DNA of 64,000 bases, from assembly GCA_965224705.1 (NCBI GenBank), contig OZ245056.1, forward strand, positions 2,496,001 to 2,560,000. The letters are read 5' to 3'. Within the stretch, counting starts at the first letter, position 1; each line of letters opens with the position of its first letter. Origin of the DNA: Spirochaetaceae bacterium. GTDB taxonomy: Bacteria; Spirochaetota; Spirochaetia; DSM-2461. Below, piece by piece: positions 1 to 64,000 of the stretch. Below the pieces are notes generated by a model. That model was not told the origin of the DNA and did no database searches. It worked only from the letters and a program-made list of their open reading frames with translations. Both the position numbers and the translations under genes were made by a program.

Positions 1-1236
1 CTGATGGGCGTATTTCCGAATCATTCTGGCGTAGTTTTTGGCAGGCTCTTTTGTGGCCCTGTCCATGACCATTTCGATGGCAATCATAAGGCCGATGCCC
101 CTGACTTCCCCAACGATGGAACTGGAAGATTCCAGTTCCTTAAGTCTGGCCGTGGCTTTCGTACCAAGATCGAAGGCTCTTTGAGGAATCTCATTTTCCT
201 TTATCCATTCAATTGCCGCCGTACCCGCGGCAAAGGCAACCATGTTTCCCCGGAAGGTTCCAATGGTTTTTCCGGGGGGCCAGGTATTGTATTTTTCCCG
301 GTAGGCAATGGCAGAGATGGGAAAACCAACACCGCCCATGGCTTTACTGATGGTGACAACATCGGGAACGATGTCGAAATGCTCAAAGGCAAACATCTTC
401 CCTGTTCGTCCGATGCCGGCCTGAATTTCATCGCAGATCATGAGAATATCATGTTTATCACAGATCTCTCTGACTCTTTTCATAAACCGGGTGGTGGGAA
501 TGATGGTTCCCCCCTCGCCCTGTACTGATTCAAGGATAACCGCCGCAGGCCTGGAGTAACCGGAGTGGGAATCGGAGAGGACACGTTCCAGGTTTTCGGC
601 GGCCTGGAGGTCAACATTTTCATCGGGACAGCCAAAGGGATTGCGATAGACATAGGGATAGGGAATGAACTGAATCCCGGGAACAAGCTGACCCAGACCA
701 TCACGGTGACTGGAATCAGTGGTCAATGCCAGAGATGTTCCGGTCATACCGTGGTAGGCACCTTCAAAGGCGATGATTCCATTTCTCCCTGTGTACCATC
801 TGGCCAGTTTAATCGCCTGTTCTACCGCATCTGAGCCCGTGGGTCCGCCAAAAAAGAGACGAGTCAGTTCAGGGGGGAGGTTGGCTTTGAGAACCTCCAC
901 CATCTTTCGGCGGGCAGTGGTGGGTATGTCCAGCGTATGGGTTATCTCATCAATCTGCCGATGAGCGGCTGCCAGTACATCGGGATGGCCATGTCCCACT
1001 GCCATGACTCCAGCTCCTCCGAACAAGTCGATGAAGATGTTCCCATCGACATCTTTCAAGGTGGCTCCCTTACCGCTTTGAAGGGCCATGGGCATTCCTT
1101 TTGAATAGGATACGGCAGAACTCTCATTTCTGTTCTGATACTCCAGAATCTCTCTTGATTGTTTTCCCGGGGGGATTTCGTGGATTACCGGCGCATTTTC
1201 CCAGGATAGTTTTGCCAATTCTTTTTCGCTAATCAT
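1..1236 (-). CDS. Class III PLP-dependent aminotransferase (GabT/EctB-like); runs off the left edge of the window
   Basis: Not in the ORF track; translated by hand from ATG 1236 (SD GGAGG upstream): MISEKELAKL...DVDGNIFIDLFGGAGVMAVGHGHP...GPTGSDAVEQAIK...FEGAYHG...ESVQGEGG...DEIQAGIGRTG...PDVVTISKAMGG (PLP lysine)...TFRGN. Confidence 0.9.
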   Translation of the reverse strand, partial: MISEKELAKLSWENAPVIHEIPPGKQSREILEYQNRNESSAVSYSKGMPMALQSGKGATLKDVDGNIFIDLFGGAGVMAVGHGHPDVLAAAHRQIDEITHTLDIPTTARRKMVEVLKANLPPELTRLFFGGPTGSDAVEQAIKLARWYTGRNGIIAFEGAYHGMTGTSLALTTDSSHRDGLGQLVPGIQFIPYPYVYRNPFGCPDENVDLQAAENLERVLSDSHSGYSRPAAVILESVQGEGGTIIPTTRFMKRVREICDKHDILMICDEIQAGIGRTGKMFAFEHFDIVPDVVTISKAMGGVGFPISAIAYREKYNTWPPGKTIGTFRGNMVAFAAGTAAIEWIKENEIPQRAFDLGTKATARLKELESSSSIVGEVRGIGLMIAIEMVMDRATKEPAKNYARMIRKYAHQ

Positions 1237-1336
1237 CTGATTAACCTCCGTTGATTATTATTACCTATCTCTCAGCGGCTGAACCCTTCGAGGGGTATAC
1301 GATGTCGTTTGGCGAAATTCTCTTCGCCGGGAAGAA

Positions 1337-2131
1337 CTATTGGTTCTCCCCCCTTCCCAGCAGTTTCGATATTCTATTTGCCGCCTCCATGACGGGTTGT
1401 GAAAGCTCTTTGATTCGATCCTCAGTTAACCGCATGGCTGGACCGGAAGTCGAAATGGTGGCTACTATCTCATTGCGGAAGTTGAATATAGGTGCCGCCA
1501 CACTGTTGAGTTCCTCACCAAATTCTCCAATTTCTGCGGCGTATCCATTCTGTCTCACCTCTTCCAGAGCTGACCGGAACTGTTTTTTGTCGACAATTGT
1601 TTTAGTTGATACCTGTTCCATCGGAAGTTCATCCAGAAGAGCTTCACACTCTTCCCTATCCATGAAGGCAAGTATCGTCTTTCCAGAGGCGCAGCTGTTA
1701 ATTGGATAGGAATAGGTCACATCAGGATTAAGGACAAGATGATGAGTGCTTCTTACCTCATCAATGGCAATTATCATACTCTCAGCCATAACATTGACAT
1801 AAATATTCTCACCTGCAATCTTCTCCAATTGCAGCATCACCGGTTTTGCCACATTGCGAAGGTTTCGGCTGATGGGCACGGAACTTCCCAATTGAAAGAC
1901 CTTGAAGGTAAGACAGTATCCCCGTTCAGTCTTTTCCACATAGCCTGTCTTCGTGAATGTTGCTAGAAATCGGTGCACATTGGTCCGGGTAAATCCAAGT
2001 CCCTTAACCATGGCCGATGGTTGAACGGGCTGATGAGAGCCTATGAACTCCAGCAGGTCAAGCCCCTTGATAATGGTTGTGGAAAGGGCATATGTACCAA
2101 TATTTGTACGCACGTTACAATCTTGAGACAT
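1337..2131 (-). CDS. IclR family transcriptional regulator
   Basis: N-terminal wHTH (TIIKGLDLLE...RTNVHRFLAT); effector domain with CASGKTILAF, GYAAEIGE, SVAAPIF, ISTSGP. Confidence 0.92.
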   Translation of the reverse strand: MSQDCNVRTNIGTYALSTTIIKGLDLLEFIGSHQPVQPSAMVKGLGFTRTNVHRFLATFTKTGYVEKTERGYCLTFKVFQLGSSVPISRNLRNVAKPVMLQLEKIAGENIYVNVMAESMIIAIDEVRSTHHLVLNPDVTYSYPINSCASGKTILAFMDREECEALLDELPMEQVSTKTIVDKKQFRSALEEVRQNGYAAEIGEFGEELNSVAAPIFNFRNEIVATISTSGPAMRLTEDRIKELSQPVMEAANRISKLLGRGENQ

Positions 2132-2400
2132 AAATTATATATAACCCTTACTCTTAAAAATGTCAATACAGATCTTTAATAATTTTTCTTTTTGTTAATA
2201 TACATCCATCGTCCACCTGGAAGAAGGTAAACAAATCCATGAAACCTGTGTGAAATTGATTCAGGGGAGTTTCAATTGATTCCAGATATTGGCGAATTGG
2301 CGGAAAGACCTGGCAAAGGCCCCGGAGCTATCCAGAGGAAGTTTAAACGTAATCTGGTTTTGTGATTGACTTTTATTCTAATCCAATGTACATCTTACCT

Positions 2401-2618
2401 GGCGTCAGAAAGCTTGTAGAGGTCTGATTTTGATTAAACCAGGAAGGATAGAGTTTTCTCATGGTACAGCTGATTTTTTCTGATTATGGTTGTGATGAGA
2501 CGAATGGCAGTTTTCAGCATGGAGAGTTTTCTTCGAGAGTTTCGTCGTAAATACTTTCTTCATAAAGTATTATTTCTTTAGTGGAATGCTCGTCTCATAC
2601 AACAAGCTTCAGAACGCT
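2401..2618. mobile_element. Degenerate MITE related to the IS at 21019-22275
   Basis: Left end GGCGTCAGAAAGCTTGT and right end ACAAGCTTCAGAACGCT resemble the IS terminal repeats (AGTGTCAGAAAGCTTGT); no coding capacity. Confidence 0.55.
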
Positions 2619-2841
2619 GGTAAATTCAATTTCCTGATGGGTTCCCTGTGCCGTTTTTGACATCGGGATAGAAGAACCTGTACTGAAGGAAGTATGTGGT
2701 TGTTTGGCAGGCTGCCGGAGTATGCATTGGAATGCACTGCGATTGATGCAGGAGCACCCGAGAGTATTTCAAGTACAGTTGATCGCCGTATGACGGTTAA
2801 AGACTGGTCCCGTAACAACCCCTGGACAGGAGAGCCATCCC

Positions 2842-4095
2842 ATGAAACCCACTCGATTCGCAGAACGATTTACAAAGAAAACCGGTATTGGTGCATTGAT
2901 GGAAGATCTTGGTCAGGCAATGCAGGGCCATATCGACATGCATATGCTTGGCGGCGGGAATCCAGCTCACATCCCGGAAGTTAATGCGATCTGGCGTCGT
3001 CGTATTCAGGAAATTCTTGTCAATGGTGCCGAATTGGAAGAAACTCTGTCCAACTATGATACGCCTCAGGGAAAGAAGGTCTTTCTGGAATCCCTGGCTG
3101 ATCTCATGAATTCCGAATTTGGCTGGGAATTGAAAACAGACAATATAGCTGTTACCAACGGCAGTCAAATTGCCTCCTACATCCTTTTCAATATACTTTC
3201 CGGCCCGAGAAGTGATAATGGAATGAATCGCATCCTTTTTCCTCTCTGTCCGGAGTACATCGGATATGCCGATCAGACATCTGAATCCAAAGCCCTGGCC
3301 GCCCAACCTGCCGCATTGGAATACACACGGGAAAACTTCTTTAAGTATCATGTAGATTTCAACCACCTGGAAGTTGGAGAAGACATTTCAGCCCTGTGTG
3401 TATCCCGGCCGACCAATCCAACGGGCAATGTTCTCACCGATGAGGAAATTATCCATCTATCTCAAATCGCCTCTGCTAAGGATATTCCTCTTATTATTGA
3501 TAATGCTTATGGAGCACCCTTTCCACAAATTCTTTTTAAGGACATTAAGCCCTACTGGGACGAACACATCATTTTGAGTATGACTCTTTCAAAACTGGGA
3601 CTCCCATCGGTTCGGACCGGTATTGTTATTGCCTCAGAGGAAATAATAGCTGCTCTCTCGGCATGTAATGCTGTGTTGAGCCTCAGTAACGGCTCCTTTG
3701 GGCAGGTACTGGTGAAGCCTCTCATTGATTCCGGGGATATTCTTACCCTCTCCCGGGATGTCATTCGTCCGTTTTACCAGAAAAGATCCAGCCTTGCTGT
3801 TGAAGCATTGCAGGAAGCCTTTGGCGATAATATTCCGTATCGAATACATGAGCCCGAAGGGTCTATTTTTCTCTGGCTCTGGATTCCTGATCTTCCCATA
3901 AGCTCGGAAGAACTCTACGACCGCCTGAAACGCAGGGGCGTTCTTGTTGTGAGCGGCCATTATTTCTTCTATGGCCTGGAGAAGCCATGGCCTCATGCTC
4001 ATGAATGCCTGCGGCTGTCCTACGCCCAGGATCCAGACCGATTCAGGGAAGCAGTTGTGATCATCGCTGATGAAGTGCGCAAAGTGATGAATTAA
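2842..4095 (+). CDS. avtA: Valine--pyruvate aminotransferase
   Basis: GIGALMEDL, MLGGGNPAHIP, CVSRPTNPTGNV, IIDNAYG, TLSKLGLPSVRTG are characteristic AvtA motifs. Confidence 0.9.
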   Translation: MKPTRFAERFTKKTGIGALMEDLGQAMQGHIDMHMLGGGNPAHIPEVNAIWRRRIQEILVNGAELEETLSNYDTPQGKKVFLESLADLMNSEFGWELKTDNIAVTNGSQIASYILFNILSGPRSDNGMNRILFPLCPEYIGYADQTSESKALAAQPAALEYTRENFFKYHVDFNHLEVGEDISALCVSRPTNPTGNVLTDEEIIHLSQIASAKDIPLIIDNAYGAPFPQILFKDIKPYWDEHIILSMTLSKLGLPSVRTGIVIASEEIIAALSACNAVLSLSNGSFGQVLVKPLIDSGDILTLSRDVIRPFYQKRSSLAVEALQEAFGDNIPYRIHEPEGSIFLWLWIPDLPISSEELYDRLKRRGVLVVSGHYFFYGLEKPWPHAHECLRLSYAQDPDRFREAVVIIADEVRKVMN

Positions 4096-4184
4096 AGAAA
4101 GAAGTTCGTCACCTGATCATCCCTGCAGCCCCTACACTCTGATCCGCAATCAATTGTATTATATCTCATGGAAAGATATTGGCC

Positions 4185-5645
4185 ATGACATTGCTCTGGT
4201 ATGATCTGGAAACATTTGGCTTCCATTCCCGTTATGACAGAATTGCCCAATTTGCGGCCATACGGACCGATGAAAATCTCAAACAACTGGAAGACCCTGT
4301 GGTGTACTATGGCAAACTCAGCCCCGATTATCTTCCCGATCCCATGTCATGTCTGCTCACCGGCATCACACCCCAGGAAACCAATGCAAGGGGGGTGATT
4401 GAAGTTGAACTCATACGGGCAATTGACGGGCAGTTTTCCAGACCTGGAACCTGCGTTCTTGGATACAACAGCATTGCCTTTGATGATGAATTCATCCGCA
4501 ATCTTTACTACAGAAATTTCTATGATCCCTACAGGCGTGAGTGGGCCAACGGCAATTCCAGATGGGACATCCTGAATCTGGCTCGAGCCACAAGAGACTT
4601 AAGACCCGAAGGCATAAACTGGCCGATTAACGAAGAAGGCAGACCCTCGGTTAAACTGGAACTGCTGGCTGAGGCGAACAACTTGCTCCATGAGTATGCC
4701 CACGATGCCTTGTCCGATGTCCAGGCCACTATAGCTGTTGCAAACCTGATCAAAGTGAAACAGCCTAAACTCTTCAAATGGGCGTGGCAGCATCGAACCA
4801 GAAATCAGGCTCGCACCCTTATAAATCTGGAAGACCGCACTCCACTGATTCATACTTCAGAAGTGCATTACAGCCGTAAGGGCTATACAACCCTGGTCTG
4901 TCCTCTTATCACCGATCCTGAGTTGAGAAACACAATTTACGCCTTCGACCTCCGCTCCGATCCAGAGCCCATGCTTGAGCTTCCCGAAGATGAAATTCGC
5001 CATCGCATCTTCACTCCAACACAGGAACTGGAGGCCGAAGGTATAACTCGTATCCCTCTCAAAGGAATTCATATGAACAAGGCACCATTTCTTGCGCCCC
5101 GTTCTGTTCTTGATCACAACATGGCCAGTCGGCTGGGTATTGATCCTGTTCTGGCCGAAGAACGCTGGAAGAGAATCAAGGGTGACCTTCACATTGCTGG
5201 AAAACTCAGAAGAGTGTTTTCCAGAGGACAGGATTGGGGATCCATCGATGACCCGGACTTTCAAATTTATGATAGATTCTTCCCCGATGAAGATAAGGAG
5301 GTGCTGGCCGAAATCCGGGAAGCATCTCCGGAAAAACTCATGCAGTTGAACCCGGGGGCCAGGGATTCGCGAATACCGGAAATGCTTCGCCGATACATTG
5401 GTCGAAACTACCCCGATCACCTGGATGATGAAACAAGCCGCAGGTGGAAGAGTTTCTGTGCTTCACGCATCCTTTTTCCTCCTGTCCCCGGTGTATCAGA
5501 CCTGGGTGAATATCGGAAACGAATTATGGCATGGATGGAAAATGACAACCTGGAAGCAGAGAAGAAGCCCATTCTCAAATCCCTGCAGGAATATGGAGAT
5601 ATGCTGGAGCAGGAACTGCTTGGCCTGGATATGGAGATATCATGA
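4185..5645 (+). CDS. sbcB: Exodeoxyribonuclease I
   Basis: DEDDh motifs WYDLETFG, GYNSIAFDDE, HDALSDV; RPEGINWP; IHMNKAPFLAP. Confidence 0.92.
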   Translation: MTLLWYDLETFGFHSRYDRIAQFAAIRTDENLKQLEDPVVYYGKLSPDYLPDPMSCLLTGITPQETNARGVIEVELIRAIDGQFSRPGTCVLGYNSIAFDDEFIRNLYYRNFYDPYRREWANGNSRWDILNLARATRDLRPEGINWPINEEGRPSVKLELLAEANNLLHEYAHDALSDVQATIAVANLIKVKQPKLFKWAWQHRTRNQARTLINLEDRTPLIHTSEVHYSRKGYTTLVCPLITDPELRNTIYAFDLRSDPEPMLELPEDEIRHRIFTPTQELEAEGITRIPLKGIHMNKAPFLAPRSVLDHNMASRLGIDPVLAEERWKRIKGDLHIAGKLRRVFSRGQDWGSIDDPDFQIYDRFFPDEDKEVLAEIREASPEKLMQLNPGARDSRIPEMLRRYIGRNYPDHLDDETSRRWKSFCASRILFPPVPGVSDLGEYRKRIMAWMENDNLEAEKKPILKSLQEYGDMLEQELLGLDMEIS

Positions 5646-6559
5646 CCCCGGATTTAAAAAATTCTCTGGTTATTGGTATTTCTTCCCGAGCTCTTTTCGA
5701 TCTTGAAAAGGAAAATCGCATCTTTGAAGAGGAGGGACTGGAAGCCTATTCCAGATTTCAGCAGGAAAATGAAGGCCGAATCCTGGAGCCCGGCACGGCA
5801 TTCCCATTGATTGATGCCCTCTTGAAGCTCAATGAAAAAATCGGAGAGCATCTGGTTGAGGTCGTTATCATGAGTCAGAATAATCCTCAGACAGGACTTC
5901 GTGTCATGCATTCTGTTGACTTCCATAATCTGGATATTACCCGTGCAGCATTCTCTGGCGGTGCCCCCATTGGTCCAAACCTGGCAGCCTTCAGTGTTGA
6001 TCTTTTTCTATCCAAAAACTTTGACGATGTCCAGGATGCCGCAGATCAAGGAGTGGCCGCCGCCCAGCTTTATTCTCCTCCTGCAGCATTCAATCCGGAT
6101 ACCGATGAAATTCGTATTGCCTTTGATGGAGATGCGGTTTTATTCAGTGAAGAAGCGGAAGTTCTCTTCAAACAGCAGGGATTGGATGCCTTTCTTGAAA
6201 ATGAGACAGTCTTTGCGAAGAGCCCTTTACCTGAAGGACCGTTTGGCCGGGTACTGCAGACACTTTCCCGTATCAAAAAAGCTTCCAGTGAACCGTTGGT
6301 TCGAATTGCTCTGGTAACTGCCCGAAACAGACCGGCACATGAGAGGGTCATACTTACCCTGCGAGGCTGGGGTGTGAATGTTGATGAGGCCTATTTCCTT
6401 GGAGGATTGTCCAAGGATCAGATTCTCAAGGCTTTCAATGCCCACATTTACTTTGATGATCAGGACCAGTATGCGCGATCGGTCTCTCACCATGTGCCGT
6501 CAGGTAGGGTTCCTTACAAACGGACATCTCCACTCTACAAACCAGGATCTGATACCTGA
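5642..6559 (+). CDS. 5'-nucleotidase (cN-I / PF06189-like family)
   Basis: LVIGISSRALFDL, IRIAFDGDAVLFS, GPFG, LVTARN, YFDDQ. Confidence 0.88.
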   Translation: MTPDLKNSLVIGISSRALFDLEKENRIFEEEGLEAYSRFQQENEGRILEPGTAFPLIDALLKLNEKIGEHLVEVVIMSQNNPQTGLRVMHSVDFHNLDITRAAFSGGAPIGPNLAAFSVDLFLSKNFDDVQDAADQGVAAAQLYSPPAAFNPDTDEIRIAFDGDAVLFSEEAEVLFKQQGLDAFLENETVFAKSPLPEGPFGRVLQTLSRIKKASSEPLVRIALVTARNRPAHERVILTLRGWGVNVDEAYFLGGLSKDQILKAFNAHIYFDDQDQYARSVSHHVPSGRVPYKRTSPLYKPGSDT

Positions 6560-6633
6560 GGAGTCTGTCTCTGTGCGGGCTTGATACGCTTCTCTTATAT
6601 CCACTATCATGTTTGAGGGAGTTTTATTGATAA

Positions 6634-7113
6634 ATGACAGGATATGTAAAACATCTCTCGATGATAATAATACCAGCTTTGCTTTCATCCTGCGTCAGTG
6701 CAGTTGATACCCTTGATCCCACATGGTCACCGGATATTTTTTTCAAAAACGCTCAGGAAGCCTCAGGTGACAGTCGGTACAAAGATGCCCTGTTTTATTA
6801 TGATGTATTTCTTATTCGATATCCTGAAAGCATTCCAAGAAGAATAGCTGCAAGATATGAACAGGCGTTTATTCATTACAAAATGGGCAGAATCAAAGTA
6901 GCTGAAGCACAATTCAATGCAATACTGAAAGAATATGACGAGAATCCCTTTGCCGCTCTCTTCCCTCCGCGCTTCAAGCAGTTATGCATAATCGGCTTGA
7001 AGAATATTGAGCGCAACAGGGCTTTGAACAATAAACTCTTCTGGCGCATGAATGAAAAACGATGGGCTGAAGAGCATAATGAGGAATTGACCGATATTTC
7101 AAATGAGCCGTAA
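6634..7113 (+). CDS. TPR lipoprotein, BamD-like
   Basis: Lipobox LLSSC; TPR helices (ALFYYDVFLIRYP, ARYEQAFIHYK). Confidence 0.65.
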   Translation: MTGYVKHLSMIIIPALLSSCVSAVDTLDPTWSPDIFFKNAQEASGDSRYKDALFYYDVFLIRYPESIPRRIAARYEQAFIHYKMGRIKVAEAQFNAILKEYDENPFAALFPPRFKQLCIIGLKNIERNRALNNKLFWRMNEKRWAEEHNEELTDISNEP

Positions 7114-7291
7114 CATCCTGTTGGCACCGCATGCTGCCATGCCTCGTCATTTCATGGGCGAACTGTGTGGTCATGACGTGAGTATGGTCAAACAACCTTC
7201 CGTTTTACCTGAAGTTTCTCCCTATTCTGAATGGTGGATCTCAGCCGGATTTCCTGAAAACACAGGTTTCTAATAAAAAGCAGTCCCCGGG

Positions 7292-7322
7292 TATAGACAA
7301 ATTGTTGTCTATATTGTATTCT
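7292..7322 (+). promoter_or_regulatory. Putative sigma70 promoter with overlapping palindromic operator upstream of the RRM gene
   Basis: TAGACA-17 nt-TATTCT; perfect inverted repeat TATAGACAA-attg-TTGTCTATA at 7292-7313. Confidence 0.5.
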
Positions 7323-7494
7323 GTACAGACTGTAAGATTGGTAACGTTCCAATCTGGCCGTTGCACACGTGTTAGCACGAGCGATAAGTGATGTCGATGC
7401 CTCCTGTTCTGTGGCCTTGCCCTCTATCCTTTCTTTCCGTAACAACGTTTAAGATGAACAGCCACTTACGGGTTAAAGTACTCAGGAGAGAAAA

Positions 7495-7767
7495 ATGCCC
7501 AAAAAACTCTATGTCGGGAATCTCAGTTATTCCATTGATGATCAGGAACTTGAAAATTTGTTCAGTCAGCATGGTCAGGTGACCAGTGCCAGAGTTATCA
7601 TCGACCGATATGACAATCGATCCAAAGGATTTGGTTTTGTAGAAATGGAGGATGAAGCTGCGGCCGATTCCGCTGTCGAGTCCCTTAATGGTCAGGACCA
7701 TATGGGACGTCAATTAAAAGTCAGTGTAGCACGCGAGAGAACAGATCGTCCTCGCAAGGCTTATTGA
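7495..7767 (+). CDS. RRM (RNP-1) RNA-binding protein
   Basis: RNP2 KLYVGNLS and RNP1 KGFGFVEM; SD AGGAG. Confidence 0.95.
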   Translation: MPKKLYVGNLSYSIDDQELENLFSQHGQVTSARVIIDRYDNRSKGFGFVEMEDEAAADSAVESLNGQDHMGRQLKVSVARERTDRPRKAY

Positions 7768-7939
7768 TCAGCAGGGCTGTATCAATAAGAGTATCTGGTT
7801 CAAGTACAGGGGGAATGGGTTTTGTGAGCAAAGCGTAATTAATCTGCTATGCATTACAGATTCCTGCTCAACCATGCGTCCGAACCAGAGACGATTACTG
7901 ATGCAGCCATTTCACGCATAACATCAACAGGGGGATTCT

Positions 7940-8158
7940 TTGGCACGCAGTCACTATACTTACGAGAAACGTCAGATTGAACTAAAAAAGAAAAAGAAGC
8001 GTGAAGAGAAACTTCTTAAAAAGAAGGGAGGGGTGACGGAACCCACTGATGATGCAGCCGAATATCTGGCAATGCTCCGGGGAGAACCATTTAACAGCGA
8101 TGAAGATGATCAGGACAGCGCAGAACACCCGAGGGGTACTGAACCTGAAAGCAGATAA
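7940..8158 (+). CDS. Small basic/acidic hypothetical protein
   Basis: SD GGGGA and TTG start; YEKRQIELKKKKKREEK basic N-terminus with acidic tail. Confidence 0.6.
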   Translation: MARSHYTYEKRQIELKKKKKREEKLLKKKGGVTEPTDDAAEYLAMLRGEPFNSDEDDQDSAEHPRGTEPESR

Positions 8159-8202
8159 CACATCGCATTCAGTTAATTCAACTGTGTTTCAGATATGGTC
8201 AA

Positions 8203-8697
8203 ATGAGTGGTGTGGATTCCACTATGAACAAAAGAAATATAATTAGAGAAGAGATCAATGAAGCCCAGCATAAATGGGCAGACAACGTCATTGAACTGGG
8301 AAAACTTATCAAAACCCCGGCTGCTTTGGTACAGAAAGCAGAAGAATTCCTGGATAACCTGTATTCATTCAGAGAAGGACAGGTTTTATTTAAGCCAACC
8401 AGGGCCTCAGCGCATCCTTTCAGGCTCACCAGAGAATCAGCACTGTCCTATTTCATTGGGGGAAACTCTACTTTCAGCGAAGATACAGGTTTCGTTCTCA
8501 GGCCGTGGAAATCAGTACAATTTGATAATGCAGGCATATACTGCAATGGTGCAACTGCCATGGCAATGGGTCATTACACTTTTACGAGCATGGAAGAAGA
8601 GACTTTGCTGGCTGAATACTCCTTTGGATATGTACAGGACGAGGATGGCCTGCTGAGGATTGTACTTCATCACTCATCCATTCCATTCCATTCATAA
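8203..8697 (+). CDS. COG4337/SnoaL-fold protein, probable iota-class carbonic anhydrase
   Basis: VLFKPT, ALSYFIGG, EDTGF...PW, AMGHYTF, EYSFGY and C-terminal LHHSS motif. Confidence 0.75.
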   Translation: MSGVDSTMNKRNIIREEINEAQHKWADNVIELGKLIKTPAALVQKAEEFLDNLYSFREGQVLFKPTRASAHPFRLTRESALSYFIGGNSTFSEDTGFVLRPWKSVQFDNAGIYCNGATAMAMGHYTFTSMEEETLLAEYSFGYVQDEDGLLRIVLHHSSIPFHS

Positions 8698-8806
8698 TTC
8701 ACAAATATACACCGATTGACTGTGCCGAGACGTCCATCTTAACAGCAATCCTTGAATCAGTCTGGATTACTTGTTGCTTCTCAGATATAATGAACCATCT
8801 GTCATG

Positions 8807-8852
8807 GAGTCTGTCGGATTTTAAGGCTTCGAGGCGGAAGTCCGACAGACTC
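8807..8852. mobile_element. MITE family A, minimal copy (46 bp)
   Basis: GAGTCTGTCGGA...TCCGACAGACTC terminal inverted repeats with no core. Confidence 0.8.
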
Positions 8853-8886
8853 CATATCTGACGGATCCATAATGGAGGAGAAAATA

Positions 8887-9891
8887 ATGGCTGATCTAAA
8901 GACTTCTTACATGGGCATAGCACTTGAAAACCCAATTATTGCTGGTGCCTCTGAACTCACTGGACATATGGATTCAATCAAGAAGATTGAAGACTCAGGA
9001 GCAGGTGCCCTGATAATAAAGAGCTTGTTTGAAGAGCAAATACAGCTTGAAAGAGCTCGTTTCGAGGAAGAGCAGGGGCAATACAGCGGTTTTAACGCAG
9101 AAATGTCCAGCCTTTATCCGGAGATGGAACATTCTGGTCCCGATACCCATTTGATGTGGGTTCGAAAAGCCAGAGAAGCAGTGTCCATTCCTGTTTTTGC
9201 AAGTTTGAATGCAGTTAACAAAGACACCTGGACAGAATGGGCCGTAAAACTCCAGGAAACAGGAGTTGACGGGTTGGAACTGAATTTCTTTGCCAATCCT
9301 GAACAACAGGCGGACAACAGTGCTTCCATAGAGCAGGAACAGCTGGAAGTTGTACAGGCAGTACTGAAAAGTGTAAAAATACCTGTTGCTATAAAAATGA
9401 GTTTGTTTTACACAACTCCGATAACTGTTGCCAGAAAATTTTCTGATGCAGGAGCACAGGGATTGGTATTATTCAACAAGTTTTTCCAACCGGACATAGA
9501 TGTTGAGAAAGAAACAAACACCCTGCCCTTGAATCTAAGTACTTCAACGGCCAATCGTCTGCCTCTGCGATATGCAGGTCTGCTTTACGGCAATGTAAAC
9601 GCCTGTATCTGTGCTTCAAGCGGGATAATGGATGGCCTGGATGTCGCAAAAATGCTTCTGGCAGGTGCCGATGTAGTTCAGGTTGTCAGCACTCTCTACA
9701 AGAATAGAATTACTCAATTGGGCCGCCTTGTTTCAGATTTGAGCAACTGGATGGATGCCAAAGGGTATGAGAATATAAACGCTTTCAAAGGAAAGATGAG
9801 CAGACAGAAATCCGATGATCCATGGGTGTATAAACGGGCTCAATATGCAAAACTGCTGATGAAACCAAACCCGATGGGAATAATCCGATAA
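8887..9891 (+). CDS. Dihydroorotate dehydrogenase-like flavoprotein (DHOD-like family)
   Basis: DLKTSYMGIALENPIIAGAS, KSLFEEQI, DGLELN, LFNKFFQPDID, KMLLAGADVVQVVS. Confidence 0.85.
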   Translation: MADLKTSYMGIALENPIIAGASELTGHMDSIKKIEDSGAGALIIKSLFEEQIQLERARFEEEQGQYSGFNAEMSSLYPEMEHSGPDTHLMWVRKAREAVSIPVFASLNAVNKDTWTEWAVKLQETGVDGLELNFFANPEQQADNSASIEQEQLEVVQAVLKSVKIPVAIKMSLFYTTPITVARKFSDAGAQGLVLFNKFFQPDIDVEKETNTLPLNLSTSTANRLPLRYAGLLYGNVNACICASSGIMDGLDVAKMLLAGADVVQVVSTLYKNRITQLGRLVSDLSNWMDAKGYENINAFKGKMSRQKSDDPWVYKRAQYAKLLMKPNPMGIIR

Positions 9892-9942
9892 TTTTTCTCA
9901 TTTCATGATTGTTTCAGTACAGGAGATATTCAGTTTATCTAA

Positions 9943-10229
9943 GAGCCTGTCGGATTTACGTCTCACGGATCGATTTTTGCCCTTCTCTCCAGAAGCAAGC
10001 CTCCTGCTTGCTTCTGGAGAGCCGCCTTCGTTCGTTTTTCGCCGCCATCCGTGGCGGCTTTTCCTCGCTATCGCTCGGCACTCTCTCAGGATGCGAGTTT
10101 ATAGACTCGCATACCCTGCTGCTGTGTTGCCAAAATACTCACGTAGCCCAGCTACGCTCCGTTTTTGTCGCCTTGCATCAGGAAGAAATCATCAAAAATC
10201 GCCTCGAAGCCTTAAAATCCGACAGACTC
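9943..10229 (+). mobile_element. MITE family A, expanded copy (287 bp) carrying an extra hairpin module
   Basis: TIRs GAGCCTGTCGGA/TCCGACAGACTC; core near-identical to 38264-38424; ~125-bp hairpin-rich insert. Confidence 0.85.
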
Positions 10230-10244
10230 CTGGAGAGAATACAA

Positions 10245-10685
10245 TTGACTGATCAGGTTATATCACTGGATGCGATTATGAATGCTGTCAGGAAGAAAGT
10301 GACCGGCGATTTCGATCTTGTTGTGGGCATTGAAAGAGGCGGCGTGCTGCCGTCCTGTCTGGTTTCCCACTGGCTGAATATCCCTTTGAGTCTGATAAAG
10401 ATCAGATTTCGAGACGATAATCATCAGCCGATCATGGATTCTCCACAGTTGTTGAAGGAACCGAATGAGAATATAGCGAACCGAAGCATCCTTCTGGTCG
10501 ATGATGTGTGTAACACTGGAGCTACTTTGAACCTTGCTGTGAAAGAGCTGAAAGATGCAGCTCACATAAAAACCATGGTCATTTCCGGCTATGCGGATAT
10601 ATCTCTCTTTGGTGTGCATGAGAAATGCCTTCAGTGGCCCTGGGACGTGGACAAAGCATTGGGATCAAGTGCAGTAGAAATCTAG
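10245..10685 (+). CDS. Type I phosphoribosyltransferase (xanthine/hypoxanthine PRT-like)
   Basis: VVGIERGG and PRPP-binding ILLVDDVCNTGATL; TTG start after GGAG; the longer ORF-track N-terminus is MITE sequence. Confidence 0.85.
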   Translation: MTDQVISLDAIMNAVRKKVTGDFDLVVGIERGGVLPSCLVSHWLNIPLSLIKIRFRDDNHQPIMDSPQLLKEPNENIANRSILLVDDVCNTGATLNLAVKELKDAAHIKTMVISGYADISLFGVHEKCLQWPWDVDKALGSSAVEI

Positions 10686-11533
10686 AAATTCCGCGTATTG
10701 CGAATCAGCTCCCAGGCATGTTGAATTTCCTGGAATTTGGTCTTGGCGAATTCGGTGAATTCCTTTGGAAGTCCCTTGGCTGCTATTTTGTCCGGATGAT
10801 ATTCAGCGGCTTTTTTTCTGTATGCTTTACGTATTTCAGACTCTGCTGCATCCGCATTGACATCCAGGGTAGCGTAGGCATCCTTCAAATCACCTCCTGA
10901 TCCGCCTGCAGAGCCGCTTCCACGGGAAGAACGTCCACCAAATGTGTAGCGGGATCGGATTGATTCATATGCACTGGCAGAATACCCAAAAACTTCAGCA
11001 GATTCCCGAAGAATCCTGTCTTCTGCCGGGTGGATTCCATCAACTGATGCACTCACACGGATCATAATGAGCAGCATCATCTCCAGTAACTGAGGACGAT
11101 TTCCAAACGTATTTCTGGCACGACTTGCATATTGAGAAACTGATGTAGAAGACGAAGATGCTTCTCGGAAAATTCTCATGGCCATGGATATGCTTTCCGG
11201 AGAAGTAATATGCAGTTCATTAATCACTACATTTCGAAATGTCTTCTCTTCTTCCGGGCTGACATATCCATCTGCTGCAGCAAGTTTGCCCAGCATGGAG
11301 AAAAGGGTTTCCATGAAGACAGGTCCATCGGCTGCACCGACGCTCCCCCAACCGGAAAACCATCCATGGGTACTGCTGCCCTGGTGACTATTCCGGTAAG
11401 TCCGAACACCGATTCCTGATCCAATAGAACTTCCTATAGCTGAAAAAATAATTCCAAGGAGAAAAGATCGCAAGAGATAGGCACCAATAAAGAATCCTAG
11501 AATAGCACCGATCAGGGAAGCTGGGTTTATCAA
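10682..11533 (-). CDS. djlA: DjlA-type co-chaperone (TM + TerB-like + C-terminal J domain)
   Basis: N-terminal TM segment; MLGKLAAADG; C-terminal AYRKKAAEYHPDK...KFQEIQHAW. Confidence 0.88.
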   Translation of the reverse strand: MINPASLIGAILGFFIGAYLLRSFLLGIIFSAIGSSIGSGIGVRTYRNSHQGSSTHGWFSGWGSVGAADGPVFMETLFSMLGKLAAADGYVSPEEEKTFRNVVINELHITSPESISMAMRIFREASSSSTSVSQYASRARNTFGNRPQLLEMMLLIMIRVSASVDGIHPAEDRILRESAEVFGYSASAYESIRSRYTFGGRSSRGSGSAGGSGGDLKDAYATLDVNADAAESEIRKAYRKKAAEYHPDKIAAKGLPKEFTEFAKTKFQEIQHAWELIRNTRNF

Positions 11534-11667
11534 TTATCTACTCCTTGGAAAAAATTATCCGAAATCATCTATCTGGACAAGTAATAAACATGAAGATTAG
11601 CAGTGATTTCTTTGCCATGGCTAAAATGACAGTTTACACAATAGCATTCCCCAGCGATAATTCTAAC

Positions 11668-12804
11668 ATGATTCTTAATGAAAATGTCAGCCGCAAAATC
11701 ATTCCCATTGCCGGAGGTAAGGGAGGAGTTGGAAAAAGCATCCTTGCGGTAAACATGGCATTGAGCCTGGCAAAGAATGGAAAGAAAACTGTTCTTGTGG
11801 ACCTGGATCTCAGCGGCTCCAATATTCATACTCTGCTTGGGGTAAAAAATACAAAATCTGGAATTGGGAATATGCTATCCGGCCTCAAAACCTCGGTGTC
11901 TGAACTGGTCTGCCCTACACAATGGGAGAATCTGTATTATATCCCGGGAGATGTCCATGTCTATGGCGTCGGGGAACTCACACAGCCGGAGAAAACATTG
12001 ATAATCAATGGTCTGCTGGAAACTGAGGCTGATTACATTATCCTGGATCTGGGCGGCGGTACCAATTTCACTGTACTTGATTTCTTCCTGGTATCAAACT
12101 CCGGACTTATAATTACAACTCCACAAACAACATCAGTAATGAATGCCTATGCATTCTTAAAAAACTATGTTCTGCGATTTCTGCGGCGAGCCTTTGCTTC
12201 CAATAAGGGTATTTCAAAATATTTGAACAATGTTGTCAGAGAACAGAAACAAGAAGATCGAAGAACAATGAGTGAAATCATGGAATCTATCACTGAAATA
12301 AATGTAGAAGATGGAGAAAAGGCATCCGCATTTCTTGACGTCCTTCAACCAAAGCTCATCCTTAACAAAATAAACAGTACAGCTGACATTGTGATAGCTG
12401 TTGGATTGCGTGATCTATGTAAAAAGAACCTTTCCATAAACATTGAATGTCTGGGAACTGTTCTGGAAACTGAGATTGTCAATCGTTCTTCTGAAAACCT
12501 CACCCCATTTGTACATGACTTTCCGGAGCACATAGTTACGAATGAAATCCACCGCATATCCCAGAAGATACTTCAAAGTGGGAATTTTCCGCAAATGCCA
12601 TTAGAACTGGATTATTACTCAGATTCTTATGAACTGGCTCATATCGAAACGGAAAACGACATTGCTATTCAACAATCAGAAAAAAAATCAGGTGAGAATA
12701 CATCAGAGTTTGAGGTAGATCAGCTTCTGGAGCTGATCCGACTTCAGCAGGGGAAGATTCAAGAACTCCAGGGAACCTTGAGAATGCTTTCCATAGGGCA
12801 ATAA
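11668..12804 (+). CDS. MinD/FlhG-family P-loop ATPase with C-terminal extension
   Basis: Deviant Walker A GGKGGVGKS, VDLDL, ILDLGGG; start codon uncertain. Confidence 0.85.
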   Translation: MILNENVSRKIIPIAGGKGGVGKSILAVNMALSLAKNGKKTVLVDLDLSGSNIHTLLGVKNTKSGIGNMLSGLKTSVSELVCPTQWENLYYIPGDVHVYGVGELTQPEKTLIINGLLETEADYIILDLGGGTNFTVLDFFLVSNSGLIITTPQTTSVMNAYAFLKNYVLRFLRRAFASNKGISKYLNNVVREQKQEDRRTMSEIMESITEINVEDGEKASAFLDVLQPKLILNKINSTADIVIAVGLRDLCKKNLSINIECLGTVLETEIVNRSSENLTPFVHDFPEHIVTNEIHRISQKILQSGNFPQMPLELDYYSDSYELAHIETENDIAIQQSEKKSGENTSEFEVDQLLELIRLQQGKIQELQGTLRMLSIGQ

Positions 12805-12806
12805 CC

Positions 12807-13361
12807 CTATGACAATCCATCAGGGACTGTAAGAATCTCCATCGGTTTTGCAATCAAATCACAGGCATTTCTGGCATCAGTTCTGGTTATATTGAGCGTT
12901 TTCCACAGGGATTGTTCAAAGAATCCAAGTATTGTACGAATTGAGGATTCATCATTGTAAACAATGTAGGATGTATTCAACCCCGTTTCCTTCGCAATGG
13001 TAAAGGAAGTGTAAGTTACTATAGGTTCCTTGGCAATCATTACTTTTTCCTGCCGCTTCGTATTATATACTTCCAGTTCTTTTAGCCGAAGAGGTATGCG
13101 ATGCGCTTCATCGCGATGTATGGGTTCAAGATGCTTGGAACCGTAGTTCAGTGGTTCAAACAAAATGTAGAGCTTCCTGCCATCAGATTGAAATAACAAA
13201 CCATCTTCATTGATATAGATATCTTTTACATTTCTATAGGAAATAACTTCATAATGTGCATAACGGGTGGCATCATCAAGAAACTCTGAAATAATATAAC
13301 CCCTATCCCGGGGTAATTCATTGTCCTTATACGCTTCGTATAGCTCCAAAATCTTAGCCAT
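12807..13361 (-). CDS. Hypothetical protein
   Basis: ORF with SD GGAGG; upstream TTGACA-17 nt-TAGTAT promoter. Confidence 0.75.
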   Translation of the reverse strand: MAKILELYEAYKDNELPRDRGYIISEFLDDATRYAHYEVISYRNVKDIYINEDGLLFQSDGRKLYILFEPLNYGSKHLEPIHRDEAHRIPLRLKELEVYNTKRQEKVMIAKEPIVTYTSFTIAKETGLNTSYIVYNDESSIRTILGFFEQSLWKTLNITRTDARNACDLIAKPMEILTVPDGLS

Positions 13362-13436
13362 GGATCCTCCATTAGAAGTGATACTATCATAGATGCTCAC
13401 TATTGTCAATTTTTTTTCTCAAGATTAGTATATATT

Positions 13437-14267
13437 ATGAATTTACAGCAGGCGAGGGCAATTTTCAGGCTGGATTCCCGAATCAGCATGGAAGAGCTTA
13501 ACGGACTGTTCCGCACTCTGGTAAAAAAATATCACCCCGATAAGGTAAGAGATCATCCAGAATGGGCTCATGCCAGAATGACAGAAATCAATGATGCATA
13601 TGAACTGCTGGTAAAGAGAATCACCTCTCCTGTTCAAACTGAACCGGAAGAAAACCCGGTGGACAGGGAAGAACCGAATGATAATACCGACACTGATTCA
13701 ATCTGGCAGGTACCGCCCATGGATGAAGAAGAATCAAGGATATTCTACCCACTGTTTAATGACTTCCTTGATGGTCTGGGGCTGTATTATCAATATGGAC
13801 TGGAAAACCCTCCTGTCAGAATGGAAGGAATCCGGCGATTTCGGTATCGTGAAGCGATGAGAACAATTATCAGGGGCAGAGATTCTTTAGCCGCTTGCAG
13901 GAAAATACAGCCGCATCCGGTATTCTCAGCCGCATCTCGATTTGCCAGACTCACCACTGCGGATATTGACCTTGGAGAAATAGCCATTTCTTCAAATCCC
14001 CTTCACCGCAAATACGATAAGCGAATGATCAATGCCCGACGTTCATTCGATGAATCCATAAAAGTTATCCTGTTCCCGGAACTTGTTCCTCATCACCTGC
14101 ATTCCCGGAGTTACTCCGGTTTGTATTCGTGCTACTCTGAATTCGTTATTTATTTTACTGTTTTTGAAGAAGGGGAGCGCCGGAAGGCTGGAATTCTCCA
14201 GGCTGCACGCTATGATGCATTCATGACACTGGTTCAGATGCGCAATGCCCGAATCATGGAATTCTGA
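13437..14267 (+). CDS. J-domain protein
   Basis: N-terminal FRTLVKKYHPD...EINDAY. Confidence 0.85.
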   Translation: MNLQQARAIFRLDSRISMEELNGLFRTLVKKYHPDKVRDHPEWAHARMTEINDAYELLVKRITSPVQTEPEENPVDREEPNDNTDTDSIWQVPPMDEEESRIFYPLFNDFLDGLGLYYQYGLENPPVRMEGIRRFRYREAMRTIIRGRDSLAACRKIQPHPVFSAASRFARLTTADIDLGEIAISSNPLHRKYDKRMINARRSFDESIKVILFPELVPHHLHSRSYSGLYSCYSEFVIYFTVFEEGERRKAGILQAARYDAFMTLVQMRNARIMEF

Positions 14268-15554
14268 TTGATTTACTACCAGCGAAGCGGAATCAACATC
14301 TCTCTTTCCCGGAGGGATTTAAGGGAAGGCCTTTTCCAGGCTCTGGACAAACTGGGAAAGCGGAACAATGTACTGGCTGTTCCTCCAGATATTACCCGTT
14401 TGCATTCCTGTGCAGGCGAACTTACCTCCTGTTCCTGCCAGTACTATGGCAGGTCACTTACCGCTGTGCTGCCAGCCCTGGGCACCCATACCCCCATGAC
14501 TTCAGGTGAAATCAACCGCATGTTTCCCGGTATTCCCCACAGGTTATTCAGAAAACACAAATGGCAGACTGACCTGACGACTCTCGGCACTGTACCTGCC
14601 TCCTTTCTGACGGAAGTGTCTGAGGGAAAGATAACGTACGACTGGCCGGCACAGGTCAACAAAATTCTTACTGAAGGCCGCTTCGATTTGATTCTCTCCC
14701 TTGGTCAGGTTGTTCCTCACGGAGTGGTCGGCATGGCGAATCACTCGAAAAACATCCTGATTGGCACAGGGGGTGCAGAAGGAATACATAGGAGTCATTT
14801 TCTCGGTGCTGTTTACGGTATGGAAAGAATTATGGGTCACACTGATTCACCGGTTCGTTCCGTACTGGATTATGCGATTAACAAATTCGCCGGGGAGTTA
14901 CCCATCCTCTACGTTCTCACAGTTGTCAGTCTCACATCATCAGGCGAATTCGCTGTCAGGGGATTGTTTATTGGTGATGGGCGGGAGTGCTTTGAACAGG
15001 CTGCCGCCCTCTCCAGAAAGGTGAACTTCACCATAGTTGAGAAACCCATCAAAAAATGCTTTGTTTATCTGAATCCAGAGATATATCGCAGTACATGGCT
15101 GGGAAACAAAGCCATCTACCGAACCCGTATGGCCATGGCTGACGAGGGAGAGATAATAATATCAGGACCAGGGCTGTCGAGATTTGGTGAAAACAGGGAA
15201 ATCGACAGACTGATTCGCCGCTATGGATACTGTGGAACACCTTCGGTACTGAGTTCTGTTCGGCAAAATGCGGATTTAAAGGCGAGTTTGAGCACGGCTG
15301 CCCACCTTATCCATGGATCTTCAGAGGGACGATTTCGAATTACCTGTGCATCAAAGTATTTAAGCCGGAAGGACATCCAGGGTGTTGGCTACAATTATGC
15401 CGATCTGAATAGTTTAGCAGAAAGATACAACCCCTCCTCAATGAAGCCCGGATGGAACAATGTGAAAGGTGAAGAAGTATACTTCATTACTAACCCTGCC
15501 ATGGGCATGTGGACCCATCCAGACAGGTTCTCCAGTACTGACAGAGATATCTGA
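14268..15554 (+). CDS. LarA (lactate racemase/2-hydroxyacid epimerase) superfamily protein
   Basis: VPPDITR, PALGTHTPM, GQVVPHGVVGMANHSKN, STWLGNKAIYRTRMA, AHLIHGS. Confidence 0.8.
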   Translation: MIYYQRSGINISLSRRDLREGLFQALDKLGKRNNVLAVPPDITRLHSCAGELTSCSCQYYGRSLTAVLPALGTHTPMTSGEINRMFPGIPHRLFRKHKWQTDLTTLGTVPASFLTEVSEGKITYDWPAQVNKILTEGRFDLILSLGQVVPHGVVGMANHSKNILIGTGGAEGIHRSHFLGAVYGMERIMGHTDSPVRSVLDYAINKFAGELPILYVLTVVSLTSSGEFAVRGLFIGDGRECFEQAAALSRKVNFTIVEKPIKKCFVYLNPEIYRSTWLGNKAIYRTRMAMADEGEIIISGPGLSRFGENREIDRLIRRYGYCGTPSVLSSVRQNADLKASLSTAAHLIHGSSEGRFRITCASKYLSRKDIQGVGYNYADLNSLAERYNPSSMKPGWNNVKGEEVYFITNPAMGMWTHPDRFSSTDRDI

Positions 15555-15600
15555 ACCCTATATAATATCTATTATATAATATATAAGCTGGAGAATTTCA

Positions 15601-18600
15601 TTGATGAGATCACTTGGTATTTGTATAGGTGCTTCGACAGTAAAAACGGCATCTATTGATGATAGATTCAATGTGACTGATAAAAGGATTATCAATCACG
15701 ACGGACATCCACAAAAGGCATTGACCGATGTTTTTCAGGATCTGGACCTCAGCAGGTACAATTATGCTGCCATCACAGGGAGAAAGTTTAAAGAACTCCT
15801 TAATCTCCCTGAAATCACTGAGCCCATTGCAGCCGAGTATGCTCTCAAGCATGTTAAATCCAGGAATTGCAGAGCATTGATCAGCCTCGGAGCAGAAAAC
15901 TTTATTCTTTATGTCCTGAATGATCATTACAATATTGTCAGTGTACAAACGGGCAATAAGTGCGCATCGGGTACAGGAGAATTTTTTCTGCAGCAGATTA
16001 GAAGGATGAGCATATCAACTGATGAAGCCATTGAACTTGCCCATAAGTCTGAGCCATACACTGTTTCCGGGCGATGTTCTGTTTTCTGTAAAAGTGACTG
16101 TACTCATGCCTTGAATAAGGGGATTCCCAAAGGGCGGGTCAGTGCAGGTCTGGGGAATATGCTTGCCGACAAGGCATTGGAACTTTTACGATCTATCAAA
16201 AACGAAAACATCATGATTGTTGGCGGTGTAACCAGAAATGATTTTGTCGTCCAGGCTCTAAGAAAACAGATAAACAACGTGGTTATCCCTGAGCATACCG
16301 ATGTTTTCGAGGCCTATGGTGCTGCTGTATACGCTCTTGAAAAGAAAGAGACCATTACAGGTGAATTGTCATTTAAATCTGACCATACTTCCTTCAGCTC
16401 ACTTCCATCGCTGAGAAATGCAGAAAAACTGGTATCGTTCAAAGACTCTATTCGGGAAAAACCGACATCAGGAGATGATTATATTCTGGGACTGGATGTA
16501 GGATCCACAACAACAAAATCAGTGCTGATTCGAACAAGAGATAAGAAAATTGTCGCATCGGTCTACTTACGAACGAACGGGAATCCCATAGCCGCTTCAC
16601 GGGACTGTTACAGGGAGATAAACACTCAAATACTGGAATCAGTTTCAAGTGGAGATATTAACATCATCGGCCTGGGTGTAACCGGCTCCGGGCGTCAGAT
16701 TGCCGGTATTCATGCCGGTACGGATGGAATTGTAAACGAAATAATTGCCCACGCAACAGGAGCAGCACACTTTGATCAGGAAGTGGATACGATTTTCGAG
16801 ATTGGTGGTCAGGATGCCAAATATACCTTTCTGGTCAATGGTGTCCCATGTGATTACGCCATGAATGAAGCCTGTTCCGCAGGAACTGGTTCCTTCCTGG
16901 AAGAGGCTGCCAGAGAATCGCTGAACATAAGCTATCTGGATATTCAGAAAATCGCCATGGGAGCTGACAATCCTCCCAATTTCAATGATCAATGTGCGGC
17001 GTTTATCAGTTCCGACATTAAGAATGCTTCTCACGAGAATATCTCCAGGGACAATATTGTTGCCGGACTTGTGTACTCAATCTGCATGAATTACAACAAT
17101 CGTGTTAAGGGAAACAGAAAGGTTGGTGAAAAAGTCTTTATGCAGGGGGGGGTCTGTTACAATAAGGCCGTACCTCTTGCCATGGCCCAACTCCTCCAAA
17201 AAGAAATCATCGTCCCCCCCGATCCAGGATTAATTGGAGCTTTTGGTGTGGCTTTGGAAGTGAACAACAGGATCGATAATGAGCTGCTGGAGAAATCAGA
17301 CTTCAATCTTGTTGAACTGAGTGAAAAAAATGTGGAATACGGTAAAACTTTCACCTGTGCCGGTACTTCAGAGAACTGCGACAGAGCATGCAGGATCAAC
17401 ATCATAAAAATTGATAAAAAAAACTATCCGTTTGGCGGCATATGCAACAAGTATTACAATCAGCTTCATCACCTGAAAATCAACCCCGTTCCACTGAACT
17501 ATGTTGAAAAACATCAAGAATTGCTATTCGCTCAGCATGGGCTGGCAACCTCGGAAAAGAGCATCGGTTTATCCAGGGCCCTGTACACCAACATCCTCTA
17601 CCCATTGTTCTATCACTTCTTCACCGGCCTTGGCTTCAAGGTAATCCTTTCGGACAACGTGGATGCGGATGGTGTAAAAAAAACAGCTTCATCATTCTGT
17701 TACCCTGTGGAAATTGCCCACGGTATGTACCATAACCTGCTCCAGAAGAAACCCGACTTCATATTTCTTCCCCATATCACAAGGCTTTACCGAGTGACAA
17801 AACAACCAGGTAATGAAGGTAACAACTGCACCTGTGTTCTGGCTCAAAGTGAGCCCTACTATCTTAAAAGTACCTTTAAAGAGTCTATCTCCAAAATCAT
17901 CAGTCCCGTTCTGGACTTTCATCAGGGCTGGGATACCATGGAAAAAGAATTCATAGAAGTGGCAAAACGATTGGGCTGCGGCAAAAAAATGGCAAAAGAA
18001 GCCTACAAGGAAGGCATCAGACGGCAGAATGATTTTTATACCAACAAGAAGAAGTTGGGAAAGGAATTACTCCTGAAGTTAGAGAAGGATCCTGCGAAAA
18101 TTGCCCTGGTAATTTTTGGACGCCCATACAATGCTCTATCCGGAGATGGAAACCTGGGAATTCCAGGTAAAATTGCCTCCCGCGGCATCTATGTCCTGCC
18201 CTTTGACTGTCTGCCCTTTGATGAAGAAGAAAGCATGGAGAATATGAATTGGGCCATTGGACATGAATTGATACAGGCCGCCCGGTATGTGAAGAAGCAC
18301 AAGCAGTTATTCGGTGCTTTTATAACTAATTTCAGCTGTGGACCGGACTCATTTATTGTGGGTTACTTCCGGGACATCATGAAAACAAAACCTTCCCTAA
18401 CTCTGGAGCTGGATTCCCACAGTGCTGATGCAGGCATCAATACCAGAATTGAAGCATTTCTGGACATCGTTAACCGTTACATACATCTGGGATTGAGGGA
18501 TGAGCAATCCCGAGAATTCACTCCGGCAAGAATTCACAAAGAAAAGGGGAAATATCAATACATCACAAGTGATGGAGAGATTTTCCCGCTCAAAGATAAA

Positions 18601-19845
18601 CGAGTCAACCTACTCATTCCTTCCATGGGCCGAGCAGTATGCGAGTTCGGTGCTGCTGCATTCAGGGGGATAGGTTTTAATGCTGCATCCGTTGCCTATC
18701 CTACATTCGATACATTGATGACAGGCAGATCCCACTCCTCCTGCAAAGAATGCCTGCCCCTGATAATGACAACGGCCTCTCTTGTTACCCATATCAGGGA
18801 GAGAGAGCCAGATGAACTAACACTGTACTTCATGCCATCAACCGGCGGGAATTGCCGCTTTGCCCAATACCATGTGTATATCAAGAGGTTAATTGAGAAA
18901 CAGCAGATCAAGAATGTAGCCTTATTGACCCTCAGTGCCGAACAGAATTACATGGGACTTGGGACTGTCGATCAGATTAGACTTCTTCAATCTATTATCA
19001 TTTCGGACATTATGGATGACATTGGCAATGCTATCCTTGTTCTTCCAAAAGACAGGGAGAAGGCTCAGCTAATTTTCAATGAACAATGGCAAAAGATAGT
19101 TGTTTCCCTTGAGAATGGTGCTTCCGACCTGTATGAAGTCCTTGAGGACGTTGCTGAAAATCTGGCTGCCATTGAGCTTTCGCAGCCTCTGAGTGAGTCG
19201 AAAAAAGTGCTTCTATCGGGAGAAATATATGTGCGTAAGGATGAATTTACCTCAGGGGAAGTCATAAAAAGGCTGGCTGCAAAAGACTTTGTTGTAAAAA
19301 GGGCGCCTATACTGGAGTGGTCATATTACATTGATTACATATCAAAACACATCCTGGATACTGAGTTTTCGCTGAAGGACAGGGTGGAAACATTGGTTAA
19401 GAACATTGTTGAAAAGAAGATTGAGAAGAAGATAAAAATGGCTCTGGCCAAGTCCGGTTTGTATGAGTATGAAAGAATCGACATTCAGAAATTATTTGAG
19501 GCAGGAAAGGAGTTCATCGATCCCCGGATGACGGGGGAAGAGATACTTGTCATTGGTTCCTTTTTCAATGAAGTCGCCAAACATGTTCACGGCGTAATTT
19601 CCATTGGCCCCTTCGCCTGCCTGCCCACCAGAGTATGCGAAGCCATTTTGAGCGTCGAATCCAATGTGCAGAATAATTCCCGGATTGAACATTTGGATAA
19701 TTCAGAACACCTTAAGGAATTTCATACATTGCCCTTCTTGACCATTGAGGCTGATGGCAATCCTTTCCCCCAGGTTGTGGAGGCCAGAATTGAATCATTT
19801 ACACTTCAGGCCAATCGAATGTATGATTTGATGAACACAGGTTAG
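15601..19845 (+). CDS. Fused 2-hydroxyacyl-CoA dehydratase activase (two BadF/HgdC ASKHA modules + DUF2229/dehydratase regions)
   Basis: KCASGTGEF, GRCSVFCKSD, GLDVGSTTTK, EIGGQDAK, MNEACSAGTGSF, FSCGPDSF, GPFACLP. Confidence 0.9.
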   Translation: MMRSLGICIGASTVKTASIDDRFNVTDKRIINHDGHPQKALTDVFQDLDLSRYNYAAITGRKFKELLNLPEITEPIAAEYALKHVKSRNCRALISLGAENFILYVLNDHYNIVSVQTGNKCASGTGEFFLQQIRRMSISTDEAIELAHKSEPYTVSGRCSVFCKSDCTHALNKGIPKGRVSAGLGNMLADKALELLRSIKNENIMIVGGVTRNDFVVQALRKQINNVVIPEHTDVFEAYGAAVYALEKKETITGELSFKSDHTSFSSLPSLRNAEKLVSFKDSIREKPTSGDDYILGLDVGSTTTKSVLIRTRDKKIVASVYLRTNGNPIAASRDCYREINTQILESVSSGDINIIGLGVTGSGRQIAGIHAGTDGIVNEIIAHATGAAHFDQEVDTIFEIGGQDAKYTFLVNGVPCDYAMNEACSAGTGSFLEEAARESLNISYLDIQKIAMGADNPPNFNDQCAAFISSDIKNASHENISRDNIVAGLVYSICMNYNNRVKGNRKVGEKVFMQGGVCYNKAVPLAMAQLLQKEIIVPPDPGLIGAFGVALEVNNRIDNELLEKSDFNLVELSEKNVEYGKTFTCAGTSENCDRACRINIIKIDKKNYPFGGICNKYYNQLHHLKINPVPLNYVEKHQELLFAQHGLATSEKSIGLSRALYTNILYPLFYHFFTGLGFKVILSDNVDADGVKKTASSFCYPVEIAHGMYHNLLQKKPDFIFLPHITRLYRVTKQPGNEGNNCTCVLAQSEPYYLKSTFKESISKIISPVLDFHQGWDTMEKEFIEVAKRLGCGKKMAKEAYKEGIRRQNDFYTNKKKLGKELLLKLEKDPAKIALVIFGRPYNALSGDGNLGIPGKIASRGIYVLPFDCLPFDEEESMENMNWAIGHELIQAARYVKKHKQLFGAFITNFSCGPDSFIVGYFRDIMKTKPSLTLELDSHSADAGINTRIEAFLDIVNRYIHLGLRDEQSREFTPARIHKEKGKYQYITSDGEIFPLKDKRVNLLIPSMGRAVCEFGAAAFRGIGFNAASVAYPTFDTLMTGRSHSSCKECLPLIMTTASLVTHIREREPDELTLYFMPSTGGNCRFAQYHVYIKRLIEKQQIKNVALLTLSAEQNYMGLGTVDQIRLLQSIIISDIMDDIGNAILVLPKDREKAQLIFNEQWQKIVVSLENGASDLYEVLEDVAENLAAIELSQPLSESKKVLLSGEIYVRKDEFTSGEVIKRLAAKDFVVKRAPILEWSYYIDYISKHILDTEFSLKDRVETLVKNIVEKKIEKKIKMALAKSGLYEYERIDIQKLFEAGKEFIDPRMTGEEILVIGSFFNEVAKHVHGVISIGPFACLPTRVCEAILSVESNVQNNSRIEHLDNSEHLKEFHTLPFLTIEADGNPFPQVVEARIESFTLQANRMYDLMNTG

Positions 19846-19852
19846 GAATATC

Positions 19853-21010
19853 ATGATCTACCTGGACTGGGCCGCCACCGCTCTGCCCTCCGCCGCTGTC
19901 ATTGACGCCATGGCCGCTGCAGCCAGGGAATGCTTTGGGAACCCGTCATCTCCATACGAGGAGGGCAAAAAAGCCCGTACTGCTCTTGATGATGCCCGCA
20001 GTCGATGTGCCCGTGTTCTGGACTGTGAACCAGCGCAATTGACGTTTACCAGCGGCGGCACGGAATCCAATGCAATAGCCCTTCTTTCCAAACTGCTTGT
20101 CCGCAAGCCGGGAACCATAATCCATTCGGGAATTGAGCATCCCTCTGTAACAGAACCCATCAGAACCCTTGAAGTACATGGATGGTCAATAAAAGCATTA
20201 CAGCCTGATACAGATGGCATCATCCGACCGGATAGACTTGCCAGACTGTTGAAAAAGAATCTCAACACACGACTGGTATCCATCATAGGTGTGAGTAATG
20301 AAATCGGAGCCATTCAGCCAATTGAAGAATTGACCGCTGTCACACGAGATTTTCAGACCGAGAGAGGAAGGCCTATTCACTTTCATGCTGACCTTGTTCA
20401 GGCTGCTGGAAAAATCCCCATAAATCTGACTGGAATGGATGTCGACTCAGCGGCATTCAGCGCCCATAAGTTTCGAGGTCCAAGGGGCATGGGACTTTTT
20501 TATCATCGACAACATCAGTTTGATGTTTTGCATCGTGGAGGCGGACAGGAATCAGGAATACGGCCCGGAACCGAAAACGTTGCTGGAGCCATAGGCATGG
20601 CTCTGGCTCTGGAACTCTACGGTCAGCCCGCTCATGAAGTCAGGGAAAATGGAGAATGGCTGTTACAGCAGCTTTTGAAGATGCCGGAAGTGAGCATAAT
20701 TCCAGAGAGTCGGGTATCGGTGAATAACCCACTCTACGTGCCGGGAATTATTCCTCTCACCTGCCCACCCATTCCCGGCGAAGTTCTGGCAAGAGTTCTT
20801 GCAGAGTCCGGTTATGCAATCTCCACTGGTTCAGCCTGCAGTAATAATCGAAGAGGCAAAAAGACTGGGAATTTGGCTGCACTTGGAATCTCTGATGAGT
20901 TGGTTACCGGGATGATTCGGATTTCGTTGGGAGGAACAACACGGAGGGAGGATCTGGTTGGGTTCATCAAAGATCTGAGAACTCACATTACCACTTTCAG
21001 AAATTATTAG
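19853..21010 (+). CDS. Cysteine desulfurase (IscS/NifS-type class V PLP enzyme)
   Basis: IYLDWAAT, FTSGGTES, FSAHKFRGPRG, RPGTENV, STGSAC (catalytic Cys). Confidence 0.92.
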   Translation: MIYLDWAATALPSAAVIDAMAAAARECFGNPSSPYEEGKKARTALDDARSRCARVLDCEPAQLTFTSGGTESNAIALLSKLLVRKPGTIIHSGIEHPSVTEPIRTLEVHGWSIKALQPDTDGIIRPDRLARLLKKNLNTRLVSIIGVSNEIGAIQPIEELTAVTRDFQTERGRPIHFHADLVQAAGKIPINLTGMDVDSAAFSAHKFRGPRGMGLFYHRQHQFDVLHRGGGQESGIRPGTENVAGAIGMALALELYGQPAHEVRENGEWLLQQLLKMPEVSIIPESRVSVNNPLYVPGIIPLTCPPIPGEVLARVLAESGYAISTGSACSNNRRGKKTGNLAALGISDELVTGMIRISLGGTTRREDLVGFIKDLRTHITTFRNY

Positions 21011-21018
21011 CCTTCCCC

Positions 21019-22275
21019 AGTGTCAGAAAGCTTGTTAATGCAGCAAAAAACTCCTGTCAGGCTCGTTATAACATAGTAAGAAAACAATTTATAAAGGAGT
21101 TTGACCATGCCATTCCCTCACTGCCCCAACCCGAAATGTATCCATTTCAGTGCCCCGAAGCAAAAAAACTGGTTTTCGATACACAGTTCCTACCACACTG
21201 AAGCATTTGGAACAGTCCAGCGCTACATCTGCAATGACTGCAAAAGAACCTTTTCCTCCCAGACTTTTTCAATCGATTACTATGCGAAAAAAGTCATCGA
21301 CTACGAGGAACTTCTCCAACATCTGGTGACCTCTTCCGGTGTGAATGACATCAGCCGTCATCTGGAGGTTTCTTCCGATACGGTGCAGAATCGATGCGAA
21401 AGACTGGCCCGTTCCGCCATGGCAATCCATGCCCGGCTGTTGAAAAAACTCCCCATGAGGGAATCCATGGCCGCCGATGGACTGGAGTCCTTTTCCTTCT
21501 CTCAATACTATCCCAACCACATCAACATCTTTGCCGGAAGTGAGTCCGAGTTCATCTATGAGACCGGGTTTGCCAATCTCAGGCGGAAAGGAAGAATGAC
21601 TTCCCGTCAAAAATTGATCCGAAGGAAACTGGAGGCCAGGGGCAGGGCGGATCCCGGGGCCATTGAGAAATCGGTGAGAAGTCTGACAGAAGATTTGATT
21701 CAATTTCTTATGAAGAAAAAGGTTGTGCATAAGCGGCTTTTCACGGATATGCATAAGGCATACACCCGGGCCTTTGCGAAAACCGAGTATTTTCTCCACT
21801 TCTTCATCCGGGTCATGACATCTTCAAGGTCGGCCAGAACCATGGATAATCCGATGTTTCCTATTAACTACATTGACCGTCAGATCAGGAAAGATATTTC
21901 AGATCATGTCAGGGAGACGGTCAAGTCTGCCAAATCTCCCGCTGCGATGATGATTCGATTCATTCTTTATCGTCACTATCACAACTGCATGATTCCATGG
22001 CGGGTGAAGGAAGCCAGGAAGAAGAAGGATACAACTCATGCTGAGAAGGCCGGGATCACCAGGAAGAAACTTCGCAAGGCAGTAGGCAGGTACTGGTTGA
22101 AGAGGGCCTTTTTGAGCAAGGTCAATCTGGGTGCGGCAGAGAAGAAAACCTGGCTGTGTGAGTGGCGTAATCCGGGAGTGGAATCCGGCCGTTATGATCC
22201 GCTGTATGTGAAGGTTTAGGATGAGATCGGACTCCCGGAATGGGTTGAAGGGGGTTTTACAGGCTTTCTGACACT
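21019..22275 (+). mobile_element. Insertion sequence (~1.26 kb) with 20-bp imperfect TIRs
   Basis: Left end AGTGTCAGAAAGCTTGTTAA; right end reverse-complement AGTGTCAGAAAGCCTGTAAA (18/20 match); single transposase ORF inside. Confidence 0.8.
21107..22219 (+). CDS. IS1/IS1595-like transposase
   Basis: Zn ribbon CPNPKC...QRYICNDCKRTF, HTH (ISRHLEVSSDTV), DDE-like ADGLES / FTDMHKAY / INYIDRQIR. Confidence 0.75.
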   Translation: MPFPHCPNPKCIHFSAPKQKNWFSIHSSYHTEAFGTVQRYICNDCKRTFSSQTFSIDYYAKKVIDYEELLQHLVTSSGVNDISRHLEVSSDTVQNRCERLARSAMAIHARLLKKLPMRESMAADGLESFSFSQYYPNHINIFAGSESEFIYETGFANLRRKGRMTSRQKLIRRKLEARGRADPGAIEKSVRSLTEDLIQFLMKKKVVHKRLFTDMHKAYTRAFAKTEYFLHFFIRVMTSSRSARTMDNPMFPINYIDRQIRKDISDHVRETVKSAKSPAAMMIRFILYRHYHNCMIPWRVKEARKKKDTTHAEKAGITRKKLRKAVGRYWLKRAFLSKVNLGAAEKKTWLCEWRNPGVESGRYDPLYVKV

Positions 22276-22325
22276 CGGTATTCAATACAGGGTTCAGATG
22301 AATACTCCTGATGTGAATGCTCGTT

Positions 22326-23792
22326 TCATTCTTTAAGCTTCCTGACATTCCGGAAACTCTTCAGTAATTCACGAAGAAATATGGATATCCGCCCAACCGA
22401 GGGGATGTACAGTCTTTCATCAGGTGAATGGGGCTGCATTATTGTGGGACCGAAAGAAATCATATCCATATCTGGATAATGGGACCCAATGGCTCCACAT
22501 TCCAGGCCGGCATGAGTGATTTCCACAATGGAGTCCTTGCCGGAAACTTTTTTCCAGATCCGTCTGGCTTGATTGAGCAGTTCTGACTCTGTTCGGGGTT
22601 CCCAGGGCGGATAGTGGTTGCCTGTCGTACAGGTTCCTCCGCAGAGTCGGGCCAGACCCTTCATCATCATTACATAATCATTGCCGCGGCTCATCACAGA
22701 ACTCCTGATGTTTGTAAGAATTTTCACCGCTGATTCCTCGGTATGAAGGATGGCAAAATTCATACTGGTTTCGACAATCCCTTTTACATCGGTAGACATA
22801 TGCATTACCCCATTGGGAATCATTCGCAGGGTATCCAGTATCTTTATGCTGTCAGGGAGGGAGAATAAGCCTTTCAGGGGTATTTCATTCTTAGAGGATT
22901 TCAGGAATAATTTCTTCTCAACAGCTGCATTTTCATCTTTTAGGACAGCCTCTGATTCGGAAACAAGTTCTTCCAGTCTGGTCAGGTGGTTTGAAGGAAC
23001 TGCAACCAGGCTCCTGGCTTCCCGCGGGATGGCATTATGAGCCGTACCGCCGGATATCTCACCTGCAAGTGCTTCCGGGATGACCTCGAAAATCGTGCTC
23101 AAGATTCTGGTCAATAAAACATTGGCATTGGCCTTGTTCAGATGAATTTCAGTTCCTGAATGGCCCCCTTCCAGTCCACCAACATCAATTCTTCTTACTG
23201 CGTATCCCTTCGGAACAGGCTGCAGGCGAACAGGGAAGCTGAGATTTACATCCATGCCCCCGGCACATCCAATCGTGAAAACACCCTCATCTTCGGAGTC
23301 CAGGTTCAGCAGTATATTGCCTGACAGGAAATCCGATTTAAGATTTTGAGCACCAACAAGACCTGCCTCTTCATCAGAAGTGATAAGAATTTCCAATTCT
23401 GGATGCTCTGATTCAGCATCCGTAACGAGATCAAAGAAAATGGCCAGGGCAATGGCGTTGTCGGCACCAAGACTTGTGTTCTTTGCCCGGAGCCATTCTC
23501 CATCCTGCCAGGATGTAATGGGGTCATTCTGAAAATCATGCTTCACTCCGGATCTTTTTTCACAAACCATATCCATGTGCCCCTGAAGAACAATTGTTGG
23601 AGCTTTTTCGTATTCCTTTGTGGCCGGAACCTTGATCAAAATGTTCAATGAATCATCAGTACTCACTGAAAAACCATGCTCTCTGGCCCAGTTCATCAGC
23701 CATGGGTGGATTTTTTCCAGATGGTGAGATTGACGGGGTATTGTATTTATTGCATTGAATATTTCAAGAATTCTATCAGCGGGATCAGACAT
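22326..23792 (-). CDS. pepD: Aminoacyl-histidine dipeptidase (M20C)
   Basis: LQGHMDMVCEK, SLGADN, DEEAGL, NLDSE, GGHSG, HAGLECG, HSPDE. Confidence 0.93.
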   Translation of the reverse strand: MSDPADRILEIFNAINTIPRQSHHLEKIHPWLMNWAREHGFSVSTDDSLNILIKVPATKEYEKAPTIVLQGHMDMVCEKRSGVKHDFQNDPITSWQDGEWLRAKNTSLGADNAIALAIFFDLVTDAESEHPELEILITSDEEAGLVGAQNLKSDFLSGNILLNLDSEDEGVFTIGCAGGMDVNLSFPVRLQPVPKGYAVRRIDVGGLEGGHSGTEIHLNKANANVLLTRILSTIFEVIPEALAGEISGGTAHNAIPREARSLVAVPSNHLTRLEELVSESEAVLKDENAAVEKKLFLKSSKNEIPLKGLFSLPDSIKILDTLRMIPNGVMHMSTDVKGIVETSMNFAILHTEESAVKILTNIRSSVMSRGNDYVMMMKGLARLCGGTCTTGNHYPPWEPRTESELLNQARRIWKKVSGKDSIVEITHAGLECGAIGSHYPDMDMISFGPTIMQPHSPDERLYIPSVGRISIFLRELLKSFRNVRKLKE

Positions 23793-25422
23793 GTAGGTCT
23801 CCTGTTTCTTTGTTTCTTCGCCATCGCATCAATATGAGGGCCGCAGCCAGTAAGGGTATTGTAAGTATGAAAATGACTTTTTCAAGCCAGTCGCCCCACC
23901 GAGTGTAAAGAGTTGTTCTATCATCATATACAGGAACTTCACCTATAAGATGTCCCTGAGTAAACGGCGGAAGTATCTGCGTTACTTTTCCATTGGGATC
24001 GATGACACAGGTGATACCGGCTGTGGATGACCTTACCACGCTGCGGCGGTTTTCTATAGCTCTGAAGACGGCCATGGTCATGTGCTGGATAGCACAGGCC
24101 GGCTCAGGACTCCATGAATCATTGGTTGTATTCACCATTATCTGTGCCCCTTCCCGGACAAAATTCCGAGCAAGATAACCGAAGGTATCTTCGAAACAGA
24201 TGAATGGGCTTACCCTGGGACCACCCCATTTTGAGAGGGAAAACACCTTGTATTCACTTCCTTTCCCATAAAGAGGAGTATCCTGTGATGCAATGTAATC
24301 GGATAGGCGTGGGAAGATTTCTGCATAGGGGAAGTGTTCCGAGAAAGGAACCAGGTGTATTTTCCTGTACCGATCGATGATCTCATGACCATCAAAAAGC
24401 AGGACAGCATTATAATCCAGTCTTTTTCCTGCAATCAGCTCTCCATCGTTATTGCCGATCAGTATGGGAATATCCTGTCCGTCAAGGAAATTTCTGAGCT
24501 TGTTGATGAGGTCAACCTTCATTCTGTCCTTTCTGTACTTGAGATGCCATTCGATGGATGGAACAAAGGAGGTTTCAGACCATACAATTGCATCTGGTTC
24601 TTTTTCCAGGGCTGATTGACTTTCCTCAATAAGTGCTTTTAAAGCAATACGCCAGGCATCAATACCTGTCAGCCAGGTGTTGACATTGTGCTGTATGAGA
24701 GCGGGCCGCCAGATGGGACTCTCCCTGTAATCAACCCTGGATACCAATCCATAGATGTTTGCTGCAAGGATAGATACCAAAAAAGCAGCACCGGGAATCA
24801 CCCATCGCCTGGATGGTTTTTTCCAGCCCTGTAACGGACTGAATCCTGATTTCGGGTGCAGAAATCCCACATCGAGAAGCCAGCCTCCAATAAGGAAGGA
24901 GGGAAAGGCTACCAGCAGACTCACACCCATCACTCCAAATATATCGACAATTGAAATAAGACTCCGCCATCCATACTGCGTATAGCCGATAATTCCATAG
25001 GAATAACCCAGAAAACCCTTGGTTCGAACTCCCTCAAATGCCGCCCAGACTAACCATTGGGCCAGCCAGCCATATCGTGAAAAGCTCCGATCCACCAGGA
25101 GAAGGATCGGGAAAAGAATGAAAAACCACCCGGCGTATATTGTTGGAACCAGTACAAAACTGACCGGATTAAAAGTTGCCAGCCAGAAATTGAAGAGGGC
25201 ATAAGTGATGTATCCATAAGCAGCACCCCACAGGGGAGATGCCCACCATGAAATTCTTCTGACAAGGAGTACAACCGGGATCAGGCTGATCCAGGCTGCT
25301 GGAGCCCAACCCCAGTCTGCAATAAAACTCGGGAAGCCCAGTGCAAAGAGCAGGGAGCCGGAAAGCAGCAGGCCCACATCAATGATCCATTTCAATATTG
25401 GCGGACTCTTTTTCATCCGCAC
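23785..25422 (-). CDS. lnt: Apolipoprotein N-acyltransferase
   Basis: Multiple TM segments; nitrilase triad motifs WSET, KIHLVPFSE, ICFED, TNDSW. Confidence 0.93.
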   Translation of the reverse strand: MRMKKSPPILKWIIDVGLLLSGSLLFALGFPSFIADWGWAPAAWISLIPVVLLVRRISWWASPLWGAAYGYITYALFNFWLATFNPVSFVLVPTIYAGWFFILFPILLLVDRSFSRYGWLAQWLVWAAFEGVRTKGFLGYSYGIIGYTQYGWRSLISIVDIFGVMGVSLLVAFPSFLIGGWLLDVGFLHPKSGFSPLQGWKKPSRRWVIPGAAFLVSILAANIYGLVSRVDYRESPIWRPALIQHNVNTWLTGIDAWRIALKALIEESQSALEKEPDAIVWSETSFVPSIEWHLKYRKDRMKVDLINKLRNFLDGQDIPILIGNNDGELIAGKRLDYNAVLLFDGHEIIDRYRKIHLVPFSEHFPYAEIFPRLSDYIASQDTPLYGKGSEYKVFSLSKWGGPRVSPFICFEDTFGYLARNFVREGAQIMVNTTNDSWSPEPACAIQHMTMAVFRAIENRRSVVRSSTAGITCVIDPNGKVTQILPPFTQGHLIGEVPVYDDRTTLYTRWGDWLEKVIFILTIPLLAAALILMRWRRNKETGDLHV

Positions 25423-25535
25423 AGATTAGCATGCCTTCCGGGACCATACAATAAGAGATTATCAGGGTAAATCCCTTTCCAATAAATGGCGTTTGTATTA
25501 GAATACATGAACAGATTAAAAAGTCAGGAGGTTCT

Positions 25536-26180
25536 ATGAAGAAGGTAGTTATTGTCGCAGCACTCATTATGCTGGGAGGTGTTGTTTGCGCTGATGGTCA
25601 CTTGAAGTTGGGTAGTCCTGAAGGGGACTGGGGGATGCGTAATAGGGGGATTTCCCAGAAAGATGCGGATGCGCCCCGAGCAAAAACCTGGGTTCGTGTC
25701 TTCCAGGATGGTTCAATGAACTACGAATTTACCATGAAGTATGAAGGTGGTGCCGAAGATGGCCATGGAGGTGTTGGAATACATATACTCAGCGATACAA
25801 TGCCTGTGGGGAAGAGCTGGGGTATGGGTGATTCATGGTTACTCTGGCTGAACTACGACATCTCTCCCATCAGTTCTGACATACCTGAGGGATTAAGCGC
25901 TCAGGTGTACAAGAGTTCTTCAGACTCTGATATGGAGTTGATTGATTCGATTTCTCTGAAAAGTATTGAGTCTCTTGCAGCCCCATACCTGTATTCAGAG
26001 ATTCCTGTGAGACTGACCTATGCGGCCAATTTGGGAAGGATATTGATAGCTGACCCCCGGGGGAAAACTGCAGGGTGGTATATTGACCTTCCAGGCGGCA
26101 GAAATGACACAGGGCAATATGTTGCTGTGCGTACAAACGGTGTCAGGATGAGTTTCACGGCACAGGATGTCGAGTTATAA
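25536..26180 (+). CDS. Exported hypothetical protein
   Basis: SD GGAGG, signal peptide MKKVVIVAALIML; beta-rich sequence. Confidence 0.75.
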   Translation: MKKVVIVAALIMLGGVVCADGHLKLGSPEGDWGMRNRGISQKDADAPRAKTWVRVFQDGSMNYEFTMKYEGGAEDGHGGVGIHILSDTMPVGKSWGMGDSWLLWLNYDISPISSDIPEGLSAQVYKSSSDSDMELIDSISLKSIESLAAPYLYSEIPVRLTYAANLGRILIADPRGKTAGWYIDLPGGRNDTGQYVAVRTNGVRMSFTAQDVEL

Positions 26181-26778
26181 ATCCGACAAAGAAACGAAGC
26201 GTATTGAAGTCATATCTTCTTTGAAGGCACTGAGTCCCGAACAGCGGAATCTTGCGGAAGTACAGGCAGGAAATCAGTTGGTGTCAACTCAGTGCTGGAA
26301 ATCAGCTCGCAGCATACTTGTCTACATATCATTGTCGACCGAGTTGGGAACTGAGTATGTTATCAGAAATGCCTGGCATAGTGGAAAAAGTGTTTTTTCT
26401 CCGCGGGTTAATGGAGATAATCTTGAGTTCTGGAAAATTGATTCATGGGAAGACTCATTCATCACGGGCAGCTCTGGTATTTGTGAACCAAAATCCCGGA
26501 AAAAACTATGGAGAATGACCGATTATCCTGAAACGACGTTAATCATCGTTCCCGGTTTAGCCTTTGATATACAGGGTAGAAGGCTTGGCCGCGGGGGTGG
26601 TTTCTATGACAGATTCTTGTCCCGGGTGAGAGCTGAAGCAGGGAGTGCTGGTTTTGAGCATCCTGTATGCCTTGGATTTGCATTTAAGGAACAGATTTTT
26701 ACTGCCATTCCATTTGAATCCCATGATATGAAGATGGATGGATTGGTGTCTCCAGAACTTGCAAGAGAAACGGTGTAG
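26167..26778 (+). CDS. 5-formyltetrahydrofolate cyclo-ligase
   Basis: IVPGLAFD...RLGRGGGFYDRFL; HDMKMD. Confidence 0.92.
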   Translation: MSSYKSDKETKRIEVISSLKALSPEQRNLAEVQAGNQLVSTQCWKSARSILVYISLSTELGTEYVIRNAWHSGKSVFSPRVNGDNLEFWKIDSWEDSFITGSSGICEPKSRKKLWRMTDYPETTLIIVPGLAFDIQGRRLGRGGGFYDRFLSRVRAEAGSAGFEHPVCLGFAFKEQIFTAIPFESHDMKMDGLVSPELARETV

Positions 26779-26802
26779 TAGTCTGATCTTTTGATTACCT
26801 GG

Positions 26803-26977
26803 TAGTAACTTACGCATCACATCCCTGCTGCGTTGCCTGCCTGCTGCACGGCAGACAGGCCAAAATACTCTCCAGCCCAGCTGCGCTCCGTTTTTGCCCG
26901 CCTGTCGGCGGACAGGTCGCCTTGCATCAGAAAGAATCATCAAAAATCGCCACGAAATCTCAAAGTCCGACAGGCTC
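26803..26977 (+). mobile_element. MITE family A copy with eroded left TIR and two nested palindromic inserts
   Basis: Core matches the other copies; right TIR TCCGACAGGCTC; CTGG on both flanks. Confidence 0.75.
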
Positions 26978-27056
26978 CTGGCGAAGATGGGACACTGATT
27001 GCAGGAAGAGTTGTCATATTGGAGATTATGTGTACAATGATGGACCGGGAGGGCAG

Positions 27057-29861
27057 GTGTTTTTAAAACACATTGAAATTCACGGATTCAAATCATTTGC
27101 AGACAAAACAGTTATAGAGTTCAGTGATGGAATTACAGCATTGCTCGGTCCGAATGGCTGTGGGAAAAGCAATATCGTTGATGCAATCAAGTGGGTGCTT
27201 GGCGAACAATCCGTCCGCAACATGCGTGCCGAACGGATGGATGATGTTATTTTCAGCGGAACCGAAGACCGCAAATCTCTAAGCTTTGCCGAAGTCACTC
27301 TTGTTATTGCCAATGATACAGGAATCCTTGTGTCTGAACATCCGGAAATTGCGATAAAGCGACGAATCTTCAGGGAAGGGGACAGCGAATACTTTCTCAA
27401 TGGGACTTCTGTGCGCCTGAAAGAAATTCGTGAACTGTTCTTCGACACAGGAATCGGAAAATCGGCCTATTCCATCATGGAGCAAGGACGTATCGATCAG
27501 GTTCTTTCAAATAAACCTGAAGATCGTCGGCATCTGTTTGAAGAGGCTGCCGGTATTACAAAATTCAGAATGCGCGGCAGTGAAGCGGAGCGCAAACTGG
27601 TTCTCACTGAAGAGAATATTGTTCAGGTGGAAAACATACTGAAAGAAGTTCGTCGAAGCTATGAGACTCTAAAAAAACAAACAGAGCAAACCCGGGAATA
27701 TCGGCGATTACGTGAAACATTGTTTGAACTGGAACGTGACATTAAACTTTTACAATGGAAAGGGTTGGAAAGGAATCGCGATAAATATGATAACCTGCTG
27801 ACTGAGAAATCGAAGAAGCATTCCAGGATCATTGAAAAAATTGACTCAATGAAAACAGCTCTTGCTGATGAACTTGATTCCGTGAATTCAATGGAGTCCA
27901 GTCTTATTGAAAGTCAGAAACAGGTTTATGGAATAGATCTTGAAAAAGAGAACCAGGAGCGCATGCTTCATGGATTTCGTGAGCGGAGAAATGAGGCAGA
28001 AGAAGTCCTGGAAGCGGCAGGAGTACGGGAAAAAAATGTAATGGAGTCTCTCAAGGGGCTGGCTGAACTCAAGAAGGCAAAGGAAGTTGATCTGGAAGAA
28101 TATGCAGATCGAATGAAGGAGATTGAAAACAACATAATTTCCTGCCGGAAAACTATTCAATCGGCCGATCTGCGAATGCAGGAGATATCAGGCGAGAGTA
28201 CTGAAAAACAAAATTCACTGGTAACGGAAGAAAATGCTCATGAAAAACTCCAGGATGAATTGCACACTTTGACAGATAACATCGTTCTGGAACTGGACAA
28301 ACATCTGGGTGAGGCCACTGACAGCAGTGTGCGCCGTAACCTGGGAAAGCAGATATCGGATAAAATAGATGAGATGCGAATTCGAGTGGAAGGCCGTTCC
28401 AACCTGCTGATCGACCAGAAAAAACTTGCCGATGGTGAGGAGGCACTGACCCTGGTGGAGAATACGGCCGCGGAGCTTGTTACACTCACTGAATCATTGA
28501 TTGAACTTGGAAGCCAGTTCAATCAGTATAAGGGATTGGATTCTGACTTCCTGGAAGGATTTCTCACTCCTGAAGGAATTATAACCCAGAAACGAGAACT
28601 CGATGAAAAGATAATTATCTCAAGGGAAAGAACTGCTAACCTCAAAGAATACCTTTCTCATCTGGGTGATGAGAAGAACAATCTTGTCAGCAAGGTGCAG
28701 AAACTGAAGTCCAACCTGGAAGGCTTTCGAGTTTCTCAAGCCCGTACGATAACACAGGCAGCAGCCCTGGAAGATGCGCTTGCTTCACTGGCGAGGGAAG
28801 TTGAGTCAGAAGAAAAACGACTGAATGAAATTCACCAGCAGCAAGTTACGGAAAAAATCAGGATAAAGAATCTCGATAATCAGATTGAGGAACAGATTGC
28901 TGAGCGGAATGCAATGAATAAGACGCAGGAAAAACTCCGTAAAAGCATGGTGAAACTGGAATCCGGGATTTCAAAAGAAAATAGCAGAATGACTGGCCGT
29001 GAAGTGAAACTGAAAGCATTGACAGCTCAAAGAGCCTCTCTGGATCTTGAGAAGGAGAGGATTCAACTGGAATTAAAACACATTAATGAGGAAGAACAAC
29101 AGCTGCTGTTCGATTTTCAGGACCGCCATTCACGAGATCTCAATAACTTTGTGGATATGAAAGAAACTGTCTCTCAAAGCTCCAGGGAGATCAGGGAACA
29201 GCAGACCAGGGCAAAAAAAGAACTAAAATCCCTCGGTCATGTGAATCTGATGGCTCCTGAAGAATTCACAGAGGTTTCAGAACGGTACAATTTTTTATGC
29301 AGTCAACTGAGCGATCTAAAAAAGGGGCGAGAAGATCTATCGAGAATTACTGAAGAGATACATAAGGAATCTACAGTTAAATTCCTAAAAACCTACCAGC
29401 AGATTCAGGATAATTTCCATGAAATGTTCCGACGTTTGTTCGGAGGGGGAAAGGCCGAACTCCGCCTGCTTAATCAGGAAGATCCATTGAATTCCGGTGT
29501 TGAGATCTATGTTCAACCTCCGGGAAAAAAACTTGAAAACATAGCTTTACTGTCTGGAGGAGAGAAATCGTTATGCGGGATTGCCCTGTTGTTTGCCACC
29601 TATTTGTCAAAGCCATCACCATTTTGTATTCTTGATGAGATTGATGCTGCACTGGATGAGGTGAATATTCAGAGATTCATCAATGTATTGGTTGATTTCG
29701 GGAAGATGAGCCAGTTTCTTATTATCACTCACAATAAAATGACTGTAACAGGGGCAGGAACATTGCTGGGTGTTACTATGCAGGAGTCAGGTGTTTCCCG
29801 ACTTCTTACTCTGAGATTGGATGGAAAGGAACAGAGTATAAACGATGAAAAACCCGTTTAA
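27057..29861 (+). CDS. smc: Chromosome segregation protein Smc (short spirochaete type)
   Basis: GFKSF, GPNGCGKSN, long coiled coil, GHVNLMAPEEF, LLSGGEK, LDEIDAALD, ITH; GTG start after GGAGG. Confidence 0.9.
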   Translation: MFLKHIEIHGFKSFADKTVIEFSDGITALLGPNGCGKSNIVDAIKWVLGEQSVRNMRAERMDDVIFSGTEDRKSLSFAEVTLVIANDTGILVSEHPEIAIKRRIFREGDSEYFLNGTSVRLKEIRELFFDTGIGKSAYSIMEQGRIDQVLSNKPEDRRHLFEEAAGITKFRMRGSEAERKLVLTEENIVQVENILKEVRRSYETLKKQTEQTREYRRLRETLFELERDIKLLQWKGLERNRDKYDNLLTEKSKKHSRIIEKIDSMKTALADELDSVNSMESSLIESQKQVYGIDLEKENQERMLHGFRERRNEAEEVLEAAGVREKNVMESLKGLAELKKAKEVDLEEYADRMKEIENNIISCRKTIQSADLRMQEISGESTEKQNSLVTEENAHEKLQDELHTLTDNIVLELDKHLGEATDSSVRRNLGKQISDKIDEMRIRVEGRSNLLIDQKKLADGEEALTLVENTAAELVTLTESLIELGSQFNQYKGLDSDFLEGFLTPEGIITQKRELDEKIIISRERTANLKEYLSHLGDEKNNLVSKVQKLKSNLEGFRVSQARTITQAAALEDALASLAREVESEEKRLNEIHQQQVTEKIRIKNLDNQIEEQIAERNAMNKTQEKLRKSMVKLESGISKENSRMTGREVKLKALTAQRASLDLEKERIQLELKHINEEEQQLLFDFQDRHSRDLNNFVDMKETVSQSSREIREQQTRAKKELKSLGHVNLMAPEEFTEVSERYNFLCSQLSDLKKGREDLSRITEEIHKESTVKFLKTYQQIQDNFHEMFRRLFGGGKAELRLLNQEDPLNSGVEIYVQPPGKKLENIALLSGGEKSLCGIALLFATYLSKPSPFCILDEIDAALDEVNIQRFINVLVDFGKMSQFLIITHNKMTVTGAGTLLGVTMQESGVSRLLTLRLDGKEQSINDEKPV

Positions 29862-30228
29862 GCTGATTACAAAGCAGGAGTTATTTATAGTATCGGGAAT
29901 AGCTCTCATTGTAACCCTTATCTCGGTTATTTCTATTATAATCATCACTTCTGTGAAGAACAAAAACATAGTATCGGCCAGTATTGAAGAAGACAATAGA
30001 ACTGAACGGCAGGCTCTATTGCAGGGGAATGGATTTGGTATTGAAGATTTTTATCGGGACAGCAGGGAACCCGAACCCGGAGTATCCTACCCTGTATATC
30101 GTCGTAAGTCTACCTGGATTGATGATGATATCGAATTGTACTGGATAGATCCTGCAGAGGCAGGAATCGATACCCTCAAGACCGATAATGATACGCTTAT
30201 TTTACAATCACTGGAATCCGCAAAGTGA
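29845..30228 (+). CDS. Single-TM hypothetical protein
   Basis: Overlaps the smc stop; hydrophobic N-terminal segment. Confidence 0.65.
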   Translation: MKNPFKLITKQELFIVSGIALIVTLISVISIIIITSVKNKNIVSASIEEDNRTERQALLQGNGFGIEDFYRDSREPEPGVSYPVYRRKSTWIDDDIELYWIDPAEAGIDTLKTDNDTLILQSLESAK

Positions 30229-31823
30229 TGAAGGGAATTGCGATATTCCTGTCATCTTTGTCAGTATTGATTTCAGTCATATTCACGCAAACAGGATGTG
30301 TCAGTACTGTAGAAAATGATGGTCCCTTACAGGAAGCGGACAACAATTCGAATTCGAGTGAACAACCACCTTTTCCTGAACCACAGAATTCCAATGAATC
30401 CCTGACTACCCCCCCGACATCCGAAACAGTTATGAATGATCCCCCGGCAGATGAAACAGCCATGGTGGCCCCTTCGACAGATGAAACTACCCTGACCCCC
30501 CCCCCGGCAGCCGAAACAGTTATGGATGCTCCCCCAGTAGGTGAAACAGCCATGGATCCCCCTTCGACAGCCGAAACAGCTATGGATGATCCCCCGGCAG
30601 ATGAAACAGCCATGGATGCTCCCCCAGTAGGTGAAACAGCCATGGTGGCCCCTTCGACAGATGAAACTACCCTGACTCCCCCTCCGGCAGCCGAAACAGC
30701 TATGGATGATCCCCCGGCAGATGAAACTACCCTGACTGCCCCTCCAGCAGCCGAAACAGCCATGAGTGATCCCCCAGCATCTGAAACAGCCATGGATACT
30801 CTTCCGTCAGTTGAAACAGTTATGGATGCTCTCCCAGTAGGTGAAACAGCCATGGATCCCCCTTCGACAGCCGAAACAACTATGGATGATCCCCCAGCAG
30901 ATGAAACTGCCCTGACTGCCCCTCCAGCAGCCGAAACAACTATGGATGATCCCCCAGCAGATGAAACTACCCTGACTGCCCCTCCAGCAGCCGAAACAGC
31001 CATGGCGGCCCCCCCGGTAGCCGAAACAGCTATGAGTGATCCCCCAGCAGATGAAACCATCATGGATGCCCCTTCGGCAGCCGTGAAACATGATTCAGGT
31101 GATTTTTCTCCGACTCTGGAAGGTTGGGGCTGGGTATTTCGCTCTGATCTCTCCACTCCAGGCAATTGGCGTTTTTTGAATCGTGAGCGTACAGGAAATG
31201 CAACGAAATTCAATTTTCATTTTGATGAAGAAGGAACCTGGAGCTTCGTATTTGATCAGCAAAATCTATCTGAGGGAGGCCGTAGACGCGAGATCCGCAA
31301 GTTGAGATACAGTAAAGATCTGGGTGTTGAGATCATTGACAGTGGTGAATTGGATTCACAGGTTCTACAGACTGAACAGTATACGGAAGTGCAGAATGAC
31401 CTGGAATCAGTTCCGGAAGAATCTGCTGCTGTGGACAGTCGAACTACTGAAGCTTTGATTCAAGAAGCAGTTAGAAATGGTTCGGCCGTGGAAATTGCTT
31501 CATTGCTGCCGCAATACATGGAAAATGACGTCGACCCTGATGTCCTGGATTCTGTTGTCAATACTCTGGATGATGCTGACGGTTATGAAGAAGAAGTGTT
31601 CAGTGCACTGATATTACTCTCAGATTTCAGTTCCCATCAAAAAAATGCGGAATGGCTGTTTCGGCTGGCATCATTCCTTGCAAAACCTGGAAAAAAAAGA
31701 AGTCTTTCTCAAGCTGTTGTTTTTTATCAGAAAGTTATTGATTCATGGCCGCTTTCCAGGTGGAGGGAACTGGCTGAAGAAAGGCTCATCTGGTTGAAAC
31801 GTCATTACTTCCGATCACAGTAA
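30225..31823 (+). CDS. Predicted lipoprotein with Pro/Ala/Thr/acidic decapeptide repeats and C-terminal TPR
   Basis: Signal peptide ending QTGC; repeat block; C-terminal WLFRLA...FYQKVIDSWP TPR-like motif. Confidence 0.8.
   Translation: MMKGIAIFLSSLSVLISVIFTQTGCVSTVENDGPLQEADNNSNSSEQPPFPEPQNSNESLTTPPTSETVMNDPPADETAMVAPSTDETTLTPPPAAETVMDAPPVGETAMDPPSTAETAMDDPPADETAMDAPPVGETAMVAPSTDETTLTPPPAAETAMDDPPADETTLTAPPAAETAMSDPPASETAMDTLPSVETVMDALPVGETAMDPPSTAETTMDDPPADETALTAPPAAETTMDDPPADETTLTAPPAAETAMAAPPVAETAMSDPPADETIMDAPSAAVKHDSGDFSPTLEGWGWVFRSDLSTPGNWRFLNRERTGNATKFNFHFDEEGTWSFVFDQQNLSEGGRRREIRKLRYSKDLGVEIIDSGELDSQVLQTEQYTEVQNDLESVPEESAAVDSRTTEALIQEAVRNGSAVEIASLLPQYMENDVDPDVLDSVVNTLDDADGYEEEVFSALILLSDFSSHQKNAEWLFRLASFLAKPGKKRSLSQAVVFYQKVIDSWPLSRWRELAEERLIWLKRHYFRSQ
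30402..31091 (+). repeat. Tandem array of ~23 x 30-bp units (consensus peptide MDDPPADETA)
   Basis: Periodic GAAAC(A/T) and CCCCC motifs every 30 nt; C10 homopolymer at 30496-30505. Confidence 0.92.
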
Positions 31824-31856
31824 AATGATGATCTTCTTCATTGATCCCCATGCTGG

Positions 31857-31908
31857 GAGTCTGTCGGACTTTAAGACTTCAAGCCGTGAGACATAAGTCC
31901 GATAGGTG
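31857..31908 (-). mobile_element. MITE family A, internally deleted copy (52 bp)
   Basis: GAGTCTGTCGGA...TCCGATAGGTG, flanked by CTGG on both sides. Confidence 0.75.
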
Positions 31909-31991
31909 CTGGTTCTGTGTTGTTGAGAACTGTGCAGCAGCAGTTTCCTGTCTGCGGAACCTTCTCCCGCCGATGCTTGATAGCTCTGTGG

Positions 31992-32020
31992 TTGACTGAT
32001 TCCCGGTTTGCATATAGACT
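31992..32020 (+). promoter_or_regulatory. Putative sigma70 promoter for ffh (near-leaderless transcript)
   Basis: TTGACT-17 nt-TAGACT ending 8 nt before ATG; no SD. Confidence 0.5.
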
Positions 32021-32028
32021 GACCCAAT

Positions 32029-33366
32029 ATGCTTGATAAGTTAACAGAGGCTTTTTCAGAAATCTCACGACGTTTCTCCGGTCATCATCGTATCAGTGAG
32101 AAGAACATTCGGGATGCTGTAGAAGACATAAAGACAGCACTTCTGGAGGCTGATGTCAATCTGCGGGTCGTCCGTCAACTCGTGAATCGAACGATTGAAG
32201 AAGCTCTTGGCGAAACAGTTTTGAAGTCAGTGAATCCAGGTCAGCAGTTTATCAAGATTATTCATGACAAAATCCTGGCTCTGCTTGGTGACGATGCCTC
32301 GGAGCTGAAGCTGCGGGGACCTGATACGGTATCTGTTATTCTGATAATGGGACTTCAAGGATCGGGTAAAACAACAACAGCGGCAAAGCTGGCCCATCGA
32401 CTCAAAAATGAAGGACGTCGTGTATTGATGGCTGCCGCTGATTTAACACGGCCTGCAGCAGCGGAACAATTAAAAAAACTTGGTCAGCAGATTGATATTG
32501 AGGTATACGGGGAGGGCGGATCAAAACCAGAAAAAATCATTAAGAACGCATATAAAAAGGCAAATAAAGAGCAATTTAACGTTCTTATTGTGGATACGGC
32601 TGGCCGTATGCAGGTCGATACTGATTTGATGCGGGAGATCAAGCGAGTTCAGAATTCCGTGACCTGTGATGAAGCACTTCTTGTTGCCGATGCTATGACG
32701 GGTCAAAACTCGGTTGAGATTGCCGGAAAATTCAGTGAAGAGCTGGATCTGACGGGTGTGATACTGAGCAAGTTTGATTCGGATACACGCGGTGGTGCTG
32801 CCCTATCGTTCAAAAAGATTACTGGTAAACCGATCAAGTTCATTGGTGTCGGTGAGAAGATAAAGGATCTGGAAATATTTTATCCTGAGCGAATTGCCTC
32901 CCGGATCCTGGGAATGGGAGATGTGGTCTCTCTGGTTGAAAAAGCTCGGGAAACAATAGAAGAAAATGAAGCTGACAAACTTCAGGAAAAAATACTCAAA
33001 TCCAGGTTTACGCTTGAAGACTATCTCGACCAGATCAGCCGAATGCGAAAAATAGGCAGCATGAAAACGATAATGGAAATGATGCCTGGTATGGCCGGTC
33101 AAATTGATGAGTCAAAACTGGATGAGTCTCAGTGGAAGAAAGATGAGGCTATTATCCTGTCGATGACCTTGGCTGAACGCAGGAATCACAATATACTGGG
33201 TCCGCCCAGGCGCAAACGAATAGCCCGGGGAAGTGGTACAAATATCGCGGCTGTGAACAGGTTACTGAAGACTTTTGATAAGTCACGGAGCATGATGAAA
33301 AAAATGGCAAAGAACAAAAAACTACAGAAGCAGTTTCTGGGCGGCATGACTGTCCCGGAGCTATAG
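32029..33366 (+). CDS. ffh: Signal recognition particle protein
   Basis: ALLEADVN, GLQGSGKTT, DTAGR, RILGMGD, M domain. Confidence 0.97.
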   Translation: MLDKLTEAFSEISRRFSGHHRISEKNIRDAVEDIKTALLEADVNLRVVRQLVNRTIEEALGETVLKSVNPGQQFIKIIHDKILALLGDDASELKLRGPDTVSVILIMGLQGSGKTTTAAKLAHRLKNEGRRVLMAAADLTRPAAAEQLKKLGQQIDIEVYGEGGSKPEKIIKNAYKKANKEQFNVLIVDTAGRMQVDTDLMREIKRVQNSVTCDEALLVADAMTGQNSVEIAGKFSEELDLTGVILSKFDSDTRGGAALSFKKITGKPIKFIGVGEKIKDLEIFYPERIASRILGMGDVVSLVEKARETIEENEADKLQEKILKSRFTLEDYLDQISRMRKIGSMKTIMEMMPGMAGQIDESKLDESQWKKDEAIILSMTLAERRNHNILGPPRRKRIARGSGTNIAAVNRLLKTFDKSRSMMKKMAKNKKLQKQFLGGMTVPEL

Positions 33367-33383
33367 TGTAAGGAGATGAGAAT

Positions 33384-33635
33384 ATGAGTGTCAAAATAAG
33401 ACTTAAAAGGTTCGGTACGAAGAAACGTCCCTATTACCGGGTCGTTGTCATGGATTCCAGGAGGCCGAGAGATGGCCGAACTATAGAAGAAGTTGGTGCC
33501 TACCATCCCATTGAGATGAAAGAAAAACAGTTCTCCATCAAAGAGGATAGGGTAAGGGAATGGCTCATTAAAGGTGCACGGCCGACTCCAACAGTCAAGA
33601 GACTGTTGAACAAAGTCAGTATTACCGTTAAGTAG
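33384..33635 (+). CDS. rpsP: 30S ribosomal protein S16
   Basis: VKIRLKRFG...[11 protein letters not shown]...RDG. Confidence 0.97.
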
Positions 33636-33640
33636 GCTTC

Positions 33641-33874
33641 ATGAGTACTGATCTTATTGAATACATCGTTCAGGCTCTGGTCGATAATCCCGATCAAGTG
33701 GAAATAACCAGGATTAATGGGGAAAACTCCTCTATCTGGGAATTGAAGGTCGCAGAAGAAGATATGGGTAAAATTATTGGCAAACATGGACGAATAGCCC
33801 GAGCAATGCGGATTTTGCTCAGTGCTTCAGCAAGGGAATCCAGCAAAAGATTTGCCCTCGAAATTCTTGACTGA
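33641..33874 (+). CDS. khpA: KH-domain RNA-binding protein
   Basis: DMGKIIGKHGRIA; canonical position between rpsP and rimM. Confidence 0.9.
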   Translation: MSTDLIEYIVQALVDNPDQVEITRINGENSSIWELKVAEEDMGKIIGKHGRIARAMRILLSASARESSKRFALEILD

Positions 33875-34391
33875 GAAACTTTCATCACAGTTTTCCATTG
33901 GCGCAGTAAGAACATCCTTTGGTGTGAAGGGCTGGTTGAAGCTTGTGAGTTTTTCTGGTGAATGGAAGCATTTCAAGGCTCTTTCATCAGTTGTATTGGC
34001 AGATATTCATCGAAATAACCCGAAAAAGTATGATATTGAGGGATTTCGGATTCACCATGGCAGGGGGATAATGAAGCTTTCCAGAGTCGATGATCTTGAG
34101 TCCGCCAGGGCCCTGGCAGGGCAGGTCTTGTTTGTATCCAGGGAATTTGCTGTTCCATTGGAAGCGGATGAATGGTATGTCAGGGATTTAATCGGTCTTT
34201 CTGTCATTGATCATGACTGTAATTACATTGGTGAGATTGTATCCATGATCAAAACATCTGAAGACTTGCTGGTGATCTCCCGAACTGATAAAAGTCAGTT
34301 CATGGTACCGTTTCGAAAGCAGTTCGTAGGAGAGCCGGATTTTGCTTCATGCAGCATTGTTCTAGAGGCAGAATGGCTGGCTGATCTATAG
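33867..34391 (+). CDS. rimM: Ribosome maturation factor RimM
   Basis: FGVKGWLK, EWYVRDLIGL, MVPF; operon context; TTG start assumed. Confidence 0.9.
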   Translation: MTEKLSSQFSIGAVRTSFGVKGWLKLVSFSGEWKHFKALSSVVLADIHRNNPKKYDIEGFRIHHGRGIMKLSRVDDLESARALAGQVLFVSREFAVPLEADEWYVRDLIGLSVIDHDCNYIGEIVSMIKTSEDLLVISRTDKSQFMVPFRKQFVGEPDFASCSIVLEAEWLADL

Positions 34392-35095
34392 TGAAATTCA
34401 CACTCCTGAGCCTGTTTCCGCAGATATTCGAGGTTTTTTTTAACGAGTCCATTATGGCCAGAGCCGTTGAGCGGAATCTTGTTAAATTTGAACTTGTCAA
34501 TATACGTGATTATGCTTATGATAAGCACCGTGTCTGCGACGATTACCCTTATGGGGGTGGGGCAGGGATGGTATTGAAACCTGAGCCGCTGTCACGAGCT
34601 CTTGATAAAGTTGGGGCCAGGGACAAATTGGTTGTGTATCCTACACCATCGGGAAAACCCTTTAAGCAGGAAGTCGCTGACTGGCTGGCAAATGAAGAAG
34701 AATTGGTCATTATTTGTGGGCGATATGAAGGAATAGATCAACGGATTATTGATCTATATGTGGATGAAGAAATTTCCATCGGTGATTATGTCATTTCATC
34801 TGGAGAGATCGCATCATTAGTAATTGTTGATGCTGTGTATCGATTACTTGACGGTGTTATCAGACAGGAATCATTGGAAGAGGAGAGCTTTGCGCAACAG
34901 CTCCTGGAGTATCCGCACTACACAAGACCGGAGGTTTTCAAGGGATTAAGGGTGCCGGAAATTTTACGAAGCGGTCATCATGCAGAGATCAATTCATGGA
35001 GACAAAAAAAAAGGTTTGAAAAAACCCTGAGTAATCGACCCGACCTTCTTGAAAAAAAAGGTTTGGAAAAAGGAAAAGAAAATGGATCTTGTTAA
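34391..35095 (+). CDS. trmD: tRNA (guanine37-N1)-methyltransferase
   Basis: [35 protein letters not shown]. Confidence 0.97.
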
Positions 35096-35462
35096 ATATG
35101 TAGAGGCAGAACAAATCAAGGATGGTGCCGAGAACTTTGGAATTGGTGATACTATCAGAGTTCATTATCGTATAGTCGAGGGTAATAATGAGCGGATACA
35201 GGTGTATGAAGGTCTGGTGATAGCCCTCAATAATTCTGGAATCAGTCGTACAGTCACTGTTCGCAAGATTTCCTATGGTGTTGGTGTTGAAAGAATATTT
35301 CCGGTTAATTCTCCCCGTGTTGAACGCTTTGAAGTTGTTCGTTCTGGTCGGGTTCGCCGCTCAAAACTGTACTATTTACGGAACCGTATCGGTAAAAAGG
35401 CGATTAAGGTTCGGGAATTGATAGTCAGTAAAAGAAAAAAAACAGCCGATCATTCGAGTTAG
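35082..35462 (+). CDS. rplS: 50S ribosomal protein L19
   Basis: [35 protein letters not shown]. Confidence 0.97.
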
Positions 35463-35463
35463 G

Positions 35464-35811
35464 GTGAAGCCGTATCGGAAAGGTATAGAAGGAGAAAACA
35501 AAGTTGCCTGCTATTTTGAGGAATGCGGGTATGAAATTTTGGAAAGACGATTCAGATCCAGGCTGGGAGAGGTCGATATTATAGCAAGGCAGAGAGATGT
35601 AATTGTTTTCATTGAGGTTAAAACCTGGGATGTTCTGGGCATGGAGAGTCTGGAGCATTCGGTAGATTCACGGAAACGTGACAAAATCAAGGAAGCAGCA
35701 TCAATTTACCTGTATCATCATCCAGAATTCAGCGATTGTCGTATCCGCTTCGATTTGGTTTTTCTGTCAAGGAAGATGGAAATTCTGAATCATTGGGATT
35801 ATGCGTTTTAG
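35464..35811 (+). CDS. yraN: YraN family putative nuclease
   Basis: GIEGE, GEVDIIA, VFIEVK, RFD. Confidence 0.9.
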   Translation: MKPYRKGIEGENKVACYFEECGYEILERRFRSRLGEVDIIARQRDVIVFIEVKTWDVLGMESLEHSVDSRKRDKIKEAASIYLYHHPEFSDCRIRFDLVFLSRKMEILNHWDYAF

Positions 35812-35826
35812 GGAGAAGGAGCTCCA

Positions 35827-35988
35827 ATGGTACGCATCGCTAAACAAACAGACCCAGCAAAACTGGCGGAGCTGAAGGTACGAATCAATGACCAGAGGTA
35901 TCTGCAGATAGCGATTGAGAGGATAGCGAAGAGCTTGACTGATGAAATCGTCAATCGTACTGGGGAGACAAATGAGTACAAGATCTAA
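35827..35988 (+). CDS. 53-aa small protein, missed by the ORF track
   Basis: SD AAGGAG; MVRIAKQTDPAKLAELKVRINDQRYLQIAIERIAKSLTDEIVNRTGETNEYKI; overlaps the next gene start. Confidence 0.7.
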   Translation: MVRIAKQTDPAKLAELKVRINDQRYLQIAIERIAKSLTDEIVNRTGETNEYKI

Positions 35989-36349
35989 GCAAAACGGCAG
36001 GCGTGGTCGTCGACGGAATCGCCCGCCTCGATTAGATTCGCCGCGACCCCTTGACTATGAAATGGTTCCCTGTGGGATTTGCAGAGAACCAGTCAAGGAT
36101 ATTTATTCTGCATTGTCCCATCCTGAGGATGGGATTGCAGTTCATTTCGATTGTGCGCTGAAGGATGCGGAAAAGAAACTCAAACCTGAAAATGATGAGA
36201 AAATCATCTACCATGGTAATGGTTGTTTCGCTGTGATCGCAGCCTATCCCAGCAATCGGAATAAGCTGAAAATCCTCCGGAGAATAGATTGGGAGAAATT
36301 GGATGAATCTCCCGACTGGAGGAAGAAACTTCAAACAGATATACTTTGA
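35972..36349 (+). CDS. Hypothetical protein with a CxxC...HxxC putative Zn site
   Basis: Arg-rich N-terminus; CGIC...HFDC; SD GGAG before ATG 35972. Confidence 0.7.
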   Translation: MSTRSKQNGRRGRRRNRPPRLDSPRPLDYEMVPCGICREPVKDIYSALSHPEDGIAVHFDCALKDAEKKLKPENDEKIIYHGNGCFAVIAAYPSNRNKLKILRRIDWEKLDESPDWRKKLQTDIL

Positions 36350-37048
36350 TCAGTAGAGTTCTTTTAATTCTCGGAGAAGCTTCATTGCTTTCTCCTGTAT
36401 GGATGTGATATACCCATTTCTTGCGTCAGTGAGTTTTGCCACCTCAGCAATAATGGAAGGGTTGTTAATAACCCCCTCTCTCTCCACAATGTTTCTAACA
36501 GATTCAAGGTAATTGAATGCGAAATTGTTATCTTTCTCTATCGCAGTTTGACGGAAGATTGATTCAACGAAAATACGGTCACGATAGGTTGTATCGGCCA
36601 GTTGAATGGTGGATAAGGCTAAAATCGCCTCACTCATTACCATGGGTTCTGGATCGGTCAGTAAAACAAGACTGAGTTGATCTGCAGCTTCTTCCGTGTT
36701 CATTCTCCCAAGCAATCGGGTGGCTTCGCTTCTGATTTCAGGAAAATCATTGATAATAAATCCATCCTCCCGGAGTATATTCGTAACGCCTTCGCTGGAC
36801 AAATCACTCAATATAGACAGCAACTCTGGATTTCCCTGTGCTGTATTATCGGAAATCATCTCTTCAATGTCTCTCAGGGCTATCATTTTCAGCTCTCTGT
36901 CATTGGATGCTGCTTCTGCTCTGAGAATCTGTGTTTTTATTGTACTTTGAAGATAGAGTTCTTCAATCGTTTGCTCTGATTCCTGTGCAAAAACAACGGC
37001 TGCAAGTGATAAAGCAGTAATCATCAGTAAAAGACTTCGTTTATTCAT
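36350..37048 (-). CDS. Exported HEAT-repeat protein
   Basis: Signal peptide MNKRSLLL...FAQ; IRSEATRLLG, DPEPMVMSEA. Confidence 0.78.
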   Translation of the reverse strand: MNKRSLLLMITALSLAAVVFAQESEQTIEELYLQSTIKTQILRAEAASNDRELKMIALRDIEEMISDNTAQGNPELLSILSDLSSEGVTNILREDGFIINDFPEIRSEATRLLGRMNTEEAADQLSLVLLTDPEPMVMSEAILALSTIQLADTTYRDRIFVESIFRQTAIEKDNNFAFNYLESVRNIVEREGVINNPSIIAEVAKLTDARNGYITSIQEKAMKLLRELKELY

Positions 37049-37118
37049 TATAAAACTCCTAATGGAACTGGAGACTGAATCAGTGTCAGAATAATTCCGT
37101 CTCTCATTGTATCCTGAA

Positions 37119-37664
37119 CTACCATACCGAAATTTTCCACATACCATCAATCTTCTCCAGTTCATATAGTTTTGCCCGTTTCCCATCAAAAGAAGAATAA
37201 GCAACAATCTTATTCTCACTGACGAAAACAATTTCTTTCAGTACAGCCTGGCTCCGGCTTGGTACTACAACAACTTTGAAGTAATCTTCCAAAGAAGTCA
37301 ATACAATGTTGTTTTCCAGCAGCTGTGGGTACTGATTGTACTCGTTGAGAGTTTCATCAGAGCTGTATTTTTCTGAATATGCCTGGGAAATAAAGGTCTT
37401 CCAGCGATTAAACTGTCCCCGGGCAATAACGGAATTCAGTTTTGCTATCAGTTCTTCTATTTCTTCAAATGCCTGTTCATACATGGATTGAGTTACTTCA
37501 AATTCCTGATCCTCAGATTCTGTATCATCGGGAGTTTCATGGATTTCTTCAATCACTTTTTCAGGGGGAGGCTCCTCAACAGTTTCTATATGTGGGGGCT
37601 GGGGCTCTGTCACACAGGCTAAAATGAATATCGATACGGATGAAATCAGCAGTACTTCTTTCAT
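37119..37664 (-). CDS. Hypothetical lipoprotein
   Basis: Lipobox ILAC; TTGACA-17 nt-TACGAT promoter ending 7 nt before ATG. Confidence 0.72.
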   Translation of the reverse strand: MKEVLLISSVSIFILACVTEPQPPHIETVEEPPPEKVIEEIHETPDDTESEDQEFEVTQSMYEQAFEEIEELIAKLNSVIARGQFNRWKTFISQAYSEKYSSDETLNEYNQYPQLLENNIVLTSLEDYFKVVVVPSRSQAVLKEIVFVSENKIVAYSSFDGKRAKLYELEKIDGMWKISVW

Positions 37665-37741
37665 TTTATAAATCGTAGTATATTCTAGGAATTGTGTCAA
37701 TATCCAGAATATTTCTAATTCTGTGGAACGCTGTATAATGG

Positions 37742-38242
37742 GTGGTTATTGTGGTTAAAGCTGTTTACCCCGGTACTTTTGATCCTCCTACTCTGGGCCA
37801 TATTAATATAGTTTCCCGCGGTGCCCGGATTTTCGATTCTCTACACATTGTTGTTGCTGTTAATAATGAAAAATCTCCATTGCTGAACCTGGAAATGCGG
37901 CGGGATCTCATTGCCGATCAAGTTTCCAGGCTGGGACTGGCAGCCGTCGAGGTGGGCATCTGGGATGGACTGATCGTTGACTACTGCCGTAAGATTGGAG
38001 CCGATATTCTGCTTCGTGGTATTAGAACAGGTGCCGATTTAAACTATGAGTCTGAAATGGCCATGCTGAATAGGCATCTTGAATCACGCATTGAAACAGT
38101 ATTTCTTCCGGCAGAACCAGAATTCATTTTTCTTCAGTCGAAAACTATCAGGGATTTGTTTTTGCTTGGGGGAGATATCAGCGGGATGGTTCCCGTTGAG
38201 GTTCATGCTGCCCTGGCAGAGAGAACTATCAGCAATAAATGA
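37742..38242 (+). CDS. coaD: Phosphopantetheine adenylyltransferase
   Basis: YPGTFDPPTLGH, RGIR, YE...N. Confidence 0.95.
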   Translation: MVIVVKAVYPGTFDPPTLGHINIVSRGARIFDSLHIVVAVNNEKSPLLNLEMRRDLIADQVSRLGLAAVEVGIWDGLIVDYCRKIGADILLRGIRTGADLNYESEMAMLNRHLESRIETVFLPAEPEFIFLQSKTIRDLFLLGGDISGMVPVEVHAALAERTISNK

Positions 38243-38263
38243 TTCATCCAGGCGGTATTCTGG

Positions 38264-38424
38264 GAGTCTGTCGGACTTACGCCTCACGGCTCGATTTTTG
38301 CCCTTTTTACCTGCTGCTGTGTTGCCAAAATACTCACGTAGCCCAGCTACGCTCCGTTTTTGTCGCCTTGCATCAGGAAAAAATCATCAAAAATCGCCTC
38401 GAAGTCTTAAAGTCCGACAGACTC
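38264..38424 (+). mobile_element. MITE family A, canonical 161-bp copy with CTGG target duplication
   Basis: CTGG|GAGTCTGTCGGACTT...AAGTCCGACAGACTC|CTGG. Confidence 0.9.
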
Positions 38425-38482
38425 CTGGGGAAGGGGTTCCCGGAAAACAGGCATGATGGAATCCGGTTTGAAACTCTTTCAG

Positions 38483-38595
38483 AGTGTCAGCAAGCTTGTT
38501 AAATTCTCTCTGTTTCTAGCAATTGCAGGGTTCTAAGTCATCAAAACAGCCGTATTGAAGAAATATTTTTCTGATTCAACAAGCTTGCTGACACT
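38483..38595. mobile_element. 113-bp MITE derived from the 21-kb IS
   Basis: TIRs AGTGTCAGCAAGCTTGTT / AACAAGCTTGCTGACACT, near-identical to the IS ends. Confidence 0.8.
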
Positions 38596-38746
38596 TCGAA
38601 ATTCTTTCATTGATACAGGCGGAAAAAACAGAACTGTGGCTGACAGCCCATGTTTCCGGCCTCGCACAATTCTCCAGCAGTCTCTTTTATCTTTACCAAT
38701 GACAGGCTTTTTCTCAGCAGACACCTTGAATTGATCGATAAAAAAA

Positions 38747-40411
38747 ATGATACAACGCATTGATAGAGTGAGATGGGAGGTCTCAGTGTCATATCGACTG
38801 AAGATTCTAGTGCTGACATTGGTATTTATCTCAAAATCCACAGCTGTCACGGCTTTCAGTCATACTGTGGCATCCAACGAAACCCTCTATAGTCTGTCCA
38901 AAAAATACAGGGTATCTATTGAATTCATCCGCCGGGTGAATAACCTGACAGATGATCTGATCTACCATGGAGATGAACTTGAGATACCTGTGGATGGAAC
39001 CAGTGAAATAATTGTTCAACCCGGGGACAGTTTATCCGGTTTGTCATATCTTTTCGATATTTCCGAACGAAGTATCATGGAGGCCAACAATCTTTCGTCA
39101 GAAAGTATTCAAATCGGGCAGGTACTCAAAATCCCCCCCCCAGTTCCCGAGGGATTCCATAGAGTACTTCGCGGTGAAACCATTCTGGGGATTGCATCAC
39201 GTCATGGGCTCTCCGCAGCTCAGCTCAGAGCGTATAACAATATTCAGGACGATGTTATCTATCCAGATCAATTGATTGTAACTCAGCCTCCTCATCCGGA
39301 AGGGATTCGAGTTGTCAAAGGACAGTCCCTGTGGGAGATTGCCCAGACTTATGGTGTAAGCATGGACGATCTGAGGCAGTGGAACAGCATCGGCGAGAAG
39401 CAGATTATTCATCCAGGAGAGATTCTGGTGCTGTATCCCCATATCACCAATCCTGCATCAATCATTGAGCCCCCGGGTGAACAGAAGTCAGTGGCTCTTG
39501 CTTCTGTTCAGTCTCCTGTCTCCAGGGTCATGGATCTACCCCGGGAGGGAGAGTATTTTTACTCAAAACCACTGAAAGATACTCAGCCAAGTGTTACTTA
39601 TTGGGAGGGACCCACAGCTTCGGCTAAAACTGACTATCAGAGGGCTCGGAAAATCCTTGAAGCATTCAAAATGGAAGTTGAACAATTGCCTGTTTTAAGC
39701 AGACAACTGGATGGCTGGCATCTGGTTCTGGATCCTGGACATGGGGGGCTGGATCCAGGAAGCATAGTATCGGCTGTGGACGGTAACGGAAACTCAATTG
39801 TTATTACCGAAGATGAATATGTCTATGATATTTCGCTCAGGGCATATCAGGATCTTGTTCGTCATGGTGCATCGGTGGATTTGACAATTATTGCGCCAGA
39901 TCATCATATTCGCAACAATGAGAATGCCAGAAAGAGCTTCGTAAACCGTAAAAGTGAAGTATATCACAGTAAAGACCACAATGAGACACAGGGCTGGCGT
40001 CCGGTGGGGAACATTGCCGGACTTGACCTTCGGAAGACCATTGCTTCCAGATCCATCATGTCTGTTCCTCAATCTCGACGGTCCCGAGGGACACTGTTTG
40101 TAAGCATACATGCCGATAATTCTGCGAATTTCCCCGAAGGTACAGCAGTTCTTTATGATGGTGAAAACAAAGAGGAGTTGGCTCGTTCGAAAGTTTTTGC
40201 CGCTGTTATGGCCAGGAACATGGGAATTGGCTCCTTTATTCATCAGCAGAATCTAAGGGTACTGAAGGGAAATCCTGCTGATGCGGCGATATTGGTAGAG
40301 GTGCGCAATGTGCATTACACAGGTGATGCATGGGCCCTCCGCAGTACAGAACTTCGTGATCAGGATGCAAAGATGCTGGTAGAGGGAATACTTGACTGGG
40401 CCAGACAGTAG
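38747..40411 (+). CDS. N-acetylmuramoyl-L-alanine amidase (Amidase_3) with four LysM domains
   Basis: Four LysM repeats; LDPGHGG, EDEY, VSIHAD, LVEV Zn-binding/catalytic residues; start uncertain. Confidence 0.88.
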   Translation: MIQRIDRVRWEVSVSYRLKILVLTLVFISKSTAVTAFSHTVASNETLYSLSKKYRVSIEFIRRVNNLTDDLIYHGDELEIPVDGTSEIIVQPGDSLSGLSYLFDISERSIMEANNLSSESIQIGQVLKIPPPVPEGFHRVLRGETILGIASRHGLSAAQLRAYNNIQDDVIYPDQLIVTQPPHPEGIRVVKGQSLWEIAQTYGVSMDDLRQWNSIGEKQIIHPGEILVLYPHITNPASIIEPPGEQKSVALASVQSPVSRVMDLPREGEYFYSKPLKDTQPSVTYWEGPTASAKTDYQRARKILEAFKMEVEQLPVLSRQLDGWHLVLDPGHGGLDPGSIVSAVDGNGNSIVITEDEYVYDISLRAYQDLVRHGASVDLTIIAPDHHIRNNENARKSFVNRKSEVYHSKDHNETQGWRPVGNIAGLDLRKTIASRSIMSVPQSRRSRGTLFVSIHADNSANFPEGTAVLYDGENKEELARSKVFAAVMARNMGIGSFIHQQNLRVLKGNPADAAILVEVRNVHYTGDAWALRSTELRDQDAKMLVEGILDWARQ

Positions 40412-40443
40412 ACTGTTGTCCATAGCTTGAGGAATAATGTCAT

Positions 40444-41550
40444 ATGAGCCCGGATAATAAACGACGATTACACACTCCCCAGGGAGCAGAGGCTGTGTAC
40501 CTTGAAGAGGCCTGCCGTCACCGGAAGCTGCTGCGCATGACGGAAGACCACTTCACATCCTGGGGATACCAGCCGGCATTGACTCCTGTGTTTGATTACT
40601 ATGAAACCTACCGGCCTCTTCTGGATCATGCACAGCTGGAGCGGATTTATCGTTTCCCGGACAGGGATGGAGAATTGCTGATGCTCCGATCAGATGTTAC
40701 TCTTTTTCTGGCAAAACAGATGGGACTTGTTTTGAGGAATGATGAGAGTCCTGTACGAGTGTACTATGCGGACAGCATCCTGCGGCATCAATCGGAAGAG
40801 GATATTTCCAGCGATGAGTTTTTTCAGGTGGGAGGAGAATTGATTGGACTGTCCGGTTGTGATGGAGATCTGGAAGTATTGATGCTTCTGCATGATTTAC
40901 TAACAGAGCTCCAGCTTCCGAAATGGAGGATGCATATCGGTTCACGGCAATTGACTGACCGGGTACTGGGTCGGCAGGGAGATGCTGGCGAAGCGGGAAG
41001 ATTCATGGAAACCCGTGATAAGGCCGCCCTTATCAAACTGTTTGCCCGATCAGGATTATCCGCCCCTGAATCCCGGGCTGAACTATTATTCTTTCTTGGA
41101 ACCCCGGATGAGTTTGCCGACTCCTGGAAAAAACTGACTTCCCAATGCGGTGATTCATCGGATAACGGGATAGCTGAAGCAGCCGAAGAATTGGTCTCCC
41201 TGGCGGCTGAATTGACTCAGATCGTGTCTCAGGATTCTATTCGAATTGATTTATCGGAGCATGGAGATCAACCCTACTATACAGGATTCACAGTGAAAGC
41301 CTATGTTGAAGGAGTTTCAACAGCGGTAGCTGCCGGCGGACGATATGACGATCTGTCAGGATTTTTTGGAACCAGACTGCCCGCGGCAGGTTTCAGTTTG
41401 TTAACACGCAAAATTGAACCGCTGAGTATCTATGCCTCCGCAATTTCCGAAGATTTAAAAGCATCAAAGGCACAGGGCGTTGACTTCATCCAGCGCTACA
41501 GAGATGCTGAAAATCGAAGAAAAAACGGAGAAAAAGTCACCCTATCATGA
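40444..41550 (+). CDS. hisZ: ATP phosphoribosyltransferase regulatory subunit
   Basis: HisRS-like LRSDVT, EFFQVGGELIG, YYTG, GGRYD; upstream of short hisG. Confidence 0.9.
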   Translation: MSPDNKRRLHTPQGAEAVYLEEACRHRKLLRMTEDHFTSWGYQPALTPVFDYYETYRPLLDHAQLERIYRFPDRDGELLMLRSDVTLFLAKQMGLVLRNDESPVRVYYADSILRHQSEEDISSDEFFQVGGELIGLSGCDGDLEVLMLLHDLLTELQLPKWRMHIGSRQLTDRVLGRQGDAGEAGRFMETRDKAALIKLFARSGLSAPESRAELLFFLGTPDEFADSWKKLTSQCGDSSDNGIAEAAEELVSLAAELTQIVSQDSIRIDLSEHGDQPYYTGFTVKAYVEGVSTAVAAGGRYDDLSGFFGTRLPAAGFSLLTRKIEPLSIYASAISEDLKASKAQGVDFIQRYRDAENRRKNGEKVTLS

Positions 41551-41665
41551 GAAAAATCTTGAGTGTCCTTCAAGACAGGATCCATTTCGGTTCAGGCCAG
41601 ATCTTCTCCCTCATTGCGGCATTGATGGATTACTCCAGAAAATTTAAAAAACGAGTTTTCTCAAC

Positions 41666-42283
41666 GTGCCCTTAACACTTGCCATTCCCAAAGGCCGATT
41701 GATGCATTCAGTTGAGGAGTATTTATCGGAGAGGGGTATCACAGTCATTTTTGAACCTCGTCAGCTCTCCGGAACGGACAGCAGCGGTTTACTTGAAGTC
41801 TATAAGGTAAAAAACCACGATCTGCCCACCTATGTTCGCCATGGCATTACTGGTTTGGGAATTGCGGGAGATGATACTGTGGCGGAATCAGGTTTATCAT
41901 TCCCCCGGATGTTTACTTTTCCATTCGGCGGTACCAGACTTTGCCTCTCCGCTCCTGTTGGTTCAAAACCTCCGGAACGAATCGGGGGAACTGTCAGTGT
42001 AGCAACCAGCTATGTCCGCATGACAAGGGAATGGTTCCATCAGCATGGGATACCTGTGAAAATCATCCGTCTTGGCGGCAGTGTGGAGCTGGCACCTGCC
42101 CTTGGCCTGACCGATTACATAGTTGATCTTGTGGAATCGGGTCATACACTGGCGGCTAACGGGCTGGAAGTTGTTTCTCAGATGGCTGAAATCTCTGTCC
42201 GGCTGATTGCAAATCCGGCCTATTTCAAACTTTGCTATGATGAGATTCAGAAACTGACCGATATTCTGAGTATGGAGAAATAA
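41666..42283 (+). CDS. hisG: ATP phosphoribosyltransferase, short form
   Basis: LAIPKGR, DLPTYV, GSVELAP, IVDLVESG. Confidence 0.95.
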   Translation: MPLTLAIPKGRLMHSVEEYLSERGITVIFEPRQLSGTDSSGLLEVYKVKNHDLPTYVRHGITGLGIAGDDTVAESGLSFPRMFTFPFGGTRLCLSAPVGSKPPERIGGTVSVATSYVRMTREWFHQHGIPVKIIRLGGSVELAPALGLTDYIVDLVESGHTLAANGLEVVSQMAEISVRLIANPAYFKLCYDEIQKLTDILSMEK

Positions 42284-42861
42284 TGATAAGAATCCAGAGA
42301 AAGACCAGAGAAACAGATGTTCAGGTAATTCTTGATATGGGCGCCGACGGACCATCTGATCCTCAGACAGGTCTGCCGTTTTTCGATCACATGCTGAATT
42401 CCATGGCATTTCATGGGCAATTCCAACTTGAGATCACAGCAAGTGGTGATGTTGCCGTTGATCCTCATCACCTGGTTGAAGATACGGGTCTTGTGATTGG
42501 TCAGGCTCTCGAAGAGTACCGATTGAAAACTAATGGCATTGCCAGATATGGTCAGGCTCTTATTCCCATGGATGATGCTCTGAGTGAAGCGGTTGTTGAT
42601 GCCTGTGGCCGTCCTTACCTTGTTTGCAATGTGCAGTGGCCGCAAACTCATGCCGGTGATTTCGATCTATCCCTTCTCAGGGAGTTCTGGTGGGGGCTGG
42701 CTGTTGCGGGAAAACTCAATCTCCATCTTCATACCCGATATGCGGAGAATGCTCATCATGGGGCCGAATCTCTCTTCAAAGCTGTCGGGAGGGCTCTGGG
42801 TAAGGCATATCAGCCAATTCAAGGCGGCGAATCAGCCATGTCAACTAAAGGTAGAATATAG
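42283..42861 (+). CDS. hisB: Imidazoleglycerol-phosphate dehydratase
   Basis: RKTRET, FFDHML, DPHHLVED, NAHHGAE, STKG. Confidence 0.96.
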   Translation: MIRIQRKTRETDVQVILDMGADGPSDPQTGLPFFDHMLNSMAFHGQFQLEITASGDVAVDPHHLVEDTGLVIGQALEEYRLKTNGIARYGQALIPMDDALSEAVVDACGRPYLVCNVQWPQTHAGDFDLSLLREFWWGLAVAGKLNLHLHTRYAENAHHGAESLFKAVGRALGKAYQPIQGGESAMSTKGRI

Positions 42862-42864
42862 GTC

Positions 42865-43185
42865 GTGGCCAGGATACTTCAGGAAGGGTTCATAAAAACT
42901 GTCAGGCCCAAAACCATTCAGGTAAAATCTTCAGAAAAGGCGGCCTTGATCAGAAAAGGAAATCAGTTGCTCAATTCCGGCGATGTGGAAATGGCCAGGA
43001 AGATATTCCTGTCCCTTGGGTATTCCGATGGCATAATCAGAATAGGTGACTATTACTATAATAATGCCGACTATGCGGAAGCCTGGCGGATGTATAAAAT
43101 TGCCCCGGCTCCCGATAAGGCTGCACAGATGACAGAACTCATGGCCAATATCCTTGTGAAGTGGATGGAAGACCGGGGAAAATGA
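42865..43185 (+). CDS. Small TPR-like hypothetical protein
   Basis: LIRKGNQLLN...GYSDGIIRIGDYY helical repeats. Confidence 0.7.
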   Translation: MARILQEGFIKTVRPKTIQVKSSEKAALIRKGNQLLNSGDVEMARKIFLSLGYSDGIIRIGDYYYNNADYAEAWRMYKIAPAPDKAAQMTELMANILVKWMEDRGK

Positions 43186-43398
43186 TTGGGGTTATCCACT
43201 TCCCGGATAGATGATACTGCTTTTGAGAAATTATGACACAGATAGGCACTCCTTATTGTCTCAATGATTCAAATCGACTCAAAATAAGTATATCCTGATG
43301 AAAACACTGTGATTCTCTACGCCGATCTGTAGATTCTGCTGAGAATTTGTTTTTTTATTTCTTTTAATAAAAAGGAAATAGATTAACGATTTAGAAAG

Positions 43399-43415
43399 TT
43401 GGCATGCTATGTGCT
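43399..43415 (+). promoter_or_regulatory. Putative sigma54 (-24/-12) promoter of hsp20
   Basis: TTGGCATGCTATGTGCT with correct GG-to-GC spacing; AT-rich tract upstream. Confidence 0.55.
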
Positions 43416-43453
43416 ATATAGGTAGTGAGATCAATTTCATGAGGAGGTATGAT

Positions 43454-43870
43454 ATGAAACATCTCTGTACAACTGCCTGGAGGCCGCTGAGCATGATGAA
43501 TGGTCTGGATTCCATGCTGAAGCATTACATGGAATCTTCAGATCCCCACGAAGGATTTGCTGTCGATACAGCTGAAACAAATGAAGGTTATCGAATACTG
43601 GCTGATCTACCCGGATTCGCAGCGTCTGAAATTGATGTGCGGATTGATAATAATGCATTGGTTATCGAAGCCAGAGTGGAAGATCGAAATGAGGAAGAAA
43701 TAACCTGGCACAGTCGAGAACGATTGCGGAGGAATCGAAAACGTTCATTTATTCTGCCCGATGATGTTGACAGGAGCTCTGTTGAGGCCAGAATGGAAAA
43801 TGGTACTCTGATTGTTGAACTGAAGAAGAGTCCTGGGTCCGAATCTTTCAATATAAAAGTGCAGAGTTAA
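43454..43870 (+). CDS. Hsp20/alpha-crystallin small heat-shock protein
   Basis: ADLPG, RER, RSFILP, ARMENGTL; SD GGAGG. Confidence 0.9.
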   Translation: MKHLCTTAWRPLSMMNGLDSMLKHYMESSDPHEGFAVDTAETNEGYRILADLPGFAASEIDVRIDNNALVIEARVEDRNEEEITWHSRERLRRNRKRSFILPDDVDRSSVEARMENGTLIVELKKSPGSESFNIKVQS

Positions 43871-43926
43871 TCAGGCAGGTTTCATTCAGCCGTCACATTC
43901 GCATTCCGGATATGACGGCTTTTTTG

Positions 43927-45600
43927 TCAGTAGTGAAATCCGCTTCGGCCGATGAACTCCCGCAGGATTGAGTATAGGGGAACTTCTTCAATAGGGAAGG
44001 GAGAGAAATTGTCCAGAAACGCCAATAGACGTCTTGCTTCTCCATATTCCTCTTCAACAGGAGATACTGTTCGTAAGAGGGGTTCGGCAAACACCTTCAA
44101 TATGGCCAGCTCGTAATCCAGGGCTGAATTGAACATTGTATCGGCCAGATACTGCCAGGGGAAGATGTGCTTTTCTTCTCCACGGCGAACAGATGACCAG
44201 ATTTTAAGTGTATCACTGGCTGAGTACTGGCGAAATTGATGGTCCCGGACAATGCGGCGAATGAGCCTGTTGTCTGTTGTAGGAATGCGGATATGGTTGT
44301 CCAGATTCAAGGTTGTCAGGGCGGAGATATAAATACGAAATGCTTTGCCCATATCCAGATCCGGTGCCAGGTTGGGATTCAAACCATGAATTCCTTCGAA
44401 TAGAAGAACACTATCTTCATTGAGGATTGTTTTTCTGCCCCGGGGAAGGCGCCCCCCAGTTTTTTTGAAATCGAAGACAGGTATTTCTACTTCTTTTCCG
44501 GCAAAGAGGTCTGCAATGTTTTCATTGAAGAGTTTAACATCCAGTGCTTCCAATACCTCAAAATCCGGTTTGCCGTCTCTATCTTTTGGGATGTTTTCTA
44601 TTCTGTTGTAATAATCATCCAGACTGACAAGCTTCGGATGCAAGCCAATGGATTTAAGACTCAATGCCAGTTTCTTCATGAATGTTGTTTTGCCTGACGA
44701 TGAGGGACCAGCTATCATGACAACCTTTACTTCGCTGGATTTCTGGTTAATCTTCCCTGCGATTTCTGCTATTTTTCTATCGTGGAGGGCCTCGGCTGTA
44801 AGGATGAAATCTTTTGCCGTACTGCGTTGACGGGACAGGGTGTTGAGACTGGCAACATTGGATACAGAAAGAATTTCTCCCCAGCGTTTGTATTCTTTAT
44901 AAACGGCATAGAGCTGAGATTTATTCCTGCTCTGGTTCAATACTTGAGGAGTCCTATGTGACGGGTAGCCCAATATGAGCCCCTCGGCATAGGGCTTGAC
45001 AGAGAATTCTTTCAGGACACCCGTATTCTCAACCATGGGGCTGTACCGTAGAGTCATGTACTGGTCAGTTCTCCAGATCTTTAATGGAGAATTGTTAAGC
45101 TCCCGCAGGAGTAATACAGTTGACTCGCATCCAAGACTTTTATAGTACTCAATCATATCCGTCCAGGACATTTCGTCGGGTATGATGTCCTGGGTATCTT
45201 CAACAATTTCCTTCATCCTGCCTTCAATACTCTCAGCTTCCTGCCTGCTGACAGATGGTGAATCGTCCTGAAATCTATAGAAGAAACCATTATCAAGGGA
45301 GTGTCCAATAATTGTCTGGCGATCAGGATAGACCTGATGAACTGCTATTTCAAATAAGAATATGAGTGAGTTTTGATAGATTCGCTGTCCGGAGGATTCG
45401 TGCAATGCTATGGGTACGAGTTCACAATTAACAGTTATTCTATCCATGAGAGAGGCATATTCATTATTCATGCGGGCTGCAATTATTTTTGAGTTATTTC
45501 TATCCAGACCTGAGTTGAAGCATTCATGGATGCAGGTTCCGTAGGGCACGCTTAGTTTTTGCTTCCCCAGGATAACAGTCATGTTTCGTTCTCTTATCAT
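43927..45600 (-). CDS. Nucleoside (uridine) kinase fused to a ThrRS-like N-terminal domain
   Basis: IAGPSSSGKTT, SLDDYY, EGIHGLN, DNRLIRRIVRD, REFIG; ATG 45600 has SD GGAG. Confidence 0.85.
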   Translation of the reverse strand: MIRERNMTVILGKQKLSVPYGTCIHECFNSGLDRNNSKIIAARMNNEYASLMDRITVNCELVPIALHESSGQRIYQNSLIFLFEIAVHQVYPDRQTIIGHSLDNGFFYRFQDDSPSVSRQEAESIEGRMKEIVEDTQDIIPDEMSWTDMIEYYKSLGCESTVLLLRELNNSPLKIWRTDQYMTLRYSPMVENTGVLKEFSVKPYAEGLILGYPSHRTPQVLNQSRNKSQLYAVYKEYKRWGEILSVSNVASLNTLSRQRSTAKDFILTAEALHDRKIAEIAGKINQKSSEVKVVMIAGPSSSGKTTFMKKLALSLKSIGLHPKLVSLDDYYNRIENIPKDRDGKPDFEVLEALDVKLFNENIADLFAGKEVEIPVFDFKKTGGRLPRGRKTILNEDSVLLFEGIHGLNPNLAPDLDMGKAFRIYISALTTLNLDNHIRIPTTDNRLIRRIVRDHQFRQYSASDTLKIWSSVRRGEEKHIFPWQYLADTMFNSALDYELAILKVFAEPLLRTVSPVEEEYGEARRLLAFLDNFSPFPIEEVPLYSILREFIGRSGFHY

Positions 45601-45625
45601 TTCTGATCTCCATGCTGATGATTCA

Positions 45626-46825
45626 TCATGGCAAAAGTTTATCGGTCCGCAATCTTGAAATCTGCTGGTTGCTGAGAGCATTTACTATGGTTAAACTGTT
45701 TTCTTCATGTGTATCCACAACAAGGAGGTCTTTGAGAGGATTGAGGTTTTTATCCAGCAGAAGCTTCACAATTGGTGATTTCAGATCTTTTGGATTAATC
45801 TCCTGAACAACACCAATGGCATTGTTGTCCAGTGCAATGTAGGTTCCTGGAGGATACAATGAAAAAGTCTTCAGAAGAGCCTTTATTACGGTCTCATCAA
45901 AATTTGTACCAATTTCCTGCATCATCAGCAGCATTGCGGAATGGGGATTCAAACTGACTCTATACGCTTTTTTTGAGATTCGGGCAGCATAAACACTTGC
46001 CGCAGCCAGAATTTTCCCTATCAGGGATATGCCCACTCCTTTTATTCCCAATGGAGAACCGGATCCATCTTCTCTTTCTTGATATTGAGCAATGCCCAAT
46101 GGAATATCCGGTGAAATTGATGACTTACTTCGTTTGAAGTAAGTGGTAAGCAGTTCTTTCCCAAGGATGGGATGAGCTCTAAACAGTTTCTCTTCAGATT
46201 CATTCAACTGCGATTTTTTATTGTACAGCTTGATGCATGTCTGATAGGGAATCTTCATCATCCCGATTTTGTGTAAAACTCCTGCAATTCCAATTTCTAT
46301 AAGTCGAAACAGAGGTATTTTCAATCCTTCGCCAATCAATATGGCAATAACAGTGGTCATGCAGATACTGTGAATAAATATGTTTTCTACATCTTCGTAG
46401 ATCCCGGAGAGTTGCAGCACGTAGTTCCTGTACTCTTTAATCTTCACGATGAGATCTCTCACCATTTCCGTTATTAGTGGTAAATCAATTTCCTTGTTGA
46501 CGTTAAAAACAGTATAAGTATCTGTAATAAAAAGATGCAAATCTTCGTATAATTCTCTGGCAGTTCTGAGATCTTCTTCAGCTTCCGCATCAATACTGAG
46601 TACCGTAGCATTTTCAATTTCCTCCAGGGCAGGAGTGGGGGCATCCGTCATCGTTCCCCGGGTAAAAACTGTCCGAAACTCCCAATTCTTCAGATTTCTT
46701 ATCAATGACTCCGTTACAGGGGTTTCTCTGGTGAGAAGAAGAATTCTCTCATCAAGCCACAACAGGTCATTGAGAAGTGCATTGGGTTTGAGAGAACTTA
46801 CTGGTAATTCATTAATAGCCGACAT
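45626..46825 (-). CDS. HD-GYP domain protein with degenerate motifs
   Basis: HSIC...LHKIG...HPILG...QYQEREDGSGSPLG; C-terminal YPPGTYIAL. Confidence 0.82.
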   Translation of the reverse strand: MSAINELPVSSLKPNALLNDLLWLDERILLLTRETPVTESLIRNLKNWEFRTVFTRGTMTDAPTPALEEIENATVLSIDAEAEEDLRTARELYEDLHLFITDTYTVFNVNKEIDLPLITEMVRDLIVKIKEYRNYVLQLSGIYEDVENIFIHSICMTTVIAILIGEGLKIPLFRLIEIGIAGVLHKIGMMKIPYQTCIKLYNKKSQLNESEEKLFRAHPILGKELLTTYFKRSKSSISPDIPLGIAQYQEREDGSGSPLGIKGVGISLIGKILAAASVYAARISKKAYRVSLNPHSAMLLMMQEIGTNFDETVIKALLKTFSLYPPGTYIALDNNAIGVVQEINPKDLKSPIVKLLLDKNLNPLKDLLVVDTHEENSLTIVNALSNQQISRLRTDKLLP

Positions 46826-46887
46826 ATGCTTTCTTGACCCCTTCTACTGGCTTCAATACACTGATTTCTCAGTACTCATGCACCTGG

Positions 46888-46985
46888 GAGTCTGTCGGAC
46901 TTTAAGGCTGTGTGAGTATTTTGGCAGCACAGCAGCAGGAAAGAAGAGCGACAATTGAGCCGTGAGGCGTGAGTCCGACAGGCTC
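46888..46985 (-). mobile_element. MITE family A, partial-core copy (98 bp)
   Basis: CTGG|GAGTCTGTCGGA...TCCGACAGGCTC|CCGG. Confidence 0.82.
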
Positions 46986-47020
46986 CCGGGCAGCATCATT
47001 TCATTATACAGGAGTGTTCC

Positions 47021-47812
47021 GTGAAATTTAAGTCCATATTCTGGATATATAACATAATTGTCATATTCGTGCTCCTATCATTCACTCTTATCTCCCTGTT
47101 TGTTTTTGGTTCAATCTACATAGTAGAATACTGGAGCAGGATGTGGGTTGTCACGGCCATCTTTGTCGTTTTAGTTGGACTACTTGATTACTACTTCATT
47201 CTTAATTGGAAACTCTTTGACTTAATGGAAAAAGAAGACTGGCCGGTACTTCTGGCATGGCTGGAGGATAAGATATACAGAAAAGGTAAAATAAAGAAGC
47301 ACTATGTCAACCTTCTGATCAATACGGCATTATCGGTATCCAATCTGGAATCAGTGAGGAAACTGGAAACTGAGATAAGGCACCGAAAAAAAGGATTACT
47401 CCCAAAAGTTGGGGTGTCATTGGGTATCCCCCTGCTGTTGAAACAGAATCACAGGGCCATATATGACTATTATACACAATTTGCGGAGGATGAAAAAACT
47501 TCTATGCGGGAATGGGCCCAATGGTGTCAGGCCTACGCTTCTGAAGATCCAATGTATGCTGTTCTTTTTGAGTTATTGAATAGCCAGGATCCATCTATAA
47601 GTTTACTATCCATGGATTTATTAGAGCAGAATTCGGGGGAACTGGATGAACAGGATATCAGGAAAATCGATGAATTCAAAAGAAGCATCCATTCAAAGTT
47701 AGCTGGTTCAAAGGGTGTCCGCATCCTGCAGGAATCCCGTGAAAGAAGTCTTATCGCCAATGTCATGTCTTCCCGGGTTGATACCGTGCGGGATAAACTC
47801 ATTAACCAGTGA
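47021..47812 (+). CDS. Membrane hypothetical protein
   Basis: SD AGGAG, GTG start; two N-terminal TM helices. Confidence 0.75.
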   Translation: MKFKSIFWIYNIIVIFVLLSFTLISLFVFGSIYIVEYWSRMWVVTAIFVVLVGLLDYYFILNWKLFDLMEKEDWPVLLAWLEDKIYRKGKIKKHYVNLLINTALSVSNLESVRKLETEIRHRKKGLLPKVGVSLGIPLLLKQNHRAIYDYYTQFAEDEKTSMREWAQWCQAYASEDPMYAVLFELLNSQDPSISLLSMDLLEQNSGELDEQDIRKIDEFKRSIHSKLAGSKGVRILQESRERSLIANVMSSRVDTVRDKLINQ

Positions 47813-47831
47813 ATTAAGGAGTTCTTGCCCT

Positions 47832-49337
47832 ATGAGTGTTCGTGTCCGTTATGCACCTTCGCCAACAGGCTTACAGCACATTGGCGGAATTCGTACTGCA
47901 TTGTTCAATTATTTTTTCGCACGGGTCAGTAAGGGGAAATTCATCCTGAGGGTGGAAGATACGGATCAGGAAAGAAGCACTCCGGAAGCCCTCAGCGACC
48001 TGTATTCCAATCTGGAATGGCTGGGTATTGATTTCGATGAGGGCCCCGGAAAAGAAGGGAATTGCGGTCCCTATATACAATCCCTCAGGAAGGAAATCTA
48101 CAGGGAAAAAGCGCAGCATCTGGTACAGATGGGAAAGGCCTATCCCTGTTTTTGTTCCTCTGAGCGCCTGAACCAGATCCGTGAGGAGCAAAAGAATTCA
48201 AAAACTGATATTGGTTATGATCGCAGATGTGAGAGTATTTCTCCGTCAGAAGCTGCCGCCCGCATGGCTTCCGGTGAGCCATATGTTCTCAGATTGAAAG
48301 TTCCCCGGGAGGGTAAAACAGAATTTGCAGACCTTTTGCTTGGCCGTATCAGCCGTAAGAACAAGGATATTAACCCTGATCCTGTTATTCTTAAATCGGA
48401 TGGATTTCCAACCTATCATCTGGCTAATGTCATTGATGATCACATGATGGGCATTACCCATATAATGCGTGCCCAGGAATGGATCCCTTCGGGTCCGCTG
48501 CATGTATTGCTCTACCAGGCATTCAGCTGGAATCTGCCTTTCTACTGCCACCTTCCCATGGTGATGGGAAAAGATGGGCAGAAACTCTCCAAGAGACATG
48601 GAGCAACAGCGGTTTCGGATTTCCGTGCCGCAGGCTACCTGCCCGAAGCCATCATCAATTACATTTCTCTTCTGGGTTGGAGTTATGATGATTCCCGTGA
48701 GTTTTTTACCAGAAACGAGCTTTGTGAATTGTTTTGTATTGAGAAAATCAATAAATCTCCAGCTATTTTCGACTACAGGAAGCTTGAGTGGTTTAATGGT
48801 CAGTATATTCGCAGAAAAGACCCGGAAACTTTAAAAACTGAGCTGAGATCCATATTGGTACAGGATGGAATAATATCCAATCCAATATCAGCTGAGGACA
48901 GGGACATCTTCGAGGGCGCATTCCCCATTGTCCGGGAACGGCTTAAAGTTCTTGGAGATGTATCATCCATGCTGAGATTTCTTTTTGATGACCCCGGAAC
49001 TGGCAATACTGAAGATGCCATACCGAAAAAAATGGATGGTTTGCAGACAGCCGCCGTACTGAGGGCTGGTATTATACTATTGGGCAATGCCCCGGAAGTT
49101 CCCCCTGTTGCCAACCAGACTGCGTGCCGAAAATGGGACGATGACCGGGAGAATGAATTCCGGGCAAAGGCCGATGAATCCGGATGGAAGTTCGGGGTAA
49201 TGATGCAGCCTCTGCGGCTGGCCGTTACGGCCAGCAAGGTCAGTCCCCCCCTGTTTCCGGCAATTCGACTTCTGGGAATTGAGGAATCCCTCCGGCGGGC
49301 AGAACGATTACTGAAGGAACTGGAGGGGACTCTTTAA
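47832..49337 (+). CDS. gltX: Glutamate--tRNA ligase
   Basis: RYAPSPTGLQHIGG (HIGH), KLSKRHG (KMSKS), VSPPLF. Confidence 0.96.
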   Translation: MSVRVRYAPSPTGLQHIGGIRTALFNYFFARVSKGKFILRVEDTDQERSTPEALSDLYSNLEWLGIDFDEGPGKEGNCGPYIQSLRKEIYREKAQHLVQMGKAYPCFCSSERLNQIREEQKNSKTDIGYDRRCESISPSEAAARMASGEPYVLRLKVPREGKTEFADLLLGRISRKNKDINPDPVILKSDGFPTYHLANVIDDHMMGITHIMRAQEWIPSGPLHVLLYQAFSWNLPFYCHLPMVMGKDGQKLSKRHGATAVSDFRAAGYLPEAIINYISLLGWSYDDSREFFTRNELCELFCIEKINKSPAIFDYRKLEWFNGQYIRRKDPETLKTELRSILVQDGIISNPISAEDRDIFEGAFPIVRERLKVLGDVSSMLRFLFDDPGTGNTEDAIPKKMDGLQTAAVLRAGIILLGNAPEVPPVANQTACRKWDDDRENEFRAKADESGWKFGVMMQPLRLAVTASKVSPPLFPAIRLLGIEESLRRAERLLKELEGTL

Positions 49338-49608
49338 GAGGAAGAAAAATCCAAACTAAATTCGGCTTTTCTTTCATTTTTGAGGTATTCTGCCACGAAA
49401 ATGCGGATGCATTCAGGCACCCGTGGGGGCTGTGTCAGGCCAAAGGCGAGTTCTGGCACAGCTCCTTTAGGAGGCCTCATCATTCTTCTACGGTTTAAAT
49501 CTCTGGTGATGGATCCGCCGGGTGGTGTGAAAGAATAATGCAGCCACACCATTGTCCTGGCTATTAACCTTGTTTCATATCTGGATACTCTCCAGCCAGG
49601 CTTTGATT

Positions 49609-50496
49609 TCAGTCTGACTCTATCCGTTTCAACCCATCTCGACTCATGACTAAACGGAATCTCTGAGTACTGTGATTCTGATTACCGAAACCTGTCAGGC
49701 AGATTACAAGGCTGAGGCTGTAGACGCGTTTGCTTTTCATTGCCCGTGGTTTTTCGTTCTCTGCAAATACTGATACCATCTTCTCTGGAGCATCCATACT
49801 TCGCAACAGTTCATCCAGTTTCAGGCGTACTATGTCCGTGACCGTATCCAGACGGATATGAAACTTTCTGAGTCTTTTATTGTTGATGACAATTTTTCGT
49901 CGGTAGTGAATCAGATCTTCCTCCGGATGAATATGCTGAAGAGGGCTTGTAATTGTTTGCCTTGCTCGCAAGACATCGCGAGGGGCATTTCTGGCCTTGA
50001 TAAAACGAACTCGACTGTTCACTCTTCCAGCCTTGTTTCCGGTAGCCTGGTCAGTCAGACGAATCCGTTCATCTGCAACAAGGCCAGGTGCGGTATGTAT
50101 CAGTACCTCCCTCAAAGACTCCTTAATGCGGTCTTTGAAAATGTATGAAACGACAATAGCTAAGATCCATGGAAGACTTTGTCCGGGGAGGTACCTATCT
50201 GCAATAATTGACACAGAAACAGCAAAGGTCATGGCAATTGCAGCTGCGATGCTGGCATAGAGTGGTGATCCTGTCTCCGACGCATATATGCACGCCAGAC
50301 TCCGTAATTCGTACAAAATCCGTTTTACATTAACATCATGCGGCAACAGACTGCTGTCAATTCCTTTCTGAATTCTGGAAAATGGACTGATTTCATACGA
50401 CGGATCAACAAGGTTCGACAGGGATATTGAGGGAACGCCGAATCGAGTCAGGCAGTTTATATCGGAGAAGAAACCGGAAACACCATCAAAATCATG
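49609..50496 (-). pseudogene. 5'-truncated membrane protein gene (probable pseudogene)
   Basis: Frame stays open upstream of the ORF-track start (DFDGVSGFFSDINCLTRFGVPSISLSNLVDP...) until an in-frame TGA at the island edge; no convincing start or SD. Confidence 0.55.
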
Positions 50497-50820
50497 TCAA
50501 AATTCTGGGGCAGCGAGTGGCTTGTGGAACCGCCGGAAGAATCACCTCCCGCGATTTCCCTTAATGAACTCTGTCAGAAGCTGCAGGAGAAATGTACCGA
50601 GGAAGGAGTGGAAAAGGATATAAACATCCATCAAAGCGCGAAAGCTCTCAAAATCCTTTTTCGGCACAGAGGCACAAAAGCCTATAATCTGAAATTTCTG
50701 CTGGAGGATATTTTTGGCAAAAACGCGCTTCACCTGGGATGGAGAATAACCCGCCTGGCCTGTCTGGCTGTTGATAACAATGGGGAAAACCCCATGAATT
50801 ACCTGAATCTCTGTCATTAA
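50494..50820 (+). CDS. Hypothetical ORF, probably the C-terminal remnant of an island gene
   Basis: 108 codons; ATG lies exactly at the junction with the truncated minus-strand gene, no SD; followed by a GC-rich hairpin. Confidence 0.4.
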   Translation: MSKFWGSEWLVEPPEESPPAISLNELCQKLQEKCTEEGVEKDINIHQSAKALKILFRHRGTKAYNLKFLLEDIFGKNALHLGWRITRLACLAVDNNGENPMNYLNLCH

Positions 50821-50944
50821 CATATCGGCGGCGGCCGGACTGCTTCAGGCTCCGCTGCCGCTCCGGCGGTTGAGAAGTGGATGCAGCGGATAATTTCGAG
50901 AATACATATTTTTATGAAAAAATAGAAATAAATATGAATAACCG

Positions 50945-50973
50945 TTGACCTTTCTCTGGGCTCATAGTATTTT
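50945..50973 (+). promoter_or_regulatory. Putative sigma70 promoter of the NLR-like gene
   Basis: TTGACC-17 nt-TATTTT preceded by an AT-rich UP-like tract; SD AAGGAG at 50983. Confidence 0.45.
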
Positions 50974-50994
50974 GTCTCTGCTAAGGAGAAAAAA

Positions 50995-53900
50995 ATGAAA
51001 TCCATAAGCAACGCCATTGACGAATTTCTTGCCCTGAATGAGCTCGGAAAAACCGATGCCAAAAACCTGAACAAGCTGATCGGGCTGCTGGAAGACGGAA
51101 AAGTGGCAACGGAAAGAGCCGTCCAGGCACTGTATGCCGACGCGAAAAATCCAGATGGCAGTTTCAAGAGCTTCATCATGAGGATCAGGGCGGCCATCAA
51201 GGTTACAGCGGACAATCAGAAAGACAAGCGGTTGAAGGAACGGTTGGAATCCATAAAGATAATCACCCATCAGAAAACCTCTTCCATGCCCGGCTGCATC
51301 AGTATTAAGGCCCACTCCGAACCGACCGGCCATCTGCCAGCGGCCAACCGGCAGTACCCGGATGAAAATTATGTTCAAAGCGAGGCATCCAGTGTGGATG
51401 GCAAGCCGCTCCGCAAGGGGGAATCAAAGCTGTTTCTCAGCTACTCCAATGAGAATGCCCGATTAGCCCACGACCTTAAAGACATGCTGGAACAGCAGAG
51501 TAAAGGCACCGAAAACCCTGTCCGTATTTGGTCCATGCTGGAACTGCTGCCGAACCAGAGTTTCATAGAACAGATCAGGGAGAAGCTGAATGAATGCGAT
51601 TTGGGCCTGGCCTGCCTGTCCCAGGCATTCCTCAATAGTCAATTCATAGCGGAGGAGGAAGTCCCTTTTCTACTGAACCACAATAAGATAATCCTGGTCG
51701 GACTGGATTCCCGTTGGGATGGCCGCTCAAAAACACCCTCAGAATTTTTTGATCTTGTGAAAAAGGGCTTTAACGAAAATATCCCCTACTGGAAAAAGAA
51801 TCTCTCGAAGTTATTAGGAATTCATGTATACCACCTGCGCGATACAGAGTGCGGTGCTTTTTGGGGACAATGTGTAAAGAAAACGCCCCAAGAGCAGTTT
51901 GTCGATGGTTTGATTGGGGATATTCGGAAAGTAATCAAACAGAAAAAAGAACGTGAAGAAAAACAGACCGAAGAATTAAAAAAGAACTGGGAAGTTGGAG
52001 ACCGGCGTTACCTTCCCAGGAACTATGTGGATACTGAAGTAAAAGCATTACTAATTCAAAGCCAAACAGAAGCATCCTCGGAAACGCAAAAACGGCACCA
52101 CGAACAGGATGACAAAGAGCCATCCAAACCAACCAGAGAATTGGTGCCCGACATGTTGAACTGGGCGGCCAACGGAAAGGAACCCGTTTACGCCATACTG
52201 GGCGACTACGGCATGGGCAAAACCTTTTCCTGCCGGATTTTCGCCCAGCGTCTGGATGAAGCGCACAAAAAAACGGCCTCCCTGCCGATTTCACTGTACA
52301 TGGATCTGCGTAAGGTACAGACCTTTGTTAAAGACAAGGGTATAGAACGCCTTCCGCGTCTGGACGAAATGATTGATATGATGCTTAAAAGTCATGGAGC
52401 TGAAGCCGATCCGAAGAGATTTATTGAAGACGCGAGACATGGCCGCGTTCTGCCCATATTCGACGGCCTGGATGAAAAGCTGGTCTACTACACCAGGGAC
52501 ATGCAGTACCAGTTTCTGAACGAACTGATGCGGGTGTTCCCGTTCGAAACAACACGGGACAAATCGAAGATCAAAGTCGTGATTTCCTGCCGGACGCATC
52601 ACTTTGAATCAATTGCCCAACAGTCCGTTTTCCTGCAGGGCCTTTACCGGGATGACAGCATGCGGGGCGACTTCCGGGCCATGGAAATACTGCCCCTGTC
52701 GGATGGAAAGATGCGCCAACTCCTGGAAAAAAGGCTGGGCCGGGATGCCACGTTCCAGGTGTGGGAATACATAGACCGTCAGGAATACCTGGCCGCCCTG
52801 GGCCGCCGTCCCCTTCTGCTCAGCAAACTGCCCGATATGCTCCCGTCCATCCAGTCCATGCAGTCAGAGGGAATTCCCGTCAATGCCGCCGTGTTCTATA
52901 AAGCCCTTATCGATGATGTACTGGCTCGGGATAATCCCAAACATGTCCTTAAAAACCGTCATAAGCACCGCCTTCTGCTGGATTTGGCCCTGTATTTCTG
53001 GGAGAAGGGAGAACAGAGCATGAACATAGACAATTTGAACGACTGGTACCAGGCATGGCTGCGCCGCGACCCGGACATGTTTGCCCAGTATCAGACAGAG
53101 GGCAGTGAACAACTGGAAAAAGACCTGCGCAACTCCACCCTGCTGCTCCGCTTCGGTGAAAAAGAATTTGGTTTTACCCACAGCTCCATGCAGGAATACT
53201 TACTGGCCCGGAAACTGCTTTCAGAATGGGGGCAAAACGGTTATTCCCTGGCCAAACCTGTTTCCCGTTTGACAGAGAAGTTCATTGGCGAAGCCCTCGT
53301 GTTGCTGGAGGACGGCGAACGGCGGAAACTGCGTGAACAGCTTGCTGTTTATGCCGCCAGGCCGGAAAAAACCGCCCACTCACCCCATCAGGATGCCCTG
53401 CTGCTCTGCGTAATCCATTCCGCGGCGGAAGCGGGACGGCCTTTTGAAGCCTTTGATGCCATCCATGTCTTTGGTGTCAATTTCTCCGGTGAACGGATTA
53501 GGGGCCTTCGTGCCCGGAAACTAACCCTGAACCGCTGTGAAATGCCGCTCTGCCGCTGGCAGGAAAGCAATATTGACAACCTGGAGTTGAACGAAACCAA
53601 CATCAACCAATCGGTGTGGGAGGAATGCCGGGTTGAGCAAGCGGCGGGAAATGCCCAGGGGCTGACCTGCGTCAACACAGTGGGGCGGATTGAGGGACTC
53701 TGCAAAAACGGAGGAGGCCGGATATATCCGCTGCCGGAGAAGGCCCCTGTGCCGCCCCCGCCGTACGCGGAGAATAATGTAACATGGGGTCATAACTATG
53801 AAATAAACGCGTTGTCATTCAGCCCCGATGGCCGCCTTCTGGCTTCCGCTTCCTCTGACGACACGGTGAGAATCTGGAGCGCGGAGGGCGAATGCCTGCG

Positions 53901-55719
53901 CGTCCTGGAGGGCCATTCCGATGGGGTTCATAGTGTGGACTTCAGCCCCGATGGCCGCCTTCTGGCTTCCGCTTCCTCTGACAACACGGTGAGAATCTGG
54001 AGCGCGGAGGGCGAATGCCTGCGCGTCCTGGAGGGCCATTCCGATGGGGTTCATAGTGTGGGCTTCAGCCCCGATGGCCGCCTTCTGGCTTCCGCTTCCT
54101 CTGACGACACGGTGAGAATCTGGAGCGCGGAGGGCGAATGCCTGCGCGTCCTGGAGGGCCATTCCGATTGGGTTCATAGTGTGGGCTTCAGCCCCGATGG
54201 CCGCCTTCTGGCTTCCGCTTCCTCTGACGACACGGTGAGAATCTGGAGCGCGGAGGGCGAATGCCTGCGCGTCCTGGAGGGCCATTCCGATTCGGTTTGG
54301 AGTGTGGGCTTCAGCCCCGATGGCCGCCTTCTGGCTTCCGCTTCCTCTGACGACACGGTGAGAATCTGGAGTGCGGAGGGCGAATGCCTGCGCGTCCTGG
54401 AGGGCCATTCCGATTCGATTAATAGTGTGGGCTTCAGCCCCGATGGCCGCCTTCTGGCTTCCGCTTCCTCTGACGACACGGTGAGAATCTGGAGCGCGGA
54501 GGGCGAATGCCTGCGCGTCCTGGAGGGCCATTTCCATTGGGTTCATAGTGTGGGCTTCAGCCCCGATGGCCGCCTTCTGGCTTCCGCTTCCTATGATCAC
54601 ACGGTGAGAATCTGGAGCGCGGAGGGCGAATGCCTGCGCGTCCTGGAGGGCCATTCCGATTGGGTTCATAGTGTGGGCTTCAGCCCCGATGGCCGCCTTC
54701 TGGCTTCCGCTTCCTCTGACAACACGGTGAGAATCTGGAGTGCGGAGGGCGAATGCCTGCACGTCCTGGAGGGCCATTTCCTTTCGGTTAATAGTGTGGG
54801 CTACAGCCCCGATGGCCGCCTTCTGGCTTCCGCTTCCTATGATCACACGGTGAGAATCTGGAGCGCGGAGGGCGAATGCCTGCGCGTCCTGGAGGGCCAT
54901 TCCGGTGGGGTTTGGAGTGTGGGCTTCAGCCCCGATGGCCGCCGTCTGGCTTCCGCTTCTTCTGTCAACATGGTGAGAATCTGGAGCGCGGAGGGCGAAT
55001 GCCTGCGCGTCCTGGAGGGCCATTCCGATGGGGTTCGGAGTGTGGGCTTCAGCCCCGATGGCCGCCTTCTGGCTTCCGCTTCCTATGACCACACGGTGAG
55101 AATCTGGAGCGCGGAGGGCGAATGCCTGCGCGTCCTGGAGGGCCATTCCGATTCGGTTATGAGTGTGGGCTTCAGCCCCGATGGCCGCCGTCTGGCTTCC
55201 GCTTCCTTTGATAAAACGGTGAGAATCTGGAGCGCGGAGGGCGAATGCCTGCGCGTCCTGGAGGGCCATTCCGGTGGGGTTATGAGTGTGGGCTTCAGCC
55301 CCGATGGCCGCCTTCTGGCTTCCGCTTCCGATGACAACACGGTGAGAATCTGGAGCGCGGAGGGCGAATGCCTGCGCGTCCTGGAGGGCCATTCCGATTC
55401 GGTTATGTGTGTGGGCTTCAGCCCCGATGGCCGCCTTCTGGCTTCCGGATCCCATGACGGAACGCATATTATCTGGTCCGTAGACCAGGGCCTTCCGCTC
55501 CGTATTATGAGCGCGCAAATAGACGGGCAGTGGTGGTCGGTGGAAATAGACGAAAACCGCCGTTACACCCGGATGCTGGGCACCGAACTGGCCTGGCAGC
55601 GGGTGTGGCTGCGGCATAAGGACGGTGTGGCTTCCCTGGATGCCTTTGACGGGTTTCGATTGGTGCCGTCACGACACTGCCTGAAAAATGATGCCAAAAC
55701 ACATCTGAATCGACCATGA
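50995..55719 (+). CDS. NLR-like STAND protein: N-domain + TIR + NACHT + pentapeptide-like region + 14 WD40 repeats
   Basis: TIR KLFLSYS...LSQAFLNSQFIAEEEVP; Walker A GDYGMGKT; Walker B IFDGLDE; ISCRT; RPLLL; FTHSSMQEYLLA; GH...FSPDG...W repeats. Confidence 0.92.
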   Translation: MKSISNAIDEFLALNELGKTDAKNLNKLIGLLEDGKVATERAVQALYADAKNPDGSFKSFIMRIRAAIKVTADNQKDKRLKERLESIKIITHQKTSSMPGCISIKAHSEPTGHLPAANRQYPDENYVQSEASSVDGKPLRKGESKLFLSYSNENARLAHDLKDMLEQQSKGTENPVRIWSMLELLPNQSFIEQIREKLNECDLGLACLSQAFLNSQFIAEEEVPFLLNHNKIILVGLDSRWDGRSKTPSEFFDLVKKGFNENIPYWKKNLSKLLGIHVYHLRDTECGAFWGQCVKKTPQEQFVDGLIGDIRKVIKQKKEREEKQTEELKKNWEVGDRRYLPRNYVDTEVKALLIQSQTEASSETQKRHHEQDDKEPSKPTRELVPDMLNWAANGKEPVYAILGDYGMGKTFSCRIFAQRLDEAHKKTASLPISLYMDLRKVQTFVKDKGIERLPRLDEMIDMMLKSHGAEADPKRFIEDARHGRVLPIFDGLDEKLVYYTRDMQYQFLNELMRVFPFETTRDKSKIKVVISCRTHHFESIAQQSVFLQGLYRDDSMRGDFRAMEILPLSDGKMRQLLEKRLGRDATFQVWEYIDRQEYLAALGRRPLLLSKLPDMLPSIQSMQSEGIPVNAAVFYKALIDDVLARDNPKHVLKNRHKHRLLLDLALYFWEKGEQSMNIDNLNDWYQAWLRRDPDMFAQYQTEGSEQLEKDLRNSTLLLRFGEKEFGFTHSSMQEYLLARKLLSEWGQNGYSLAKPVSRLTEKFIGEALVLLEDGERRKLREQLAVYAARPEKTAHSPHQDALLLCVIHSAAEAGRPFEAFDAIHVFGVNFSGERIRGLRARKLTLNRCEMPLCRWQESNIDNLELNETNINQSVWEECRVEQAAGNAQGLTCVNTVGRIEGLCKNGGGRIYPLPEKAPVPPPPYAENNVTWGHNYEINALSFSPDGRLLASASSDDTVRIWSAEGECLRVLEGHSDGVHSVDFSPDGRLLASASSDNTVRIWSAEGECLRVLEGHSDGVHSVGFSPDGRLLASASSDDTVRIWSAEGECLRVLEGHSDWVHSVGFSPDGRLLASASSDDTVRIWSAEGECLRVLEGHSDSVWSVGFSPDGRLLASASSDDTVRIWSAEGECLRVLEGHSDSINSVGFSPDGRLLASASSDDTVRIWSAEGECLRVLEGHFHWVHSVGFSPDGRLLASASYDHTVRIWSAEGECLRVLEGHSDWVHSVGFSPDGRLLASASSDNTVRIWSAEGECLHVLEGHFLSVNSVGYSPDGRLLASASYDHTVRIWSAEGECLRVLEGHSGGVWSVGFSPDGRRLASASSVNMVRIWSAEGECLRVLEGHSDGVRSVGFSPDGRLLASASYDHTVRIWSAEGECLRVLEGHSDSVMSVGFSPDGRRLASASFDKTVRIWSAEGECLRVLEGHSGGVMSVGFSPDGRLLASASDDNTVRIWSAEGECLRVLEGHSDSVMCVGFSPDGRLLASGSHDGTHIIWSVDQGLPLRIMSAQIDGQWWSVEIDENRRYTRMLGTELAWQRVWLRHKDGVASLDAFDGFRLVPSRHCLKNDAKTHLNRP
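53788..55479 (+). repeat. 14 tandem 123-bp WD40-encoding repeats of very high DNA identity
   Basis: GH codons at 53788, 53911 ... 55387 (period exactly 123 nt). Confidence 0.97.
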
Positions 55720-55858
55720 TTCCTAATCGCAGAATGAGATGCGATTGCCCCGAGGGAATAAAACAAGATACCTGTCTTTTCAAATAAAATCATCCTGCTT
55801 GCCCAAGCTGACTGAAAAATGCTACGTTAGTTCTCATTCTATAAGTAAGGATTAACCT

Positions 55859-57265
55859 GTGCCCAAAGAGAAACAAGCGAACAACATCGGTAATGAACAT
55901 GGTGCATCAATGGAAAAGATGGTCTCTCTCTGCAAAAGAAGAGGATTCGTCTATCCTTCCAGCGAGATCTATGGAGGTTTATCTGCCACCTGGGACTATG
56001 GCCCATTGGGCGTTGAACTGAAGAAAAACATTCAGGAAGCCTGGTGGAAGGAGATGGTGCAGAGGCATACCAATATTGTTGGACTTGATGCTGCCATCAT
56101 GATGCATCCACGAACCTGGGAGGCCTCAGGCCATGTTGAGAATTTTTCCGACCCCCTGGTGGATTGCAAGAAGTGTAAAACCCGATTCCGGGCTGATCAT
56201 CTGGAAGATATTCGCAAAGAACAGGAAATCAGCCATGATAACTGCCCTGAATGCGGAGGGGAGCTGACCGAACCCCGGCAGTTCAATCTTATGTTTACCA
56301 CCCACATGGGACCAGTCGCAGACACAGGCTCCCTGATTTACCTTCGGCCTGAAACAGCCCAGGGTATCTTTGTCAATTTTAAAAATGTTGTGGATACCAC
56401 AAGGGTGCAGATTCCTTTCGGCATCGCCCAGGTTGGAAAGGCGTTCCGGAATGAAATAACCACTAAGAACTTCATTTTTCGCACCTGTGAATTTGAGCAA
56501 ATGGAAATGCAGTACTTCGTGAAACCGGGTACTGAGGACGATTTTTTTGAGGAATGGAAGGCCAAACGTCTATCCTGGTATGTTGACCGCCTGGGTATTA
56601 TGGCAGACCGGCTTCGATATTCAGAGCATGGCCCGGATGAACTGGCCCACTATGCAAAGGTGGCCTTTGATATTCAGTACAAATACCCGTTTGGATGGCA
56701 GGAGCTGGAAGGCATTCATTCACGGACGGACTATGATTTAAGACGGCATGGCGAGTTCTGCGGGAAGGAAATCAACTATCTGGATCCGGTCGATAACAGC
56801 CGCTACATTCCCTATGTTATTGAGACTTCTTCCGGCCTTACCAGGAGCGTATTGGTGACTTTGATGGATGCCTACCATGAGGAAAATATTGGGGAACAAA
56901 ACGGGAAGCCTGATATCCGCACCGTACTGCATCTCCACCCCGACATTGCCCCGGTGAGAGTGGCTGTTTTTCCCCTGGTTAAGAAGGATGGACTGGCTGA
57001 GCTTGCCCGGGATCTGGAATTGGAGCTCCGGGAGGACTATTCCACTTTCTACGATCAAGGCGGAGCAATCGGACGCCGTTATCGCCGCATGGATGAAATT
57101 GGAACTCCCTTCTGTGTGACCATTGACCATGAAACAAAAGAGAATAAAACAGTAACTCTCCGGTTTCGGGATTCCATGGAACAGGTGAGAGTTCCTCTTG
57201 ATGGTGTCAGTCAGGTTATCCGCAGGGAAAGCAGGGAATACGTTCGGAAAACAACTTCGGTTTGA
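55859..57265 (+). CDS. glyQS: Glycine--tRNA ligase (alpha2 type)
   Basis: LCKRRGF, WDYGPLG, YLRPETAQG, FRNEIT, EFEQME, IGRRYRRMDEIGTP. Confidence 0.96.
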   Translation: MPKEKQANNIGNEHGASMEKMVSLCKRRGFVYPSSEIYGGLSATWDYGPLGVELKKNIQEAWWKEMVQRHTNIVGLDAAIMMHPRTWEASGHVENFSDPLVDCKKCKTRFRADHLEDIRKEQEISHDNCPECGGELTEPRQFNLMFTTHMGPVADTGSLIYLRPETAQGIFVNFKNVVDTTRVQIPFGIAQVGKAFRNEITTKNFIFRTCEFEQMEMQYFVKPGTEDDFFEEWKAKRLSWYVDRLGIMADRLRYSEHGPDELAHYAKVAFDIQYKYPFGWQELEGIHSRTDYDLRRHGEFCGKEINYLDPVDNSRYIPYVIETSSGLTRSVLVTLMDAYHEENIGEQNGKPDIRTVLHLHPDIAPVRVAVFPLVKKDGLAELARDLELELREDYSTFYDQGGAIGRRYRRMDEIGTPFCVTIDHETKENKTVTLRFRDSMEQVRVPLDGVSQVIRRESREYVRKTTSV

Positions 57266-58504
57266 ATGATGAATGCATTAGACGTCCTGAAGGAACGGGG
57301 ATTTTTTCAGCAGTGTACCAGTGAGGAAGGACTGAGGAGTGAACTCTCAAAGGGATCTCAACGGTTTTATATCGGACTTGATCCCACAGGCCCCTCCTGT
57401 CACATCGGCCACCTTGTGCCCATCTATGCGGCGGCTCATTTACAGAGAGCCGGTCATGTTCCCATAATTCTTATGGGCGGAGGAACTGCTCTTATCGGAG
57501 ATCCCTCGGGCAAGACTGAAATGCGGCAGTTGATCAGTCCTCAGCAGGTTGATCAGAATATCACAGGCATGAAATCACAACTGAGCCGACTCATTGATTT
57601 TGTCAACTCCAGCGCCATCATTGAGAACAATGCCCAGTGGCTTGCACCGCTCAACTACCTGGATTTCCTCCGTGATATTGGGAGGCACTTCAGTGTAAAC
57701 CGCATGCTGACTTTTGAAGCTTACAGGCAGCGTCTGGAAAAGGGCCTGTCATTTCTGGAATTCAATTACCAGCTTCTCCAGTCCTATGATTTCCTTGAAT
57801 TGTACCGGCGCCACAACTGTGTCCTCCAGATTGGTGGGGATGACCAGTGGGGTAACATTGTTGCGGGTATGGAGTTGATCCGCCGGGTGGAAGGTGTTAC
57901 AACATTTGGTCTGACTTTTCCCCTCATCACAAGATCGGATGGGAAGAAAATGGGTAAAACAGAACAGGGTGCCCTGTTTCTGGATCGGGAACTTGTTTCT
58001 GTGTATGATTTCTATCAGTACTGGCGCAATGTCCCGGATGAGGATGTTGGCAGATTTTTACTTCTCTTTACCTTTTTAGATGCAGAAGAGTGCCGTGAAC
58101 TTGGTGCGCTGAATGATAGGACCATCAATGATTCCAAGGAACGGCTGGCCTGGGAGATTACCAGACTCCTTCATGGTGAGGACCAGGCCATGACAGCTCG
58201 AGAGGCTTCTCAATCCATGTTTACAGGAATCGGAAAGAAGGATGGAATGCCTGGCACAGAATTATCACCCGATCTGTTCGATAATGGAATAAACATGATT
58301 GAACTCTTTGTCATTACCGGCTTATGCTCATCGAAGAGTGAGGCACGTCGTCTTGTACAGCAGGGCGGAGCCAGGGTGAACGATAAAAAAATGGATGATA
58401 TTGATGCCGTGATAGCATTGGAATCCTTCATCGGCGGTGAGATAATTCTCAAAGCTGGTAAGAAGCGTTTTCATCGTGTCAGCTTGAAGCCGGACAGTGC
58501 CTGA
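57266..58504 (+). CDS. tyrS: Tyrosine--tRNA ligase
   Basis: GLDPTG..HIGH, QIGGDDQWGN, KMGKT, C-terminal S4 domain. Confidence 0.96.
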   Translation: MMNALDVLKERGFFQQCTSEEGLRSELSKGSQRFYIGLDPTGPSCHIGHLVPIYAAAHLQRAGHVPIILMGGGTALIGDPSGKTEMRQLISPQQVDQNITGMKSQLSRLIDFVNSSAIIENNAQWLAPLNYLDFLRDIGRHFSVNRMLTFEAYRQRLEKGLSFLEFNYQLLQSYDFLELYRRHNCVLQIGGDDQWGNIVAGMELIRRVEGVTTFGLTFPLITRSDGKKMGKTEQGALFLDRELVSVYDFYQYWRNVPDEDVGRFLLLFTFLDAEECRELGALNDRTINDSKERLAWEITRLLHGEDQAMTAREASQSMFTGIGKKDGMPGTELSPDLFDNGINMIELFVITGLCSSKSEARRLVQQGGARVNDKKMDDIDAVIALESFIGGEIILKAGKKRFHRVSLKPDSA

Positions 58505-58857
58505 TGCAGATAATCGGAAGGATGAAATGCCGGGACACGAAGAAATGCCGACTCTGGTTCGACCAGAGGGGAATCAAGTACCATTTTGTTGATCTTGAAA
58601 AACGAGATTTGAGTCAGGGTGAATGGCAGGCTGTTGCAACCGGGCGAAATTGGGATGATTTAATAGACCGGAGCGGAAAGGCATGGGAAAAGCATCAACT
58701 GGCCTGGAAGGATTACAATCCCCGGGATGAATTGATGGATGATTCAGCCTTACTCAAAACCCCGGTACTGAGGGAGGGGCGAATGGTTGCTGTTGGCTAT
58801 GATCCCGGGGCATGGGAAAAGGTTCTGCAGATGATTAAATCAGGAGGGGAGAAATGA
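58504..58857 (+). CDS. ArsC/Spx (YffB-like) family protein
   Basis: KCRDTKK, LLKTPVLR, VGY. Confidence 0.85.
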   Translation: MQIIGRMKCRDTKKCRLWFDQRGIKYHFVDLEKRDLSQGEWQAVATGRNWDDLIDRSGKAWEKHQLAWKDYNPRDELMDDSALLKTPVLREGRMVAVGYDPGAWEKVLQMIKSGGEK

Positions 58858-60788
58858 GCAGGGATGCACAGAATTTCTATAAAACAATGCTCTCAGTCTG
58901 GGACAATTTGGACAGGGCCAATGATCAAACAGCAGATTCAGCGTATGAATTTTTGAAAGCACTGGCAGGTGTTCGGGAAACGGATAATCTGGAGGATGTT
59001 TTCCGGGATGCTGTCAATGCCGTGCATGCTGAGTTCGATAATGCACCGAAAGATAGAAAAGAGGCATTACTGAACCTTCAGCAATTGGTTGACGGCGGAG
59101 ATGCTGCGGAAGAAACCATTGTACATGCTGTTTGGAAGGCTTTTTTTCCTGAGGCTCTTCATCTTGACGATAACCCGGAAAAACAAATTGAACTGCTGCG
59201 CAAAAGTCGGCGGATTGATGTCCATAAGCTTGTTGATGATCCCATTGATGATGTTCCCGGCCAGATTGTATTTACTTCCAATGTTCTTCTTTCTCCGCCT
59301 GTTCCCAACAGGGATTCTGGTGCCATTGAAGAAGTGAAGAAGATTGTCCAGGGTGCTGATGAGGTCAATAAGGAATCTCAACAGTACTGGTATGATCATC
59401 CGATTCCTGTTGGTATTCCCCCGCAGAATGATGAAGTTGTGTATGGTCTGGAGGGAATGGCTCAAACTCTTGCTTTTGAGAAAAAACAAGGAACGGCTCG
59501 TCCATCGGATCGGCTGACCATACTGCTTTCCGTGTCCGTTACTCACCGCGGCCTTCATCGCTGGGCAGGACCCTGGCTCAAGGTGCAGCTGGCAGGACTG
59601 GAGAAAGAAAGATTTGAGGGACTGGATGTTTTTGCCTTTACGGAGGCGGATACGGATAAGATCGTCGATGTACTGCTTCCCTGGCTGGACAATCCTGATG
59701 ACGAAACTGCACTGAGGAAAACTTTTGGAGTTGATGGGGAATATGGCCGGCATTATTCCTTTTTGAAGGCCATGCCAGCTCTCTGGGCCATTCTGGATAA
59801 CCCAAAAATAAAGGCCACATTCAAAATTGATCTGGATCAGGTTTTTCCTCAGGAAGTTCTTACTGAGGAAACAGGGAAAAGTGCGTTTGAGCATTTCAGG
59901 ACTCCTCTCTGGGGAGCCCTTGGAAAAGATGTATCCGGACAGGACGTTGAGCTTGGCATGATTGCCGGGGCTCTGGTGAACGAGAAAGACATTTCTGATG
60001 GATTATTCACACCGGACATCCCATGGCCTTCTGATCTTCCTCAAGGTGGTGAATTCTTATTCTTCAAACAGAGGCCCATGGCGGTGTCCACTCGTGCGGA
60101 ACTCAATACCCGCAATGGAGATGTAGAACCCATACACCGCATACATGTGACGGGCGGAACAAATGGCATCCGGCTGGATGCCCTGCGATGCCACCAGCCT
60201 TTTACTCCCAGCTTCATTGGCCGGGCTGAAGACCAGGCCTACCTTCTCTCCGTTCTTACAAATTGGCGGGAACGGGCATCGTTAAGGTATGTCCATGCTT
60301 CTGGATTGATTATGCGTCATGACAAAGCCGCCTTTGCCGGTGATGCGGTAAAGGCAGGAAAAGCCGGTTCCCATGTTGGAGACCTGATCCGAATACTTGT
60401 ATTCAGTGCCTATGCCGGTTTCCTCCCCGATGGACCTGAAAAGATCAAAAAACTAATCGATCCCTTTACTGGATGTTTTATCACACCCCTTCCCATCACA
60501 CTTGTGCTGCTGAGTCTGGCCCTTCATCTTCTTTCCCCGGGCAGTGAGGACGGTCGAAAAAGAATTCTCTCCCTTGCCAATAAACGGCTGCCGGATTGGG
60601 TTAAAAACTATGATAGGAAATCGACATCGCTGAAAAGAATATGGCATCAGGAAAAACGTGGATGGAATGCGTACTATACAGCCCTCAATAACCTGGAAGC
60701 CGCAGTGAAGGCAGGGAGCGATGAAGCCCATCACACATCCAGACGATTCAAGGAAATTGTAAAGAACTGCAGAATAACGGACAGATGA
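58854..60788 (+). CDS. Conserved hypothetical protein (possible GT-A fold)
   Basis: 644 aa, translationally coupled on both sides; motifs YWYDHPI, GEYGRHYSFLKA, KIDLDQ, GGTNG, RAEDQAY, MRHDK. Confidence 0.75.
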   Translation: MSRDAQNFYKTMLSVWDNLDRANDQTADSAYEFLKALAGVRETDNLEDVFRDAVNAVHAEFDNAPKDRKEALLNLQQLVDGGDAAEETIVHAVWKAFFPEALHLDDNPEKQIELLRKSRRIDVHKLVDDPIDDVPGQIVFTSNVLLSPPVPNRDSGAIEEVKKIVQGADEVNKESQQYWYDHPIPVGIPPQNDEVVYGLEGMAQTLAFEKKQGTARPSDRLTILLSVSVTHRGLHRWAGPWLKVQLAGLEKERFEGLDVFAFTEADTDKIVDVLLPWLDNPDDETALRKTFGVDGEYGRHYSFLKAMPALWAILDNPKIKATFKIDLDQVFPQEVLTEETGKSAFEHFRTPLWGALGKDVSGQDVELGMIAGALVNEKDISDGLFTPDIPWPSDLPQGGEFLFFKQRPMAVSTRAELNTRNGDVEPIHRIHVTGGTNGIRLDALRCHQPFTPSFIGRAEDQAYLLSVLTNWRERASLRYVHASGLIMRHDKAAFAGDAVKAGKAGSHVGDLIRILVFSAYAGFLPDGPEKIKKLIDPFTGCFITPLPITLVLLSLALHLLSPGSEDGRKRILSLANKRLPDWVKNYDRKSTSLKRIWHQEKRGWNAYYTALNNLEAAVKAGSDEAHHTSRRFKEIVKNCRITDR

Positions 60789-61618
60789 GCTTCATCCAGT
60801 GGTTCCCTGGTCATATGGCTGGAACCAGAAGACTCATATCGGAAAATCTCAAACGGGTTGACGTTGTTATTGAAGTTCTGGATGCCAGAGCCCCAGAAGC
60901 CAGCCGCAATCCCCTTCTTGAGCAAATAACCCGGTCCAAACCTCGATTGATTGTGCTGAATAAAGATGATCTGGCTGATTCAGCAGTAACAGCTCTCTGG
61001 GCAGAGGCGTTCAAAAAGAATGGGAAGGTTTTACCTGTAAGAGTCTCAGGCAGGCAGAAAAAAAGCTTATCCTCCATTCCTCCGGTATGCAGGAAGCTTT
61101 GCGAGGGAAAGTCCTGGCTGGCTCGCCGCCCCGTCAGGGCCTTGATTGTCGGTATACCCAATGTGGGTAAATCAACCATTATCAATGGACTGGCAGGGAG
61201 AAGGAAGGCTGAAGCCGGAGCAACTCCCGGCCTCACACGCCAGCTAAACCGTATCCCTGTAAGCCGTCAGTTTGAGTTATTTGATACACCGGGTTTACTC
61301 TGGCATAAGTTTGAGAACCCGCAGACAGGTATCGTACTATCGGCTCTGGGAGCTATCAAGGAAACAGTTCTGCCGGAAGAAGAAGTCACCAGAAAAATTC
61401 TTGTTTACCTGGCGCAGCACTACCCGAAATCTCTTGCCGATCGCTATAAACTGCCTGATATACCGGAAGATTCCTATGAACTGCTGGATCTTATTGGCCG
61501 AAAGCGCGGTTGCATTACAACTGGAGAGATTGTTGATCTTCCACGCATCTGTCAGATGGTTCTCAAAGACATCCGGGAAGGAAAATTCGGGTGCATCAGT
61601 CTGGAGAGGCCCGATTAA
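60785..61618 (+). CDS. rbgA: Ribosome biogenesis GTPase RbgA/YlqF
   Basis: IQWFPGHM, DARAP, NKDDL, GIPNVGKS, DTPG. Confidence 0.95.
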   Translation: MSFIQWFPGHMAGTRRLISENLKRVDVVIEVLDARAPEASRNPLLEQITRSKPRLIVLNKDDLADSAVTALWAEAFKKNGKVLPVRVSGRQKKSLSSIPPVCRKLCEGKSWLARRPVRALIVGIPNVGKSTIINGLAGRRKAEAGATPGLTRQLNRIPVSRQFELFDTPGLLWHKFENPQTGIVLSALGAIKETVLPEEEVTRKILVYLAQHYPKSLADRYKLPDIPEDSYELLDLIGRKRGCITTGEIVDLPRICQMVLKDIREGKFGCISLERPD

Positions 61619-61629
61619 AGGGACTGGAA

Positions 61630-62667
61630 TCAGGGTTCTGGTCTTGCCAGTACCTTCCATTCTCCATCTGTATCCAGTCCCACAAGAAACACAAGGAAAT
61701 CGACTCCACTCAAGTCGATATGATTCATGTTATTCTCATTTCCCATAAATAAATACATATCCATACCCGGAGACCATTCCCTTGAAATATCGAACCATTC
61801 CGGGAACATATCGGAGTACGTCTCCATAGAGTATATCCTGTAGATGAAATGCTTTCTGTAATCCTGAATGGTTGATATGCCGGGAATACCTGATGGAAGG
61901 GGAAGGCTGTATTTCTGTCTTGAGCTGCCATCGTCAAGAATGTGTATTGTATCATTTTGTGAACGGTAGTATTCGGTTAGATCACCTGTAATACAGGAAT
62001 CAATAAATGAAAGTGAGAATTCCATGGCTGCCTGGGGGCCTGTATTAAAGGGCTGAGGACGATTGTTTTCGGAGTTGATCACTGGTGCCCGGGTGTAGGC
62101 CAGTTGTACAGAGGATCCTTCATGACCGGGTCGAATTGATTTTGCCTGTACCTCCCAGGCTTCCATCGATATGGCATAGATGGTTCCCTGGAGGGGTGTT
62201 CGGGGAGATGCAATCAGTTTTGCTTCAACGATACTGCGATCCCCTGAGTCAACCAATCGTCTGAGATCCTCAAACCAATTACTGTATGAATCATTTTCTT
62301 TCTGAACACTCTGGGCCCAGTCGTGTGTGAATAGTGAGGTGCCTGCCTGATTGAAAATCCTGACCTGGAGTGTAACAGGTCCACCTGAACTCTGGTGTTC
62401 ATAGCGGCTGCGAAGCCGCCAGATCCTGGTTGACTTCTTATTTGTGGAATGAGTCTTCACGGTATCCCAGTCGATGACGGCAATAGTGGTCCAACCCCTG
62501 GAGCTGTCCAGAATCACTGGAGGAGTTTCTGGTCCGCCGAATATTGTCAGTGTATCAGCAAGAGTATTCTGGGAATTGTCTGCATGGATTTGAAAAACTG
62601 ATATCAGGATCAGCAGCAGTAAAGGGAAGCGATAAATCATTGAATACCTCAATGAAAATATCGACAT
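61630..62667 (-). CDS. Exported hypothetical protein
   Basis: Signal-peptide-like N-terminus; long ORF; start uncertain. Confidence 0.7.
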   Translation of the reverse strand: MSIFSLRYSMIYRFPLLLLILISVFQIHADNSQNTLADTLTIFGGPETPPVILDSSRGWTTIAVIDWDTVKTHSTNKKSTRIWRLRSRYEHQSSGGPVTLQVRIFNQAGTSLFTHDWAQSVQKENDSYSNWFEDLRRLVDSGDRSIVEAKLIASPRTPLQGTIYAISMEAWEVQAKSIRPGHEGSSVQLAYTRAPVINSENNRPQPFNTGPQAAMEFSLSFIDSCITGDLTEYYRSQNDTIHILDDGSSRQKYSLPLPSGIPGISTIQDYRKHFIYRIYSMETYSDMFPEWFDISREWSPGMDMYLFMGNENNMNHIDLSGVDFLVFLVGLDTDGEWKVLARPEP

Positions 62668-62706
62668 TCAGATATTATTTTGTTAGCCTGATTTACAGGC
62701 TCCCAG

Positions 62707-62867
62707 GAGTCTGTCGGGTTTTAAGGCTTCGAGGCGATTTTTGATGATTTTTTCCTGATGCAAGGCGACAAAAACGGAGCGTAGCTGGGCTACGTGAGTA
62801 TTTTGGCAACACAGCAGCAGATAAAAAGGGCAAAAATCGAGCCGTGAGACGTAAATCCGACAGGCTC
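62707..62867 (-). mobile_element. MITE family A, full 161-bp copy
   Basis: Reverse complement is near-identical to 38264-38424; abuts the pbpC stop codon. Confidence 0.9.
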
Positions 62868-64000
62868 CTAAAGTTCCATGAGAACCGTCACACTCCGCTC
62901 CTGAGATAGGCCCTGGTCATCAAGCAGAATCAGATCATATTGACCGGGGGAAGGAGTCCATATCAGTGTTTCTTCCGGTTGGGTTTTTCCAAGAAAAATT
63001 CCATTGGCAAACCAGAATATCTCATTGACCTCTCCATCAACTGCTCCCATCAATGGAATTTTCCCGAAACGATCCAATTCGGGTCTGAGGATGTAGGTTG
63101 CCCTGGCGACGGGAGAAAGAATGGTTGGCTGAATCATCCTCCTGTCCGTATGGATTCCCTTATCTTCAAATGGGGGCGGTACGGGCCTGGGGATTCCTGC
63201 TTCCCGAAATAATTTGAGGAGATCAGAAGGCCATACCTCACGGACAATCATTTTTGTACCTGCTCCCTCAGTTCTCACTCTCAAACCTGTTTCTTCATCG
63301 ATCCAGAAAGGTCTGTGAATCCCGCACAGTTTAGCCGGTGAAATGCCGGGCATGAAAAGGGCCTGTTCCAGATGTTGGCAGTACTTTCCAGGAATGGATC
63401 CGGATATGGCACAGACCTCAATAATGCTTACCCCGGGCACAAATTTCAGACGGAAATTCTTAACTCTGCTTTCGAGGAGTTTGGTCATATCAAAAAGAAA
63501 GGGAGCCGCAATACTTCTTCCCAGAAAGGCCGGGTTTCCCTCTCCACTGAAATTCCCAATCCAGACAGCCATCACATAGGGGCCATGGAGACCAATGCTC
63601 CAGGCATCCTTGAATCCGATGGAAGTTCCCGTTTTCCAGGCCGCAGGTACTTCTTTACCGACAGGATTCCAACTCTCAGATATGGGGAATTCTTTTTCAG
63701 GGGAAGGATTCCGTTCCAGAATAAGCCGTATGACTCGAGATGCCTGGGGGCTCATTATATTTTTTTCAGGAAAAGATTTAAGTACTCGATCCCTTCCAAT
63801 TAAAATGTCTTTGAGTCTTCCTTCGTTTCCTATGGCAGCATAGAGTCCTGCCAGTTCAAGCATGGTTAATTCGGCCGTTCCCAAAACGATGGAAAGTCCA
63901 TAATGATTCTTCTCCTTCAGTTCTCCCACTTCTGCCAGGGCAAGAAGGTCGTGGAGGTCTAAATCGTGGAGATTGGAATTGAGTTCCACAGCGGGGATAT
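62868..64000 (-). CDS. pbpC: Penicillin-binding protein 1C, C-terminal part (5' end outside the window)
   Basis: YGLSIVLG, WKTGTS.G.KDAW, C-terminal BiPBP_C-like domain. Confidence 0.9.
   Translation of the reverse strand, partial: IPAVELNSNLHDLDLHDLLALAEVGELKEKNHYGLSIVLGTAELTMLELAGLYAAIGNEGRLKDILIGRDRVLKSFPEKNIMSPQASRVIRLILERNPSPEKEFPISESWNPVGKEVPAAWKTGTSIGFKDAWSIGLHGPYVMAVWIGNFSGEGNPAFLGRSIAAPFLFDMTKLLESRVKNFRLKFVPGVSIIEVCAISGSIPGKYCQHLEQALFMPGISPAKLCGIHRPFWIDEETGLRVRTEGAGTKMIVREVWPSDLLKLFREAGIPRPVPPPFEDKGIHTDRRMIQPTILSPVARATYILRPELDRFGKIPLMGAVDGEVNEIFWFANGIFLGKTQPEETLIWTPSPGQYDLILLDDQGLSQERSVTVLMEL

Follow-up and report, generated by a model that had tools for sequence, protein, structure and literature searches.

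Introduction

Bacterial NACHT proteins are defined by a Walker A motif and a Walker B motif of the form D[GAS]hDE. NNH, TIR, PNPase, pentapeptide and beta-propeller modules are among the domains described in them, and TIR and PNP_UDP_1-type (PNPase) domains are listed as NAD+-targeting effectors (10.1101/2022.07.19.500537). The bacterial STAND proteins tested in PMC13581612 sense phage proteins, and that study describes STAND clades with and without a defence role as intermixed. The WD repeats of bacterial NLRs are 80-90% identical internally and might diversify like fungal ones (10.1101/2020.01.06.895854), and highly repetitive WD40 proteins show variable hotspot sites (PMC5587647). In the HET-E family of Podospora, unit codons 7, 9, 25 and 27, which flank the conserved positions 8 and 26, are under positive selection and map to the top face of the propeller, in its d-a loop and b-c turn (PMC1805685). 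The design considered here is already published, comprising a NACHT-associated N-terminal Pfam domain, TIR effectors, pentapeptide/beta-propeller sensors and internally conserved WD repeats. In the literature searched, bacterial NACHT proteins with WD40 sensors are predicted immune receptors for which no trigger is given.

Here we analyze an NLR-like gene of a Spirochaetaceae bacterium (GCA_965224705.1, contig OZ245056.1, 2,496,001-2,560,000). Positions refer to the window, by which we mean this whole stretch of 64,000 nt. By analogy with characterized receptors, the gene product is probably a stand-alone intracellular NLR-type receptor that protects against phage or other invading elements.

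Results

Domain anatomy and structural model

The features of the gene are as follows.

50945..50988, + strand: candidate sigma-70 promoter (match at chance level) and AAGGAG Shine-Dalgarno sequence
50995..55719, + strand: NLR-like gene, open reading frame of 1574 aa, ordered NNH6-TIR-NACHT-pentapeptide-14xWD40-tail
50995..51324, + strand: NNH6 domain, aa ~1-110 (Pfam PF22737 above cut-off; block pLDDT 80-97)
51424..51939, + strand: TIR domain, aa ~144-315 (TIR_2 match, TIR fold matches)
51658-51660, + strand: codon of the conserved Glu222 of the TIR domain (E in 101/111 aligned rows)
52000..53289, + strand: NACHT module (Pfam, alignment, fold matches)
52201-52224, + strand: Walker A GDYGMGKT, aa 403-410 (alignment of 111 rows)
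52462-52476, + strand: Walker B DGLDE, aa 490-494 (alignment of 111 rows)
53173-53199, + strand: winged-helix motif FTHSSMQEY, aa 727-735 (alignment of 111 rows)
53452..53673, + strand: pentapeptide-like beta-helix linker, aa ~820-893 (weak Pentapeptide_4 match; periodic strands in model)
53782..55503, + strand: 14 WD40 units of 123 bp (Pfam; repeat analysis)
55504..55719, + strand: C-terminal non-repeat tail (conserved in paralog and relatives; no Pfam match)

The original prediction, made from the sequence alone, had described a 1574-aa protein with TIR, NACHT and 14 WD40 units, and the open frame, Pfam and fold matches bear this out; domain order and motifs are intact. Pfam matches to NNH6 (aa 14-70) and TIR_2 (aa 147-255, E 3.9e-8) lie above their cut-offs, and that to NACHT (23.1 bits) lies below its cut-off of 26.7. 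Walker A, Walker B and FTHSSMQEY are nearly invariant across the 111 aligned rows, with G408, K409, D490 and E494 kept in 110. The predicted acidic residue at the TIR catalytic position was likewise found. The segment SQFIAEEEVP holds three glutamates, of which E222 is the conserved one (101 of 111 rows, with a gap in 6), and by motif position it appears to be the intact catalytic Glu of NAD+-cleaving TIRs. The proposed degenerate pentapeptide-like linker gave a weak Pentapeptide_4 match (E 5.7e-4, below the Pfam cut-off) and was modeled as a repeating beta-strand pattern over aa 820-893. An NCBIfam search of the protein yielded no family above cut-off, and the ESM Atlas held no usable match for aa 1-135 or for a 108-aa ORF.

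A model of aa 1-932 built from 77 sequences reached a pLDDT of 87.8 and replaced an earlier one built from 5 sequences (pLDDT 55). Its best Foldseek matches were the NACHT proteins NLRC4, NOD2 and NLRP3. For NLRC4 the Foldseek E-value was 7.6e-13, and superposition on 8fvu over the NACHT module gave a Z of 21.9 with an rmsd of 3.5 over 349 aligned residues. The TIR domain of the model matched TIR folds including SARM1 9hq0 (Z 13.5, rmsd 2.4, 130 aligned), and the helix/strand order of the modeled NNH6 domain looks like that of a winged helix. From the 14 WD40 units, which lie outside the 1-932 span of the model, we infer two 7-blade propellers.

The gene had been credited with its own candidate promoter and Shine-Dalgarno sequence. 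The latter is present (AAGGAG, 50983-50988), but the promoter match (TTGACC-17-TATTTT, 50945-50973) is one of two, against 1.0 ± 1.0 expected by chance. In one RNA run (X8) no reads covered the gene. The predicted rise in GC above the flanks (0.48-0.49) exists as a peak, but one due mostly to the repeats (0.63); at 0.457, the TIR part falls below the flanks. In GC3 the non-repeat part ranks at the 90th percentile among 1539 ORFs. The strongest 19-residue hydropathy of the protein is 1.13; with no hydrophobic stretch suggestive of a signal peptide or membrane anchor, the protein looks cytoplasmic.

Recent insertion between gltX and the glycine-tRNA ligase gene

The surroundings of the gene comprise the following features.

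47835..49337, + strand: gltX, left flank (TIGR00464)
49609..50490, - strand: hypothetical gene, frame open up to the junction, 5' end lost to the cassette
50485..50820, + strand: 3' remnant, last ~110 codons, of a putatively foreign radical-SAM/DUF2344 gene, at the left end of the cassette
55859..57265, + strand: glycine-tRNA ligase, dimeric type, right flank (identity with congener G009 resumes at 55785)

The gene lies between gltX and a glycine-tRNA ligase gene of the dimeric type; the original prediction had named the right neighbor glyQS. These two genes are ~90-140 nt apart in seven of the nine congeners examined; the other two, G009 and G007, hold other inserts of 1.8 and 7.9 kb. The NLR-like gene was absent from this site in all nine, a comparison that the original prediction had proposed. 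Among the matches listed, a contig of run X3 (depth 3.9; labeled mollusc metagenome) is 98-99% identical to the window over 46956-50486 and then continues into 5.3 kb of other sequence. The idea of an acquired island is upheld by this absence and by the divergence of a near-identical strain at the junction: the gene was gained recently by horizontal transfer.

The remnant at the left junction is 74% identical to aa 723-831 of the 837-aa radical-SAM protein P0158. No other trace of the radical-SAM/DUF2344 gene was found in the window genome, and none in congener G009; it occurs in 9 of 13 congeners, and the four copies compared match the remnant at only 33-41% identity. On the simplest reading, the newest insert would be a cassette of ~5.3 kb, from 50486 to ~55784, derived from another spirochaete lineage and still carrying the tail of the gene that lay upstream in the donor. 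Deeper-covered contigs in runs X2, X3 and X4 contain pieces ~85-90% alike to the remnant and the NACHT region, which indicates that relatives live in the same communities.

The hypothetical gene at the junction is also ~426 nt shorter internally than in the sister strain, and a 45-bp remnant of it persists in congener G009. No integrase or transposase was found within the cassette. An island at a tRNA site was ruled out, since scanning found no tRNA in the window or in seven of the eight loci scanned.

A second intact copy and the neighbors of relatives

The window genome contains a further copy of the gene.

C1:551127-555878: paralog, second intact copy, 67% identical over aa 1-932

On one side of the paralog is a cas9-cas1-cas2-cas4 locus of type II-B, whose array has 12 repeats, and on the other an SNF2 helicase/type III Mod-Res block. 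Upstream of it are the similar elements TTGAC..TAGATT and GAGGA. Between the window gene and the paralog, pN/pS is below 1 in every non-repeat domain, and all of these domains are under purifying selection. Their divergence outside the repeat array amounts to a pS of 0.48.

Neighbors of the relatives were counted in part and without a control set. PADLOC gave clear defence matches within 4 kb at 2 of 14 loci (108 neighbors, out of 283 at 36 loci), and Pfam gave defence- or mobile-type neighbors at 7 of 33 loci (89 neighbors scanned). One relative in congener G001 has two GmrSD genes close by. The majority of relatives sit amid housekeeping genes, like the window copy. Some Verrucomicrobia and Arcobacter copies retain the same neighbors, suggesting vertical retention.

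Homogenized WD40 units with four hypervariable codons

The internal units of the array, each of 41 residues, are 94% identical (TRF 94%; 93.7% by unit comparison). Across the 12 internal units we counted 23 distinct amino-acid-changing alleles against 3 synonymous alleles. Four of the 41 codons, namely 7, 9, 25 and 27, account for 12 of the 23 (binomial P 3.6e-7 against an even spread). The variation in the array was observed beforehand; these four positions were taken from the Podospora study, and the codon register was matched through its text by way of the d-a loop, the b-c turn and the conserved positions 8 and 26 (PMC1805685). Unit codons 5 and 6 are likewise variable in amino acid. At the hot codons of the window array pN is 0.438, compared with 0.017 at the other codons and an array-wide pS of 0.034, and the set of residues at 7, 9, 25 and 27 is different in each of the 14 units.

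We examined the same positions in relatives, drawing on 110 family loci and four extra genes, of which 40 had enough regular units. Thirty-six remained once the window gene, the paralog, the copy in G009 and a gene built of 47-residue units were left out. In 36 of 36 relatives, which as kin are not independent, pN at the hot codons exceeded pN at the rest. Internal identity was 80% or more in 21 of them; pN(hot) was above pS(rest) in all 21 and above pS(hot) in 19. At the hot codons pS is raised as well (0.09-0.26, against 0.157 overall), so multi-base changes and shared history inflate these ratios in part. Four codons of the propeller surface are under diversifying selection.

Units 1-13 cluster by gene, and unit 14 clusters across the three genes compared. 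Unit identity is 93.7% within the window gene, 77.3% within the paralog and 72.5% between them. Concerted evolution and re-amplification from one blade are both compatible with this grouping.

Near-identical arrays are hard to assemble (PMC12222747), and the window array was read from an assembly, so the repeats could in principle be an assembly artefact, or the product of neutral slippage in a decaying gene. We consider this extremely improbable. The frame stays open across 14 units, every one of which is distinct at the hot codons; the non-synonymous excess recurs in the 36 relatives, non-independent as these are; and the paralog comparison gives pN/pS below 1 in all non-repeat domains. Mutagenesis of the repeats by a DGR was also considered and rejected, as the window genome has no third copy of the repeat; a DGR-like pair in this genome is located elsewhere and targets another gene.

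A widespread family with an exchangeable effector slot

A profile search recovered 698 cluster representatives at E<=1e-30 from 13 phylum-level groups. There were 177 candidate stretches in genome_contigs, of which 112 were confirmed and the 80 best retained; of 584 in metagenomes, 51 were confirmed. A single-protein scan of genome_contigs gave no match, unlike the alignment-based search. Thirteen congeners yielded one close copy (G009), two distant copies (G001) and one TIR-only match (G012). Phage records contained no match to the protein, and plasmids only 14 distant partial NACHT matches.

N-termini of relatives were counted by hand among the best 5 families per protein. TIR_2 was found in 80 of 106, NNH6 in 75 and both in 54, so the rarity of the architecture, whose design is published, had been overstated. 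PNP_UDP_1 occupies the TIR slot in 4 of 106, and a second ATPase lies in front in 12. The effector slot, as judged from these domain assignments, is exchanged within the family. Hand counting gave fewer than 12 units in 32 of the 61 closed frames.

The persistence of NNH6 in 75 of 106 N-termini, even when the effector changes, might instead mark a non-immune regulatory STAND, in which NNH6 would bind DNA and the TIR would be a scaffold or signal-maker rather than an NAD+ depleter. The winged-helix-like alpha/beta order of the modeled NNH6 and the predominance of housekeeping neighbors would suit such a role. A regulator would not be expected, however, to show diversifying selection on its surface, swaps of toxin-type effectors (TIR, PNP_UDP_1), patchy gain or truncation as frequent as that in the 61 closed frames, and the cassette contains no partner effector gene. 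We find a regulatory function distinctly unlikely.

A quick NACHT tree of 96 rows placed the window gene in a clade (SH-aLRT 99) with its paralog, three unnamed proteins and one Spirochaetaceae bacterium record. The sister of this clade includes proteins of Bathymodiolus gill symbionts (SH-aLRT 97), and both are nested in a group of Campylobacterota and Desulfobacterota (SH-aLRT 100). The two G001 copies are placed elsewhere on long branches. The wider family is found mostly in free-living Chlorobi, Verrucomicrobia, Myxococcota and Acidobacteriota.

Bacterial TIR proteins acting on animal hosts exist, and the nearest named relatives here belong to animal symbionts, which raises the idea of an exported TIR/WD40 effector that would disturb mollusc innate signaling. 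This is very improbable: the protein has no segment resembling a hydrophobic signal peptide or anchor, its 1574 aa include a full NACHT switch, and the same architecture is found in free-living phyla.

A closer alternative keeps the logic of the receptor and changes its ligand, which could be a protein injected by competitors, a modified host protein (guard) or a mollusc-host factor, in a HET-E-like manner. The finding of window DNA in mollusc metagenomes and the gill-symbiont proteins in the sister clade (SH-aLRT 97) point in this direction, as does the diversification of the same four codons in fungal allorecognition receptors (PMC1805685). On the other hand, the wider family lives mostly in free-living phyla, the neighbors of the paralog are CRISPR and RM genes, and the bacterial STANDs tested in PMC13581612 sense phage proteins. 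We hold a non-phage ligand to be possible but doubtful, and favor a receptor that protects the cell from phage or other invading elements.

Discussion

A probable defence receptor with a proposed re-tunable sensor

What stands of the original prediction is an NLR-like receptor that is encoded by one gene, was gained horizontally and carries a TIR domain that looks intact; its role in immunity is one that we infer. The NNH6 domain, the homogenized repeats, the cassette ends, the paralog and the family size were missed by it. Defence is favored by the selection at the hot codons, the paralog flanked by CRISPR and RM genes, the effector swaps, the patchy distribution and the two GmrSD genes near a G001 relative. 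Pulling the other way are the lack of a full-length PADLOC model, the scarcity of defence neighbors, the interspersed STAND clades and the vertical retention in some lineages.

A mechanism may be drawn from NACHT/STAND biology as known from NLRC4, Apaf-1, HET-E and Avs. The resting monomer would be auto-inhibited, and a foreign protein would be captured by the top faces of two 7-blade propellers, where the d-a and b-c loop residues at unit positions 7, 9, 25 and 27 would set specificity. Nucleotide exchange would drive oligomerization, and the clustered TIRs would cleave NAD+ via Glu222, leading to arrest or death of the infected cell. The scaffold would be kept uniform, and the variable codons reshuffled, either by recombination between the near-identical 123-bp units or by re-amplification from one blade, so that specificity could be quickly re-tuned. 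The gene would travel between spirochaetes as a cassette.

A bolder and rather unlikely scenario is that a re-programmable NLR cassette circulates among bacteria of bivalves and sulfidic marine settings (spirochaetes, SUP05 gill symbionts, Campylobacterota, Desulfobacterota), with each recipient rebuilding the propeller from one blade and shuffling four codons into a quasi-adaptive, HET-E-like repertoire, possibly against non-phage ligands such as proteins of competitors or hosts. If so, the window copy, whose array is the most uniform and has 14 distinct binding patches, would be a receptor freshly re-tuned soon after transfer.

The two intact paralogs, with front ends 67% identical and different propeller surfaces, form a natural test pair, and the near-identical strain without the cassette at the site is a natural comparison. 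Should swapping the four codons alter sensing, the specificity by repeat shuffling of fungal HET-E would be shown in bacteria and a programmable sensor scaffold would be at hand.

Comparison with known systems

The original prediction knew of no characterized system with this exact architecture, and we found none in the main texts of the open-access literature searched; within the same scope we found no phage test of the NNH6-TIR-NACHT-pentapeptide-WD40 clade. Nor did searching for NNH6 there yield a paper on this bacterial family. A PADLOC search had also been proposed. In a library dated 2023, without the later Avs families, no model fits the whole protein, and partial matches were HEAT-ARM_XIII on the repeats, SAVED_TIR at aa 144-229 and BrxD at the P-loop.

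The protein resembles bNACHT proteins in its DGLDE motif, which fits D[GAS]hDE, its winged-helix extension and its tripartite layout (10.1101/2022.07.19.500537). It has an N-terminal effector region (NNH6, TIR_2), a NACHT fold with the Walker signature and a C-terminal winged-helix extension, and a C-terminal repeat sensor of 14 WD40 units; its TIR fold with the conserved Glu is a predicted NADase. It differs in that the domain list of the tested bNACHT proteins (Fig. S3 legend) names neither beta-propeller nor pentapeptide (10.1101/2022.07.19.500537). The anti-phage STANDs Avs1-24 share the order of effector, STAND and repeat sensor, and ligand-triggered oligomerization and cell death are proposed for them, but their sensors are mostly TPR-like and WD40 sensors are given as predicted clusters (PMC13581612).

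Apaf-1 likewise joins a STAND ATPase to two WD40 propellers. It is an AP-ATPase/NB-ARC protein with a CARD, whereas the top Foldseek matches of our model are NACHT proteins.

The cyanobacterial STAND protein Npun_R6612, with its WRAP propellers, carries 14 near-identical blades on a STAND ATPase with few synonymous changes; the blades were amplified independently in each homolog, and the protein is TIR-linked and proposed to act in innate immunity. Its TIR, however, is on a second, neighboring STAND protein (10.1101/2022.03.13.484165), and the spirochaete gene encodes a single polypeptide.

The Podospora HNWD/NWD proteins (HET-E, HET-D, HET-R) share a NACHT domain with WD40 units of high internal identity (PMC1805685, PMC12222747), selection at unit codons 7, 9, 25 and 27 and a probable double propeller (PMC1805685). 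The window gene falls within their range of 80-100% unit identity and shows diversifying selection at the same codons. It differs in being bacterial, in its pentapeptide spacer and 41-residue units, and in having NNH6-TIR in place of HET, for which Pfam gave no match in the protein. Podospora genes also exchange units (PMC1805685, PMC12222747), whereas the window gene and its paralog keep theirs apart. Set beside these systems, the value of the locus is as a clean, testable example of a known design rather than as a new one.

Variation at the gltX-glyS junction

The junction between gltX and the glycine-tRNA ligase gene (glyS), where the window carries its NLR gene, appears to be a tRNA-less insertion hotspot because the inserts differ among congeners: that of G009 contains an FGE-sulfatase-domain gene (L027:9227-10060), and that of G007 spans 7.9 kb (L034:3877-11786). 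Directly 3' of gltX, window 49337-49492 is a small strain-variable insert, its 155 nt being replaced by 21 other letters in two of the four sequencing runs compared (X3, labelled mollusc metagenome, and X4).

In each of the four runs, depth was very high over a short intergenic stretch at window 46887-46987 and loose ends were numerous there, from which we conclude that this stretch is a repeated element common to many contigs; about 46879-46987 is absent from G009. A degenerate coding tandem repeat of 30/60/90 bp lies at window 30409-31083.

Elements elsewhere in the source genome

The following lie outside the window, on contig C1 of its source genome (G000):
C1:540916-563423 (L040, L041): type II-B CRISPR-Cas9 locus
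C1:2202573-2212753: DGR-like element, a template/target near-repeat with a neighbouring reverse transcriptase (RT)
C1:332290, 1071852 and 1652954: three similar 426-aa reverse-transcriptase frames

The CRISPR-Cas9 locus encodes a 1609-aa Cas9, and its 12-repeat array is interrupted by 1.3 kb of sequence containing transposase-like ORFs. The paralog of the NLR gene lies between this locus and a type III RM block.

In the DGR-like element, the 118-nt template (2210369-2210486) and its target (2205543-2205660), located at the 3' terminus of an ORF of 1034 aa, differ at 16 sites, with adenines at 14 of these. Its neighbours are another ORF of this kind, 606 aa long, an RT divided between two ORFs, and a small ORF of accessory type. 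The large ORFs may encode C-type lectin/FGE-sulfatase proteins, and the small one may encode Avd.

The three 426-aa frames, one of which contains an internal stop, are probably group II intron copies, a label that we infer.

Relatives with a second ATPase

Relatives of the window NLR that carry a second ATPase instead of NNH6 (L054, L056-L060, L064, L068, L125, L127, L128 and L150) are mostly from Chlorobi and have an ATPase-TIR-NACHT-WD40 layout, reaching about 1880 aa.

Follow-up and report, generated by a model that had tools for sequence, protein, structure and literature searches.

The stretch of DNA analysed here (the window; 64,000 nucleotides of contig OZ245056.1, from the Spirochaetaceae bacterium assembly GCA_965224705.1) carries a gene that ends in a long array of WD40 units, and the question it raises is how such units can be almost identical over most of their length and yet differ at a few short patches. 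A first-pass annotation had read the array as a sensor diversified by recombination. We report the architecture of the gene, homogenisation of the unit framework after a gene duplication, recombination among the units and an excess of amino-acid replacements at six top-face codons. The result is an evolutionary one; the design itself is already known.

Domain organisation of the gene

The gene is intact and its predicted features are as follows (window coordinates):

50995 to 55719, plus strand: whole gene, 1574 aa, with NNH6, TIR, NACHT, pentapeptide-like region, 14 WD40 units and tail (ORF list; Pfam by segment)
51034 to 51204, plus strand: NNH6 (aa 14-70; PF22737, E = 2.2e-6, 28.2 bits against a cut-off of 27; helical in the model)
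51433 to 51759, plus strand: TIR domain (aa 147-255; PF13676 TIR_2, E = 3.4e-9, above cut-off)
52183 to 53238, plus strand: NACHT module (PF05729, E = 8.7e-5, below its cut-off; motifs; fold match)
52201 to 52224 and 52456 to 52476, plus strand: Walker A and Walker B, respectively (invariant or almost so in a 14-row alignment)
53452 to 53673, plus strand: short pentapeptide-like beta region ahead of the propellers (weak match to PF13599, E = 5e-4, below cut-off; run of short strands in the model)
53788 to 55479, plus strand: 14 WD40 units of 123 bp, WRAP-like, probably forming two 7-bladed propellers (2YMU match and structure model)
53917 to 53931, plus strand: 5' variable patch, unit codons 3-7 (given for unit 2; recurs each 123 bp), d-a loop, R1-2 and R1
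53977 to 53985, plus strand: 3' variable patch, unit codons 23-25 (given for unit 2; recurs each 123 bp), b-c loop, D-1 and D+1
55480 to 55719, plus strand: non-repeat C-terminal tail, common to a paralogue (73% at the amino acid level)

Glu222 of the TIR domain (51658-51660) is invariant in all 14 aligned homologues and likely represents the catalytic residue. A structure model of aa 1-931 (pLDDT 76.6) gave NLRC4, NOD2 and NLRP3 as the best Foldseek matches, with E-values of about 1e-12. As in bacterial NACHT NLR-related proteins, there is a NACHT NTPase with intact Walker A and B motifs, an N-terminal effector domain (TIR_2 above cut-off, with the invariant Glu222) and a C-terminal superstructure-forming repeat sensor, i.e. 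the 14 WD40 units. Judged by its predicted domains, the gene product is a bacterial NLR of the type NNH6-TIR-NACHT-pentapeptide-WD40 with a double β-propeller end. No NCBIfam or PADLOC family scored above cut-off for the protein (PADLOC returned just weak TIR-level matches), the TIR domain had no significant match among PDB sequences, and a promoter scan upstream of the gene gave two sites, which is chance level.

Layout of the repeat array

From position 53788 the array comprises 14 in-frame units, each of exactly 41 codons, and unit 14 stays in register to approximately 55479. Tandem Repeats Finder reports a period of 123, 13.3 copies, 94% matches and 0% indels. For units 2-13 the mean nucleotide identity is 93.7% (range 87.0-99.2%; none of the 66 pairs identical), and 22 of the 123 columns vary, with silent variation in just three framework codons; the earlier description of units that are nearly identical even at synonymous sites is thus borne out. 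All 13 patch readings listed for units 2-14 in the first-pass annotation match the sequence, and so do the five states reported for one codon (codon 7: CAT, TGG, AAT, CGG and ATG, with AAC in unit 1) and the occurrence of YDH with three different 5' patches, YDH being encoded by TAT GAT CAC in units 7 and 9 and by TAT GAC CAC in unit 11.

Among 13 units there are ten distinct 5' patches, eight distinct 3' patches and 13 distinct pairs. Independent assortment of the two patches, as proposed earlier, agrees with the number of distinct pairs and with a linkage that does not reach significance (Mantel rho 0.21, p = 0.088), although with 13 units this test is weak. Moreover, 12 of the 22 variable columns fall within six codons, unit codons 3, 4, 5, 7, 23 and 25, referred to as hot codons, which account for 18 of the 123 columns (expected 3.2; hypergeometric p = 5e-7; units 2-13). 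These codons were picked from papers on fungal genes, yet after the alignment had been viewed, and because of this the family-wide scan described below is the unbiased test.

Location of the variable codons on the propeller

The closest solved relative of the array is the 14-blade WRAP domain 2YMU (sequence E = 7e-197; rank 1 in Foldseek). In the array model (pLDDT 76.8) codons 3-5 lie ahead of strand a, codon 7 is the second residue of that strand, and codons 23-25 lie between strands b and c. According to the accessible part of Wu 2012 (PMC3419727), the d-a and b-c loops constitute the top face, and R1-2, R1 and D-1 are binding hotspots; in our model unit codons 5, 7 and 23 are placed at R1-2, R1 and D-1. 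The variable codons therefore map to the top face (d-a loop, start of strand a and b-c loop), as had been claimed, with surface exposure judged from the secondary structure of the model and the definition of the top face in Wu 2012.

The same annotation had equated these positions with the positively selected sites of HET-E. In the text available to us, the strongly selected HET-E codons 7, 9, 25 and 27 flank the conserved codons 8 and 26 (Paoletti 2007, PMC1805685), and by spacing they correspond to unit codons 5, 7, 23 and 25 around V6 and D24. Likewise, the fungal positions used more recently are 10, 11, 12, 14, 30, 32 and 39 (Ament-Velásquez 2025, PMC12222747, accessible part), of which 10-12, 14, 30 and 32 correspond to unit codons 3-5, 7, 23 and 25. 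The positions are hence equivalent by spacing.

Selection at six codons

For units 2-13 the pairwise pN is 0.371 at the six hot codons vs 0.017 in the framework, and pS is 0.039 and 0.033, respectively. Expressed as minimum changes, there are 17.5 replacements over 15 hot sites, 7 over 78 framework sites and 3.5 silent changes over 30 sites, which corresponds to an omega of about 10 for the hot codons and 0.77 for the framework (minimum counts; binomial 17/21, p = 1e-5), the silent rate in this counting method resting on 3.5 changes. The per-codon dN/dS comparison that had been suggested as a check consequently reveals an excess of amino-acid change at the six codons (pN 0.37 vs pS 0.03). Diversifying selection at top-face codons, as in HNWD-type HIC NLRs, is thus found by counting on few silent changes.

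Concerted evolution and recombination among units

A full-length paralogue (G000:C1:551130-555869, minus strand; locus L002) is located between the type II-B genes cas9-cas1-cas4, directly upstream of them, and a SNF2/ResIII helicase gene. It has 75% DNA identity to the window gene outside the array and carries 14 units, one of which has a one-codon deletion. At silent sites the two genes diverge by 0.48 outside the arrays and their arrays by 0.43, compared to 0.033 within the window array and 0.22 within that of the paralogue. In framework trees the units group by gene (96, 99 and 100; the first, the last and one deleted unit left out), the nearest neighbour is in the unit's own gene for 23 of 23 units, and eight framework differences are fixed between the paralogues. 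The proposal of concerted evolution is accordingly supported, and concerted evolution within the gene together with a repeat identity above 80% (93.7% mean) is as expected for HNWD-type genes. The two arrays have been homogenised separately, and homogenisation is therefore later than the gene duplication.

Unit exchange between the window gene and its paralogue, of the kind found in HNWD-type genes, was not detected, the framework being fully separated. The paralogues have 11 of 22 hot codons in common, three of which are Trp or Met codons; we considered exchange as their source and rejected it on account of the separated framework, and we read the shared codons as probable convergence or old retention. 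A homologue of the paralogue, P0002, has a tandem duplication just ahead of the TIR domain and a 14-unit array that is differently homogenised.

Within the window array, the best tree found for the 13 informative columns requires 33 steps vs a minimum of 18, and column-shuffled data require 32-37 (12 shuffles). None of 240 simulations without recombination (eight settings, matched for informative columns) reached these 15 extra steps, the maximum being 14; the simulations were run on simple mutation models, and strong parallel selection could add homoplasy. No tree fits the units, and the earlier claim of recombination among them is upheld. The suggested site of exchange, crossover in the constant segment, proved too simple: incompatible column pairs exist both between the patches and within the 5' patch (codon 5 vs codon 7, 5-7 bp apart), and therefore either tracts are short or sites recur, which a picture of two cassettes does not capture. 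No linkage across unit boundaries was detected (rho -0.01).

The alternative that survives best, and which we nevertheless find rather unlikely, is that one blade was amplified once and recently, as in the WRAP model of Pereira and Lupas, and that the copies then changed by point mutation and selection, with no further exchange among them. The framework is almost devoid of silent change and its omega of 0.77 fits young mutations; also, the closest structure is a WRAP domain, and such arrays are read as independent amplifications in what is accessible of Pereira and Lupas 2022. However, the states of codon 7 are up to three bases apart while framework pS is 0.03, the homoplasy is above that of all 240 simulations, and both informative silent markers take two steps on the best tree. 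Furthermore, similarity does not fall off between units that are farther apart (rho 0.13, p = 0.17), and the terminal half-units and the tail remain specific to the position in the gene. The probability that six independent silent events hit three or fewer of 30 sites is 0.003, which argues against a star.

Arrays across the family

We scanned 164 loci, comprising the window gene, its paralogue, two genes of genome G001 and, from sets of 109 and 114 confirmed loci, the best 80 of each. At least five in-register WD cores were present in 58 of these, and 37 of the 58 had a median identity of at least 80%. Hot pN exceeds framework pS in 36 of these 37 conserved arrays and framework pN is below framework pS in all 37, in a scan where one pair is duplicate, the loci are kin and units altered at four anchor residues are dropped by the search pattern. 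With the duplicate removed, the hot replacement rate is above the silent rate in 36 of 36 arrays. The codon-level pattern is consequently family-wide (36/37 conserved arrays). In arrays with less than 80% identity the hot/silent ratio is about 1 or lower, which counts against our best explanation.

Repeat number and order vary among the homologues, mostly on short contigs. Seven homologues that are 98-100% identical outside the array have 4, 4, 4, 4, 5, 6 and 14 units, where the short arrays likely represent collapse because most of them come from short contigs. Homologues P0039 and P0032 differ in hot residues in the first three units only, and between two Cystobacter fuscus genomes framework differences extend through almost all units. 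L142 and L147, alleles of a distant homologue and the closest such pair (L142/L147), are 98.6% identical outside the array, and the silent divergence of their array is nine times that of the flank (0.23 vs 0.026), showing unit turnover. In this pair hot pN (0.214) does not exceed array pS (0.225-0.232), which speaks against selection, but it is four times framework pN.

This last comparison bears on a further possibility, that recombination is real but a by-product of the tandem repeats, the six sites varying as free surface loops that are not selected for recognition. Hot pN equal to array pS in L142/L147 and frequent gain and loss of units in arrays of the family are in line with it. Since relaxed constraint caps pN at pS, hot pN above pS speaks against free loops, and in the window array it exceeds pS roughly tenfold, even when pS is taken from the hot codons themselves (0.039); the bottom-face and outer-strand surface residues are invariant across units, and the replacement excess recurs in the 36 non-duplicate arrays. 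We consider the by-product reading quite unlikely.

The TIR-NACHT-WD40 family is present in 3 of 14 genomes of the genus, or 3 of the 6 near-complete ones. The next named homologues are from Bathymodiolus gill symbionts and other phyla, and the distribution for this reason points to lateral spread. A first scan of genome contigs with a single protein as query found 0 of 20. Four tandem near-identical genes of about 370 aa are located downstream of the homologue in genome G009 (L015:13804-18000).

Integrity of the assembly and search for a diversifying element

It is very improbable that the array is an assembly artefact or a strain chimera. The samples do contain several diverged family members, and short-read assemblies of such arrays are described as unreliable in the accessible part of Ament-Velásquez 2025 (PMC12222747), but the gene is on one 3.0-Mb contig without N, the frame is open through all 14 units with none identical, 14 units are present also in the paralogue, the G009 gene, P0002 and 2YMU, and the variation is confined to functional codons. 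Contigs of sequencing run X1, possibly the source sample, match the gene without a difference up to position 53847, through its unique part and into the middle of unit 1. A second allele was not found among contigs of four of six runs compared over 47700-53976; run X6 has almost no sequence, and runs X3 and X5 are without close cover of the gene, which alone proves nothing.

Donor WD40 cassettes elsewhere in the genome, which the first-pass annotation had suggested looking for, were not found: blastn (word size 7), tblastn and k-mer scans of the assembly detected neither a donor cassette nor a template of a diversity-generating retroelement (DGR), and the unit is present in the array and the paralogue only. 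Of the 668 array 20-mers, 10 have matches outside the array, in the paralogue and at a single unrelated site.

That a DGR writes the variable codons is barely credible and largely refuted: the genome does have an avd gene above the NCBIfam cut-off and DGR-like reverse-transcriptase pieces, but there is no template repeat by blastn or k-mer scans, variation is not confined to template adenines (A occurs in 6 of 12 hot variable columns and is the majority in three, and 14 A columns are invariant), and a multicopy 170-bp element interrupts the reverse transcriptase next to avd. A search for adenine-biased template/variable pairs near either reverse-transcriptase piece gave nothing beyond a single 52-bp match in which 5 of the 8 mismatches are at A. 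NLR-like sensors of multicellular bacteria, with a variable sensor on a STAND protein, are reportedly diversified by DGRs. Such sensors (Doré 2024) have adenine-specific, template-directed variation and a lectin-fold target, none of which fits the window gene.

Proposed mechanism

We think it probable that the gene encodes an NLR-type defence receptor in which recombination between units and selection renew the propeller surface, ligand binding being relayed through NACHT to a TIR response. In favour of a defence role we count the cas9-cas1-cas4 genes next to the paralogue, the presence of the family in 3 of 14 genomes of the genus and the variable insertion site; the weak PADLOC matches and the lack of a known defence gene adjoining the window gene count against our reading. 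In STAND proteins, ligand binding generally leads the NACHT module to oligomerise and switches on the TIR NADase. Unequal crossover of the RecA type, together with short tracts of gene conversion between near-identical units, would keep the framework uniform and at the same time re-deal the surface codons among the blades, where selection would hold different residues; each re-deal would then alter the binding surface of two propellers, and no dedicated diversifying machine would be required. By analogy with STAND/NLR biology, a phage protein or a tampered host protein would bind and open the NACHT module, the opened protein would oligomerise and bring its TIR domains together to cleave NAD+, with arrest or death of the infected cell as the outcome. 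This would be a single-gene system in which six residues per blade suffice to read the sensor surface.

A broader reading, which we put forward tentatively and would not bet on, is that TIR-NACHT-WD40 genes across many bacterial phyla form an anticipatory, RecA-driven class of variable receptors, in which sub-blade conversion re-deals six ligand-facing residues over 14 blades and gives population-level adaptive-like immunity without retroelement or donor cassettes. If so, the re-dealing would be fast enough for cells of one host-associated population to carry different sensor surfaces.

Relation to known systems

The design has been proven in fungi, and earlier reports of it exist for bacteria; the window gene is accordingly a clear new example rather than a new kind of system. 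With the HNWD/NWD genes of Podospora anserina (HET-E, HET-D and HET-R) it has in common NACHT, highly conserved WD40 repeats, concerted evolution and a double propeller, and the selected codons map by spacing to unit codons 3-5, 7, 23 and 25. It differs in being bacterial, in its 41-aa units, in having TIR and NNH6 in place of HET, and in that no unit exchange between paralogues was detected. It appears to work like HNWD, and it is not an HNWD gene since TIR and NNH6 stand where the HET effector would be.

As in WRAP domains, 14 near-identical 41-aa WD40 blades end a STAND protein, and in Npun_R6612 of Nostoc punctiforme (PDB 2YMU) variation is seen at the same R1 site (R, W and N). In the window gene the TIR domain is fused instead of being on a partner gene, and more sites vary. 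The accessible text of Hu 2017 (PMC5587647) describes diversity at hotspot sites in highly repetitive WD40 proteins, and that of Pereira and Lupas 2022 (PMC9218822) describes WRAP arrays as recent amplifications tied to immunity; as far as these texts go, the arrays are read as single recent amplifications, whereas the homoplasy in the window array shows exchange between blades.

The tripartite effector-NACHT-repeat design is shared with bNACHT proteins (Kibby, bioRxiv 2022.07.19.500537) and with defence STANDs that have Apaf-1-like propeller sensors (Nature 2026, PMC13581612), and the parts of these papers available list TIR, NNH, pentapeptide and beta-propeller among the domains of such bacterial receptors. 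In those same parts no member with a WD40 sensor is tested against phage, and diversification at the repeat level is not analysed. Repeats of the WD and TPR type with 80-90% identity are described in bacterial NLRs, to which the fungal regime is proposed to apply (Dyrka 2020 preprint; Ament-Velásquez and Saupe 2026, PMC13449251; both in part). The latter places such NLRs in all domains and its Fig. 8 legend lists NNH6 and TIR as N-terminal domains. On these accessible parts, the idea for bacterial NLRs dates from 2020 and its survey from 2026, both at the protein level, and no codon-level or recombination test for bacteria was found in them. Our literature search, with subscription papers mostly outside it, likewise found no such test of bacterial WD40 NLR repeats. 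The available text of PMC13449251 names it an open question whether the highly conserved repeats of NLRs outside fungi share the fungal mechanism of diversification and gain from it. At the level of codons and of recombination, the window gene, its paralogue and the 37 conserved arrays provide evidence for the fungal regime in bacteria, with the same six positions involved.

Insertion site and other features of the genome

The gene belongs to an insertion that differs between congeneric genomes:

49338 to 55858, no strand: variable insertion site between gltX and glyS, containing the gene and two ORFs without known family (congeneric comparison)

Of 5 congeneric genomes searched, 3 have their gltX and glyS matches separated by about 80-120 bp and 2 have other DNA in between. 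A 9.2-kb contig of run X3 (a mollusc metagenome) is 98% identical at gltX and departs from the window sequence at 50486. The two ORFs in the same insertion, 50494-50820 (plus strand) and 49609-50346 (minus strand), have no Pfam, NCBIfam or PADLOC family, and relatives of the former, at 85% identity, occur in runs X1, X3 and X5. No known defence gene adjoins the window gene.

The DGR remnant (G000:C1:2211222-2212750; locus L003) has an intact avd and a reverse transcriptase split by the 170-bp element, and its neighbours look by eye like caspase-family and lectin-fold targets; a second reverse-transcriptase fragment is found at C1:526863-527534. The 170-bp element has terminal inverted repeats and is MITE-like, with 138 hits genome-wide (99 of at least 150 bp; about 100 full copies), three of them in the window at 38263-38429, 62700-62870 and 10115-10235. 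Three similar 426-aa reverse-transcriptase frames (G000:C1:332290, 1071852 and 1652954), one of them with an internal TAG, are probably group II introns. The window also has a degenerate 30/60/90-bp tandem repeat at 30409-31083, unrelated to the array. Three NACHT genes without WD40 repeats (G000:C1:1531129-1533453, 1168225-1170576 and 1802277-1805294) include one with an Mrr-type nuclease. Finally, two genes (G000:C1:528315-531110 and 1430962-1433931) encode WD40 proteins whose N-termini look by eye like lipoprotein signals and whose units have 40-53% protein identity to the array.
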